Of a stretch of DNA of 64,000 bases, positions 1 through 64,000 are shown in pieces. The stretch comes from Camelus dromedarius (lineage: Eukaryota), in contig NC_087436.1 of assembly GCF_036321535.1 (NCBI RefSeq), positions 13,330,001 through 13,394,000 of the forward strand, written 5' to 3'. The position numbers and the translations under genes were made by a program. A model generated the notes under the pieces. The model was not told the DNA's origin and made no database searches. It worked only from the letters and a program-made list of their open reading frames with translations. Numbering within the stretch: the stretch's first letter is position 1; every line of letters begins with the position of its first letter.

Positions 1-1199
1 AAACTGAGAGTCTCCAGGGCAGGAAAAGGTCACCAGACTCTGTACAGCGCTTGACCTGTTTGAGTCCTTAACAAATGCTCTCGGGATGGGGATGCCTTTG
101 TTCTCATCCGTTCTGGTGGAAATGATTTAGTGAATGCTCTGCACCTTTCTCTCCCTTCAATGCCACCCTTGACCCCTCACCCCCCACCCTTTCACATTAG
201 ATCTTTTTGCTTCACTGGCCTTTCCGGATGAGGAAGAGTCTCACCAAATCAAGAATGCACCTTTTGAGAAGAGGTCAATTAGTCCTGGCGCGTAATGAGG
301 ACTAAGCTGCTCTCTCCACTTTGACCATTGATTTAAACACTATTCACAGGCTCCAGGGTGCTCATGAGGCAACGCTCTGGGAACTGATGAGGGACTTCAT
401 CCTCCATTCCCATAACCCATGCCCAGTCACCCCAGAGAATCAGCCACCAGCCACAGCTCCCTCCCATCCAGCTACATGGTAACCAAAACAAGCCCCTTCT
501 GTGTACAGTTTCTGTAGCGTGTAATTGCCAACTGGTGAAAGAGAAGAATAGAAAGGAAATGTATTGAGGGAGCTCTGACAGAATTATCATAACAAGGGTT
601 CTGAGGCCCCCACCCCACATGCCAGGAGGCATACTTTATGGCATGACCCATGCCTGCAGGCTGCCCAGTGCAGGAGCTGCTCCATTCAGAACCTGGCCCC
701 TTCACTAATGCTTGTGTTTCCTAAAGCCATGGACTCTCAGAGTCAAGAGACCATGGAGAGCCTTTCTCAGCATGAGGTTTCCTTCTTCATATCCTCCCCA
801 GGTGACCACCATGGAGACACCAACCACTATTTTCCTAGAATACATCCAGTTGAACCAAATAATTCATAAGCTATCCAACTTTCCTTGATTTTATCATTTC
901 TGCCCAAAGCTAAATTTCTCTGGTCCTTTCAATTGTGTCTCATAAGGCATGATTTTAAGGTTATTCCCTGTCCTTGTTACTCCGATAGTCAAGGTCAGTA
1001 AGGACATTCAAGCTCAGCCACATCTTGTAGATGTCTTCATTGACCTCTATGTGTTTTATTTGAGTTTAGCAGAGTAGGGTCAGAGGTTTGTGAAGAGTCT
1101 TGAGGTAGAAGGTCAGGGGAAGGGGAAGCAGCATTGGGTTAGGGTGAGCATACCTGGAGACGGGAACAAGGTTTCTCACTGTGAAAGAACTTCAGTCTT

Positions 1200-1390
1200 A
1201 GAAATAATCGTATCAATCTTGAGCACCTATCAGGAAGTATATCCGGCATTTCACATACATTAATCCTTACAAGAAAGTCAACCGTGTGACTGTCACTTTG
1301 CAATGAAAGTATGAAGTTCATAGAGATTAAATGATTTGCCCAAGGTCATGTAGCTAATCAGTGGCAAAAAATGTATGACTCCAAAACTTC
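1200..1390 (-). mobile_element. MIR SINE fragment
   Basis: MIR core-like motifs: 'ttcacatacattaatccttac', 'agagattaaatgatttgcccaaggtcatgtagctaatcagtggca'. Boundaries approximate. Confidence 0.65.
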
Positions 1391-3629
1391 TAACTTAGAA
1401 TAATTTCTCCTGGCCAATGCCACATCCTCAAATCATGCAAACTCTTAAGGTCCAGATGTTTTCTGTTTTGACCTTTCAGATCTGGCCATTCACTCCTCTT
1501 TGGTCTGATAATTCCGGGCTCAGCTCATTACCTACTATGGCCTTCAGTTCTTTCCTGATCCTTTCAGACGTCTTGCTCTGCACTTGGATATCTTCCTGAT
1601 ACCACAAACTAGTCAGAGTCCCTGGTTCTCCCCTTATTGTTCTGCGTGGACACACACTTGCACTCCCTTAAGAGAAAGGAAGATTCCAACCCCCTGAATC
1701 ACTGAATCCACGTGTTTCTTCCTGGCCAGTTCTGTGAAATGATACTCTCGGTGTTCAAAGAGGAAAGCTAGTTCTTTTGTTCTAGGGCTTCCAAATGCCA
1801 TTAGGTGAATTTTAAATTCTCCAAATGTGCTAAATGTTCACATTTTCCTTCTTTTTTTTTTCCTTTTGGTGGTGATCTTCCTCAAAGAATGCAGTGTCCT
1901 GTGGATGCTCCCTGATTGTCAGAAAGTGAAAGAAGGAATGGAACAAGCATCCAGTCATTTAAAGGCTCATTAAGCTGGCTTTCAGCTCATTCTCAAATGT
2001 TATAACTCGAGTCAAATCTCCAGAGACCTTTTTAAGCTCTTTTGCTTGTAATGCAGTTCAGTTGATTGAAAGCCATTAGAAAGTTCACATCAGAAATCCA
2101 TTGAAGTTGAACATGGACATGATATTCTGACTGAAGAACCTGGTTCTCATGAACTAAAGAGTACTTTGTACTTTTAACAACTGTTTAAAAACTAGAACCC
2201 CATGTCATCCAGTCTCTGCAGGTTATAGCATTCAAGTAAATACAGTCCAACGGCTATAATAATTAAAAGCAAATCACTCTTTCTTCAAATATCTTAAAGA
2301 ATGTTGAAGAGAACCAATTTATTACCCACAGTAGTGTTTCTTAAAAGTCTTTTTTCTCTAGTGTTTTCCTCCTCAGTAGCAATCAGTTTCCCAACTTCCC
2401 CAAAGCTTCTCCCTATATGCTTCACTCTTGACCTCTGGTCCCCAGATCTTCCTCTAAATACAAGTTGGCACAGACCTCCTCTTTCCTCTTGATATCCCCT
2501 ACCCAGAGCTTTTCTTGGAACCCAAAGCAACCCACTCTGTCCTCAAATACATGAAATCCCACAGTGCAAGGTAGTTAACACCCTACAGGCAAACCTTGAC
2601 TGATGGAGAATAGGAGCAGATTGATAAATGTCTCTTTGTTTCTTCCCCTGAGCATTTTGTGAGCATTTCACATTGTCTAGAGAGGTAATTTGTGAGATAC
2701 TTAATATCCTTTAGTAATTTTTTTTTTTTTTGCTTGAAGTAGTCAGAGTGAATTATGTTGTTTGCAACCAAGAATCACATCCAATAAAGATTCCAATAAT
2801 AGCTATTTGAGTTCCAGTTTCCCTGAGTCCTTGACAACACTGGTTATTATCAATTAAAAGAAGCAAACAAAATTAAACAAAAAATATTTCCTTGGGGTCC
2901 AGACTTATAGGACAAGAAAAGCAAATAAATTTGTACAGAGTGCCCACAGTTGAGCTAGTTCTTAACTCTGTAGCTACAAACCAGGTTTGAGATTCATTTA
3001 AACCAGTGATTGTAAGAATTTAGCTGGAAGGCCATTTCCATCCTTTTATTTCTCTGATCATTTTGTATGGTGACCCCAGGTTTCATGTGGTGCTTGGTGG
3101 AAAACATGTGTTTTGCAAAGCATGACTATTTCTGGTTGGTAAACTAGGAGATGGATTTTTCTGACCTGCTGGAGGATTTCACGGATTCCTTCTGAACAAA
3201 GGACCTGGTTCCCAAAGCATTTATCTAAATTGCCTTGCCTCAAAACGGCTTCTCAAACTTGAAAGTACCCCTTTCAGCAGAGTGAATACATTCCCTTTGG
3301 GATCTGGCAGCAGAGTAAGAAGTGGCACAACTTGATTTTAAAATACCTTTGAAATTTTGTTCTTATCAAAAAATTAATTTAAATTTTACATTCTGTTCAC
3401 TAAAATGTCAATGTTACATTTATATACATATAATAAACACAATTACTTACTAAGGACAATTTCAATTAAATAAATTAGATGGGATAATCGATTTATTTCT
3501 GCTACATCCCAAAATGAATTGATCTGATCCAGGTGTCAAATATGCTAGGTACACCTCTGGTTTGGACCCTACTTCACATCTATATCAGTACAGTTAGCCA
3601 GTGACCATCAGATACATGAAATACACAGA

Positions 3630-5195
3630 GCAAATTAACAAACCAAAAAGATGAAGCAGAGAGTAGACTGGGACAGAAGGAAACTTAAACCTCAACCTAA
3701 GCTCTTCAGAGATAAAAGAAATTATTGCCTCTTTGAATAGAAGTAACAAGAATAAGATATTATCTTAAAGAGAAAAGAAAGAAACTTTTGAGAACAAGAA
3801 AGAATTCTCAGGAATTTAAAGTAGAAACTCAAATTCTTTTAAAAAAATAAGTAGGGAAAAAAGACAATGTTGAGAAAATCTTAATAGAAATAGAACAAAA
3901 ATAAATTATACCAAGTGGGAAAATAGGATAAAAAAAAAGATTTTTTAAAATAGAGGATCAGTTCAGAAGCTCTGGTCTCTGACTAACAGGAGTTCCAGGA
4001 AGAACACCAAGAAAATAGACAGAAGTAAGAAATCAGATAACACCAGAAATGTTCCCAGAAATAAAGGCCATGAGTTCCAGAATTGAAATGGCCACCGAGT
4101 GAGAACAATTTAAAAAAACAAACAAACAAAAAAAAAAAACCAAGGCAAAACCACTGTGACATTTCTGAATATTGGGAATGAAGAAAAAGTCCTAAGAAAT
4201 CCCAGACAGAAATAACAGAGTCTATACCAAAAGAGAAGAATCAGCTTGGCACTGGATTTTCCAGAAGCACCTGGAAATCTAGAAGATTCTGGAGCACTAC
4301 TACCAATATTCTAAATTTTTAAAATATTTTCAATCTAGAATTTTATAAGCATCTAAACTATAACTTAATGAAATTATACAGTAAACATTTTCTGACATTC
4401 AAGATCTGAAAAAGATTACTTCCTATGTACCTTATGTCTGAAAGCTACTAGAGGATGTGTTCCATAAAAACAAGAAAGGAAACAGAGATAAAGGAATGCA
4501 CAGTATCTAGAAAATGAAGGGCATAACCTCAGGAAGAGACCATATTCAGACATGAAAAGAATTCCTTGATTAACACTTAAGGGAGTACCCAGGTCAGCAG
4601 CTATGCAATAGGCCTTGAAAGTCCTCAAGTTTGGGTTGGAGCAGGAAGATGAAGTACTCCAGAAACAGTGTCTCCTCCAAAGAGGGGGAAAAAAAGGGAC
4701 CCAGTTCCTGAAGTTATGTTCTTCTGAAGAATGTGCAAACTAATTAGTGTAGGAACATTAAGCAGATGTAAAAAATAATAATAATAATACAATTTGAACT
4801 CCAGGGGAAAAAAAAAAAGTGTACAAGAAAGGAAATGGAATCACAGATGTGTGCAACATTCACATTGTCCTAAAAATGCAAACACTGAGGGCTAATTTAA
4901 CAAATGATTGTGATTTAACTGCACGGTGAGGATGGGGGTGGAGTATGTATGTGTGAGAGAGGCCAGCTTCCGTCTTTCATAAGGAAAGTCCATCACTGCA
5001 ATTAGAAGTAGCAGTATTGTTCTATTGTTTAGAAAGATAGGACTAAATGCCAAGGAATTAAGTTAAAAGAAATGACAGCGGCTGCCTTTGGGGAAAATGG
5101 CTGGGGACAGGAAGGCAGAGGACTGCTATTTTAAGTCTCATGCTACTATCTTTTTCTAAAATTATGGACACATATTACTTTTGGCAAACATAGTT
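3630..5195 (+). mobile_element. Ancient HAL1/L1M-type element (degenerate ORF1 plus 3' end)
   Basis: A-rich ORF1-like text ('gaggatcagttcagaag...aacaggagttccagg', 'atcagcttggcactggatttt', 'ttttcaatctagaattttata') and a HAL1-like 3' end ('gctgcctttggggaaaatgg...gactgctatt...aaattatggacacatattactt'). Confidence 0.6.
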
Positions 5196-5589
5196 AAAAG
5201 AGAGAAGCCGGAAATCAGAATTCTAATGGAAACCCCGAGGTTTCGTGTGTATAAAATTAATATAAAATTAAAACATAAAATGGGGAGGGCACTTCAGCTT
5301 CCAACAAAATATCTCCTTAACCTCTCTGTGCCAGATCAGGCCTCTGGGCCACAGGAAGTCTCTGAAGGGCAGCGAAGGAGGACTTATGGAGCACCCACTG
5401 CATGCTAGTGGCCTGGCAGAAGATTCCCAGAGATCACTGTGACTGGCCTCACCACAGCCGTGAGGAATAGAGGAAGTGATTTTCCAGGTGAGAGGCTAAG
5501 TCCCAAAAGGATGAAGAACTTGACTGCAGGTATTCTCTGTATTTGTGAGTGCAAGCTGCAGTTACTCTGCAGACAGACAGATAAAACAG

Positions 5590-5720
5590 TCAGTGATACT
5601 TGTGAAGCCATTTTACAGATGAGAAAACTGAGGCTCAGCAGGTCAAGTGGCTTAACCAAGTCAGTAAGTGGCAGAGCTGCAGAGCGGCCCCAGCCTCTGA
5701 TATAACACTCCACTCTGAAC
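5590..5720 (-). mobile_element. MIR SINE fragment
   Basis: 'ccattttacagatgagaaaactgaggctcag...aagtggcttaaccaagtc...gtaagtggcagagct' matches the MIR core. Confidence 0.75.
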
Positions 5721-6691
5721 CTCTGGAGCACAGAGACCATGTCTTACCCCTGTTAGTGGCCCCGTACCAGGTAAACTGGACCTGGCACACAGGACTTGCT
5801 CAGCCAGGACCCACTGACTGAGACAGGCAGAGCCCTGAAGAGGTCTCACCTCGATTACCAGGCTAGGAGAATTTCCAGCAGACCCAAGCCCCCAATTCTT
5901 CCTCCTTGTACCTGCTGGGCACGTGACCTCTGAGAAGGCTGCCTGGGTCTAGCTCCTGCAGGGGCGGGACCCTCCATCCAAACAAGAGAGAACCATTTGG
6001 CAATCCTTCAAGTGACCCAAAGAGCCAGGTTACAGCTGCACCCCTGCTTTAATACTGAAATGTCACACATTTTAAATTATAGGACAATAACAATTTCAGT
6101 CTTAAAAAAAATAGCAAAATTAAATCTTTAATACAAAAAAACAATGAAATCATGGAAACAATTTTGGAGTCCACAGAAATTTTGAAAATGGCATTAGCAA
6201 ACTGTGAAATCAGGGAGATAAAAATCAGATGCCCTGAGGGGGAACAGCCATACGCCCCAGCCCAGCCCCCTCACCCAGAGTCCTGGAGAGTCCCGTTTCC
6301 ATCCTGCGGGTCCAGGAGGCAGGGGGTCTGGAGCTAATGCATGTCTCCTGCTCGGCGCCTTGGAAAAGCACGGAATGAGTGAACTTTCCAGCATGTGATG
6401 TTGGTCTTCCTGAAGACTGAGAGGATAGTCTGTGGAAACCAGCACCCTGGGAGAAGCCCTGGGAGGCAGAAGGGTGCACTTCAAAGGATCTTAGAGAAGT
6501 AATTTCATTCCTACAGCTTCTCTTTGGTGGTCTTTGTGGGAGTCAGAATCACAGGGCCTATCTCTGGGGCTTCCATGATAATTTTGAAATTATTCCCAGG
6601 ACAAAGCACTTGTTGTAGGGATTAAGTGCTGGAGAGCCGGCATAGAGAACATGGTAGAATACGAAACGTTTTCAAAAGCTTCTCTTTGCTC

Positions 6692-6775
6692 TTTTTTTTT
6701 TTAAATTGAAGTACAGTTAGTTACAATGTGTCAATTTCTAGTGTACAGCATGATGCCCCAGTCATGCATATACGT
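6692..6775 (-). mobile_element. Short L1 3'-terminal fragment
   Basis: Poly-T followed by 'aattgaagtacagttagttacaatgtgtcaatttctagtgtacagca', the reverse complement of the L1 3' tip at 28830-28880. Confidence 0.75.
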
Positions 6776-8496
6776 GAGAGCTTTAAGGTCGTGGTAACAT
6801 GAGCAGAATTAATAGCCTGCTCTTGATCAGGAAATTTCTGAGTTGTTTCTCTTTATGACTCATGGGACCAGAAAGATGGGGAAAGAATATCTAAGGAAGG
6901 GTGTTTAATAGGGTGGTGACCAATCTAATTCTCTGCCACAATTGTCAAGTTCAAGGCAGCCTGAAGCGAGGGCGAGTTGAATGTGTGCTGGCAAATGAGT
7001 GTGGGCAAGAAGGGTACTGTGGTCCTGGGGCCAAGAAACACAGGTGCCCGCCTCGTCCTCAAGAAAAACAAGGCTCAAGTCCCCCAGAATAGAATTCAGA
7101 GAGAAGAAACAGGGGAATCTTTCCATGGAAGTTCATTCGTGAGGTTTTCCTGGACCTGCCACCCCGTGGCTTTCTTGCTTTCCTGCCCACTGGCTCATGG
7201 GAATTTCTGAAGGAAATTCAGGCCCTCTGGAATATCACATTTTCAGTTTCTTCTCTCTGACCTTGAGGTTGCAGAAAATGTCAAGTGTAGAAGAGTGCTT
7301 CTGTCTTCCACCCTGGGTATTAAACACTTGGGGGGCATCTGTCACACCACCAGGTGCTGCCAGACCTGCCTGGAGCCAGCCTCCTAGGGGCAGGGTGACC
7401 GCCTCCATCCTCACTTCTGCTGGATGGCTATTCAAGATCAGCAGATGCAGCACCACAGAAATGCAAGTTTCTCTAAATCATTTATTCCTGCCCTGATCAT
7501 CTCGCATTTTAACAACATCAGAAGGGGAACTTGGATAGTGGGGGCCAGCGTATCACAAGAAAAGGCATGAAGGCAAAACTGAACAGCCTATTCTTGTCTT
7601 CAAGAATGTTTTCCAACCATCTTTGCTCCTGGAATCCTTGAAAACCTGTAGTACTTCCTGGGAGAGTGTTTTTCTACCCAGAAGGGCATGGATGTTAAGC
7701 ATCCTACTTCAGGGCAGAAATGAAGGCTTTACAACATTATTTGTTTCCCAGGCGTTTTGCCCGACTATGACTATGCTGCTTGGCTTTAAGATCTGCCTTG
7801 CCCTGCAAATCAACAGGCCCCAAGGGCACTTCTGCTTCAACTCAAAACAGTCTCTGCCAGATTTTTCATCCTTACATCCACCAAAATATTTTAAATGCTG
7901 CTGAGTGCAGTTCTCTTTTGTGGGGTGCTATTCAAGATCAATAAATGCAACCCTGCTTCTCTGCATCCAGAATCTTTCTATGGCAAACACTGAGCTTATA
8001 AAGGCTGCCTCCACACTGATGATGGGATCAAAATCAGAACAATTGCTCTGAAAGATGATCTGATGCTACGTTTTATAATGAAATCCCCCAAATGAGGACA
8101 TCTGAAGTCATGCTTCCTTTCCAATAACTTATCCTGTGGCTGTATTTAAAGTTATTCCTAAAGACATTCATGTCAGTAGGCTTTATTATAGGAAAAAAAT
8201 CTAAATCAGTCTGAAGGTCCATTAATACAACATTGTAGAACTTGACACAACACTGTAAACTGACTATACTTTGATAAAAATATATATACATAGAGTAAAA
8301 AAATACATTGTTTCAATTAATTATTGTACATCCATACACCAGACAAAGATCTCTTGTGCCACCAATCAGAATAGTGTCATGAAGGTCTATTTACTGACAG
8401 GCAAAATGCACAGGTTGCAATACAGAATGTTAAAGTGGGCCACAAACAATGTACAGTATGATAAAGTTTATAATGTACGTGTGGACACAGAGAATG

Positions 8497-9320
8497 TTCG
8501 TTCATCCATTCACCAAGTACCTGTGACACACTTCTATGTTCTTACTGCTCCGGGAACTGTTCCAGGCACTGGGGAGACAGCAGTGAGTCAGACACCTAGA
8601 GGTCCCACCCATATACAGTTTACAATATTAAAAGGTAGAGAAAGTTAATAAACAAATGAATATTAAATATAATGTCAGAGAGGGATTAGCGCTATGAATA
8701 AAAGTAAGCTTGGGTAATGAATTGGAGTGTGGAGGAGGGGACGATTTTACACAGCGTGATCCGCGAAGAGTTCTCTGAGGAGATGACGTTTGGACAGAAT
8801 TGTGCAGGAAGACGGAGGGAGTGCCAGGCTCTCCTCGGATGACACCAAGTTCAGATGCTGACGAAAAGCATGGTGGGCACATACAAAGCCCAGTGAGAAG
8901 GACCCATGGCTGGGAGCTGGTGGGAGAAGAAGTCAGTGGGTGGGCTAGCAAGGGCCAGGGTCTTTTGCAAACCACTGGGTTGGTTTTGGGCAGAGGCTTA
9001 ACTAGGACTCTGGCTGCTGTGTGAGGACTAGTCTATAGGGGGCGCAAGAGTGGAAGCAGAAAGACCAGTTCAACCGCCACTGCAGAAGAGGCTTCTGGCT
9101 TGAACAAGGGCAGCAGTAATGGAGTTGGTGAGAAAAAAAGTCTGGGTATATATTTAAGGAAGCATTTCCAGGATTGTCTAATGTACTGGGTCGATAGCAT
9201 GAGGTAGAGAGAGGAGTGAAGTTTTTGGTCTGAATAACTTAAAAAAATGATAATATTGATGCCACTAATGGAGTTAGTAAACACTGAGGGAGGCAGAGTT
9301 GGAAAGGGAAATCAGAAGGG
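8497..9320 (-). mobile_element. L2 LINE 3' region
   Basis: Starts 'cgttcatccattcaccaag...tgttccaggcactggggagacagcagtgag' (reverse L2 tail), followed by typical purine-rich antisense L2 text. Confidence 0.7.
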
Positions 9321-10756
9321 TACCAACCAAAGTATCTGATAACAATGCTAGCTAACACTCACAGAAGTGCTTGCTCTGGGCCAGGCACTTTGTAACATCT
9401 ATATTCACTCATTTAATCATCACAATAACCTTTAAGATGGGTTCCTATTATTGCACTTGGGAATATGGCTTACTTTTATATTTACCTAAATATGCTCATT
9501 TTCTTTGCAATGAACGTGTATACCTTACATAATGAAGGAAAGTGTGTGTGTGTGTGTAATAACCCCAGCAAAAAGAAAATGATATATTTATAAAAGTACT
9601 TGATGAGTCTCTGGTAATTGCTCGGTCTAGGGTCTTTTACTTCAGCAGATTTTTAACTTTTTTCCTGCCAGGTCAGATAAGTTCACATTATCTTATGGAT
9701 GATCCCCAAGTAACACACAGTTTCCTGCATCCTGATTGTAATTTAACCCCTATGTTCCTTGACATTTAAAAACACTCTCATGCAATGAGAGAGGAAAAAA
9801 AAACATTTTAAAGGGATAACAGTGAATCTGTTTTAATTTTTTTGTGTATGAAATTTGGCAAATGGATTGCTTTCAACTCTTCCACTTAATACATCCTCAC
9901 ACAGTATGTTTGACTCATTCCACATGGATGCAAACTCATGAGTGGGTCCCTACACCAAGTTCTGGTTTAAATGTTTATACGAATCAGATAACTGGAGGGC
10001 ATTGATTTTTTTTTCAACATTTCATAAAAGAAAGCTCTCACTTATTTTTGTCTTTTCTCTCCAGTCACTAGGATTTAACCACAGATTGGGTTTTTTTGTC
10101 CAACAAGTTCTATCAATGTGAATGTGTTCATTGAAGCATAGAGAACAAGGGTGATTGTAGCTCCTGACAATGGATGAACAGGGGGACATTTGGGGCAGGG
10201 GCCCCTGCAAGTTACCATAGTGACGCTTCTGACTAGAGAATCGTGCAACCCTACCTGCCACGGAAGTCACTGATTGAAATGGGATTCTAACTATCCTCTG
10301 CTGCTATCAGATAATTTCAGGGTATGTAAGTGGAGGATGAACTAACCAGGTCCAATTTAAAATGAAAAGTCGATTGAGACCTCAGCTCATTCTGCTCCTT
10401 CATTAATGCTTAATAAGCTCCCTGATGCTGGAATTACACCAAGGGCAGTCACATTCAATTACCGTAACTTCAAAACACGTATCGATTTTTATTTTCTTTT
10501 GCGTATGTAGCGAGGAATCCCATCATGAGTCTTGTTAAGTGGAATTGGATACGCCTTGAATCAAACTGTGTCTCCTGAGTCAATTGCATTGCAACTGGAA
10601 AGGAATTAGAGATTGCCTGGCCCAACCTTGTCCCCTCATAGATAAGGGAACATATGGTCAGAGAGGCGGAGTGATCTGCCCAGGACCACACGGAATGAGG
10701 GCCAGCAGCCCGCTGCCCTCACCCTGAGCCCAGTGCTCTTTCTGCCCATCAGACCC

Positions 10757-11292
10757 TGTAGAATAGGAAAGAACAAATCTGACTCTGTATTTGATCTGTT
10801 CCTTTCTCTTTAACCCTGTGCTCTGTTTCCTAGGCTTAGTCTTAGTGGTTCTGCACCTTTTGTAAAAGACTGTTGCCTAGAGGCTGAAATACACAGGAGA
10901 GCCTATTCTCAAGGCTCTAAGCTTTAAGGATATTAACACTTTTCCATTCATATAAAGATAACAAGTTGCAGAATAGAAAATAACGTTTGTTTTGTTGGAG
11001 GTTTTACTGGGACACCATGACCTGACCCAGGTGAACAGCTGCAAGAACGAAGGATTCCAAGAACAAAGAACTCCTACACCAAGAAGTTTGCAACAACCAA
11101 GCACACCCTCTCCCCTTTTTAGTATTAAAAAAGCCTGAATTCTGACTTGGGGAAGATGATTCTCCAGGACAGTAGTCTGCCATCGTCTTGGTCTTCTGGC
11201 TTTCTGAATAAAGTTGTTATTCCTTGCCCCAACACCTTGTCTCCTGATTTACTGGCCTGTCATGTGGCGTGCAGAGTTTGGACTCTGTAACA
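10757..11292 (+). mobile_element. Solo ERV LTR (ERV1-like), about 536 bp
   Basis: TG...CA termini ('tgtagaatagg'...'ctctgtaaca'), TATA-like 'tagtattaaaaaagcc' near 11120, AATAAA near 11207 followed by a U5-like stretch. No clear TSD. Confidence 0.65.
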
Positions 11293-13689
11293 CTTGCAGC
11301 CTTTCTTGTGTGTAATCACCTGCCAAGGCTTCTGTGGGTAGTCTCAGTCGGCCCCACAGTGATCCCAGGATTGGATTCAGGAAGTATCTCCAAAACTTCA
11401 CCATTGGCCTCGTGTCTCCCACAGCAGCAGAGCTGGGCCCCCCGGGGGGACAGGAAAACCCAAGCAGGCAGCAGGACAGATGCTGTAGCACCTCATGGCC
11501 AGGAACCACAGAAGCCCGTGACCCTACCCTGAAATCCAGCCTGGAGATTGTAGAAGGAAATATGGGAGGACTAAAAAAAGGGCAGATGGAGAGAGAGAGA
11601 GGGGCTGGGGGGATCACAGCATGCTCATGGATGTATAGAAAATTAAGGCAGCATCAAGGAAACATAGGTCTAAAGCATTTCATAATCAAGACCTGACCGT
11701 TTAAAAGCCACTTTCAACAACAACTATAAAAGCCTTGTCCGAGAACTACTCCCCTTAGGCTCAAGTTCGGAGCAAGAGAAAAATTCAGATCTTGACTGAC
11801 ACCTTTCTTCTCTTGCATTTCAGCTGCATTTCCTTTAGCAGATCAACTAACAACAATATCCCAGCCTGCATCCTCGCATCAAGAGCCTAAAAACTTCTGA
11901 TAGGAATAGTTTTAAAAATTAAAAGTTGGCATCTGATCAGCTCTGCAGTAATCACACTGTTGTCAGCGTTGAGAGTACATTTAGGTGTGGAAATACAATC
12001 CAGATTTGATGCCAACTGTATAAATATATATTCCTGCCTATAACTATCTATCCAAGCCAATAACCAACTACTGACTTTTGTATACACTGGAGGGTACTAT
12101 AAACAGACTGGGTTTACCTAACAAAATCTTTACCCTCTGTTCTGATGACAAGTGTGACAAATCCCAGCTAACCACTCTTTGCAAAGACTTCCTCACAGTG
12201 ACAAGTCAGAGTGCCATCCATGTCAGTTACATAGCTGGCTTTGGAGTATCAGCCAATAGCAGCAGATCTGTCCTGGGGTTGCATTGATGAACGATTCCTG
12301 CCAACTCTAATTCCTGGTGAGCTGTCCCTTGGATTTACTGATTCAGTGGAATCCGCAAATAATACTAGTAAGTTGGACACAAGTCAGTTCACAGAAGAAA
12401 AATTCCCTCTCTGTTTTAGTTGATGATGATTGGCAATCTTTCGGGAAACTGGTCTGGATCCTCATCTTGACATCGCTGCTGGCTGCACCACCTTGGACAG
12501 GCTTTTCCCCTCTGAGCCTCTGTTCTCTCATCTGTAGAATAAAGCAGGAAGTGAAGAGGACCTCTATGGTCATCTCAGACTCTAGCATTCTGCAATTTGG
12601 CTTTGGAAGAAAGTATCTATTTATCCAGAGGGATCAGAATTAGAAAGATGTTTCTAATAATTGAAAACAACCAGCCTTGAAAATTTACAAGACTTGTTGC
12701 AGGCCAGGGCAATCCTTTCCTCAGGAAAAGGCAGAATCCGGTCTGGGCTGGAGGAAAGAGGGTGTTCATCTGCATGTTTGGAGGAAGGTCTGTGAGCCTT
12801 TGCAGAATCATTAACATTTAAATGTGCATTTCTGAGCTTTCTTTCCCCTGGCAAGTACCAGAAACCTCACATATATGTAACCAGGAGCCAGTGTTCCTTC
12901 TCCAGATGCCAGGATATATCACAGTCAACATCATCTTCTGAAAGTGTCGGTTGGCCAGATACAGATTTCATTAATGCAACCCAATTCTTAATATCCACTT
13001 ACTAGAGTCTGGCTCTTTTACTGATTTGGAATCCTGATACTTCATGATTTCCAAAGCTTTACTGTCTACTGAGTCAGTTGCCTTCATGATTTTGATGCAA
13101 CATTCCTGCTCCTGTTAAAGATACCAGGTATGGTACAGAGCACTTCTGAGCCCAGACTTGCCAAATAACAGTCTTGTGAAAATATTGCTGAGAGAAAAGG
13201 TAATTGTAATGATAGAACAGAAAGTTTGTGAAAGTCACATTCCACTCCCCACCCCCCCCAAAAACACATTAGAGAAATAACACAAAAAAATTTTAAAAAT
13301 TAAAAAATTTTAAAATTAAAAATTGGTGTTACAATTCATACCTTGTTAATTAAAGACTTTAAAATAAAGAAATAAAATGCCTTTTTAATAAAAGTTACAT
13401 CCCATCCATATTACTGGATTTATGTGGGGAATTTTATAGCAAATAACAATCAGATAAACTGTGCCATATTTTAATTCTATGTGTGTAGATCAACCTTGTT
13501 TGAAGCAATCACACCTCTAAAAATCTGGCAATATTAAGTTTGTAAATTACAGAGTAGCTGCTTTACATAATGTTTATCGATTTTGCCATGAACAGAGGAG
13601 TAAAATTCATTCAAACCTCTGCACCTGAGACCCCAAAAGGAAAACTTTAGTAATTTACAAAGAATCCAGACTAGCACTACACCTAACAT

Positions 13690-13900
13690 GCGCTTGCTAT
13701 GGGCCAAGCACTATTTTAAGTGTTTTGCTAATATGAACTCGTTTAATCCTCGGAAGGATCTGAGGCAGGTTGTATTATTATCTTTCCACGACACTAACAG
13801 ATTAAGTGATTCACCAAAATCGTATGCTGTTAAGTGAAGGGGCTCAGCTTAGCCCAAGAGCACTCTGGATCCATTCCCCATGCTCCAAAGCTCTCTGCTA
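13690..13900 (-). mobile_element. MIR SINE
   Basis: 'cttgctatgggccaagcactattttaagtgtttt...aactcgtttaatcctc...aggttgtattattatc...gattaagtgattcaccaaaatc'. Confidence 0.65.
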
Positions 13901-14041
13901 CGCTTACGGTCATTTTAAAATGCTAAGTTTAGGGGTGGAGTACAGCTCAGTGGTAGTGCGTGCTTAGCATGCATGAGGTCCTGGGTTCACACCCCAGTAC
14001 TTCCATTAATTTTTTTTAAAACATTAAAATAAATAAACCTA

Positions 14042-14369
14042 CAATGCCGTGTTGGATGGAGCCAACTGCATCATACTGTCTGGAGAGACGGCCACAGGGG
14101 ACTGCCCCCTGGAGGCTGTTTGCATGCAGCACCTGTTTGCCCGTGAGGCAGAGGGCGCCATCTACCATTTGCAATTATTAGAGGAGCTAAGCCTCCTGGC
14201 ACCCGTTACCAGCCACCCCACGGAAGCCGCCACCGTGGGTGCTGTGGAGGCCTCCTTCAAGTGCTGCAGTCGGGCCATCATCGTCCTCACCACGTCTGGC
14301 AGGTCTGCTCACCAGGTGGCCAGATACCGCCCCCGCGTCCCCATCACTGCTGTGACCCAGAATCCCCAG
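14042..14369 (+). pseudogene. PKM: PKM (M2 isoform) processed pseudogene, 5' piece (~residues 350-458)
   Basis: Translates [31 protein letters not shown]...[70 protein letters not shown]. Intronless, contains the M2-specific exon, 5'-truncated. Confidence 0.96.
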
Positions 14370-14370
14370 G

Positions 14371-15593
14371 TTTTTGTTTTTTTTTTTTTTTTTTTTGCAA
14401 ATGAAATCACATTCGTCCAGATTTTATTCGCTCAAAACTACTAGGGAAGCAGTAGGATTTGGTTTAAACACAGCCAAAGAGCAGGAATTTACCTTAGTGT
14501 TAACTCGGAAGCAATCCTGTTGTGAATGTTGTAGCCGGGGTCCGGCAGCATGGGGGCCGGGGCCCCGCTGTGTTCGCTGAGGAATCCCGCGGCTCTCTCA
14601 GTTCAGGCTCCGGCTCGCTAGAGGTGGACCCACTGTTGATGGCGTAGACGCTCTCTGCTACTCCCTGAGCTGAAGCACAGCCATCTGGCTCCTTCTTCTC
14701 CCTGGGACTAGACAGTCCTGGGAGGACAGCCATCCTCCCAGTCTGCCTGGTGGGCAGCAAGGACACGGTGTAGTCTGCAATGATCCCACTCATGTCTAAG
14801 TTGCACGCCTGGTCGAAGGCTAGGAAACCAATGTTGGCATTTGCCTCACACACCACAAAGGAGCCATCGTCCATGTTGAGGAGATCGATGCCACAGAAGT
14901 CCGTGTCCGTGATGTTGGACACCTGGATAGCCAGCTGCTTGCCTTGTTCCGTCAGTGGGCACATGACGCTCAGGCCACCAAGAGAGCAGTTGCTCTGCGT
15001 CCATCTGTCTGTACTGCAGCAAAGCATGGAGCCTATCACCTGGCCCCCAACAGCCACCACCCGGATATCCTTTCCACAGGACTCCTTCAGGAACAGGTAG
15101 GACACGTCAAGGCAGGTCAGATGGCAGATGTCTGAGAGGTGGTGTTTATCTCTTGTGAGAAAAATAGCTTTTCCCTGATGTCGGCGCGTGCTCTTCACCA
15201 CCACCGGCTAGCCCAGCGGCTCGGCTTCATCGATCATTTTGGAAAAGTCTTCATGCCCACCGTAGGAGAAGGTGTCTGGCATGGGGACCCCATGTCCAGC
15301 CAGCTCCTGGGACATCCAGAATTTGTTGATGCAGTTTAAAATGCCCTGTGGGCAGTTGACTAAGCGGCAGCCCAACTTCTCCAGGTGTCTCAGGACTGTG
15401 ATGTCACTATCCGATTGCACTGAGGGTGTGGGCACCCCGGACAAGCACCACATCTAGGAAAGCGGTGAGCGCCTTCTGGCTCAGCTGCAGGCCGAGGTTG
15501 CCGCCGACCGTGGTGTTGGCGATCTGGTCCAGGAGCATCGCCCGGAAGCGCACGTCCTGCTCAGAGCAGCACTGCTTCGGGGGCGCAGGATCT
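14371..15593 (-). pseudogene. RIMKLA: RIMKLA (NAAG synthetase II, ATP-grasp) processed pseudogene, antisense inside the PKM retrocopy
   Basis: Minus-strand frames give CSEQDVRFRA...[31 protein letters not shown]...DEAEPLG, and VVKSTR...[19 protein letters not shown]...[25 protein letters not shown]. Intronless. Stop at 14489-14491, AATAAA at 14423-14428, poly(A) at 14371-14396. Disabled by TAG at 15208-15210, frameshifts and a 3-codon deletion; lacks the first ~20 codons. Confidence 0.95.
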
Positions 15594-16448
15594 TCCCTGT
15601 GGTGTATAAGGACCCAGCGCAGGAGGCCTGGGCAGAGGACATGGACCTCTGGGTGAACTTGGCCACGAACGTTGGCAAGGCCCGAGGCTTCATCAAAACG
15701 GGAGATGTAGTCATTGTGCTGATTGGGTGGCGCCCTGGGTCTGCCTTCACCAACACCAGCAGGTCCTTCCTGGGCCATGATGGGCCCGGAGCCCCTCCTC
15801 CAGCCCCTGTCCCACCCGCCTTCCCCAACCCATCCATTAGGCCAGCAGCACTTGTAGTGCTCACTTGGGGCTGTAACGTGGCACTGGTGAGCTGGGATGT
15901 CAGGAAGACAATGCCTCTGTGAAACATGGCTGTTTGGAAGACCCTGTTTCGGTGCAGTAGTTCAGAGCTGGGTCCCCCATCATGTGGCCCCGTCCAAGCA
16001 AGGGACGAAGGAGGGCTGCAGGCAGGACTGGAGGCCCCAGAGCTTCACACAGAGGATGACAATTTTCCTTCTTCTTTTCCTTTGTGTACTCGTCTCAGTT
16101 CCTGCAGAAAATGATACCCAGAGAACTCCCAGCCCTGGCCTGGGATCAGGAGAGAGCCAGCAGAGTTAGGGCAGGGGGCAGTGGTTCCAGTTTCTGCAGA
16201 CTCTGGCTCCAGCCCTGGCCCTTACTTGCTTCTCCAACCCCCTTGGCCTCCCTCACTCCCACCTTGATCATTGGGCACGTCTGTTCCCTTCACTCCACTC
16301 GGCTGTCGCTGCAAACACTTCATCCTCTCCCTTCCTTCTTCCCAACTACTGCAGCTGTCTCCAGGCCTGTTGCTGTAGAGTACAGCCTATCTGTATGTCG
16401 ATAAACCACAGCTGAAGAAATAAATAAATAATAAATAAATAAATAGAC
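15590..16448 (+). pseudogene. PKM: PKM processed pseudogene, 3' piece (~residue 469 to stop, full 3' UTR, A-rich tail)
   Basis: IFPVVYKDPAQEAWAEDMDLWVNLATNVGKARGFIKTGDVVIVLIGWRPGSAFTNT, then a 1-nt frameshift before the native TGA (15778-15780). PKM-like 3' UTR ends 'gtcgataaaccacagctgaag', followed by an (AAAT)n tail from 16418. TSD aaataaataaaccta (14027-14041) vs aaacaaacaaaccta (16449-16463). Confidence 0.95.
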
Positions 16449-16885
16449 AAACAAACAAACCTAATTACTTCCCCCACCAATTAATTAATTAATTAATTAA
16501 ATGCTAAGTTTACTTAGTACATATACAAATGATTTAATTTTTTACTTTTTTAAAAATCAGTTTTAAAACCAAAATCCTTTAACTTAACCGAAAATCACAG
16601 CCAGGCCTATGAGCACTGCTTCTCAAGGATTTGGAAGGAGAAGCATGTGTTCGTCCTGTATCTCTCAGCTATGATGACCCAAACCCAACTCAGACTTAAG
16701 CAAAAGAAAGACTTACTGGAGTTACAAAATGAGATACTGGGGGTAAAGTTGGCCTCAAGGACCCCAAGGGACTCAAGATATGTCATCGAAGCTCACTCTC
16801 TTGCTCTCTGTACTTCTTGGCTCTGACTTCCTCTGTCTATTGGCCATATTCTCTTTCTTTCTTTTATTGAATATAAGCTTTCTCC

Positions 16886-16910
16886 GTGTGAGTGTGTGTG
16901 TGTGTGTGTG

Positions 16911-16950
<40 letters not shown>
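16886..16950. repeat. (TG)n microsatellite
   Basis: Directly visible, interrupted TG run. Confidence 0.95.
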
Positions 16951-16951
<1 letters not shown>

Positions 16952-17519
16952 TTAAGGGGTGTGACCATGGGCGGCACTGGCTCACCTGACTCCAGGTCAG
17001 CACTCCCAGTACAAGCACCCAGTGTGCACAGATACACTCACTCAAAGGTCTCTGTTGGGCCTCATCCTGGGCCAGTCGTGTTACCAGAGGGATTCTTGAC
17101 TACAATGGCTGGAATCTCGGTTGCAAAATGGTTTCATTGTCACCCATTTTTTCACTTTTATTCATGCACGTCCGGGATTGTCTTGAAAACATTTTCCCCC
17201 TCAACAAGTTGCTAGAATCTAGTTGGCATCTGTTGGCTTGGTCTGCCCAAGATCCTGTGTCCCCCTCTTTCACTTGGGGAAGCCCTCCCATCCTGCTACA
17301 TGTGGCTTTGAGGGTGGGGAGCTGTGGTTCACAGCATTCTGCCTCCCTGCCCACTGGGATGGCCAGTCATAGTGGGAGTCAAGAGATTCTTAGGCTTTGC
17401 AGGCAGCGATCATGTTCAGAAAACAAGCAACTGGTATGGGATGGAAGACATCTACCTATACAGGCGGGCAGGAACTGAAATCATTGTTAACACAAAGCTG
17501 TGACTACAATTCATCCCCA

Positions 17520-17970
17520 ATATCCATTAGCCGTATTCCATAGTAACTAAGTCCCCAGCTGTAAGTTGGACACACTCCAGTTTATATTTTTACATATGAG
17601 TGGTCATGTGCCTAAGTTCTGGCTGAAGAGTGTAAGACAAAAATGCTTTTATGTTTTGTGAAAAGGCAGTAGGGTAGGCCCTTTGCCCATTTTTTTCTTT
17701 ATTCCTTCTCCATTTCTGTTAGCTGGAATGGAGATACAATGGTTGGAGTTAGAGCAGCCGTAATGGAACATGAGGTAACTTGGGATGAAAAGAAGGCATG
17801 ACAGAAGAACAAAACAAAATTTGCCAGGGTCCCTGAGGATTCATGGGCAGAACAGCCATCTGCACTATCTACTTCCCAACTTCAGCTGGAGAGAAATAAA
17901 TTTCTATCTTGTTTAAACTACTGATGTTTTGGACCTCTGTTACTTACAGCCAAACCAAATCTTAACTGAG
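17520..17970 (+). mobile_element. Old MaLR LTR (MLT1J/K-like)
   Basis: 'gtggtcatgtgcctaagttctggc', 'gagagaaataaatttctatcttgtttaaactactg...ctctgttacttacagccaaacc'. Confidence 0.7.
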
Positions 17971-19414
17971 TCTAGAAATAAAGGAATATTTAATCATGCC
18001 AGGACATAGGTACTAGGTACCTAAGTTGGCAGATGGGACTAATGAAGTGTTAGGGGATGCTTTTTAAAGTTAACTTTCAGGAACTTGCAAGTCACATGAA
18101 TCAAACTACTCCTCCACTTAGGACATTCTCCTCGCAAGACCATCCTCATCTCCCCTGTGTTCATAGGAGGGCAGTTTTGTTTTGTAAAATATCCTAACTG
18201 ATGAATTAAGTTCAGACCGAAAATCGTTCTTCCCCGACGGCTCAGCACGCTGGAGCACGAGTCAGAGCAGCTCTCTTGGCCTGAAGGCCGTTTCCTTATA
18301 AGACTCGCCTCTGCTCTGCAAGTCCTCTGGCCTCGCCAACATCCTACAAGTGTTCAAGCCAGAGCCTGGTCAACCACTGCTGTGGAGCTGACAGATTCTT
18401 GGCTCTTCTGAGTCCTCTCTTTTTTTTTTTTTTTTTTTTTGTCTGAGTGACTAAGTAGGTCTAGTTAGGTTTATTATAAGAACAAAAGTTCTTCTGGAAA
18501 GCTAATTCTTGAGAATGGTTGAAATGAAAAATAAAACCCCCCTCCCCACCCTTCAGCGTCCAGCCTGATTTAAGCAGATGAAAACGCCAGCGTTTCTGAA
18601 CCCAAGGCTCTACGTGCGATGTAGAATACAAAGTGCCTTTTCCAGCCATCGTGACAGGAAAAGAACGCACAGGTTTCTCAGGAGAACGCGGCATGGCCCA
18701 CGCTGATCTAATTTATAGCCCTTCCTGCCAGGAAATAAAACCTCAGGGTTGTGGCTCCTAGTCAATGATTATTTGATATTTTTTTTTGTATTCAGTGCAT
18801 ATTTGGAAATAGTTTTAAATTGGGTTTTTTTAATTACCGATGAAGAGAAAGAACTCCTCTTAACTTCTAAACAGCCACATGGCAAAGCCCTGCTTACCCG
18901 GAGAAGGACATTAACAGTATAGGACCACGCGGGGAAATGAGACAGTTTACAATGTTAGTCTGTGAAGGGTGCGTGATGCTGTATTGGTGCTGGTTTTCCA
19001 CCTTAGCCACAGTCACTTGGAATAAGGTCCCCGGCCGGCCAGAACTCTTGTTTTCGCTTTCTCTCTTCACTGGGAGAGGGCCGTTGATAGTCGGCCCCTG
19101 ACCTGAGTGTACACACAAGTAAGGGTGTGTCTGCTGAGAGAGGACAAGGTGTGTGGCGGTGCCCCAGGTACTGGTCAGGGACAGCAAGCCTTCGTGTGAG
19201 AAATCTGCCTTGGAAGCTTCGTACTGTCAGGGGAAGGTGGTTTTTAAAAGTCTCTGTGTTGACCTTCTGATATTTTCTCAAATGTAAATCTATTTCAAAG
19301 GCACTATTCAAAGGACTATTTTTAAAAAGAACCTATAAGAAAACACCATATTTAAAAGATTTTTTAAAGTTTCATCAGTTCTGAAGGCGTGTTTGATTTA
19401 TCTTGATACCCCAC

Positions 19415-19875
19415 TGCTGTGCTGGCTTCCTAGGGCTGCTGTGACAAATGACCACGAACTTGGTGGCTTAAAACAACAGATATTTATTCTCTCACAGCTC
19501 TGGAAGCCAGGAGTCTGCAATTCAAGTGTCAGCAGGGTCTGTTCCTTCTGGGGCGCTGAGGGAGAATCTTTCCCTGCCTCTTTCCCAGCTTGGGGTGACG
19601 ATTCTTGGCGCTTCTCAGCTTGTTAATGCATCGCTCCAATCTCAGCCTCCTTCTTCTCATGGCTTCCCTGTCTCTGTGTCTGTGTGTCTTCTGCTTTTCT
19701 GACTCTTATAAGGACACCTATCACTGGATTGACAGGTGTGTTTATAAGAGCCCAGCCTGACCCAGGATGATCTCATCTTGAGATCCTTCCCTTAATTACA
19801 GTGGCAAAGACCCTTATTCCAAAGGTCATGTTCGCAGATTCAGGGTGCACGTGTGTTTGGGGGCCACACTCACCC
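19415..19875 (-). mobile_element. MaLR LTR (MLT1 family)
   Basis: 'ttcctagggctgctgtgacaaatgaccacgaacttggtggcttaaaacaacagatatttattctctcacagctctggaagccagg...aattacagtggcaaagacccttattccaaaggtc'. Confidence 0.9.
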
Positions 19876-22800
19876 ACCGCAGCGGTGATGGTGTCACCCT
19901 CCTGGAAGTCCCCAAGGTTCACACGCTTGGCTTCATCTTTAATCTTTCTTCTTCTCTCTTTCCTTTGTTCCAATTTCTGCTTCCCTTCTCCTGGGACGCA
20001 TGCACAACGTTACAGTGTTGGACAAACTGCAGCAAGGCAGAGACATCTATAAATATGAATATAATAATAGTATTTTTAATCTTATTGAAAGACATGCAAC
20101 ATAGAACTCGGTTCAAAGTTCTTAAGCATAAAGTTTTGGATTCCACAAGGAAACAAAATTTACAAATTAAAGACAACATAAGTGGAAGACCAATACAATT
20201 CAAATATAATCATTCCAAAAGGTTTTTAGTGAGTGTCTATGGTGTGCCGGGCACTGTCAGAGGTGCAGGAAACACAACCAAAAATGCCTGCCCTCCAGGA
20301 TTACGTTACAGTATATCAGCAACTAGTCGTGACCATGCCACGGCTCGATTTGCCATGTGACAATCTGGGACCACCTGCTACTGGGCAGCGTCATGTGAGT
20401 CCAGCAGCTCTGTGCTACTGTTTCCCATCTATCAACCCAATCCAGCAAGCTCTTTTCTCTACTTCGGCAGCTGCGGACATCTCTGCAGGGTGAGCTGGGA
20501 CATCGCTGGCACAGCTGCCTCGTACACATATTAAACCCATTTTTTTTCTCTTCTTATTATCCCTCAGCCATTAAACAGTACATTACTCCGCCACACTGGT
20601 CCATTTCCTTGCGTACCAAATCAACATGCCACCATAGTACATAGTTTAAGAGACCCAAATTTTGCTCTACGAAAGTTCCTTTGGAGTGCAAATATCAGTG
20701 CCAACAAGTAATTTTTGTCTTTGGATCTGATTATAATAAGTTAATATCCACTGTCTGGATCTTTTTTTTTTTTAATGACTTCATCAGGACTTCCACTATT
20801 TCAAGAGTCTTAACTCCAGAAGCTCACTAGCGTGGAAAAACACTCGCCCCACCCCAGTATTTTATGAAAGTACATACTCTTGTTTTTTCTTTGCAGGGTT
20901 TAGGTTAAGAAATGGGATTCCTAAAATATATTTGTCAAATTTCAATTTAATGCTTTAAATTTAATACTTTGATTTAGGGGTTACCTGGTAAACCATGAAA
21001 ATCCAGAATTATCACAACTCCATCTTACTGGCAGGGGAGACAGAGAGAGAGAGAGACTCTTGTGATTCCACAGAGACCACTTATGGTCATTTGCACAACC
21101 TTGCTGCCCCAGCCACCTCTGAATTTCCAGTCTATTCACTAAAGCAAATACCCTAGAGCTAATCATTCTTTATCACCATGAAGATTGTTGTTGTTGTTGT
21201 TACAATTATTTGAAAATCATTTAGGATGATTTTGTTCTTTGGGCACATCCGGTGTTTGGGGTCCTGGATGAACAACCCTCTACTGAACAGCGACAGGTGA
21301 GGAAGGGTTATTGTGATTTTGACATTAGAAGCGGCCAGCCTAATAGCAGCCAGACATACTTAGCAGCATATCTAAAAGTGAAACACTATCATTTTGGTAA
21401 TTACACGGTGCCCACAGTCAACCACGGATACAAAGACAACACAACAGCTAAATCCCACAGCAGCGTTCACTTGTCGTGTGGTCATCCAGTTGATTAGAAA
21501 AGAAAGGCAGCGTTTTCACATTCTTAAGAAAGGACTCGCTGACCCTGGGAATGTGCCTGTAGACCCTGCCTGGGAAACACAGACCTACCACACATTTCAG
21601 ACTTGCTTTGTCCACCCCCGGTGCCTACTAGGATGAATCCTGTCCCTTGGTCCCGGCCATACCTTCACTCTCTGCCTCTGCTCCCATCCACTCCGACCCA
21701 CCCTCAACACAGCAGCCTGGTTAATTACCCTCAGTTCAACCAACAGCTTTTGAGACCTACTGTCTGCCAGCTTCAGTGCAAGGTCCTGGGAATAACAGAG
21801 CGAAAGAGACCATGTCTGTGTGCAAGGAACACTCAGACCCGTATTCTCAAGGGAGCCCTCTCTTAGAACAGCCTTGATCCCCTCCCCTCCTTCAGTCTTC
21901 AGAATGTTTCCTTCGCTCCTTTCTTCCCAGACCCCTCTCCCCATAATACCTTCTGTAACTCGCCCAGCAATGAGGCAGAACCCTCGGCTTTCACAGTAAG
22001 TTCAGACTTTTATGTATACATTTCCATATATTTTTCCCAGAGTCTGTGTTACCTTTTTTCTTTAAACTGTGAGCTCCTTAGAAGTGAGGGCTTTGGGTCC
22101 TCGATTCATTCTTTCAATGAGTATTTCCTCACCCCAATCACTCCTTCTCAGGAGGCAAACATTTTCTCCTCTGTTCTTCGAGTGACCTATCTGGTACCCA
22201 ATTCAGTCTGAAAATTAACCCAAGACTCTATGAAAGAGCAAAAAGTTTTTGCTTCCAAGGCTTATAGCACTTGAAACCAGCCCGGATGGGACTGGGACCG
22301 GCGTCTGGAATTTCAGAAGCCAGGCAGTCTAGAGAGTTAGGCTGGGCCTTCTGGTCTCCCCAAACCCTACACTACTAGACTGAGGACACCCTGCAGAGGC
22401 CCCTGCCCGCCTGGAGTCTGGATCTCGGACTCTCCACACAGTGGTTTGTGGGCTCCCTTTAACATTTGCTCAGCCTTCCCTTGGGATCCACCCTGAGTCA
22501 CATCCTCCGTTTGCTCTTTTTGCTCCAAATTGTTTATATTTTATCATCTGATAGGAGAAACAGGCCAAGTTTTAAATTATGACTGCCCAGGGCAATTCGA
22601 AGGTTTTGTAACACCTACAATGTCCAGAAGACGAGATCAAGACCATCGAATTACCTAATAAAGTAACGCATAAAATAACCCATGGATCTCAAGCAAGGGG
22701 GGGCTGCAATGACAGAGAGATGCAGAAGCACCCACATTCGTTCCTTCCATCATAAACCATCCTCCAAGATTCTCCACAGAAGCACACACACACCACACAA

Positions 22801-22929
22801 GAAGAGCAGCAAACACTCTTCTAAGGCCATTTCATATAATAACTCACTTAATCCTCATCACAGCCCCATGAGGGGCATAGTAGTATTACCCACGTTTTGA
22901 TAGACATGGAGATACTGAGTCACCAAGAT

Positions 22930-23260
22930 CCCTCTTCAGCGAGGGGAAGCGTGGTCAGCAGACAGCCTCCAGCTGCCTCAGGGTCCATCTCAGCTGCAGA
23001 GCAGTCCTGACCCAGTCCCTCTCTTCCCGCAGGCAGCCTGTGTCAGGGGCGCGGGTGGGGTGCGAGGCCAGACCCCTTCCCTGCCCAGGGATAACTGCCT
23101 GCAGGGCTCCCAGCTGGCTTCACGCCCATCTTGTCAGGTCTGCGTCACTGTTTGAATTTCCCCTCCGCCCGGTACCCTTCCTCCCTCTCCCTTTTACAGC
23201 TGCTGGTCTCTCATCAACCACCCTGCTCACCAAGTCTGTGTACTTCTACGGATCCCCAGT
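22930..23260 (+). mobile_element. ERVL LTR remnant (LTR16-like), apparently inside a MIR
   Basis: 'ggtcagcagacagcctccagctgcctcagggtccatctcagctgcagag' resembles LTR16-type LTRs; MIR pieces flank it at ~22830-22920 and ~23268-23390. Confidence 0.5.
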
Positions 23261-24983
23261 GACATGCATTTTACAGATGAAGGAGTGAAAGAAGAGGGTT
23301 ACCTCATCAGTAAGTATCGGAAGCAAAATTTTAGGCAGGAAGTCTGGCTCCAGAATCCACATGTTTTCAACATTTGTCTATACTGCCAGTAAGAGTCAAA
23401 GGACTCAAGATTGTTCCCCTCCGAAACTTAAATTCGCCTTAAATCCTGCAGCCTCAGGGCTGTGAGAAAGGATGAAGGGGGCTCTCTGCTTCTCTTCCAT
23501 TGCCCATATCCAAGTTATTCTGCTGGACTGAGTATCGGATCACCCTGTAGCTTTTATTTTAGGAGCCCTCTCAGCTGGGCGATCGCAATAAGGAGCACAC
23601 AAAACTATGAAATGAGCTACTGGCAGGATGTACACGGGAGTCTTCTAAAGGGTTGTATTTGATTATCTCATCTTGGATGAAACAGAAGTCAAAGTGACAC
23701 TAATAGATTTAGGTTCCCGTCCTGGATACGTTTAGGTGTGGAAATATATGGACTTTGAGACAAGTGACCATAAACAAATGTTTTCATGCATTAGTGTTGG
23801 TAAATTTGCTTTTCTGAATGAGACAAAGCAGTTGAGAGAATAAAAATTAAATCCCCCGCCCCCACACCCATCGACTGCCACTCAATAAATCAATGCGAGA
23901 CGGGATGCTACTTCTGATAGGACAGCCTTGGGGGAGCAGGAACAGCGAAAGCTGACCCTCCTGCACAGCATGGGAGCAAAGGGGCGGGGGAGCACTTTAT
24001 ACAGAGGCACTGAGGCCTGCTCTGGGGGCACTGCCGTCCTATGGGCCGCACATTGTCTGGGGGATGTCCTGAGATCCACTTCAGCTCCACTGACCTCCCT
24101 GCGAGGAAATGGGCCAACCACCGAATGGACACCACCCAGAAACATCAGTGGTGGTCCCACAGGGGTCATTCCTGTCCCAGTCTATCCCCTGCCACATCCA
24201 ACCTAAAAAGGAAATATCCAGACTGTGAGGACTGAGCACTGGGACTGGGGGACACTTAGGGTGTGTGTGGCTGGCCTGGGGTTGGGTGAGGGGAAGAGCT
24301 GGATTTTATGTCACTTCCTCCTCCTCCAGCCGGGACACCCAGAAGACAGCCATGAAGACGTCTACTTCCTTTCTCAGGGGGCTTGTGGTGAACGCCCCAC
24401 ATGATTGTACCATGTGAACAGGCCGGGGAGAGTTCTTCAGTCTGAGTTCTGATAAGCTCCTCAGCTAACTCAGCAAAAGTATGCCACCGCAGCTGGGAAA
24501 CCAGCCACCAGCCCGCCTGGAAATCCAAGGAACCATCAGGAATTCATGTTGGCAAAGACCTCTCAGCAAAGCTCTAATCTTCCTTCCCTCCACTCTCGGA
24601 TGACTTTACCTCTACCCACCACGGGACTCGTACTTCTGCCCCCAGCACTTGGGACAAGCCCACGTACTTTGGGTCTGTGTACATCTTCACTACCCTGGTG
24701 GGTTTTGAGAGCATGCAGCTGGAATTCAATGTGTCAGGGAAAAATGAAAATGATTTTTTTCAGTTCCATGGAGTGATCTTTCTCATACCACTTCTGGGCT
24801 AGCTTTGGGTGTAAAACAAAGAGATGATATTCTAGAAAGATATGGTGGCCCTTTTTGCTGTGGGTCTTAAACTGGGAGTTTGCCTTCATAAATAAAATGA
24901 CTCCTTGAACTCTGATTGATCCTCTGAGGTTCCCCAGTAAAGGTAGGAAATGCCCTTCAGTGGGACTGTCAGTGATGCTCCAT

Positions 24984-25550
24984 GGGAATCATGGGAACTA
25001 AGCAGACATGAGCACAGGAATCATAGGTACATCAACAGGGGAATCATGGGAAGTAGGTAGACGTTGACATGTGAATCATAGGAAATAAATAGAAATGGAC
25101 CGAGGCATTGTGGGAACTAAGTAAACATTGACACAGGAATCATGGGAACTAAGTAGATGTTGACAGGGGAATCATGAGAAATAAACAGACGTGGATAGGA
25201 GAATCATGGGAACTAAGTAGATGGTGACATGGGAATCAAGGGAACTAAGTAGACATTGACAGGGAATCGTGGGAAATAAATAGAAATGGACCCAGGAATT
25301 GTGGGAACTAAGTAGACATCGACATAGGAATCATGGGAACTAAGTAGAGGTTGACATAGGAATCATGGGAAATAAATAGACACAGACACGGGAATCATGG
25401 GAACTAAGTAGAGGTTGACACAGGATTCATGGGAAATAAATAGACACAGACACGGGAATCATGGGAACTAAGTAGAGGTTGACACAGGAATCATGGGAAA
25501 TAAATAGACACAGACATGGGAATCATGGGAACTAAGTAGACCTCGACATA
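24984..25550. repeat. Minisatellite, ~18 copies of a 32-bp unit (ggaatcatgggaactaagtagaNNttgacaca)
   Basis: Units recur every 32 bp (e.g. 25327, 25359, 25391, 25423, 25455, 25487, 25519); two variant types. Confidence 0.97.
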
Positions 25551-27797
25551 GAGGCTGGGTAATGCCTCTTTTGTGGTACAGTGTTGCCTTAATTAAATGG
25601 ATCTTTAATGCACCGGGTCAGACTAGATGTTCTGCTTACACTGTCTCATTCAGCCCTTTGGTGTTCTTGTGAATGTGACCCTTAGTGGTCCACCTCACTG
25701 GGGTTCTGGCCAGCTCCCTGTCTGGCATCCCCATCTCCTAACTTACTAGGCTAGCCCTCCCAGGCTCAGCTCACATTTCTCCTCCCCCATGAAGCTTTTC
25801 CCAGGTCTCCTGCCCTTGAATCATCTCTCGTCTGAAGCCCCACAAGTCGTACCCACCTCGGTCCTGATTTACACCCCATCCTTTTAGCCTCCTCTTGATC
25901 TGCACATCCTGACTCCCAGCTAAAATGAAGGCTTTGTCAGCTCAGCAACAAGTGTCTTCAATAAATATTCATTTTTATCAGATTTTTAGAAATTTAAGAA
26001 ATACAAAAATACAAAGAATAATAGTCATATCACTCAGATTCAAAAACCGTCCCCATTTCTGCTTCCAGACTCTCACCACCACCCGATCCCTTATCCCACT
26101 CCTTGGACCAAGAGGATGCACTCTTGGGAGGCTGTGTCTTTTACAAACATTCATATATTGCAAAAACGCTCTATGGTATTTTATGAATGAATACTTATGT
26201 TTCAAATGGGGAGAATTATATTCTGAATCTTGCTATTCTGATTATTCTAATTATGTTCTGAATCTTGCTATTTCCACTCAACATGATGGGTTTTCCATGA
26301 GGTTGATGTTTCCGTAATGTTCCCCTACTGATTAACTGCATTCCTAACACACCTACTGAGCACCCAAAAATGTTATGGACAACAGTGACAATAGTGAAAG
26401 GCACACTGAGCAAGAGGGTAGCTAGAAATTCCCTTCTAACTTTTTCATGAACTTAAAAGCTGAGAGCTAAATATATACTTTATACAGCCCATATTCTCAA
26501 CTTGCAAACTGCGTGATCCAAGGTGATTTACGTACCTGATCTACGTCTCAGTTTTCTGCTCTTTGGAAGATACTTCAGTATCCAGAAACTACTTCACATA
26601 GTGAGAAGGAAGGTGGTTGATGCCTTGCAAGTTCTTAGACCCATGACTTGCACGTAGTAAACACTCAAAACATTGTTATATTTAATAGTGATCGTAATAA
26701 ATATGACTATGATGACACACCAATGATGTTAGCTAGAGAGATTTGAACGATACAGATTTTGAACCTTAGAAAAGTAGAGAAAAGACCGTTACGAAGTTTA
26801 TCTCATTATAAATAGTAATTAATTCTATCATTGATATTTGCCCACAAAGCTCAACTCTTAAAAGCCTAGACATTTTGCCTTTTTCGCCCAGTTAGCTCTA
26901 GGCCTGTGGCCAATCGGTTGTCAATCATTTTAACCTCTTAACCTAACACCACAGAACAGAATACTCTCAGAGAAATCTGAAAAGAATTTGTTGGCTGCCT
27001 TTTGACTGCTGTCTCTTAGCGTGCATGCTACAGAATCCTTGGTTGGTAAGAAGAAATCCCTTCTAAAGCCACTGTGACAAAGTTATTTTAGTGTTTCAGT
27101 AGTTTTTCTTTCTTTAAGCCAGGTTTAAAAAAAAAAAAAAGCTGTTACCCTTACACTCTCTCTATTTATTTACTTTGGCCTTGGTGAAGTAGACCACAGC
27201 TAAAACTTTATGGACCTAATAAAATTCCCAACATTCTCAGACGCGGGTCGTGATGTTTGTGTGCTGGGCAGAAAACAAAGGTGCACTTGTGAGAAGAATG
27301 GACACGTTCAGAGATAAGTGAACCGAGGTCAGGCGGCCACAGTCACACTGGGTCACGGGTAACATAACATCTCAGACGTGCCCCTCACTTTCCATCAGAC
27401 TCCCTCTCCTCTGTCTTCTTTGCCCCACCAGTGACACGGTGCCTGGTGCTGTTCCTCAATTACAGGACCTCCCATCGTGTCATTGCCAAGTTCATATCCT
27501 GCCCACAATGAACTGGGTCTAGAACTTTCCATCCTACCCTCACACTCGTGCCTTCAAAATCTCTCTGCCCTGTGCTTCCTTCCCTCACAGCTTGGCTTTC
27601 TTTCTCAGCAGGTGACAGTTGGTTAACCTAATAAAGTATGTTAATTTGTTACCTCGACCTTGTAGGGAATGCCTTTCAGCAGTTTTCTGGGGCCCATATC
27701 TCAGTCCGCAGCAGTGGTTCTGTTGTTGAAGAAGTGGGTAGAGTTCATGGCACTTCTGAAATTATGCCACACCAGTGGCTGCCTCATTTGCCCACTG

Positions 27798-28204
27798 CTG
27801 TGGCCTGAAAGCTTATGTCCTTAGAAAATGCATATGTTGAGGCCCTATCCCCCAAGGTGATGGTGTTTGGAGGTGGGGTCTTTGGGAGGTAATTAGGGTT
27901 AGATGAGGTCATGAGGGTGGGGCTCTCATGATGGGACTAGTGCCCTTATAAAGAGAAGAAGCACTAATCTCTTTCTACTCAGAGAGAAGGTGCTGGAAAG
28001 GCAGGGCAGGGGAGAGACAGAGACAGAATGATCCCAAGGAAGGCCTTGTGAGGACACAATAAGGAAGAGGGCTCTCACCAGACCCCAAACACGTTGGCAC
28101 CGCCATCTTGGACTTTCAGCCTCCAGAACTGAGTGAAGTACGTGTCTGTTGTTTAAGGCACCCTGCCTAAGGTATCGTGTCACAGCAGCCAGAACTAAGG
28201 ACAC
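27798..28204 (+). mobile_element. MaLR LTR (MLT1A/B-like)
   Basis: 'aaggtgatggtgtttggaggtggggtctttgggaggtaattagggttagatgaggtcatgagggtgggg...ttggactttcagcctccagaactg...aactaaggaca'. Confidence 0.9.
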
Positions 28205-28599
28205 GTACCCCCTGCACTGGCCCCCAAGGCTCATGCAATGTGCAATGCTACACTGCCTTGCAGCTGGGCGCAGCTTATCAGGCAGCATCATTCACCTCGT
28301 ACTTTCTGTGCTTTATCATTTTTTGATAAATTCTTCAGCTTGTATCTCTCTTGATCTTCACAACACCTCTGTTTTGCTAGGTAAGCAAACCTGTCCACAG
28401 ATTGGTTTTCTCTTTCCTGTACCAAACAGAGGTTCTCTTACCAAAGGGGTTGGGTGAAACTGGTTACTTAGAAGACTGCATTTTATCAGGTAAATCACAC
28501 AAAACCTCCTTTTGGTATTTAATGTGGTAAAGAAATAGGTGGTTCTTATTCCCTTGTAAGGGATTAATGACTTTAGTTCTTTAGGTAAGAATTACTGTT

Positions 28600-28897
28600 C
28601 CTGACTCACATAGAGAGCAAACTTATGGTTTACCAGAGGGCAAAGGGGGAGGGAAGGGATAAACTGGGAGTGGGATTTGCAGATATACACTACTATATAT
28701 AAAATAGATGAACAGCAAGGTCCTATCGTATAGCCCAGGGAACTATATCCAATATCTTGTAATAACTTATAAAGAAAAAAATGTGAAAATGAATATATGT
28801 ATGTTCATGTATGACTGAAACAGTATGCTGTACACCAGAAATTGACACAACGTTGTAAACTGACTATACTGCAATAAAAATCAAAACAAAACCAAAA
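28600..28897 (+). mobile_element. 5'-truncated lineage-specific L1 3' end
   Basis: L1 3' UTR text with AATAAA and A-rich tail; perfect 13-bp TSD aagaattactgtt at 28587-28599 and 28898-28910. Confidence 0.92.
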
Positions 28898-29375
28898 AAG
28901 AATTACTGTTTCTGAAAGAAAGTATAAATCCTCAGACTGTCAGTGCAAATGGCCTTTCCATCTTTTAAGATCTGGAAACTCAGTGGTAATATATTCTAAG
29001 ATTAATTATGCCTAAAGCAAATTAGCACTGCTGTCAATCTTCAGATAAGATTAGGGCTGGAGTTTTATTGATTTTTTTTTTTTTTGCTCCAGAAAATTTA
29101 TTTCATCTATGCACTTTCTATTATGAATGATGTTTAAAAAAAAAAAACTACTTTTAGCATTAACATCTTGCCATATTTCTTGTCCCCATATTTACTCTCT
29201 TGCTTCTTATGTCTGCACAAGTTTTCAATTTAGATTATATTTCCCACAGATGTTACATCTTTTAGAGTGTTTGCTTTGCCTTCATTAAAAAGGATGTGTA
29301 ATACATTTCACTATTTTGAAAGAATATAGCCTAAATGAAGATGTTCAGAAATTCTAAATTATTGCTTCTTCACTC

Positions 29376-29425
29376 TGTGTGCGTGTGTGTGTGTGCACGC
29401 GTGCGTGTGTGTGTGTGTGTGTGTG
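29376..29425. repeat. (TG)n microsatellite
   Basis: Directly visible. Confidence 0.9.
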
Positions 29426-30339
29426 AAACGTGCACAGTTTCTGGGAATAGGAGCATTCTAGGGAAGAAAGCCTGTGTTTCACAAACATCAAGGGAAAATA
29501 AGACTGTCTTCCACTTGTCCCTAAACGGGTACTATAGAAAAGCATTTAAAACCCAGTACAAACTTCCACTGCAGGGCACTGCGAATATTCAAAACCATAT
29601 ATATGTTAAGCAGAATGTTTATATTTTCTGAAGCTTTCCCTTGATGCTCAGCATAAGCATTAGCCCATGATGCTAACGAACCACTCTCTGGGGATTTTAA
29701 GTATGTAAAAATCTGCATTTAGCAATATTAAGACAAGTTTTACTGTAATTCTTTTTAACAGGCTGGTAGCGCTTGAACAAAACTGTGGCTGCTTAGAAAA
29801 ATTTTTCCTTTCGAAGTCAAATTACCAGTGCCCTCCATCCCTTCCCTTCTCTCTCTTTTCCTAAAGGGGAAAGCTTTCAGTTATTAGCACTCCTTTTAGA
29901 TTTAAATCTATGTTATCTCTCTGGAGTAACTGAGATTTTTAAACATCCCTAAAATATGGAATGACCTCGGTTCCCATTAATGGAATCCTAGACATCAGTA
30001 AGCAAGGATGAGGGCGGCTGGGGGAGGCAGGAAAAGTGCACTTTCCCTTGGCTCCTGAGATCACCTGTTTTGCTTGTTTATTTCCCAGCAAGGCTGACCT
30101 TGTTAACTGTAACACAAACACTGCAAAGCATGAAACGACAACAGACTCTCCGTAGCATTTGGAGGCTATAAACATCTCTGAGTCTATGAAATTGGCACAC
30201 AGTTATTCTTGGCTTCTCACGTCCCTTGAGCACGGAGGCCATTGTTCATGCATTATGGGGTATTTTATCCTGATTTTCTTGCTTTGGTCTAGATGATATC
30301 TAAGAATCATAAAATTCTGCAGTTTTACTCATCTTAGGA

Positions 30340-30413
30340 CCTCCAGAGTTTAGCACGGTGACAAGTTGGCACCCAATAAATATTGAATGCTTGACTGAAT
30401 GAATGAATGAATG
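30340..30413 (+). mobile_element. L2 3' tail
   Basis: 'ggcacccaataaatattgaatgcttgactgaatgaatgaatgaatg'. Confidence 0.7.
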
Positions 30414-30676
30414 TCCATAATTGAGAGTAAGCTGAGATTGCAGTTCCAGTAGACAGTTGGAGCAGGATTAATGAACTGGTACAAATACCTGAAAGAACAC
30501 TTCCAAGGCTGATGTAATAAGACGTGACAGCCCGTTATCCAATGTAGGATGGTGAGTCAGCCTCAGTCAACGAACATTCCTTGGAAATGGCATTAAGAGA
30601 TTGAATTTCCTAAGCAAAATGTTGATGCAGCTTCTGAGCAAGGAGTGTCTATCCTACTAGAAGAATAAGACTTGAT

Positions 30677-30770
30677 GGGAGGGTATAGCTCAGAGAGAGA
30701 GCAAGTGCTTAGCACACACGAGGTTCTGGGTTCAAACCCCAGTGCCTCCATTAAAAAATAAAGAGAGAAG
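30677..30770 (+). mobile_element. Vic-1-like tRNA-derived SINE (short form)
   Basis: 'gggagggtatagctcag...gtgcttagcacacacgaggttctgggttcaaaccccagtgcctccattaaaaaataaa'; flanking direct repeat agaataagac at 30662-30671 and 30771-30780. Confidence 0.88.
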
Positions 30771-32809
30771 AGAATAAGACAGAGAAACTGGTCATCAGGA
30801 AAGACTGTGTGGAGATTTTCTGTCTTGCACAGGAAGGCTCCAATTAATCACCAACTCAGCTCATCCAGCATTTCAGAAGATTACATTCTAGGGATTTGTA
30901 ACTCATATATAAACTTGTTATACTACATCCTTGGTCTAAGGTCAGCCTATCTCCTAAATAGATGAGAGGAAATTCTTCTTTCCCCTAAATTCCTCCTATC
31001 TGGATTGGTTAATAGCAAACAAAGATTTTCATTCCACTGTGAGAGCTAAGTCTTAAAATAGATCTTAACAAAACAAAACAAAAATAAATGTCTCACATTA
31101 GATTCTTTCCTGAGATTCCAGAGATTGAGCAAGAAAGAGAGGACCTGAGGTCTGGGAGTTGAGAAAGGAAATGTTAAAAGGAAGCTGAAAGAGATGAAAA
31201 GGCAAGAGAACTAGAGTGCCAAGAAGGGGGCTGTTGACCCTTGAGTGAGCCAAGGAGGCTACATGGCCAGGACACCTCAACATCTGAGCACTGCAGCCAG
31301 GGGACTGGACAAGAGCCACCAACCAGAGACTCAGCGAGAGCTTCATGGTCCATGTCTGCATCAACACCCCAACCCTAGTGCTGCCTGCGCCCATGCCTCT
31401 CCCTACTTCAGGCCAACAAGAAGCTAAGAAGGTAATGTGAGAGATCCTCTTCATGAGATCTCAGGGGACCTAAATTCCTCTCCTGTTGGATCCCCTTCCA
31501 CCCACGTCCCGCTTCCGCAGTCAGGCTCCAAGGTGTGGGATCAGAGCCGCTGTCCAGAGCTGAGCACCATCTCCAGAGATCACAACCCCACTTGCAGGTC
31601 AGGGAGATGGTCTTACCACAGGCTTCCCTGCCCCCTCATGGGCTTTCATTTGTCCACAAGTGAAGCAAAAAATGGAAGGTCAATGATGATTCCCAAAGCA
31701 GAGAGGGAGACGTGTTTTTCAAAGGAGTTTGATGGTTGGCTTGATTTGAGAAAAACCTGCTCCTGATTAGTTTATCTTGAAATTCTTAAATTTAAATGGA
31801 GCATTGATGGATTGGAGATAGAGAGCAGATTTGTTTAGTTATATCCCATGACCAAATTATTCTACTAAATTAAAAATTAATATTTTTACCAAGAAAAGGT
31901 TCAAACATTTATAGTACCATTTTCCCCTTGAGATAAATGTTTTTGTGTATTCAAGTGATCTTGTTAATCATATGTAGGTGAATGTTTATGTGCAAATATT
32001 ATTACAGTCATTCAAACATTGCCTTCAAATATTTTAAAGCATTGATACTCTGCCTTTAACCAAATACACATTAACAGAGCCATAATGAAACATGACTTAC
32101 AAAAAATTTTCTAATCACACAATTGCATATAGATAAAATTTTGAGATAACAAAATTTTGACTTCTACAGAAATGTTATCATCTTTCAATTTTGTTTTTAC
32201 CTCTGTTCTGGGTGACAAGACACGGGAACCCCCTAATTTACTTCCCTTTGGTTTTTCCATGGACTCTGTAACAATGCATACTCTCCAGACGTCCCCCCAT
32301 CTCTCATTCCTCACTGTAGTTTTCTCCAAATGAACACAGCACTATCTGAAATCTTCCCGCCTGAAAAAGTGTATCACAATTTAAATAGAAAGGGGAGGAG
32401 AGTGGGAAGTACCCACAAACAGATGCTGTGCCATTAGGTGTCTCCATAAGATGGAAATCAGAATCTTCCCCTTAATTTTTGTGGTGATGAACAAAATCTT
32501 CATTTACACTCTCACGGAGCACCCTGAACTATGGCTGGCTTGCATATTTTACAGAACTGTTTAATGTGCTATTGGTTGCATGTTATTTCATGTTTTGGTC
32601 AAGTAGAATAAATATTTTCCCTGGGAAATCAGGACATTCAATAGGCAATTGGGAAGACCCATCCCTCCTCATATATCTTTTTTTTTTTCTTATTGCTGCG
32701 CGTGTATGTTTGCTCATTCCTCTAGGACACATTCTGTTTCCCATTTGCAGTTGAAGTATTTCTTGAGTCTTTCTTGGATTCCTAACCCAATTCTTACACA
32801 GAGAAGAAG

Positions 32810-33420
32810 GGGGAAAAAAATGAGGAAAAAAGAATAGAGCTCCTGGGATCTGTTAAATAACATCAAGTTGTAGAACACACATGCAACTAGAGTCCCAGAA
32901 AGAAGAGAAAGAAAAAGTGGGGAGAAATTATTTGAAGAAGTCATGACCAAACATTTGCCAAATTTGATGAGATACATAAACGTAGAGACTCAGCTTGCTC
33001 TATGAACACCAAGAAGGATAGCCACACATCCGAGTCAGAATCAGAAGCCAAGTATAATGAGTACGTCTGGAAAGCAGAAAAAGAAAAAAGAAAACTGACA
33101 CATTTTATACAGGGGAACAGCAGTTCGGTTGTTGGCTGACTTCTCATCAGAAACTATGGAGGCCAGAAGAGAATAGAACAACATTTTCTAAGTGATGACA
33201 GAAAAAAAAGTCATCAGTACAGAATTCAATATCCGGCAAAAATATCCTTCAATAACAAAGGCAAAATAATCATATTTTCAGTTTAAAAAAAATTGAATTT
33301 GTCACTAGAAAACTCATACCAAATGGAATTCTCAAGAAAATTGCTAGTGGAAAAAATACCAAACAGAATTTAAATTCTCAGAAAGGATTAAAGAGCAACA
33401 GAAATTAGGGCAAAATATTT
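32810..33420 (+). mobile_element. Old L1 ORF1 remnant
   Basis: 'agagtcccagaaagaagag...aaattatttgaagaagtcatgacc', 'gctgacttctcatcagaaactatggaggccagaagag', 'agaattcaatatccggcaaaaatatccttc'. Confidence 0.8.
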
Positions 33421-33666
33421 AAATCAAAATACTATAATGAACATCCACCTCGGGCTATGATAGGGAAGCTAGTATCAAATCAACATTTCACACCCAAAAT
33501 ACAAAACTAAAATGCACAAACAACTACCAAAAACAAACAAAAACCTTAAGAAAGGAAACACTGCCCTCCAGGCATTTTGAAGTAATGACTAGAAAAACAA
33601 GAGAGAACCTGAGCAGAGATTTCAGAACTCTCCCTGAGCTAGAGGGACAAAACTGGAGCTCAAGGT

Positions 33667-34113
33667 TGTACCCGATTGAATAAGTGGCCCTAAAAATTCA
33701 CATCCACCTGGAACCTCAGAATGTAAACTTATTTGGAAATAGAGTCTTCGCAGATATAATCGGTTATGATGAGGTCATCCTGGAGTAGGGTGGTTCCTGA
33801 ATTCAATACAGCTGGTGTCCTTATAAGAAAAGAGAAGAGATGTGAAGACACACACACATGGAAGTGGACCGTGTGACAACGGAGGCAGAGACTGGAGGGA
33901 CGCAGCTACAGGTCAAAGGACACGGAGGACTGCTGAGATGACCGGGAGCTAGGAAGAGGCAAAGACTTCTTCCCAGAGACTTCAGAGGGAGCACAGCTCT
34001 GCTGACACCTGGATTTTGAACTTCTGCCCTCCAGAACTGCAAGGGAATCCATTTCTGTTGTTTTAAGCCAACTCTGTGGTCATTTTTAATGGCAACTTTA
34101 GGAAACTAACACA
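33667..34113 (+). mobile_element. MaLR LTR (MLT1C/D-like)
   Basis: 'ggaacctcagaatgtaaacttatttggaaatagagtcttcgcagatataat...ctgctgacacctggattttgaacttctgccctccagaactg...taggaaactaacaca'. Confidence 0.9.
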
Positions 34114-34210
34114 AAGGCCAACCAAGGAGAAAGAGTCTAAAAATGAGGATGAGTCATACACTGACCAGACATCTCAAAGACTAAAACCCAGTTTCAAATC
34201 AGCTTAATCT

Positions 34211-34596
34211 TTTTTTTTTTTTGAATTGAGTTATAGTCAGTTTACAATGTTGTGTCAGTTTCCAGTGTACAGCACAATCTTTCAGTTATAAGTGAATATA
34301 CATATATTCATTTTCATATTCTTTTTCACCGTGAGCTACTACAAGATCTTGAATATATTTCCCTGTGCTATACAGTATAAACTTGTTTATCTAATCTATA
34401 TATAACTGTCAGTGTCTATAAATCTCAAACTCTCAGTCTGTCCCTTCCTACCCTCCTCCCTCCTGGCAAATACAAGTTTATATTCTGTGTCTGTGCTGTG
34501 AGTCTGTTTCTGTTTTATATTTAAGTTCATTTGTCTTCTTTTTTTTTTTTTCAGATTCCACATATGAGTGATATATGCTATTTTCCTTTCTCTTTC
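34211..34596 (-). mobile_element. 5'-truncated lineage-specific L1 3' end
   Basis: Poly-T then reverse L1 3' UTR; 16-bp TSD caaatcagctta(a/c)tct at 34195-34210 and 34597-34612. Confidence 0.92.
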
Positions 34597-35549
34597 CAAA
34601 TCAGCTTACTCTTGAATGGAATTAATATGAGTTACCTGTAACCAAAATGCTTGACAAAAGCAAAAGGAAACCCTCTCTGAAGTTACATGTAACATCCAGA
34701 GCTGCAGATTATTCAAATGATCTCAGCAATTACCATGCACATCGCCTATGGTGCAGTTTAAAAGAATCAAACATGCTACAGCACAATGTCTAGGGCTCAG
34801 CCTCCTTCAGAAGGGTTTGTACCACTGGTCCTGGGCTCTCAACATCACTTCACTGCCCTTGTCTGTCACACCATTCTGGAAGTCGTATTTTGCTACAGCT
34901 TTCTAAGAATTGCTACCTTGGGGCTCCCAGGGCATGTGCTGTACCTTCCTCCCTGCCTCCCCTGGACACCTGCCCTGTTCCATCTCCTTCTCTCAGGGTG
35001 GAGCCCTCCCCTCTTGTTCTGAGAGAAAGTCTACTTGCCCCCTCAGAGAACTTCCGCCCTTCCAGCCCTTTGGATGCTCTGGTGTTATGTGCAAAACTGA
35101 CATTAGGCTTCGTGTTCACTTCTTGTGAAAACCTGAAACTTTCTTGTTTCCTTTGTGGCTTATCTATGCTTAAATCTATTTTGAGTTTTTGTTTGTTTAG
35201 TTCTCCTATTGTTTGCATATTTCCTAGGAGAAAAGATTTAAACTAAACCTCCACAACATGCCTACTGAAACTTGAACCCTCCAAAACACAACATTATATA
35301 TTTATTATGATCTCTGCTAGTATGTATATAAATTATAGAAAAAAAGGATAAAGATATATACAACAGAATCCTAAGAAATAATGATTGGAAAGTGATGCAT
35401 TGCAGTTGATTTTATTCCTTATTCTCTGTATTTTTTTAATCTTCCCTCTATAATACATATGTATTAATTTATAGTCATAAAAATGAAGTTGTATCCATAT
35501 TCATATTAAACAATTACTCATAAATAAAATAAAAGTTTAAAAAACAAAA

Positions 35550-36640
35550 ACGTATTAATAGGAAAGTATTGTGCTCAGCACTTAGAGGACACAAAGATGT
35601 ATAAGAGTCCCTGCCATGAAAGATCTTGGACTCTGGTAAATGAAAGTAAGATAAATAAACAATCGTTGTAACACAAAGAAAGTGTCGGCAGGCGCTCAGC
35701 ATCAAACTATGTGCTAGGAGATTTGGGAGCAGGGGCCACACGTTCAATTGGGAGGATGAGGAAGAGTTTGTATTGGGAAGGTCCTGGTAGATTTCAGCCT
35801 TAAAAGGTAGAGAGAGGGAGGAAGGAAGTGGAGAAACACTCTAGGGTTGGATCTAGATTAGCCCAGGCACGGAGCTAGGAAAGCCCAGAATGTGCTAGGT
35901 GACAAGTGATGGTCCAGCTTGACTCCAGGTGGAGCTAATGTAGGGAGACGAGGCTGCAAAGAGGGATGGATGCTGGCGCAGTCCCAGGGCACCAGGCGGG
36001 CTGGTCTCAGTGTCAGCAGTAGGGAGTCCTTGATGTCTTTTTTAGCAGAAATACACATTGACAGTGCTACACTTCAGGAAAATTAATCCAGGTTGGTGAA
36101 CAGTAAGACTGTTGAGGACCCTAGAGCAATAATTCAGACAAGGGGTAAGAATGATGACAGTGAAAATGAAAGGAGTGGGTATTGACTCACTAAATAACTA
36201 TTTATTAAGCATCAGTTTTGTTCCAGGCCTTACGCTACGTCTACAGTGGTGAATGAAACAGACGTAATTGCTGCTTGCTCCGTAATGGAAAGTAGACAAG
36301 TACATAATTACAAAAAAGGATATCAGAAATAACATACCTGCCGTATTAGAGAATAAAGAGTTAGGAGGGGGAGATGTAGTCAGGGAAAGGCATCTTTGAA
36401 GGGGTGACATTTCAGCTGAGACGTAAAGATGAGAAAAGTTAGCACTGCAAAGGATGGGAGAAGAAACTCCCAGGCAGAGGAACCAGGACAGAAAAGCCCC
36501 AAAGAAGGAGAACGCTTAGATTATTTGAAAAGCTAAAAGGAGGCCAACATATGTGTTGGTGGAGGTGTGGGATGAGGATGGGCTGGTAAGGAGATACCCG
36601 GGCATACAGGGTCTTGTAGGTCAAACTAGGGATTATGAGG
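35550..36640 (-). mobile_element. L2 fragments (two or more)
   Basis: Antisense L2 text, e.g. 'actaaataactatttattaagcatcagttttgttccaggc', 'gggtgacatttcagctgagacgtaaagatgag'. Confidence 0.6.
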
Positions 36641-39600
36641 TGATCCTCTAAGAAAACACCTAGGCTGAATCGAACGGCAGGCGCACCAGAAGCACAGATG
36701 AATGAAGGAGTGATTAGAAAACAATGGCGTAACTTTAGATTCGCCATGATGGAATTGGAAGGGCAAGAGCTTTTTGCAGGGCAATTCCAGTGAAAATAAA
36801 GAGAAGAGGAAGCGAGAGCGTCGGGGAAAGCCTTCCAGCATGGCATAGGTCTGACACCTGTGAGAGGAGAAGGGGAGTGAAGGATGAGGAGGGACAGCTC
36901 GAGAGGGCAGTGTATCGCTGAGAAAGTCTGGGGTAAGCTGGTAAAGCAGACCCCTGTCAGGCACATTTCAGGCACCAGGGTTCCTCCTGAGCTGAGCCCT
37001 TGGCTAGGGGCAGTCCGTGGGGAGCAGGGCTTCAGCATATACACTGTGGTGGGTCCTGAAGGTGCAGCAAATAGAAGTTGTCAGCTAACGCCACTCCTGG
37101 CAATAAATTCTCGTTCAAAGGGACATCTGAACAGGGCATCTCCATAGCTTTCACATACGGTAGATCTAAATAATTTATTTGGGAGACTTATAAAACCAGG
37201 TTTAACCGAAACATCGAATAACAATAGCAATAGTTATCCTGGAAGACAGGAAAAAGGAGATGGGTTAAAGCATTTTATGGTCCTACCTTCTTTCAGAAGG
37301 GGATAGAGACATGGATGAATGTTGGGTAACTGGAAGTATGCATGTTAAGATGTTAAAGGGTAACCACTGAAAAGAATATAAAGTGTAGGTATAACTTTTC
37401 ACATCAATAAAGGGACCTGAGGAATAGGGGAAATGGGATCACTCTAGAAGAAGGCAGGAAAAAGGAAAAGAATCAAAGGGGAAGTGAAGTAAGCAGAAAG
37501 CAAAACATCTCAGAGAAGCAGACAGAGAAGGGAGAGTGGGGAAACTGTAGGCACAATCACTTCCTGTCTGTCGCAGTGAAAAGGCAAGCCTTACCATCTA
37601 AGCTTGGGGACAGATCTACAGGGGGTGTGACTATTTTATAAAAGCAAGCAATAGAATGGCTATAAATAAAATAACAAAAAATCTGGAGGGAAGTATAATA
37701 AATAAGCTAATTCTTCTTCTTTCATAGTGAGGCATTAAGAGGTGATATCTAAAGCTAGCAAATCAGTTACTACAGATGTAAGTATTTAGAGCATCGTGGG
37801 TAAAGCGATTGAAGTTGCAGAGTTGAAAATTACAAGTGTTTCAAAGTAACTGAGCCTGAGGAAGCACTGGGGATGTGGGAGTGAAGGTACACAGTCCCAT
37901 TTACTTTTTGTGTCTATGTTTTAAAATGTTCAGCTGAGTGAATGCATCACCTTAAGGATAATATAATGCTCTGAGAATGGATGAGATCACTTATAAACTG
38001 TAGAGAATAACTGCCTCCCCCAAAATATTTTTTGCATCAGAACTTAACAACAAGCTAAGAGGATGTGAAGATGGAAATTTTGAAAGGAATATTTCTCTCA
38101 TAGCCACATGTATTTTTATAGCCTCATCATTTGGGCCATTCAAGTGCAGTAATGATATCACTAATTGGAGTTAGCATAAGAGGGCAGTAAACCAGGAAAG
38201 ATCAAACTGCTGAATGCTTGTATGTATAAGATGTTTCCAAAGATTCTAAGTAAATGGAGCTGCTGAGTTCTGTCCACGAGAGGCTGGGCAGAGGTGGAAG
38301 CATCAGCAGTGGAGCCCCAGAGGCACGACTCGCAGGGAGGAGCCAGGAGACGGTGGCGCCAGAGCAGCTGAAGGGTGAGAATCCTTCACAGAGAGGGGGT
38401 GCCCTCCGGCAGCTGTACTGAATCAGGCTGAGAGAAGGGCTAAGGTTGAAACCCAACAGTGTCTTTGGGTTTTAGCAGCCTGGGGATCACTGGTCACCTT
38501 GACAAAAGCCACTTCAGGAGAATGAAGTCTTGGGAAGTGATCAGGACATTAGGGAATAGAAATAAAGCGAGCAAACAGAGCAGGGAAAAGGATATGTTGG
38601 CCAACGGAATCAAAAACTTTTGGAAACCAGTGAATATTAGGAACAAAGAAAGAGAAGAATCCACAGATGACTCCCTGCCAAGTGAGCAAAGAATGAGAAG
38701 TACCAGAAAAGCAGGAGGAGTGGGTGTGGATTAACTTATGTCCTGCTCAGTCAATCACTTGATTCAGCTTCTGTCCATAGATCTGCTCCGTGAAGCATTC
38801 TTAGACCCACAGAATGCATAGGCACCTGGTCACAGACAGGGTCAGAGAGATGGAAGCCACCGAAAGTTGGTTAGATTTCTATTGTATTTGCCTTGACAGA
38901 GAGTTTGTTTAAAAGGTGCAGGATTCGCAGGCTTCATGCTGGCAGGATCATTCTATGCTCACAGCCTGTGGTTTTTCCTTTAGTTCTGAGACTCCAGAAA
39001 TTTTCAGAAGGAAGATTTAGAAATCTGCTTTGAATTACAGCACAGCTAGGCAATATTTTTCTTAGCCAGTGGGGTTTTTCTCTTTATTGGGCTTTGGAAC
39101 GCATTGGAAGAGAAGGACATTGGAACTTTGGAAGGGCAGGAGGTCCCTCAAGTTCCCCACTGCAAGTTTAATAACTTGAATATATTCTAGTTCAGCCATC
39201 TTCAATAGCTTGTATCCACTTTGATTGTTATTTTTATTTTCTGCAAAGCCGCTTTCCAAATTTTAAACTCCTCATAATAGCATGATCCTCAGAACAACAA
39301 ATTGGGAGCTTGTTACTGTCCGTGAGCCTTCATCATCTCCAGGTTCCAACATCCCTAGATGGGAACCACAGATTGACGGAAAGGTGTATTCCATGGAACA
39401 CAGAGATTTTGGGAAAGCTACTATGACCTCTTTCTTCAGTTATTTTAGAAGATATTTACTTGGGAGTACTAACTGAGTTCTAGTACCTTCTGTAAAATGG
39501 ATGGAAAGGTTTTTTAAAAATGAATGAATGAGCATAGGAGACCACCAATCAGTGATGTGAAAAAGGGCAGTGGGCCACTGAAAAAGACATGGGACAGGGA

Positions 39601-41484
39601 TTCCACACTGTCCTGTCTGAGTGCCAGGGTGTGACCTCCATGAGACCAGAGCACCTTCTGTTTCCAAAACCTAGAACAGGGCTCCGGAAAAGACGGGGCC
39701 CAATAAACTGAAAAGCAAAATGGAAATGCAGCTGTCATTTGACATCTTGGAAGAAAACGTTAGAGAACCAAAATAAAAAATAAAAACAAATCTACCCTAG
39801 CTCACAGAATGCTGTTTTTCCCACATATTCTGAACGCTCAGGATTGGCCTTCAGCAAAAATCCAAACTTTAAAAAATTGTTTTTAAAAACTCTAAGAGGA
39901 AGTTTTAAGAAGAGAAAACACAATTTATGTCTTTAGCACTTTGCCTGCTCTTGGTTTTCTAGTCACTAGTTTGCAGCCAGTCCACACCACCCTTCCCTGA
40001 GAAAATCCCCTTGACTACATCCCAGACGCCTCCAATCCAAAGAGTCAGGAGACCCCAGAACAGATTACGCAGGGCGTTTGGGATCTGCTCATGGAAATCT
40101 CCATGAAAAGTCATTCTGGGAGACACTAAATTCCAATTTCTATGCAATTCTCACAATTCTGTTTTCACTGTCCACTTTGTAACAAAACCCACCAAGGTGA
40201 CCTCACTCTTCCAAAAAGGGAAGATTAAAGTTGAAATCCCTTTGCAATGGGGATGTGCATTAATCTCAAGACTTGGACTTTGACAATGTTCGAATCAGGG
40301 GACTCTGGGAGTGTGTGAATCTCTCCACTGGATTCCACACGTCAGAAGCACATTCTTCATACAGTTACGAGGATATTCTGCCACAGTGCGCTAGCCATCC
40401 GGCACTGTTTTCATTGCCCTAGAAAACCAGGAGCTTTTATCCTCAAGTGGTAATGACTTTGGGAAGTGGGAGGAATGACCTGCAAGTCAAACACACACAA
40501 AGCTCCATTGCCACCCTTCTCCAGCCCAGCTCTGATGTTTCCCAGGGAGTCCTCTGGTTTGTCCAAACTACAACAGCTTTAGACTTTCATGTAGAAAGTT
40601 TATCATTGTTGCAATTAGATTTTATCCTCCCATTGTGTCTTCCTGTGAAGCATGGGGCCATGCAGACACAAACAGTACCAGATGGACCATCGCGCCCTAC
40701 GCTTACCAACTCCAAGAGATATAGCTCAGCCTATACTTCACAAATCCCACCAGGGGCTATATCTCTGGGTTTTTTCACATTGCTTTTTATTGCTGACTTG
40801 GGCAGCTCTTTCCCATCATTTAAGTATTTGTGTTTATATATTTTTCAATATCTGATGAAGTTTCTTTGCATTAATGCTGATTTGCATGTCAATCTCTAAA
40901 TCCAAGATACCTTGCTTCATGAACTTGAACTTACTGCTTTTTAAGGGATATAAAAAGAAAAAAATGACACTTATTATTTACTATTTCCAGGAATTTTATA
41001 CATATTATCATATTTATACTTTTAAGAAGTCTACATGATATTGTTATCTCTATGTTACAGATGAAGAGAATGAAAGTAATAAAAGGTAAGGAATTCGCTC
41101 AAAAATATTACCCTCCACCACTGCCTCGTCACTGATCTGGTTATGTGGGGAGTCAAGGAAAGTGATCGAGCCTGCAAAGTGATCCGTGTACTAATATAAT
41201 CATGAACAAGGATTCCACACAATATTTATAACAGGAAGAATCAGTCCCTCCTTATATGCACAATGTGCACAAATGCAACTGTCTCAGTGCCCTAAGGATT
41301 AAATTGGGGTCTATTTTAATTAACAAATTATGTACCTGATGAGATTATGTAAAGAACTAGCATTGCGTAAATTCATTGGAATTAGGGTCAAGTGACCTGA
41401 GTTAAGGACTTGGCTTCTCCTTTTAATATCTGGGTGAATGGGCACAAATTATTTATTATTAAGAGTTTTCTTATTTCTGAAATT

Positions 41485-41800
41485 GTGTGTGGCAGAGAAT
41501 GGCGGAGCTCTCCAGATACGCTCCCCTACCTCCTTGCAGTGAGGCTGAGGCCATGTGACTAAGTCACGCCAATGCAATGTGAGAGCGTGGGCCTTGGGCC
41601 ACTCTGGGTGAAGGCAGGTATAAGCCAGTGTACCTCCTCCATCTCTCTCTTTCTCAGCTGAAGCAACCCATATGTTCCCGATGTTCAATTAGGTGAAGGT
41701 GCAAGATTGAGAGGGTAGCTCAGTTGCCCTCAGATTTTTCCTGAGTGAGAAACCTTTGTCACGCTAAACCACTGAGACCGCAGGGTTTACCTCCCAACTA
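41485..41800 (+). mobile_element. Old MaLR LTR remnant (MLT1-like)
   Basis: 'ctccttgcagtgaggctgaggccatgtgactaagtc', 'gagtgagaaacctttgtcacgctaaaccactgaga'. Confidence 0.6.
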
Positions 41801-42665
41801 GCACATGGAGGCAACAACTTCTGCCATTAGATTATTGCGAGACTCAAATAAGAATATTGAAATAAATACTTGTTAACTCTGTCCTTAGGAAGGCTTGTTA
41901 TTGCTATTATTCATGGGCTTAAAAAGTTCTGACTTTATTACTCCAAGGTTTTTGTAATGCCATGATTACGAAAAATTGTTGTAATTCTATGAAGTCTTTG
42001 TTAAAGAAAGGATGTTTCTGATCTGCCTAAAATGTGGTCTTAAGTAAAAAGGAATGTTTTTTCTTGAGTACACTATTCTCTTGTCCAACGGTCTTCTGCA
42101 CATAGTACAAAGCCGAGCTTTAACACAATGTCATTGAACTGATAACAAACATCCAATATTCCTTTCTTAATTAATGAGGCTTCATGGGAGTTTGCATCCT
42201 AGGGTATTTCTGGTCCTGATTACGTAGACTGTAGAAGAGAGAACAGTCAGCACACACATTGCCTTTCATGAAACTGGCCCCACAGAGCAAACGGTCCCTG
42301 TCCACATCGACATGGCAGCCTGCCTGGCTTTCAACCCCACTCGCTTTTGGTTCCAACAAAGCCAACGCATTCATGAGCATCTTACACAGGGCAGATGAAC
42401 ATTGTCATGGTCCCTTTCTCTCCATCCTCAGTTGTCTGTAAACTTGAACTCAGAATCAAGAATGGGAACCAAAGGCAGAGAGAAGTGTATGACAATGATC
42501 TAAATTCACACATGCACAAAAAGGTGCTACTTAGAGCTATATGAGGGGCTGGTCTGGAGACTCTTGGATCTTCACCAAATTGAACATCGGGAACATATGG
42601 GTTGCTTCAGCTGAGAAAGAGCGAGATGGAGGAGGTACACTGGCTTATACCAGCCTTGACCCAGA
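41603..42665. repeat. Inverted repeat: 104-bp arms at 41603-41706 and 42562-42665
   Basis: Manual reverse-complement alignment gives 98/104 identity with no gaps. Confidence 0.93.
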
Positions 42666-42749
42666 CTGACCTCTGTGTGTATGTGTGTGTGTGTGGATAG
42701 GGAGAGAAGATAAAAATAGAATGAAGATAAAATATACAAAAATGTGTAT

Positions 42750-43095
42750 CAAAGTGTCCACCAATGGGTGAATGGATAAAGACTATGTGCTGTGTAATAC
42801 AATGGAATATTATTCAGCCATAGAAAAGAAGGAAATCCTGCTATTTGTGACAACGCGGATGAACTTTGAGGGAGTTATGCTGAGTGAGGTAAGTCAGACA
42901 GAGAAAGGCAAATACTGTGTGATCTCACTTATATGTAGAGTCTAGAAACAAACTGAACTCATACATGCAAGGAACAGAGTGGTGGTGGTCAGAAGTGGGT
43001 GTGGAGGCAGTGTTGGAGGTGGGGGTTGTGAAACGGTGAATGGGTAATGGTGCAATCTTCCAGTTATAAAACAAATATGACCTGGGGATGTAAAA
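42750..43095 (+). mobile_element. L1 (L1MA/MB-like) 3' end fragment
   Basis: 'aagtgtccaccaatgggtgaatggataaag...atacaatggaatattattcagccatagaaaagaaggaaatcctgctatttgtgacaac...'. Confidence 0.88.
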
Positions 43096-44859
43096 GAAAG
43101 TGTGTGTCAAATAACCCCCCTGGCATTTCTCTTAAAGGCTGCCTCATTTTAGTCTGAAGAGGCGAGAGGAGTCCAGTCTTAGGGAACGGATCCACTTACC
43201 AGACGTGAAATTTGCTTCTGTCCCATATTTCAGTTTTCAGTTCATATAAAGAATTAAGTGAGAGAGGGACACACTTATGAGACCACAATGTTATTCACAC
43301 ACACACACCCAGAACGCAAACTGTATCTTTGTTTTCAATGATTAAGCTGTAATATTATCAAGTGCCATGTTACGTCACAATGAAAACTAGCAGAACTTTC
43401 CAGAACTGAAGAGGAAGGGCAGTGAGGTTAGCAGGAGGAGAGCAAGAGGAATGGGAGGAGAAGGGGAGGGTGGGGTGGGGGGGACGGCACCGAGCAGAGG
43501 CCAGGCTTCTGCCAGAGGGTTAATGGGAAAGTGGAAGGTAAAAGGTCATCTGGGAAACCATGCTTTCTCTCAAGAAGACAATTTGAATTGGGAATAAAAA
43601 CATTCTCTGCTTCCTGACATATTTTACAATTAAAAAAGCCTTTTATAAGCCTGCCAGCCGACTATCTGAAGAAGGTCCAAAGCATCAAGGTTCTGTTTGG
43701 TTTTTTTTTAAATTATTGTGAGCACAGATTTTTTTTTTTTTAAGAAAAAAGAGGCAAACCACTCAAATTAAAAGGATTTTTTAATGCTGGCAGAAGAAAC
43801 ATTTCATTGCCACAATAAAGAAAACTCTGTTGAGAAATGCTTTACCAAATGAGAGCTAAGGCAGTTAAAAACTGATTTTCAAAGTGGGTTGGTTTTGTTC
43901 TAAATCACCAGCAGGCCCTCACCTCCCCATCTCCTTCCTGTTTGCAGACGCTCAGGCCTGCCCTGAGAAGCTGTCCCACGGGGTCACGCTCAGCAGTGAC
44001 AGAGGGAGCAAGGCAGAGAGGCGGAGGTTAACAGGTCTGGTTCTCCAGGCGATTGGTCAGCAGCCAGGAGAGGAGAAAGGACCAGCCAGGAGATACTTAC
44101 TCAGGCAGCACCAGTAAGGGCTTGTGTCTGAATTGCCAACCTTTGCCACTGGCCCAGAACTGATCACTCACAACCACAAACAGCTAGTGGTTCTCCCAGC
44201 AGCTCCTAAATAAGACCTCTGGACAAGTTGTAACAGCAAATTCCGACATGGGAAAAGATACAGCGGCTTAACCTGGATTTTAAAAATCACTGCCGTCTTA
44301 GAACTGGGTAAGTGTTCTATTAGCTAACAGAGTGGGAGGATTCCTTAATGGGGTCCTCTTTGGTGACCTAATCCTTGAGGAATCTGTCTAGTTTTATCTC
44401 TGCCTCCCACAGATCCTCATGCTGTAGCCAAACCTGCAATCTGAATGGAAGACCATAATCAATGCTCTGAGACCTTCTCCTTGGTAATAGATCTGATTTC
44501 TCCGTATGCACAAAACCACAAAAGCTGGCCTCCTGCTCCAGTCCTGTCCTGTCTAAACGGTGGAGAGTGACCTGTGATACCACCGGCTGACTGGTCTCCA
44601 TCTGCTGCCTTATTTCAGCCAGAAAGCAGTGACGGCAAACAGGTTTCCACTTGTGGGACCATTCTAATCATTTAGCTTTTTATGCCTGAAATTCTGTGTT
44701 AAGAACGATTCTGAGGACATACCTGCATTCAGGAAAAAGCAGGGAAAATATATCACTTCATTTGAAAGCCTAGGTTTGCAAGTTTTGTGAAGCAGCATCA
44801 AGTCAAAAGGGAGACGCTGTAAACCAGTTGGAAGTAAAATAAAGAAAAAGCCAGGAGTA

Positions 44860-45370
44860 TGTGGCTGGTGGAACGTAACTGGGTGCATTTTTTTCCGGAA
44901 GGCGATTTGACAATACACATGAAAATTCTTAACCATTTTCGTGTTCTCTGGTTCAGTATTTTTACTTCTAGGAACTCATTCTAAAGAAATCAGCATGGAT
45001 GCACTCAAAGATCTGTCTACAGATATGTTCGTAAGAGCATCGTTTATGACAGCTAAAACTTAGACCCTACATAAACGTCCAAAAAGTGAGTATTATCTAA
45101 ATTATGGAAATTACATACAATAAAATACGATGTGGTTTTTCAATATCATTTTGTAGACTATTATTTAAAGATAATGAGAAAATGTTCACTATATATTATC
45201 CTATGAAAAGGTGTCTAAAATAGTATACATAGTATGATCACAAAAATTTATTTTAAAACCTAGAACATAAAGACATATATGTATGTATGTTCAAAACGTT
45301 AACTCTGAATTTCCTATACAATGATTAGGTGTCACTTTTATCATAATAATTTAAAAAATCTTACTTGTTT
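44860..45370 (+). mobile_element. Old L1 (L1ME-like) 3' fragment
   Basis: 'ggctggtggaacgtaactgggtgc...ggaaggcgatttgacaatac', 'ttacttctaggaactcattctaaagaaat'. Confidence 0.65.
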
Positions 45371-45681
45371 TTAAAGATAGTAAAAAGAAGCCCCGCCTGT
45401 GACCATCCGACTTCATTGCCCCCAAAAATGTAACTTAGTTAAAAACATAAGTTAGGCCAAGAAGTGAAAACGGTTTTGAACGATAAATGGGAAAAGAGGT
45501 GTGTGATTTAACATATGAGGAAAAAAGCTTTAAAGCTCCCCCCCCCCCCCCGGAGGCGTATCCAGGCTGTGTCAGCACGAGCATGAAGTGACCACGACCA
45601 GCCTCATCCTGCAGCAGCAACATTGGGCTTTTTTAGGTGCTTAACTGTCCCAAATAACCACCATCCCATACTTAGACTTAT

Positions 45682-45708
45682 GTTGTTGTTGTTGTTGTTG
45701 TTGTTGTT
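45682..45708. repeat. (GTT)n microsatellite
   Basis: Directly visible. Confidence 0.95.
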
Positions 45709-46425
45709 TTTCCAACACCACCACTAAGTGGCTTAATAAAAACTAAACTGGCCATCATGGCAAGGGACCCTGAGCACACCCTGCTCAGAAGCGGTCCCAC
45801 AGTCACCCAAATGTGAACCACAGGGTCTTCTTTAGAAGAGTGTGTCCTGCTTTTTTTTTTAATCAAGTGAAAGGACATCTTACAATGTAACAGATGTGCG
45901 CAGAGCTGAGCCCAGGGTGGAGAGTCTGTGTCCCATTTTGAGCACCTCAGAGCCCCAAGCTGCCCAGCTACGTGCTGTCTCTACCTCAGCCGTAGCTTTC
46001 CTATCCCCAAAGTGGGGTGAACAATCTTCGGTATTCAAACTTTTTTGCCCCCAAAGAATGACTATTGTTGAGATAGTGTCTGGGAAAATGCTACTTGGAA
46101 GTCTTTAAACAGTGGGCCCCTTTTTGTGAATCAGAAAATTCTCTTTTCCTCCTGTCGCCATTTGGACAATAAGTCCAATAAAGGAAACTCTGGTTCTAGT
46201 TTACTATTAGCTCATTTTACAGCAAAATTTAACCCTCAAAGGGTTAAATGAGGCAAAGATCTATGATTCAAAGTCGTGTTGAGTCTATTTAGGAAGGAAA
46301 CACGAGCTAGTTTAATCTCTACTTTCCCAGTCACCTTGATGATCTGAGTTCAGGTTTCCACTGGACTGTTTCCAAATGAATGACTAATACAAGCAGTTGA
46401 TCCTGTGGTTAAAGCCAGTAGTCAT

Positions 46426-46467
46426 TAAAATAAAATAAAATAAAATAAAATAAAATAAAATAAAATA
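46426..46467. repeat. (TAAAA)n microsatellite
   Basis: About 8 perfect units. Confidence 0.95.
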
Positions 46468-48234
46468 TCCAGATATCCAAAGAGAAGAAAGGTAAATTAA
46501 AGAGGAAGGAGGCTTCTGTTTCCCGCAATCCCAATTAGTAGGAGAAAAATGGAATTTCCAGACTTTTTAAAAAATGCAAGGACCTTAAATCTCCAGAATG
46601 CAGAACTTGAAGATCAAATGAATGCAGTTAGCTTTGCTGGCCAGCAGTTTATTCTCGTCAGAATAAAATGTCTTGAGAGACTGGTCCATAATAGATTTTT
46701 TTAAAGCTGACTTTTCATCTGAAAGGAATTTTCTAGAAAAGGGGAGAGAATGGTAGACCTGAGACTTGATAACACACATCTTGTCAGGGAAGAACCTTCA
46801 AGGACCAAGTGCCTATCTCTCCTTTCCATGACCCTGAACCCACTGCTAAGTGTCTCTAAGATGAGGCGCCCATGGCCCCGCCTGTATCCTTACTTCCAAG
46901 GTCTTTATTGGAAGGAGGTTCCTCTGGCCACAAGCTTGTTGGATACACTGAATGATGTTTATGCTTGAAATCAGAATGCTTGGAATCAACAGCTTAAATG
47001 TCACAATAGGGAATAGTCCAGAGTACTTGGGAACAGACGTGCTACTTAGAATCTAAGCTGAACATAAACCCTTTATTTCACTTCTGTGTCTGGCTCCAGC
47101 TTGTACTAGTGAGACATTTAAAAGCTTCATCTCCCTGGTGCTACATACTGTGGGGTTACCATGCTTGTGTCTACTGCACATTTATTGTCATTTTGTGTTT
47201 CAGCCACATCGGGCACCGTGTAATCATGCTTTTGCTTTGCCATAAAACAGCATTGGTCATGTAAAAATACTTGACATTTGCTTTTTTCCAGAACCATTTC
47301 CGCTAACTGAAAAATATGACATTCAAGTGTAATGGACAAAAATAATAGAACGTATGTGTAACAGACAATGGATGAGGTCTCTGTGTTTCTCTGTGTAAGT
47401 GGGTGGGTGGGTGGATGTGAAAGAAGGAGAAACCAACAGTGCACAGAAACGCACTTCAGACAGGTGTCCAAGCAGAGGGCTCATGCTGCGGAAGCGCAGC
47501 TGCAAAGCTTAGACGATCGCCCGTTGTTGATGGTGGAATTCTATTCCCGCCATGGAAAATAGCTAAGTCCATGATGTTTGGTCTTTGTGCAAAATAATAA
47601 ACAGGGCCACAACTCAAAGGAACTTCAAAGAGCACATTAAGAGACATTCAGTTCTCCCTTGGAGAAACAAATCTTCTGAAAGCAATATTTCAGCTTGCCA
47701 GTGATGCTCCTCACTCTGATTATGAAACCACCGTCCCCTCAGAAGAGATCCAACCCTCCCCCCAAGAACCAGAATAAGTCAGAAGGCTTAGGTCTTGCCT
47801 CTCTTGGCAGCCTGACCCTTGACCCCCTTTCCTTCTCCCAGGCAGAAGCCTTTGACAATTTCTTTTCCCTTTTGTTCTGGATCACTGCTTCCATTTCTTC
47901 TGACTCCAGAGTGACTGATGTTGTCGCCAAATCCAATGGCCCTGGGAAAAAGCTTGAAGCATCTCTAGACTCAGAGAAGCTTCTTTTTATATAACATAAC
48001 ACACTCTCTAAAATCTTCTCAAAGAGATATTTTATAGCCTATGTTTTTATTTAGAAAGAATACAAAAATCTTCTAAGTAAAAATACAAACAAAAAGCTCA
48101 CAGGAGGTGGCAAACAAATAGTCCAGCCAGAGAAGAAAACATAAATTTTGTCTAAACTAGAACAAACTTCCAATACCCGCACCCCTCCACACACACGCAC
48201 ATCATAATAGATTTATCTATCTTCATCCAAATGT

Positions 48235-48675
48235 ACCAGAAGCTTCTTAATCTGATAGAATTTGGGACATGGACAAATTTGAGTGGGGAAAATTAATCTT
48301 TATTTTCACTCATTTCTAACACAAAATGAATATTTTCTTCCATTAGTAGAGTTCTTTTGACTTGCTCATCAAACAAAAGCACAGATATTTTCATATTTCT
48401 CAAAATTTACCTTTTGCTCATCACTACTTCAAAACTATGTTAATTGTTAGACCTGTTGCTACGTACTAGTATCTGATATCTGTGAAGCAAAAACGTTAAC
48501 ACAGCCCAATAGTGTCTTCTTAATGCCTTGATAATTCTGTTTCAATGTGATTTGTTTCTTTTTAAATTTAAATGCTTTAAAATGTCATTCTGAGAAAGAG
48601 TCCACAAGCTTCACCAGGCTGCCGAAAGGGTCCACGATCCTTTTTTTTAAAACAAAGCCAGGATCGGATCCCTGG
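48235..48675. mobile_element. hAT-Charlie-like DNA transposon remnant
   Basis: Terminal-like motifs 'cagaagcttcttaatctg' and 'gtccacaagcttcaccaggctgccgaaaggggtccacg...ccctg' around an AT-rich interior; family assignment from memory. Confidence 0.5.
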
Positions 48676-49969
48676 CAGCAAAGGTTTTAGATCAGTTTAC
48701 CTGCGGTTTAAATGGATGCTGATAAGGTTGGAAGTGTCCTTTACTTTTTAATCTCTTTTTTTAAGTGATATTCAGGTTTGTCCAGTGAATGTTGCACTTT
48801 CTCCTCACGCCTGCAAGTTCCATCTGTTTCTGGTGACCTACGGAGACAAAAGTAAGCTTGTGTTTCCAGAGTCTGGAGTGAGAAATAGGTCCTTTGAAGC
48901 AAATGCTTCAAGATTGACCTAAGAGCACTGCCCGGTCGTCACTGTCACTTTAAAAAATGTGCCTCCCTCCATGCCTCTCCCCTTAGAGGAGAGAACTCAC
49001 GGTGGGTAAGAGCTCTCCTGGTTTGGGGGCCATTTAAGAGGCTTTCTTCTGCACAGTGTCACACAATGATGGCTGGATCCTCCCTCTTGGAGGGGACCAG
49101 GCTTGCTGTATACATCCCGGGACGCGTTCCACAGTGAGCACCTTGCTTGACCCACGCCACAACACTTCATGGTACCTGCAGGGATACGCTCACTGTTACC
49201 ACCTTCCTTTTATGGGATCATTAATGCAATAGGCATGGATTTCCTGTCACAACACTCGGATACAGGAAATCTCAGATTCTATTATTTCTCTAAATCAATA
49301 AATCTGCTGTGACCTCTCACTCAGCGAAGTCAGTGGCAAACTCTTGTGGGTATTGCAAATCCCTCCCCAATCCCTAAAGGAGTCCTACTCCAGCCTGGGG
49401 CTCTCCCACTGCCAGGAGACTGAGTGAGGTGTCAGTTTTGATACTGCCACCATTCCTGTTGTCCTTTCTCCTAGCTGACGCCACTGGACTCCCAGGAAAT
49501 GCAGAGATGCCCTCTTAGTGGGCACTGGTCCTCAGAGAGCCTCACTGCCATTTTCAAGGTTGAAGAGCGCACAATGGGGTCTTTATCCATCTCCCAGTCA
49601 CCCACAGAGGGGTCGCTGTACAAACAGACACCCTCACCCAACCCTATCCTCTCTCATCTCAGGGACTCTAATCTCCCTCAGGTTTTCCTGACAATGGCTT
49701 CCACCTCTCAAAACACTCCCCTCCATATTCTCCCTCACTGAAAACCCAACATCATTTCTCTCAATGAGCCTGGGCTTTTAGAAGCCAAAGACAAGACAGG
49801 CAGTTGCCTTGTGGACACCTGGCAATCTCTCCTTTTCATCTGTAGCCCCAAAGCCCCTGAGCTAAGGGAGCATAAATGCCTGGGTACATGACGGAGGCAA
49901 AAGCAAAAGCCTAGAGTAACAGAAATAAAACACAATTTAATATTTCAATCAAATATCCTGCATATAAAA

Positions 49970-50106
49970 GGTATATTCAATACCTTGTCATGGCCTATAA
50001 TGAAAAAAAAAATAAAAAGGAATTATACATATGTATAAATGGAACACTATGCTGTATACCAGAAATTAATACAACATTGTAAACTGACTATCCTTCAATA
50101 AAAAAG
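49970..50106 (+). mobile_element. Short L1 3' tip
   Basis: 'ctatgctgtataccagaaattaatacaacattgtaaactgactatccttcaataaaaa', the same family as 28600-28897. Confidence 0.85.
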
Positions 50107-50934
50107 TAAACATATTTGCTAGAGATGTGTCTCTATGGAAAACACATGAGTTTAGGTACTAATGTATAGTTCTAGAAACAGAGCTGTTTTATGTGGCATA
50201 TGTGGTAAATGACATTTTTGGAGTAGGTTGATATGTCATCAAACACACACACATAGTACAATTTAGCTTTTAACCAATCTCGGAGGAAAGACTACATGAG
50301 AGCCAGTTAGCAGGTAAATGTTATCACCTGATTCAGTGAAGCATCTGGAGAGCCTGTGTAACCAGAGACACGGCAGGACAGCACATCGAGTATCACCACG
50401 ACTGCTTTAAAGGTAGCAGTGATGACACCTCTCATTGTGCCCCATGACGGTTCCGCAGAACGCTGCTCTTCTCATCAGGCCATGGGAATTTCTAAACTGC
50501 ATCCCCAGTCGGAAAGGAAAAATATTCCAACTCTTACGGTTATTACTCACTCTTAAAAGATTAATCTAACAAAAATGAATACCCACCACAGTAATGAATG
50601 TAATTCACTGGGAGAACGGTTTGAGAAAGCTAGCCACACTGGAAAGCATTACTTCTTAAATTAATGGCAGATCTGAAGATTATTTTCAGATTTGGTCAGC
50701 ATTTTTGAGAAGCAATGATTAGCCAGGGTGGGAAAAATCCAGATTAGTATTAAGTGTTTGCATGTTATGAGGCAGAATAAGCTACATCCAAGGCTGGGAC
50801 TTATTACCCAACTTCTAACCATCCACTTTACTAGCCAAAAGGGACACACAAGTCAGACTGTGAGGTAAAACTTGGGGAATTAATAGTGCTGGTATACTGT
50901 GGCCTCAGTTACTTGAATCCATCACACATAAGAG

Positions 50935-51500
50935 CTAATAATAATTGCTGACATTCATTAAGTGCTTACTACGTCAAGTCAATGGAAAAAGCACTTTGTG
51001 TGTATTGTTGCATTTATGCCACAAAACTACACAATAAAGCAGATATTATTATTATTATTACCTTTTTACCACTATTCAGTGCTGTGGCAAGGACCAAAAA
51101 ATGCACACACCCACACATACACATTTGAAACTCCTCCTCCATTTGTGCAACGTGATAAATCACTTTCACAAGCATTGTCATAGCTAATCCTCACCTAAGA
51201 ATAATGATAGTCAACCTTTACAGAGCCCTGACTTTGCCTCTGCTCTAGTACCTCACACCTATTCATTCATTCAATTCTTCAAACAATTCTATTAGGAACT
51301 GATTACTATTACCCCCATTTCACATATGAGGAAACTGAGGCCTAGAGAAACTACATTTCTTGCCCAAGGTCACATAGCCAGAAAGTAGCAGAGCAGAATT
51401 TGAACCCAACAAATTGTACTAACTCTTCTACCAACCTGATAGAGCAGGTGTCATTATGCTTATTTTACAGCTGAGGAAACAAATTCAGTGAGATTGGATG
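50935..51500 (-). mobile_element. Cluster of MIR fragments
   Basis: 'cccattttcacatatgaggaaactgaggcctagaga...cttgcccaaggtcacatagccagaaagtagcagagcagaatttgaaccc' plus further partial cores. Confidence 0.75.
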
Positions 51501-53196
51501 TGATTTATCTCAGAAAGGTGGTATTAATCTATTGTTAGCTTTTAAAAGTTACAAAACATTGAACAAACTAGTAGGTTGTTTTGTAAATATGCGTATGTGT
51601 GTATTCTTTACCTTTGTGGTAGGACCAAAGAGTGGTTAAATGTGCATGTGACTATACCCAAACATTTAAAAAGGTATGCTCTTGAAACCTTGGCCTTTCT
51701 CCCACCTCTGTGTCACTGCTTAAACTGAGTTTCTATCAAATCCTTCAAGACCAGGATCAAAATACTCTTCCTTACAGAAGTTGTGCCTGACTGGGTCAGC
51801 TCTCTAAAATCCATCCCTAACCCCACCCAGCAAAATTATGGTGTTATGTCATGTGTATTAGAACACTTTCAGCAGCCTGACAAAAGAGTTCTCTGAGAGC
51901 AGTGACTTCAATGTTTTTCAAAACCTCCTCCTATTTCTTTCATACCCACAGGAGCTGGCAAGCACATGCAATGCTAGGGTCACCAAAGAGAGCCAGGAGA
52001 CCTTGTTAATGGATTGCAGATCACAGGTTGATTTGTATGTGGCATCAAGTATAAAATTCAGCTAGTCAGTCAGTGATTCAACAAGCTAGTAAACTCATAA
52101 AGTTCCTGGCCTCAGGAAGTTTACAGATACTTCAATGAAGAAAAACATATAAGAAAACAAACAAGTAAATATATCTCATGACTGATAATGATAAGAGCTA
52201 TGGATAGAAACACAGTGTAGAGAATAGGGAGATGAGGGAGGCAGACAGGGAGGGAGTTACTTTTTTATGTAAGGAGTCAGAAAGGACCTTTCTGGCAAGG
52301 AGAAGAATGAGCAGAGATCTGAAAGGAGGACATGCGGATGAAGTGCGTTCATATCTGCGAAGTATTTTCATAGCTGCAAGTCCATTTGGAATAGATTTGG
52401 CCCATTGTGAGCACAATATAAGTGCTATCTCTCATGGGAAGAGCATTCCAGATAGAGAGGTTAGCAGGTGCAAAGACGCCAAGGTAAAACAGCGCCCAAC
52501 ATCCTTCAGAAACTGTAAGGAAAACAGCATGGCTGGAGCTGAGCGAGTGATGATGGAGTACGGAAAGTGATGTGCTCAGGGAGGTAATGAATTCAGGGGG
52601 TGAAGGAGCAGATTCTAGCACCTAAAAGACTGGCTTTTATTCTGAGTTAGATATGAGCCATTGGAGATATCTAAGGCAAACAGTTATAGGATTTGACATA
52701 TTTTTAAGGGATCAACCTATTTGCTATATTGAGGTTAAAATGAAGGTGGTAGGCCATGGCAAAAGCAAGAGAGAAGCACGAAATTTAGGCAGCAATTGCA
52801 ATAATTCTGATGAGAGAAGTTGGAAGATTGGACTTGAGTGGTGGTTGCAGAAGTGGTAAGAACTGGGCAGATTCTGGATATATTTGGAGAGATGGATTGA
52901 GCTGTTGCTAGCTTATAGGTGGTGTCTAAGAACCATGAGACTGTAACTAATTCACATAAGGAATAAGTAAGGAGAGAAAATCAAAGAGGCTCAAGGACTA
53001 AGCCCTGGGACAGTGCGTAGAGATCAGAAAATGAGGTAGAAAAGAAACTGAGAGGAGAGGAAGTGGAGAACTACAGCAGAAAGCTCCGTTTTTCAGTAAA
53101 GGAACAAAGGAATGAAGAAACAGCTGAAGAGAGATGAGGAATCAAGGAAAGGTAGGGCTATTTAAGGTGAGAGAAACTATAGCATGTTTGTAAGCT

Positions 53197-53685
53197 TGTA
53201 TCTGCTTGCTAGGGCTGCCATCACAAAGTACCACAGACTAGGAGGCTCAAACAACAGAAATTTATTTTCTCACAGTTCTGGAAGCTAGGATTCTACAATG
53301 TCAGTAAGGTTGGTTTCCTCTGAGGTTACTCTACTTGGTTTGAAGATGGCCATTTTCTTGTTGTGTCTTTTTTTTTTAAATTTTTTATTTAATGGAGGTA
53401 GTGGGGATTGAACCCAGGACCTCGAATGTGTTAAGCATGTGCTCTACCACTGAGCTATACCTTCCCCACTCCTTGTGTCTTCATTTTGTCTTTTCTTTGT
53501 GCATATCTGTATCTTAATCTCCTGGCTGTAAAAGGACCCCAATCATATTGGATTAGGGCACACCCTAATGACCTCATTTTAACTTAATTACCTCTTTAGT
53601 GACTTTATCTCCAGCCACATTCTGAGATCCTGGGGTTTAGAACTTCACAAATGAATTGGGGGAGTACACAACTCAGCCCATAACA
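53197..53685 (-). mobile_element. MaLR LTR (MLT1B/C-like) containing a SINE
   Basis: 'tgctagggctgccatcacaaagtaccacagactaggaggctcaaacaacagaaatttattttctcacagttctgg...actcagcccataaca'. Confidence 0.9.
53370..53467 (-). mobile_element. Vic-1-like tRNA-derived SINE
   Basis: Reverse complement 'ggggaaggtatagctcagtggtagagcacatgcttaacacattcgaggtcctgggttcaatcccc...' with A tail; direct repeat ttgtgtctt at 53361-53369 and 53473-53481. Confidence 0.9.
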
Positions 53686-54289
53686 AGGCTGATGAGAAAG
53701 ATGCCATAGATAATCATTAAAACCATGTCCTTAAGTAGGCAAGCAAGGATGGGATATGGTGCCTAAAGGGAGGAGTGGGCTGAAGACAGAACATGGATGA
53801 TTCATCCATTATAAAAAGAGAGAAAGCAGAGGACCTTGATATAGATATAGGTGGGTGGGTGAGTGTGGTGGGGAGCATACAGAAGTTCTCTTCTAGTTGC
53901 TTTTGTTTATTCAGTGAGTAAGGCAGCAAGGTCATCATCAGAGCATATGGCTGAGATAGGGATGTTGGAAGATTGAAAAGAGAACAGAAGGTCTGTAGTG
54001 GTCTTTTAGATGGTGAGGGATTGAATGGATACTAGGAAGATGTAGTATGGAAGCTGAGCCACTTGAGGTTAATGAACCTGGATAACAATTGAGACCAGTA
54101 GGCATGGATGTATTTTGCTGCCATGGTGTTTTGCTGCTAAGTTCAGGCCTGGAATAGACAAAGAATTAGATTTAACCAGAATAGTAAGGAGAAGGGCGAG
54201 TTTCTAGACAACTGTGACAAAAGTAGACTTGGGTAAGGGATTTGTGAGTAATAATGATGACAGACAATAGCATCTCTGCTGAAAAGGAG

Positions 54290-54669
54290 GTATTTTAGTT
54301 TCCTGGGGCTGCCATAACAAAATACCACAAACTGGGTGGCTTAAACAACAGAAATATATGCTTCACAGAAGCCAGAAGTCTGAAATCAAATTGGCTTTAT
54401 CAGGGATCTGAGGAAAGGGTCTGTTCCAGGCCTCTCTCCTTAGCATGTAGATGGTCATCTTCAGGTTCACATGGCATTCTCCCTGGGATGTCTGTCCCCT
54501 AATTTTCCTTTCTAATAAGGACATCAATCATTTTGAATTAGGGCCCACAGTAATGATCTCATTTTAACTTGATTACCTCTACAAGAATCCAGTTCAGGTC
54601 ACATTCTGAGGTACTATGGTGAGGACTTCACCATATAAATTTTAGGGAGACAAAATTAAGTCCATAACA
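54290..54669 (-). mobile_element. MaLR LTR (MLT1B/C-like)
   Basis: 'gtattttagtttcctggggctgccataacaaaataccacaaactgggtggcttaaacaacag...aattaagtccataaca'. Confidence 0.9.
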
Positions 54670-54731
54670 GAAGGGAATCCAGGACACTAAGTCAGGGGTA
54701 ACAGAAGGACAACTTAAAAATGGTAGATTAT

Positions 54732-56930
54732 CCATCTTAGGAAAATAGAAAAAGAAGAGCAAATTAAACCCAAAGTAAGGAGAAGAAAGGAAATACTAAG
54801 AGAGCAGAAATCAGTAAAACTGAAAATAGGAAATCAATAGAGAAAATCAATAAAACAAACCTAGTTTTTTGAAAAGATCAATAAAATTGGTAAGCCACTA
54901 GCGAGACTAATTAAGAAAAAGAGAGAGAAGACACAAATTACTACTATCAGAAGCGAAAAAAAGAGCTATCTCTATAGATTCTAAGGACATTAAAAGAATA
55001 ATAATGAAATGTTACTATGAGCAACTCTATGCCCACAAATTTGATAATATAGATAAAATGGACCAATTCCTTGAAAGATGCAATTTGCTAAAACTCACAC
55101 AAGAATAAATAGACACTCTGAATAGGCCTGTGTCTGTTAAGAAACTTAATCAGTAATTAATAACTTTCCAAAACAAAAAGCACCAGGTCCAGATGAGTTC
55201 ACTGATGAATTCTACCAAAGATTTAAGGAAGAAATTTTACCAATTCTCCACAATCTCTTTCAGAGGATAGAAGCAGATGGAATACTTCTTGACTTATTCT
55301 GCTAAGCCAGTATTACCCTTATACCAAAAACATTACAAGAAAATTACAGACCAGTATGTCTCATAAACATAAATGTAAAAATCCTCAACAAAATATTAGC
55401 AAATCAAAGCCAATGGTGTATAAAAAGAATTACATATTATAACCAAGTGGGATTTACCCCAAGACATACAAGTCTGATTCAACATTTAAAAAATCAATTA
55501 GCATAATCCATTGTATCAATAGGTTAAAAAAGAAAAATCACATGACTATATCAATAGTTGCAGAAAAAGCAGTTGACAAAATTGAACACATATTCATGAT
55601 AAAAACTCTCAATAAACTTAGGAATAGGGAAACTTCCTCAGCTTGATAAAGATTATCTACAAAAGACCTACATCTTGCACCATATTTAATAGTGAAACAC
55701 TTAAAACCTTCCCACCAAGATTAGATACAAGCAAAGGATAACACTTCTCACCATTCCTTTTCAACATCTTACTGGAAGTTCTACCTAATGCAATAAGACA
55801 AGAAAAAAAATTAAATGTATACAGATTGGGAAGAAATAAATAAAACTGTCTTTGTTCACAGATAACATGATTTGTATAGAACATGTGAAAAAAAATTAAC
55901 CAAAAAACTCCTGGAAATAATAAGCAATTATAACAAAGTTTCAAGATACAAAGTTAATAGACGAATGTCAATTGCTTTCCTATATATCATCAGTAAACAA
56001 GTGAAATTCAAAATTAAAAACACAGTTCCATTTATATAAGTATCTCCAAAAATGAAGTACTTGGGCATAAGTCTAATAAAATATGTACACAATCTATATC
56101 AGGAAAATTACAAAGCTCTGATGAACAAAATCAAAGAACTAAATAAATAGATGTTCCATGTTTGTGGATAAGAAGACTCAATATTGTCAAGATGTGAATT
56201 CTTCTCATCTTGATCTATAGAGATGATGCAATTCCAGTCAAAATCCCAGCAAGTTATTTTATGGGTATCAACAAACTGATTCTAAAGTTTATATGGAGGG
56301 TCAAAAGATCCAGAATAGTGAATGCAACATTGAAGGAGAGCAAAGTTGGAAGACTAATATTACCAGACTTTAAGAGTTACTATAAAGCTACAGTAATCAG
56401 GACAGTATGGTACTGGCAACAGAATAGACAAACAGATAAATGGAACAGAATAGAGAGCCCAGAAATAGACCCTAATAAATATAGTCAACAGATCTTTGAC
56501 AAAAGAACAAAGGCAATGCAAATGGAGTAAAGATATTCTTTTCAACAAATGATGCTGGAACAACTGGACATCCACATGCAAAAAATATAAATAAATCTAG
56601 ACACAGATTTTACACCCATCACAAAAACTAACTCAAAGTGGACTATAAAATGCTTAGACGATAACATAGGAAAAAACCTAGACGGCCTTGGTTATGTAGA
56701 TGACTTTTTTAAAAAAACAATACTAAAGGGACAATTCATTTAAAAAAATGATAAGCTGGACGTCATTAAAATTAAAAGCTTCTACTCTGCAAAAGACAAA
56801 GTCAAGAGAATGAGAAGAGAAGACAAGCCACATACTGGGATAAAATATTTACAAAAACACATCTGGTAAAGAACTGTAATCCAAAATATACAAAGGATTA
56901 TTGAAACTCAATAATTTTTTTTAAAAGCAA
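54732..56930 (+). mobile_element. L1 ORF2 (reverse transcriptase) remnant, degenerate, L1MC-like
   Basis: ORF 56210-56530 (...LILKFIWR...[38 protein letters not shown]) is L1 ORF2p; RT-region DNA with many stops and frameshifts. Confidence 0.93.
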
Positions 56931-59223
56931 ACAGCTCCTCCAGAAACAACCCCATGATGGAGAGCCTTCTGTGTACTGGATATCATTTCTTTGTGTAGAC
57001 ATTTAATCCTCATGACAAGTCTACTATAAAGACATGGAAATTGAAAATGGCTAAGTCCCTCGCCTCAACTACTTAAAGGTAGTGGCCAATGGTAGAGTAG
57101 GAAGACCCTGAGCTCACCTCCTCCCACAGGCACACCAGAATCACAACTATTTACAGAGCAACTATTTTTGAGACCAACACGTAGACTAGCAGAAAAGATT
57201 TTCTAGAACTAAAGATATAAAGAAGGGAACCACAGTGAGTCAGGTATGAGGGGTGGAGATACAATGTAGTCCAGAGCCATACCCCTGAATGGGTGACCCA
57301 CAGACAGGAGGATAATCACAATTGCAGGAGTTTTTGCCAAGCAGCAAGGAGTCTCAGCCCCACTTTGGGCTCCCCAGTCAGGGGCTCCTGCATGGGGAAG
57401 ACAAGCCCCCAGAACGTCTGGCTTCAAAGGCCAGCAGAGCTCAAGTATGGGAGAGCCAGAGGGCTGTAGGAAACAGAGTCTCCACTATCAAAGAGCATGC
57501 ACAAAACCTCACATGCTCTGAGTCTCAGCACAAAAGCAGCAATTTGAAAAGAGCTTGGCTCACGCCCACTTGCTGATTTTGGAAAAACTCTTGGAGAGAG
57601 CAAGAGGCAACTGGGATACCCCTGGGGACATAAATGCTAAAGGCAGCATTTTTTTTTTTTTTTGGAGCTTATTCTACTATAGACATTGATTGGTGCTGAC
57701 AGGTACCACCTTGGAATCATCCTTCTAGCTTATTAATGCCAAGGGTTTACTAGCCCACAAGCAGGCTGGCACCAGCCTCAGGCCACACAGCCAGCCACCC
57801 CAGGATCCAGCTCTTCCCACCAGCAGGCCAGCACTAGCCCCAGGACTGGCTCCACCCACCAATGTGGCCACAGCAATCAGCCCCATTACAAAAGAAGAGC
57901 CCGTACAGCCCGCATGAGGGGCACCACTAGAGCAATAGCCCTGGTGACTGGAGGGGTGTGCTGCTGGGCCCCATAGGGCATGCCCTACATAAAACCACTT
58001 CTCCGTAGCAATAAGCACAGAGAATTAAGCAAAATGAAAAGATGGAAAAGTATGTTCCAAGCAAAGCAAGAAGGCAAAACCTCAGAAAACAAACTAAATG
58101 AAGTGGACATAAGCAATCTACCTGACAAAGGGTTCAAGGTAATGATCATAAAGACTCTTACCAAGCTCAGGAAGAGAATGGATAAATGCAGTGAGAACTT
58201 CAAAAAAAGAGTTAGAATCTATTAAGAAGAACCAAACAGCACTAAAGAATACAATAATTTAAATTTTAAAATACACTAGAAGGAATCAACAGTAGATTAG
58301 ATGACATAGATGAACGAGTCAGCAAAATGGAAAGACAGAGTCATGAAAATCACCCAAGTTGAATAGAAAAAAGAAAAAAAAATTTTTGAAAGTGCAGATA
58401 GTTTAAGACACCTCTTAGTCTCTTAATAATATTAATTATAATATTAATTAATAAATAATGATAAGAGGGAGAGAAAGGGGCAGAGAAATTACTTGAAGAA
58501 ATGATAGCTGAAAGCTTCCATAACCTGGGGAAGGAAACAACAGACTTCCAGCTCCAGGAAGCACAGAGTCCCAAACAAGATGAACCCAAAGAAGTCCACA
58601 CCAAGACACATCAAAATTAAAATGGCAGTTTTTTTTTTTTTAAAAAAAAGGAGAATTATTAAAACAGCAAGAGAAAGGCAACTAGTTACATACAAGGGAA
58701 CTTCCATAAGACTATCAGCTGACTTTTCAGCAGAAATTTTGCAGACCGGAAGCAAGTAGCATGATATATTCAAAGTGATGAAAGGAAAAAACCTAGAACC
58801 AAGAATGCTCTAACTGGCTAGGCAATCATTCAGATATGAAGGAGAGAGAAAGACTTTCACAGACAAGCAAAAGCCAGAAGAGCGCACAAGCACCACTCAG
58901 CCAGCTTTACAAGAAACATTAAAGGGACTTCTCTAAGTGGAAAAGAAAAGACCACAACTAGAAGTGTGAAAGTTACACAAGGAAAACATTCATTGGTAAA
59001 GACAAATGTACAGTAAATGTAGTAGATCAACCCCTTATAAAGGTGGTAGGAGGTTAGAAGGCAAAAGCAGCAAAAATCATCTACATCCACAATTTGTTAA
59101 GAGATACCCAAAACGAAAAGATGTAAAATATGATGGCAGAAACATTAAATGCATTGCAGGAGAGTAAAAATGCAGAGTAGCTAGAATACATTTGAACTTA
59201 AGAGATCATCAACTTAAAAATTA

Positions 59224-59266
59224 TGTGTGTGTGTGTGTGTGTGTGTGTATGTATATATATATATAT
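59224..59266. repeat. (TG)n(TA)n microsatellite inside L1
   Basis: Directly visible. Confidence 0.9.
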
Positions 59267-59385
59267 GTTGTTCTATGTTAACCTTATGGTAACCACAAAC
59301 CAAAAAGAATTGATATACACACACAGAAAAAGAGAAAGAAATCCAAAGATAAAACTAGATAGTCATCAAATCACAAGAGAACAGT

Positions 59386-59525
59386 GGGGAGGGTATAGCT
59401 CAGTGGCAGAGTGCATGCCTAGCATGCACGAGGTCCTGGGTTCACTCCCCGGTATCTCCATTTAAATAAATAAATAATTAAATAAATAAACCTAATTATT
59501 TCCCCCCAGCTAAAAGAAAAAAAAA
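59386..59525 (+). mobile_element. Vic-1-like tRNA-derived SINE, long-tail form
   Basis: 'ggggagggtatagctcagtggcagagtgcatgcctagcatgcacgaggtcctgggttcactcccc...aaataaacctaattatttccccccagc' plus A tail. Confidence 0.92.
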
Positions 59526-60647
59526 TGAGAAAGGATAAAATACAACTGACACCACAGAAATACAAAGGATCGTAAGAGAGAACTATAAATAATCATGCAC
59601 AAATAAAATGCACAACCGAGACAAAATGGATTAACTTCTAGAAATGTACATTTTCCAAGACTGAACCAAGAAGAAATAAAAAACATGAACAGACCAATTA
59701 CCAGTAATTAAACTAAATCAGTAATAATAATTAAAAAAACTCCCCATCAAAAAAAGTCCAGCACCAGATGGTTTCACAGATGAATTCTCTCCAACATTTC
59801 AAGAAGAGTTAATACCTATCCTTCTCAAAATATTGAAGAGAAATGAACATTTCTGAAATCATTCTCAGGGCCAGCATCATCCTGATACCAAAATCAGACA
59901 AAGATACACACACACACAAAAGGAAAATTACTGGACAATATCACTAATGAACATAAAGGCAAATCAAATTCAACAATACATTAAAAGGATTCTACAGCAT
60001 GCATTTTCAAGTAGAATTTTTCCTAGGGATAAAAGGATGGTTCAATATCCACAGATGAATCAATGTGACACATTAATAAATAGAAGAATAAAAATCATAT
60101 GAGCATCTCATAGATGCTTTTGACAAAATTTAAAATCAATTTATGTAAAAACTTCCAACAAACTGCATAATAGAGGGAACTCAACATACCTCAACATAAT
60201 AAAGGCCATATATGACAAACCTACGGCCAACATCATACTCAACAGTGAAAAACTGAAAGCATTTCCTCTAAGATCAAGAACTTAACAAGGATGTCCACTC
60301 TTGCCACTTTCATTCAGCATCATATTGGAAGTTCTAATCACAGCTATCAGAGAAGAAAAAGAAATAAAGGAATCCAAATTGGAAAGGGAGAAATAAGATT
60401 GTCACTGTTTGCTGATGACATAGTATATGCAGAAAATCTTAAAGACTGCCACCAAAAAAAAAAAAACAAAAAAACCCAACTATTAGAAATAATAAATGAA
60501 TTCAGTAAAGTTGCAGGATTCAAAATTAATCTACAGAAATATATTGTGTTTCTATTCACTAACAATGAACTATCATAAAATACCTAGGAAAAACAAAATC
60601 TAACCAAGGAGATAAAATACCTGAATTCAGAAAACTATAAGACACTG

Positions 60648-61240
60648 ATGTTTCTAGAAGCTTTATTCAAAATTGCCAAAAGTTGGAAACAGCCAAGATG
60701 TCCTTCAGTAGGTGAAAAATATAATAAATTGTGATACTTCCAGACAGTGGAATATTGTCCTACCGTTTTTAAAATGGGCTGTCAAACCATGAAAATACAT
60801 GGAAGAATCTTAAATGCATATCACTAAGTGAGAGAAGCCGATCTGAAAAGGCTATACTTACTCTATGATTCCAACTGTATGAAACTGTGGAAAAGGCAAA
60901 AAATGGGAGACGGTAAAAGATCAGTGGTTGCTAAAGGTTCTTGGTGGGGGGGATGAATAAGCAGAGCACAGAGGAATTTTAGGGCAATGAAACTACACTG
61001 TATGATACTATAATGATGGATATATATCAGGACACGTTTTTCCAAACCCATAGAATGTACAACATTCCAATTAATTACAATGTGTCAGTGTAGGTTCATC
61101 AGTCGTAACAAATGTACCACTCTGGGGGAGGATGCTGATAAGGGGGGAGGCTATGCATGTGTGAGGGCAGGGGGTATATGGAAAAATCTGTGTATCTTCG
61201 TCTTAATTTTACTGTTAACCTAAAACTACTCTAAAAATGT
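60648..61240 (+). mobile_element. L1MC-like 3' end
   Basis: 'gctttattcaaaattgccaaaagttggaaacagccaagatgtccttcagtaggtga...aacaaatgtaccactctgg...aacctaaaactactctaaaaa'. Confidence 0.85.
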
Positions 61241-61769
61241 TTAGTCCTTTTTTTTAAGGAGTTCAAAGGATTGCTGGTCTTAGTGGGGTTTTAAGATTTG
61301 GGGAGGTAAGGACTAAAAGGAGGCATCTGAAAAAATAAGAGAGGAGGAAGCAGAGTGCAATGCTTGTAAAATTTTGCTTGACATTTGCATCCTGTTGGGA
61401 GCACTTGTACCCAATTCAGTCAATAGCCCACACGGATGGGTACCTCTAACCAACAGAGAGTTTCCAGTTTTCTCTGTTCTGTTTTTCTCAAGTGGAACTC
61501 TGTGTTGTTTACTTTACAGCCAGACTGATTTTTACTTGATGAAGCCTCAGGAGAATGTCAACATGTATCTCTAGAGATGACCTGGGCTTCTAAGCAGAAA
61601 AGAGAAGTTGCTGTTTGGTGACACAGAAAAGGTGAGATGACAGATCTGTGCCAGGTGGTGAATGATACATTGAAGAAGCACTTCCAGAAGCACCAGGAAA
61701 TCAGAAACCCTTTCTCAACATACATTTCCTGCTCTCTGTGCCAGACATCCCACTAGTATTGCTGTGGTT

Positions 61770-62945
61770 AGTTCAACAAAAAGTCACTGAGTTTCTACTA
61801 TGTCTCAGGCACTGTCCTAGGTGCTGGAGAGGTGAAGGTACCGAGCTAAGGAAGACATGCTCCCTGCCAGAAAAAGATTCATGAGATAAGAGGAGGCAAG
61901 AAGGACCAAGGTAAATTAACAAAAATTATAAAAACAGAGCAGGAAAAGTGGCATGACACAGACACAAAATAGCAGGAGGATGATGGGGAAACTATAAGGA
62001 CCAAAAGTTGTGGGATGGAAATTAAGAAGGGCTTTGTGGATAAGATACTGCCTGAGGCAGAGCTTGAAGAACAGAGAGAATTTCAATGATCTGTGTATCT
62101 GCCCGTGTCAAGACAGACTGGTTGAGATCTGTAGGATGTGTTTGGAGAATGATGAGCAGTTTAATTTGCTCAGTGTCAGAAAAGCTGAGAGGCATATGCA
62201 CAGAACCCAGGATGGAATCAGAACATCTGATGGTTTTTGAGCAAGCAGGTGGCATGATCAGAATGTGATCACATGATGAATATGCTGACAAAAGCACAGA
62301 AAATGGGCTGGAATAGAAAGCTGAAGGGGCAGGAACAGTTGGAAGGTGTCCTCATGACCTGGGCAAGACTGGTTGAAGGAACTGGGCAAGGGAGCACTGA
62401 TTGCACAATAGTGCAGAATTAGACTTGATAGGACTCCAAGTGAGTTGGTCATTTATTGACTGTGGGGGCCAATAAATGAGGAGGAGTTGGAGAGGACACC
62501 AAGGTTTTGAACTTGAGTGCTTGGAGGACATAGAGCTATTTACAGGTACAAGGACATTAAAGGAAGAACCTGGTTTGTGTCAAGATGATTTCTTTTTGAA
62601 CATGTTGAATTAAAGATGCTTGAGGACATCCAAGTGAAATCCCCTAGCTGCTGGTTGGAACCATGGGATCAGAGGTTGGGAAAGGAGATATGGGTAAAGG
62701 GGCAGAAATGTGGTTGTCTTTTTCACAGAGGAGTGATTAATATGCATAAAGTCTGATCATAGAACTTTGGTTAGAGAAAAACTTACAGAGAAAGAGATGG
62801 AAGAATTGGCGATAAAAATCAGAGAGAGGGTTTAATGAGGGAAGCAAATGAGGGAGGAGTACTCAACAACAATGCCAAATGCTGAAAGACATACATGTAA
62901 GTAAGAGAGCAGAACAAAGGGCTGGATTTAGCAGTTAGCGAGACA
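61770..62945 (-). mobile_element. L2 LINE remnant
   Basis: 'ttcaacaaaaagtcactgagtttctactatgtctcaggcactgtcctaggtgctggaga', 'ttttgaacatgttgaattaaagatgcttgaggacatccaagtg'. Confidence 0.7.
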
Positions 62946-64000
62946 ACGAAGAAACCTCAAGACGTCGAGAAAATAGACCATCCTGAACCATCAATCGTGG
63001 TCTGTCTTGCTATGTTTAAACAGGAGGCTGTCAGCCTCTGATTAAGAGCATCGATTCTGTTTTCAGACTCAAATCCCTGATCTTTTAAAGAGTTAAAAGC
63101 TCTTGGACAAGCAAGGCAAGCTCCCTTCCTCATATAGGAAGCCTTATATATATAAGACAATTTTATCTTCTTCATCTGTGAAAATGCAGGTTTTGTCCAG
63201 TGATCTAGGTGTTATTATTGATAATGCTCACTGCACTGAATGGGCTGGACACCTGAATGTTCTACTTAGCTCATTACACCTCATAGGTTAAGAAATATTC
63301 TTAGGGAAGAACTATATAACCAAAGGGAGCCCATATGTATTTCTCACAGGTTAAACACATGTTTCATATAATGTGTGCCATCCTCTCATCCCTCTACTTG
63401 CGTTCATTCCCAAACCAAGGATTAAAAAAAAAAGAAGAAAGAAAAAAAAAGCAGAATACAGAGTACAAAGGCAAGAAATTCTAATTCACTGATTAAAAAC
63501 TAGATGACCTTTTAAGGAAGTTATAGGGCTGCATGGTTACTATGGAAACAAGCAAAATGCAGACCTATGGAGATGATTCTAACATAACAACTACAAATGA
63601 ACATTTCCAAATACAAGGAGGTGTTCCTTTTCTATTCAAATGTGTGGGAAAGGGCAAATATACTCCAATCATCAGCCAAACCTGGACAATGTGCAATGTA
63701 ACAAATTAGATAAAGATGTTTGACGTTTCTCTTCTATAGTAAACTGAAGTGGTCATAAAATGCAAAATACTTTATCCCAAATGCGCTACAATTTTACAGG
63801 CTTAAGGCAAGGAGGAGAATGGAGTCTATTTCCTTCTCATTCTTGTTTAATTTTTTTTAATGACTAAAGGGCTAGTGAGAGTACAGGCTGACTCTGGTAT
63901 ATTTCTGGTGGGGTGAGGGCAGGGTTAAGAGTTCAGCCATTTTATTTTGCTTCTTAAGTAATTCTTATATCGTGTTTTTGCTGTTGCAGAGTGTGCACAA

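Follow-up and report, generated by a model that had tools for sequence, protein, structure and literature searches.

How two unrelated cellular mRNAs came to lie one inside the other, and both inside a SINE, is the question raised by positions 13918 to 16512 of the window analyzed here, a stretch of 64,000 nucleotides from Camelus dromedarius (contig NC_087436.1, positions 13,330,001 to 13,394,000 of the forward strand). A first-pass annotation of this DNA had described the nest from the outside in and had taken the coincidence to imply either a germline site open to repeated insertion or one compound event. The nest is very probably the product of three germline retropositions stacked at one spot of a Camelus genome, in which a SINE was followed by a PKM retrocopy and then by a RIMKLA retrocopy, and such sequential insertion is the best reading of the locus. 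The first two steps are classical and the third is non-canonical; neither a germline hotspot nor a compound event is needed to explain the nest. All three inserted products are now dead, no part of the nest gives any hint of a function or of a novel type of element, and the whole is an orderly but commonplace stack of retroposed junk DNA.

Table 1. Features of the nested locus, in order along the forward strand of the window.
Feature	Position	Strand	Details
Outer TSD, left copy	13918..13931		14 bp, identical to 16499-16512; TTTT just before gives a TTTT/AAAA-type L1 endonuclease site
SINE 5' part, tRNA-Ala-type	13932..14041	+	tRNA-like head to ~14009, T/A-rich linker, then CCTA
Inner TSD, left copy	14027..14041		13/15 identical to 16449-16463; CATT just before gives a TT/AAAA site
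PKM retrocopy, half A	14042..14369	+	Residues 350-458 of the 531-residue PKM chain; exon joins at 14135/14136 and 14302/14303
Single G between PKM and poly(T)	14370		Parent has A; substituted PKM base or untemplated base
RIMKLA poly(A) tail	14371..14396	-	Forward strand reads T5 G T20; 25 T of 26; absent downstream of the parental poly(A) site
RIMKLA retrocopy	14397..15589	-	CDS nt 66-1176 plus 92-nt 3'UTR; ends 23 nt past AATAAA
ATCT microhomology	15590..15593		4 bp common to the RIMKLA 5' end and the resuming PKM; 8/10 when extended
PKM retrocopy, half B	15594..16417	+	Residues 469-531, stop at 15778-15780, 3'UTR to the parental poly(A) site; exon join at 15674/15675
PKM retrocopy, A-rich tail	16418..16448	+	Decayed to (AAAT)7; absent downstream of the parental poly(A) site
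Inner TSD, right copy	16449..16463		13/15 identical to the left copy
SINE 3' part	16464..16498	+	Remainder of the conserved tail motif (ATTACTTCCCCC...), then (AATT)n tail
Outer TSD, right copy	16499..16512		Identical to the left copy

The outermost layer has the tRNA-like head, A-rich tail, TSD and high copy number that characterize tRNA-derived SINEs. Its head, at 13936-14005, scores above the Rfam gathering threshold for tRNA (31.3 vs 29 bits). The structure of the family was drawn from 29 genomic copies and the copy at 59386, which agrees with them and had rightly been proposed as the uninterrupted form. A conserved tail motif occurs exactly once per copy in 30 of 30 intact members, and the CCTA that ends the 5' part of the split SINE is the first 4 nt of this motif, the rest of which resumes beyond the inserts. 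The SINE head and tail recognized in the first-pass annotation are both present, as is the outer TSD pair (14/14 identical). The split 5' part shares 78.6% identity with the copy at 59386, and its head differs from the family consensus at 10 of 73 positions. ARAGORN called a tRNA-Ala(AGC) in six of six family copies and no tRNA in 13800-16700, because the head of the split SINE is too decayed for this program, although Rfam still picks it up. The family is abundant in the genome, with at least 3472 first-look candidates, 40 of which were scored. In the proposed first step, a tRNA-Ala-derived SINE of this abundant camel family would have entered a TTTT/AAAA site and generated the 14-bp TSD.

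The middle layer, at 14042-14369 and 15590-16417, corresponds to four successive exons of a single PKM gene on contig C29, with 86-91% identity and no introns: all three exon joins are intron-less in the retrocopy, and the parental introns have GT/AG borders. At the protein level it matches PDB pyruvate kinase PKM (E 1.5e-52), and Pfam recognizes PK, PK_C and RimK in the retrocopies of the window. Half A carries the M2-type alternative exon, i.e., the second of two alternative parental exons (88.6% match), which in the parent matches PDB PKM chains, including entries named M2. The frame of half A is open across 109 codons; half B has suffered a 1-nt deletion in its CDS at 15759 and 10 indels in its UTR. 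The copy ends 12 nt past an AATAAA and continues as (AAAT)7, where the parent goes on as non-A sequence. The two halves are collinear, as claimed in the first-pass annotation, but they are not contiguous. Indeed, 30 nt of the parental exon (L012:1586-1615) are missing between them, or 26-30 nt given the 4-nt ambiguity, a count for which the parent, and not the retrocopy at the moment of insertion, supplies the lost target bases.

The 15-bp inner TSD pair previously reported is also found, with 13 of 15 positions matching. It covers part of the SINE tail motif, and the duplication of this motif is the stronger evidence for the inner TSD because the pair itself is A-rich. The PKM insert hence combines every feature of a processed pseudogene that was assessed: a match to spliced mRNA, an end at the poly(A) site followed by an A-tail, and a TSD at a TT/AAAA-like site. 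A TT/AAAA in an A-rich linker is the preferred type of L1 endonuclease target. In the second step, an M2-form PKM mRNA would have been the template of classical L1-type target-primed reverse transcription, started on its poly(A), presumably by L1 ORF2p, from a nick at the TT/AAAA within the (AAAT)n linker of the SINE; the resulting copy would have been 5'-truncated at codon 350 and flanked by a TSD of 15-16 bp, in which the four opening bases of the tail motif are contained.

The innermost layer is a reversed RIMKLA cDNA with its own poly(A), lying between the PKM halves just as the first-pass annotation had it (minus strand 14397-15593, tail 14371-14396). It follows a gene on C14 through five consecutive exons, with 85-94% identity, and has lost the introns at all four joins (15493/15492, 15261/15260, 15174/15173 and 14979/14978), where the parental introns have GT/AG borders. 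The 391-aa ORF of this parent shares 97.4% identity with a record that bears the name N-acetylaspartylglutamate synthase A, and 66% with records for beta-citrylglutamate synthase B. Both parents, PKM on C29 and RIMKLA on C14, match their retrocopies exon by exon. Past the poly(A) site the RIMKLA parent reads ACAGAAAC, so the tail of the copy is untemplated. Its frame is broken by a -3/+2 indel pair at 15583/15575 (net -1), by single-nucleotide frameshifts at 15439 (+1) and 14569 (-1), by a 9-nt deletion at 15089 and by a TAG at 15210. A genome search for copies of either retrocopy elsewhere returned the parents, paralogs and one fragment on C6.

The RIMKLA insert matches a spliced mRNA and ends at the poly(A) site with an untemplated tail, without the TSD at a TT/AAAA-like site that would complete the picture of a processed pseudogene: it has no TSD of its own. 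The lack of a TSD and the loss of ~30 nt of target had been overlooked in the first-pass annotation. The bases that precede the poly(T) read CCCCAG followed by the single G, so that T occupies none of the last four positions, whether these are taken as CCAG or as CAGG. In the third step, a RIMKLA mRNA with a short 3'UTR would have entered the PKM retrocopy as an antisense cDNA, with priming on its poly(A) by a DNA 3' end whose last bases (...CCCCAG) are not rich in T; the end of the cDNA would then have joined the target through the ATCT microhomology at CDS nt 62-66, with the loss of ~30 nt of target and no TSD.

Such an arrangement could in principle be created by an assembler that misjoined PKM and RIMKLA pieces, an explanation in favor of which it can be said that the 14370 junction lies beside a 26-nt homopolymer, a difficult context. 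We consider it barely conceivable. The pieces are 8-9% off their parents and hence are not misplaced parental reads, and one join coincides precisely with the poly(A) end of an mRNA and the other with a microhomology, just where biology would place them. The 15590 junction is moreover crossed by a gene model from the assembly of a differently labelled species: residues 1-114 of a protein model labelled Camelus ferus map to 15778-15437 unbroken, with 110 of 114 identical. This record spans the junction, which means that the nest is real and old. A second model, labelled Camelus dromedarius, matches at 153 of 154 residues. Of the 24 runs listed for one organism, 14 contain a share of 0.93-0.97 of the sampled 31-mers, and ten of these 14, which come from five studies outside the study flagged as a possible source, contain 93-96% of the sampled words. 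At the 14370 junction the backing consists of k-mers. The RNA-labelled runs X15-X20 contain 6-31% of the sampled words, shares that parental PKM and RIMKLA transcripts or DNA carry-over could give. A protein search with PKM half A yielded 17 hits at E <= 1e-20, with identities of up to 82% for the top one; no gene model of the PKM retrocopy, and none across the 14370 junction, was among them. Among eight flanking ORFs within ~5 kb, the only Pfam signal was a sub-threshold match to Noggin (18.2 vs 24.1 bits), taken as chance.

The order of insertion claimed in the first-pass annotation, SINE, then PKM, then RIMKLA, is borne out by topology, as the outer element is interrupted by each inner one; each inner element also has its own junctions and its own poly(A) or A-rich tail. 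The argument rests on topology because the divergences of the two retrocopies do not differ significantly. The comparison of divergences previously suggested was carried out and is uninformative on order: PKM differs from its parent at 104 of 1140 positions (9.1%) and RIMKLA at 90 of 1190 (7.6%; Fisher p = 0.18). The non-CpG values are 7.2% vs 5.7% (p = 0.19), and at non-CpG codon positions 1 and 2, where the parents hardly change, they are 6.1% vs 6.3% (p = 1.0). Divergence was accordingly set aside as a clock for the order, its trend being in the expected direction but not significant. Other weak trends likewise point toward an older PKM copy, namely CpG decay (31% vs 23%), the number of indels (11 vs 5) and the state of the A-tail (decayed vs nearly pure). 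The differences of RIMKLA are spread evenly over the codon positions (8.5/7.1/7.9%), which together with the frameshifts and the stop codon marks neutral decay; both retrocopies are broken and evolve neutrally. The two mRNA insertions are of similar age, since their divergences are statistically indistinguishable, and near-simultaneity is compatible with the data; neither an allele nor a species in an intermediate state came to light. A non-CpG divergence of ~6% suggests an age of tens of millions of years for the insertions, in which case a search for intermediate alleles in living camelids would probably be fruitless.

The indistinguishable divergences also fit a single retroposition episode at the SINE linker, during which the reverse transcriptase would have left the PKM mRNA at residue 469 by microhomology, copied a free RIMKLA first-strand cDNA through to the end of its poly(T), so that RIMKLA came to lie reversed and with its poly(A), and returned to the PKM mRNA 30 nt further on. 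Such an episode would account for a RIMKLA insert with neither TSD nor endonuclease-type site of its own, for the microhomology at the switch point and for the shortness of the skipped PKM stretch (30 nt). It requires, however, two template switches, the first onto DNA and the second returning almost to the point of departure, and we know of no precedent for such a double switch. The inner piece is inverted and has its own 26-nt poly(A), with PKM on both sides, and the weak trends in divergence, CpG decay, indels and tail state all run toward an older PKM copy. We therefore hold this scenario to be very improbable; if true, it would represent an excursion of L1 onto a DNA template, which to our knowledge is undescribed for this element. 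As for the claim that the nest implies either such an event or a repeatedly accessible germline site, it finds no support, the PKM site being an ordinary TT/AAAA within a SINE linker. A hotspot was rejected in view of both sites: that of the second step is of the ordinary A-rich kind preferred by the endonuclease, and that of the third is not of the endonuclease type.

Within sequential insertion, the mechanism of the third step can be read in two ways. Endonuclease-independent priming at a pre-existing break is the route we prefer, with an even chance of being the right one. Of the four features by which Sen et al. (2007) define endonuclease-independent insertions, the RIMKLA insert shows the absence of a TSD and a site unlike TTTT/A, and lacks 3' truncation and the absence of a poly(A); this part of the proposal thus departs from the published class on two of four points, because the 3' end is intact and the poly(A) is present. 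The complete 3' end and the 26-nt poly(A) are instead what target-primed reverse transcription produces, and they speak for a classical L1 endonuclease-dependent insertion with a small deletion arising at 5'-end resolution and no prior break. In the relevant passages of the literature, 5'-truncated insertions are reported with target-site deletions and microhomology-mediated joining (PMC2912911), and the L1 endonuclease is stated to cut "atypical" motifs too, less efficiently (PMC1920257). Against an atypical nick stand the absence of T from the four bases ahead of the poly(T) and the make-up of the deleted stretch, as in its 30 parental bases no T-run is followed by A. This second route appears possible but rather doubtful, a judgment that concerns the mechanism of the third step alone, is conditional on sequential insertion and is not to be added to those on the other explanations.

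Chance nesting of this kind is to be expected, as a rough estimate from retrocopy numbers gives a few to a few dozen retrocopies inside retrocopies per mammalian genome. The practical value of the locus is small. It is nonetheless a clear teaching example of nested retroposition, and the pre-insertion target of its innermost event is known base by base because both parents are present in the same genome. Its three layers may be scored as present or absent to mark deep branches among camelids or tylopods. The locus also bears on annotation: records labelled Camelus ferus and C. dromedarius list the dead RIMKLA copy as a protein named N-acetylaspartylglutamate synthase A, and the first ~60 residues of one of these models are antisense PKM. 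Both protein models are annotation artefacts.

Several known systems resemble parts of the nest. Rodent ID elements are tRNA-Ala-derived. SINEBase (PMC3531059) describes vic-1 as a simple tRNA-derived camel SINE with a structure similar to rodent ID. The outer layer is likened to vic-1, by description alone, in its short tRNA-derived head, its A-rich tail and its abundance in the camel genome; most copies here also carry a conserved 16-nt motif after the (AAAT)n linker. The nest as a whole recalls TinT ("transposition in transposition"), the relative dating of retroposons by their nesting, in which the inner element must be younger than the one that it interrupts; the order given here follows from this logic. 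TinT reportedly concerns repeat families nested in repeat families, whereas two of the three layers here are copies of single-copy cellular mRNAs. A phrase search of titles and abstracts in a limited literature collection found no paper on a retrocopy inside a retrocopy.

Chimeric and inverted L1 products offer a second set of comparisons. Known template-switch chimeras are joined in a single orientation under one poly(A). The usual definition of a U6-L1-type chimera, two RNAs of the same orientation with one poly(A) and one TSD pair, does not fit the nest, in which RIMKLA is antisense and has a poly(A) of its own. The chimeras treated in the pertinent part of Sen et al. (PMC1920257), namely L1-U6 and an L1 that carries a piece of mRNA at its 5' end, arise by switching between RNA templates. 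Twin priming, as modelled in the passage concerned of PMC2912911, leaves an inverted 5' segment of the same RNA beside the 5' TSD; here the inverted piece comes from another gene and lies in mid-position, and sense PKM adjoins the 5' TSD.

L1 processed pseudogenes are close counterparts of both mRNA inserts, which are intron-less, 5'-truncated and neutrally decayed, stop at the poly(A) site of the parent and continue into an untemplated A-tail. The PKM copy shares with them a 15-bp TSD at a TT/AAAA site. The RIMKLA copy, in contrast, has no TSD and no endonuclease-type site and removed ~30 nt of its target. In the absence of a TSD, a site unlike TTTT/A, a target deletion and junction microhomology, it resembles the endonuclease-independent L1 insertions described in the corresponding sections of Sen et al. 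(2007; PMC1920257), where target deletion accompanied 18 of 21 loci. That class is defined there by 3' truncation and the absence of a poly(A), whereas the 3' end of the RIMKLA insert is complete and followed by a 26-nt tail, and the insert is a copy of an mRNA, not of L1. An mRNA insertion without TSD, with a deletion and a microhomology join, yet with a full poly(A), stands between classical target-primed insertions and the published endonuclease-independent class.

The nest very probably arose by sequential insertion, which accounts for every one of its features: a SINE would have inserted with a 14-bp target-site duplication (TSD), a copy of the PKM M2 mRNA would have entered the SINE at an ordinary endonuclease-preferred A-rich site, and a RIMKLA copy would have entered the PKM copy in reverse orientation, with a non-canonical priming end and loss of target sequence. 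This order, proposed in the first-pass annotation, is borne out by topology.

Layers of the nest and other features of the window
Feature	Position	Strand	Observation
Outer direct repeat (SINE TSD)	13918-13931 and 16499-16512		14/14 bases identical
Split SINE, head	13936-14005		Above Rfam tRNA threshold (31.3 vs 29 bits)
Split SINE, linker	14010-14017		Run of eight T, A-rich in other family copies; local oddity of this copy
Inner direct repeat (PKM TSD)	14027-14041 and 16449-16463		13/15 bases match
PKM half A	14042-14369	+	109 codons without stop
RIMKLA tail	14371-14396	-	25 A of 26
RIMKLA copy	14397-15593	-
Gene models on RIMKLA copy	14503-15778	-	Likely annotation artefacts
PKM half B	15590-16417	+
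Open frame	16990-17478	+	162 codons; Pfam Noggin match below threshold (18.2 bits, cut-off 24.1; E 0.0024), probably chance
SINE heads	30677-30762 and 53368-53467		A-rich tail directly after head, without CCTAATTAC... motif; may be a second subfamily
Uninterrupted SINE	59386

The SINE family has four copies within the window and at least 3472 first-look candidates genome-wide, 40 of which were scored. The copy at 59386, read at first pass as the uninterrupted structure, shares its architecture with 29 genomic copies (n = 30): a head of ~77 nt is followed by an (AAAT)n linker, then by the conserved motif that starts CCTAATTAC... and finally by an A-rich tail, the motif being single within the element in 30/30 copies. 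ARAGORN called tRNA-Ala(AGC) in 6/6 better-preserved family copies and no tRNA in the split copy. The head of the latter differs from the consensus at 10 of 73 positions vs an average of 5.7% in the 30 comparators, which were selected as the closest to a single copy and so overrepresent well-preserved ones. The TSD of the split SINE is preceded by TTTT, indicating a TT/AAAA-type site.

Both retrocopies were searched against the whole genome (2.3 Gb in 171 contigs, the window lying on C1) and, as the first-pass annotation had suggested, could be aligned exon by exon to parental genes, PKM to contig C29 and RIMKLA to contig C14. PKM half A gave five matches (itself, three C29 exons at 86-91% and one C23 match at 70%) and half B three (itself and two C29 exons). 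Introns are lacking at 3/3 PKM and 4/4 RIMKLA exon joins in the window, and GT/AG introns lie at the parental borders of both genes, each piece being placed by local blastn. Pfam PK and PK_C were found in the PKM pieces, and half A matches residues 350-458 of the 531-residue chain of PDB pyruvate kinase PKM (E 1.5e-52), with "Isoform M2" and "M2 isozyme" among the entry names in the top group. Of two alternative 55-codon exons at the parental locus, the downstream one matches the retrocopy at 88.6% and the upstream one matches it only in patches; since the downstream exon agrees with the aligned PDB PKM chains, the copied mRNA was of the M2 splice form. The copy ends 12 nt after AATAAA, exactly at the expected parental transcript end, and is followed by an A-run absent from the parental locus and now decayed to (AAAT)7. 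The cDNA origin and A-rich tail noted at first pass therefore stand, but the two halves are not contiguous, 30 parental nt being gone. The copy is damaged by a single frameshift in the coding part and by 10 indels in the UTR.

The inner repeat gave the same count as at first pass. Its identity says little by itself because the pair is A-rich, and the SINE family provides the stronger evidence: the first four bases of the motif and the linker end are present twice, directly before PKM and directly after its A-rich tail, and the motif carries on after the second copy. By sequence comparison, the repeat matches what would be expected of a TSD made inside the SINE; it is preceded by CATT, again indicating a TT/AAAA-type site.

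The minus strand of 14398-15589 yielded nine genome matches: itself, five exon-sized C14 matches in succession (86-94%), two on C25 (72%, paralog) and one short match on C6. The RIMKLA label is correct, since the spliced C14 ORF (391 aa) has 97.4% end-to-end identity with a record named N-acetylaspartylglutamate synthase A vs 66% with records named beta-citrylglutamate synthase B; Pfam RimK was found in the reversed piece. The copy ends 23 nt after AATAAA, exactly at the expected parental transcript end, and its A-run is absent from the parental locus, in agreement with the reversed cDNA with its own poly(A) described earlier. Its lesions are an indel pair of -3/+2 (net -1) close to the 5′ end, two frameshifts of one nucleotide each, a deletion of 9 nt and an in-frame TAG. 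Contig C6 holds a second, very short RIMKLA 3′-end fragment (L006:1501-1821, ~89% identical to the window copy), which lacks a long poly(A) and the extreme 3′ end and is interrupted by a SINE of the tRNA-Ala-type family in reverse orientation, flanked by a ~17-bp repeat.

Misassembly is extremely improbable. When the longest open stretch of the reversed piece served as a protein query, two records under the name N-acetylaspartyl(-)glutamate synth(et)ase A stood out, P0001 (Camelus ferus-labelled, 324 aa) and P0014 (C. dromedarius-labelled, 154 aa). Both resemble the pseudogene much more than they resemble any true RIMKLA, true RIMKLA proteins reaching 79-81% identity to the query, and both are gene models built on the dead retrocopy. 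P0014 matches the reversed piece at 153/154. Residues 1-114 of P0001 map unbroken to 15778-15437 (110/114 identical), beginning in antisense PKM (first ~60 residues) and continuing through the 15590 junction, which therefore also occurs in an assembly carrying another species label; the window belongs to a Camelus genome. A protein search with PKM half A returned no gene model covering the 14370 junction, for which the support is sampled 31-mers; these were present at 0.93-0.97 in 14/24 listed runs of one organism, ten of the 14 coming from five studies other than the possible source study. Six runs labelled or guessed RNA (X15-X20) contain 6-31% of sampled 13850-16600 words, which may come from transcription of the locus or be parental-gene words. 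A single compound event producing the PKM-RIMKLA-PKM arrangement is compatible with the statistically equal divergences of the two copies, but it requires the template to be switched twice, including a switch to a DNA template and a return to nearly the same point of the original template, and we consider it very unlikely. Measured against spliced parents, PKM and RIMKLA differ at 104/1140 (9.1%) and 90/1190 (7.6%) of all sites (Fisher p 0.18), 76/1050 and 61/1065 non-CpG sites (p 0.19) and 18/295 and 41/655 non-CpG codon positions 1+2 (p 1.0); this comparison, suggested at first pass, thus gives the trend PKM > RIMKLA but no significance. Age trends all run SINE > PKM > RIMKLA and none is significant, so that the sequential order rests on topology. 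The differences are evenly spread over codon positions, indicating neutral evolution, and ~6% non-CpG divergence would correspond to an age of tens of millions of years under the substitution rates usual for mammals.

The first-pass observation is confirmed and its interpretation partly supported. The suggestion that the nest implies an accessible germline site or a compound event is not sustained: no hotspot is needed because PKM would have used an ordinary endonuclease-preferred site. By rough estimate, ~10^4 retrocopies of ~1 kb in a 2.3-Gb genome would give on the order of twenty chance retrocopy-in-retrocopy nestings per genome. A title and abstract phrase search of a limited literature collection returned no paper describing a retrocopy inside a retrocopy, which does not make the nest surprising. 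Relative dating reportedly makes routine use of nested insertions (TinT).

In the parental PKM exon, ...CCCCAG is followed by 30 nt and ATCTTCCC...; the RIMKLA insert replaces those 30 nt (codons 459-468), and base 14370 is G vs A in the PKM parent. No target duplication accompanies the insert at the locus, and the bases before its poly(T) include zero T. At its 5′ end, ...CGCAGGATCT is identical to the RIMKLA parent and agrees with the PKM parent at 8/10; since the last four bases, ATCT, are common to both parents, the copy starts at CDS nt 62-66. The junctions show synthesis that was primed on the poly(A) by a non-canonical DNA end and yielded a 5′-truncated copy; its 5′ side was joined through microhomology, and 26-30 nt of the target were deleted. 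A break-primed route is the mechanism we prefer, at about even confidence, and an atypical endonuclease nick is a less probable, still credible, source of the priming end. In the available text of PMC2912911, it is the 5′-truncated insertions that go together with target-site deletions and with repair through microhomology. Endonuclease-independent insertions, in the available text of PMC1920257, have no TSD, occupy sites other than TTTT/A and in most cases remove target DNA, the class being defined as 3′-truncated and tail-less; the RIMKLA insert shares two of the four criteria given there and is therefore left outside it. As a nested retrocopy, the locus is of a kind already known, to which it adds one example.

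Follow-up and report, generated by a model that had tools for sequence, protein, structure and literature searches.

A retrocopy of the RIMKLA mRNA interrupts, in opposite orientation, a retrocopy of the PKM mRNA in the 64,000-nucleotide stretch of the Camelus dromedarius genome analysed here (contig NC_087436.1, positions 13,330,001 to 13,394,000; hereafter the window), and we give about an even chance to the proposal that a single LINE-1-driven integration using two mRNAs made this sandwich. The PKM copy itself lies in a tRNA-derived SINE, and three nested inserts (SINE, PKM copy, RIMKLA copy, from the outside inwards) are thus found within 13918–16512 of the window. The junctions were mapped by base-level alignment to the spliced exons of both parents from the same genome, in which the PKM parent is located on G000:C29, at ~25.06 Mb, and the RIMKLA parent on G000:C14, at 40.76–40.79 Mb. 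The RIMKLA-in-PKM unit is a dead pseudogene, for which no function is implied.

The SINE and the PKM copy present all the marks of ordinary L1-made insertions, namely TT/AAAA sites and TSDs, and the two nick sites are those that the first-pass annotation had pointed out. The SINE is on the plus strand and has a left TSD of 14 nt (13918–13931) with an exact copy at 16499–16512 and a TT/AAAA nick site at 13915–13920. Compared with a consensus built on 29 other copies, its 5′ part (13932–14041) shows differences at 6 of 73 core positions, and its 3′ remainder, together with the right TSD, covers 16464–16512. We take the family to be Vic-1. ARAGORN called tRNA-Ala/Leu genes at 30679–30750, 53393–53464 and 59389–59460 of the window; the last two match the SINE and are therefore heads of SINE copies, not tRNA genes. 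The left TSD of the PKM copy (14026–14041, plus strand) corresponds to the last 16 nt of the SINE 5′ part, with a TT/AAAA nick site at 14024–14029, and a decayed A-rich tail followed by the right TSD (16448–16463, matching the left one at 13 of 16 nt) occupies 16418–16463 of the same strand. The PKM and RIMKLA copies are both enclosed by this one pair of TSDs, which would be equally true of any later nesting.

The PKM retrocopy is split into two pieces on the plus strand. Piece A (14042–14369) is 5′-truncated and spliced, with exon joints at 14136 and 14303 and an M2-type exon, and is identical to the parent at 294 of 328 nt; piece B (15590–16417) has an exon joint at 15675 and the entire 3′ UTR up to the poly(A) site, with 746 of 836 columns identical, and the A-rich tail extends beyond the 3′ end of the parent. 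Between them, on the minus strand, the RIMKLA retrocopy (14397–15593) comprises five spliced exons joined at 15492, 15260, 15173 and 14978, with 1104 of 1210 aligned columns identical to its parent. Introns are precisely absent in relation to the parents at all four joints of the RIMKLA copy and all three of the PKM copy. The RIMKLA copy starts ~60 nt into the coding sequence, being 5′-truncated, and has an intact 3′ end, with the proximal AATAAA signal at 14423–14428 followed by a 27-nt poly(A) tail (14370–14396, minus strand), which reads as a T run on the plus strand, broken by G at 14370 and 14376, and abuts piece A directly. The possibility that this tail is a genomic A-run of the parent was rejected because the parent sequence continues differently.

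The RIMKLA copy encodes a RimK-like ATP-grasp domain and is inactivated by a premature stop at 15208–15210 and by frameshifts; these lesions, together with the 5′ truncation, led us to reject a functional chimera as improbable. The closest named proteins to its frame, among the best 120 of 204 matches of a protein search, are NAAG synthase A, and the RIMKLA paralogue on C25 is only 72% alike. In Camelus ferus and C. dromedarius, public gene models that bear the name NAAG synthetase A rest on this pseudogene (14500–15778 of the window), with identities to the locus of 95% and 99%, respectively. The C. ferus model (P0004) starts in antisense PKM and reads through the joint between the two copies; the C. 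dromedarius model is P0017. At the PKM parent (L006 and L013 on G000:C29), three residue changes (V to A, C to R and A to S) were observed where the retrocopy still has the amino acid found in other mammals; they thus arose on the camel gene after copying. In this genome we found at least one retrocopy of the PKM 3′ region and at least two of RIMKLA. The second RIMKLA retrocopy (L011:1500–1836, on G000:C6 at ~65.94 Mb) is a minus-strand copy of ~145 nt, with the same proximal poly(A) signal, cleavage ~10 nt earlier and an apparent decayed TSD, as judged by eye; another copy of the SINE that occurs at the window locus interrupts it (11-nt TSD, 1585 and 1778).

The aligned PKM sequence ends at 14369 and continues from 15590, with exactly 30 nt absent in between (34 if the shared ATCT is assigned to RIMKLA). 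The first-pass annotation, made from the sequence alone, had placed the break at the same positions and had named ten missing codons, TARQAHLYRG, none of them duplicated. The PKM gene of this genome has these codons, encoded by the very 30 nt that are gone from the copy. Around the RIMKLA copy, where a TSD of about 7–20 nt would be expected, none was found, and the longest word common to the flanks is a 7-mer away from the junctions, in agreement with the earlier reading. An exact repeat of at least 8 nt is kept in only 12 of 29 SINE copies of the same family; a TSD that had merely decayed was rejected here because the alignment to the parent shows 30 nt lost rather than a decayed duplicate. 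The pre-insertion site at the end of the RIMKLA tail is CCAG/AC, with five of six mismatches to TTTT/AA, and the description of this end as a site foreign to the L1 endonuclease stands.

At the other end, the ATCT at 15590–15593 can be read as PKM or as antisense RIMKLA, as had been noticed previously; it is present in both parents, so the 4-nt overlap holds, and the C. ferus gene model has the same joint. The facts stated in the first-pass annotation are all borne out. An overlap of at least 4 nt occurs at 1.8% of random joints of the PKM and RIMKLA sequences. The match extends to 8 of 10 nt up to the joint, which is found at 0.07% of random joints, for a window that was chosen post hoc. Base-level alignment also showed that the extra G at 14370 is real; it may have arisen by addition of a base or by mutation of a T, or be left over from a TSD. 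It was rejected as proof of non-templated addition because tails of this age are impure: the A-tails of SINE copies of the same age often contain non-A letters, and the RIMKLA tail holds the second G noted above. Near the 5′ joint, a 3-nt deletion, a 2-nt insertion and a substitution are clustered at 15576–15583, 7–17 nt from the joint. This cluster belongs to the retrocopy branch, is common to the C. ferus model and could reflect error-prone joining or a single later complex mutation. Its match to 8 nt of antisense PKM, a GC-only 8-mer, was treated as chance.

The divergence of the two copies from their parents was compared by site class. At non-CpG 0-fold sites, 19 of 295 positions differ in PKM against 37 of 641 in RIMKLA (ratio 1.1, 95% interval 0.6–1.9). 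After polarisation with outgroup proteins, at residues conserved there, the counts are 12 of 211 and 27 of 544, with piece A of PKM represented by just the part spanned by the outgroup fragment. The pooled Mantel-Haenszel ratio of PKM to RIMKLA at 0-fold sites is 1.12 (0.73–1.74). When all classes of coding sites are taken together, the ratio is 1.27 (0.92–1.73, p=0.14), PKM being a little more diverged. UTR sites did not enter the pooled test, since the short UTR of RIMKLA seems to be under constraint in the parental gene (2/88 vs 43/601). By these counts the two copies appear to be of one age within error, which is a factor of ~1.7, with a slight lean to an older PKM. For absolute ages, a substitution rate of about 2e-9 per year was taken as the lower of two values. 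The 5–6% non-CpG divergence gives an estimated age of ~10–28 My, depending on the rate, the higher of which (5e-9 per year) was derived from values in the cited section of PMC8605555. This estimate brackets the divergence of Old World camelids from those of the New World, placed at 11–25 mya in the text of PMC4884201.

An assembly artefact or a recent rearrangement is extremely improbable as the source of this layout. No point in its support was found, and 20 of 24 listed sequencing runs, from eight studies and two organisms, share 0.92–0.98 of the sampled words of 14042–16417, in a comparison that covered word sharing only, where three runs are flagged as a possible source and the four rows with a share of 0.00 count as no evidence. 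The C. ferus gene model also argues against it, since it crosses the same ATCT joint with 111 of 122 residues identical and so covers the 5′ joint. Relatives of the arrangement were searched for in several ways. No look-alike of the window turned up among the stretches of DNA scanned. The frame across the 5′ joint returned three matches among 17 candidates, all plain PKM-like; the RIMKLA frame, in the best 120 of 204 matches, led to the two models of this copy, both from Camelus and with the 5′ joint in common, and to none from alpaca or llama; and an exact 23-nt pattern of the tail and the RIMKLA end gave 0 matches in metagenome contigs. Open-access text yielded no report of such a layout in the germ line, or of this locus, although Fig. 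S7 of PMC11702581 may hold a similar case.

That ordinary target-primed reverse transcription placed a copy of the PKM mRNA in the A-rich end of the SINE is demonstrated by the TT/AAAA site, the TSD and the tail. The start of the RIMKLA cDNA is its poly(A) end, which is attached to the 3′ terminus of the sense (second) strand of PKM, where there is no T-rich primer; at its other end the cDNA overlaps PKM by 4 nt, 30 nt further on. Since the PKM sense strand exists only during second-strand synthesis or after its completion, the question is one of timing. In the single integration that we favour, the PKM cDNA template would have been broken, gapped or blocked during second-strand synthesis. ORF2p would then have reached the end at ...CCCCAG, possibly adding the G, and have jumped over to a RIMKLA mRNA at its 3′ end without needing T residues, copying ~1.2 kb. 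The new 3′ end, ...ATCT, would have annealed to the ...AGAT 3′ end of the other piece of PKM cDNA, and end-joining would have completed the product with 30 nt lost. A mirror route, in which first-strand synthesis made a detour over a free RIMKLA cDNA and jumped back to a trimmed PKM mRNA, would give the same product. Run-off and jump of ORF2p and the subsequent annealing would account jointly for the missing TSD, the missing nick site, the gap and the overlap. The opposite orientation of the copies excludes same-orientation routes, such as RNA ligation as in U6-L1 chimeras or a single switch of reverse transcription; the template switch or co-integration suggested in the first-pass annotation is the reading that we prefer, set during second-strand synthesis or at a break in the cDNA, and a simple first-strand switch between the two mRNAs, which would leave both copies in the same orientation, falls away.

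Activities of the kind needed have been reported. ORF2p carries out non-templated addition and template jumping in vitro, on RNA and DNA templates, according to experiments described in PMC10830420. In L1-over-expressing cells, PMC11702581 describes nine insertions made from two transcripts, from a data set with 99 L1 and 235 pseudogene insertions; opposite orientations among the nine are explained there by cDNA ends joined with microhomology. At the camel locus, a single event is supported by the anatomy of the junctions and by the indistinguishable ages of the PKM and RIMKLA copies. In addition, the chance that an independent retrocopy landed in the 1.2-kb PKM copy is 0.0003–0.004 for an assumed 500–8000 later retrocopies, and these low odds would, by a rough reckoning, be cut further by the need for a non-canonical outcome, target-site deletions having been counted in 350 of 8673 human insertions in the data cited from PMC12016303.

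Several considerations weigh against the single integration. The chemistry of the junctions is identical for a break in a nascent or in a finished PKM copy, so the sequence alone cannot prove the former. The slightly higher divergence of PKM over all coding sites is in the direction expected if RIMKLA came later, even if it is not significant. Equal age is a weak argument, since the SINE is similarly diverged (6/73) though certainly an earlier and separate event, and separate events can therefore look the same age here. In a genome that holds retrocopies by the thousand, chance alone would be expected to produce between a few and some tens of nestings. Finally, the rates from over-expressing cell lines may be inapplicable to the germ line.

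Two sequences of separate events could have given the same structure. In one, which we hold to be rather unlikely, a later double-strand break opened the finished PKM copy, ORF2p used the RIMKLA poly(A) as template to lengthen the left end, and joining at ATCT connected the cDNA with the resected right end. No endonuclease nick and no T-rich primer would be needed; this is the break patching already proposed in the first-pass annotation. The absent TSD, the loss of 30 nt, the non-consensus site and the microhomology all speak for such a capture, and target deletions accompany 18 of the 21 non-classical L1 insertions tallied in the cited part of PMC1920257. Reverse transcription at pre-existing ends is likewise reported in PMC11702581, and the PKM/RIMKLA divergence ratio over all coding sites leans the same way without being significant. 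On the other side, the intact 3′ end and tail are unlike both the published endonuclease-independent class and the mRNA captures at induced breaks, and a break plus a rare mRNA capture would have been required in a 1.2-kb target soon after the first insertion.

The other sequence of events is not one of the two readings offered in the first-pass annotation, which did not mention a candidate L1 endonuclease-like site at 15604–15609 (plus strand; GTGT/AA in the parent, GTAT/AA here). An ordinary target-primed RIMKLA insertion at this site, with a TSD of 14–18 nt, would have been followed by a deletion of ~42–75 nt. This deletion would have stopped within the T run or beside it and have cost both the 30 nt and the left copy of the TSD, of whose end the G at 14370 could be a leftover. 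From this two-mismatch site it is 18 nt to where ATCT starts and 14 nt to where it ends, which are typical TSD lengths, and no better one exists on that strand of the PKM copy, where 17 of 1175 positions fall in this best class. A plausible and usable nick site a TSD-length away thus weighs against a single event and leaves this course more alive than the earlier annotation implies. An intact tail and 5′ microhomology are also normal for 5′-truncated copies made by target-primed reverse transcription, as described in PMC11702581; the microhomology is non-diagnostic for that reason. The RIMKLA copy on C6, by its apparent TSD, indicates that RIMKLA mRNA is an ordinary L1 substrate, retrotransposed normally at least once. 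A site of this kind is in range for 14–18% of random joints, which makes it a modest sign, and two independent rare events are needed, the largest of the 16 indels in the two copies being 9 nt. On balance we regard an insertion followed by a deletion as unlikely.

The closest parallels to a single integration of two mRNAs are the two-transcript ORF2p insertions of Mendez-Dorantes et al. (PMC11702581), which, in the examples given there, likewise combine two mRNAs at one site, opposite orientation and microhomology or untemplated bases at the joints. The camel locus has two mRNAs in one TSD pair, the ATCT overlap at an internal joint and a G at 14370 of uncertain origin. In the SEMA3C case of the same paper, too, additional cDNAs lie captured between two parts of a single mRNA, but these parts are described as mutually inverted, whereas those of PKM are collinear. 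In the opposite-orientation cases explained there, the two cDNAs were primed from two genomic ends, while the camel RIMKLA cDNA was primed within the PKM copy. Those events are reported as somatic, from over-expression and of proven one-event origin; the camel case is fixed in the germ line and its one-event origin is inferred.

Other known classes match in part. The RIMKLA copy resembles the NCLI of Sen et al. (2007; PMC1920257), as characterised in the cited passages, in having no TSD, a non-consensus site, a target deletion and microhomology. NCLI are L1 sequences there, and inserts of this endonuclease-independent class are by definition 3′-truncated and devoid of a poly(A) tail, whereas the RIMKLA copy is a cellular mRNA with a 27-nt tail and, because that tail is kept, lies outside the published definition. 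RMDR in mouse zygotes (Ono et al. 2015; PMC4516963) is similar in its spliced mRNA copies, short microhomology and lack of TSD, but the captured pieces presented in that report are internal and without poly(A) tails, at Cas9-induced breaks, and the RIMKLA copy is tailed. Twin priming, with or without switching, also yields opposite cDNAs joined at microhomology, in many cases with a short gap or overlap, in the description of Zumalave et al. (10.1101/2024.08.27.596794); it involves one RNA with an inverted 5′ piece, while in the camel locus the inverted piece comes from the mRNA of another gene and both PKM pieces are on the plus strand. In relation to an ordinary L1 processed pseudogene, the RIMKLA copy is likewise spliced, tailed, 5′-truncated and decayed, but lacks, in its present state, both a TSD and a T-rich primer site.

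The RIMKLA-in-PKM arrangement is a rare fossil of a known L1 process and not a new system. Its layout differs from that of the two-mRNA insertions described, in that the second mRNA was primed inside the first copy and the pieces of the latter are collinear. Possibly, though we would place this below an even chance, it is a germ-line fossil of a rescue in which ORF2p, its second-strand synthesis having broken down, moved over to an unrelated mRNA at the 3′ end of the latter and rejoined the first cDNA, leaving an A / inverted-B / A order with a small gap. The course of L1 second-strand synthesis, and whether ORF2p or the host carries it out, are described as unsettled in the discussion cited from PMC10830420. 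A tailed cDNA primed in the second strand of a nascent retrocopy would be in-vivo germ-line evidence of ORF2p activity and of template jumping there. One locus cannot prove that activity, and its value is that of a search template, namely an inverted, tailed, TSD-less retrocopy in a retrocopy of the same age. If the proposed rescue is true, such sandwiches would be a recognisable and countable class in mammalian genomes, a record of in-vivo second-strand synthesis by ORF2p.
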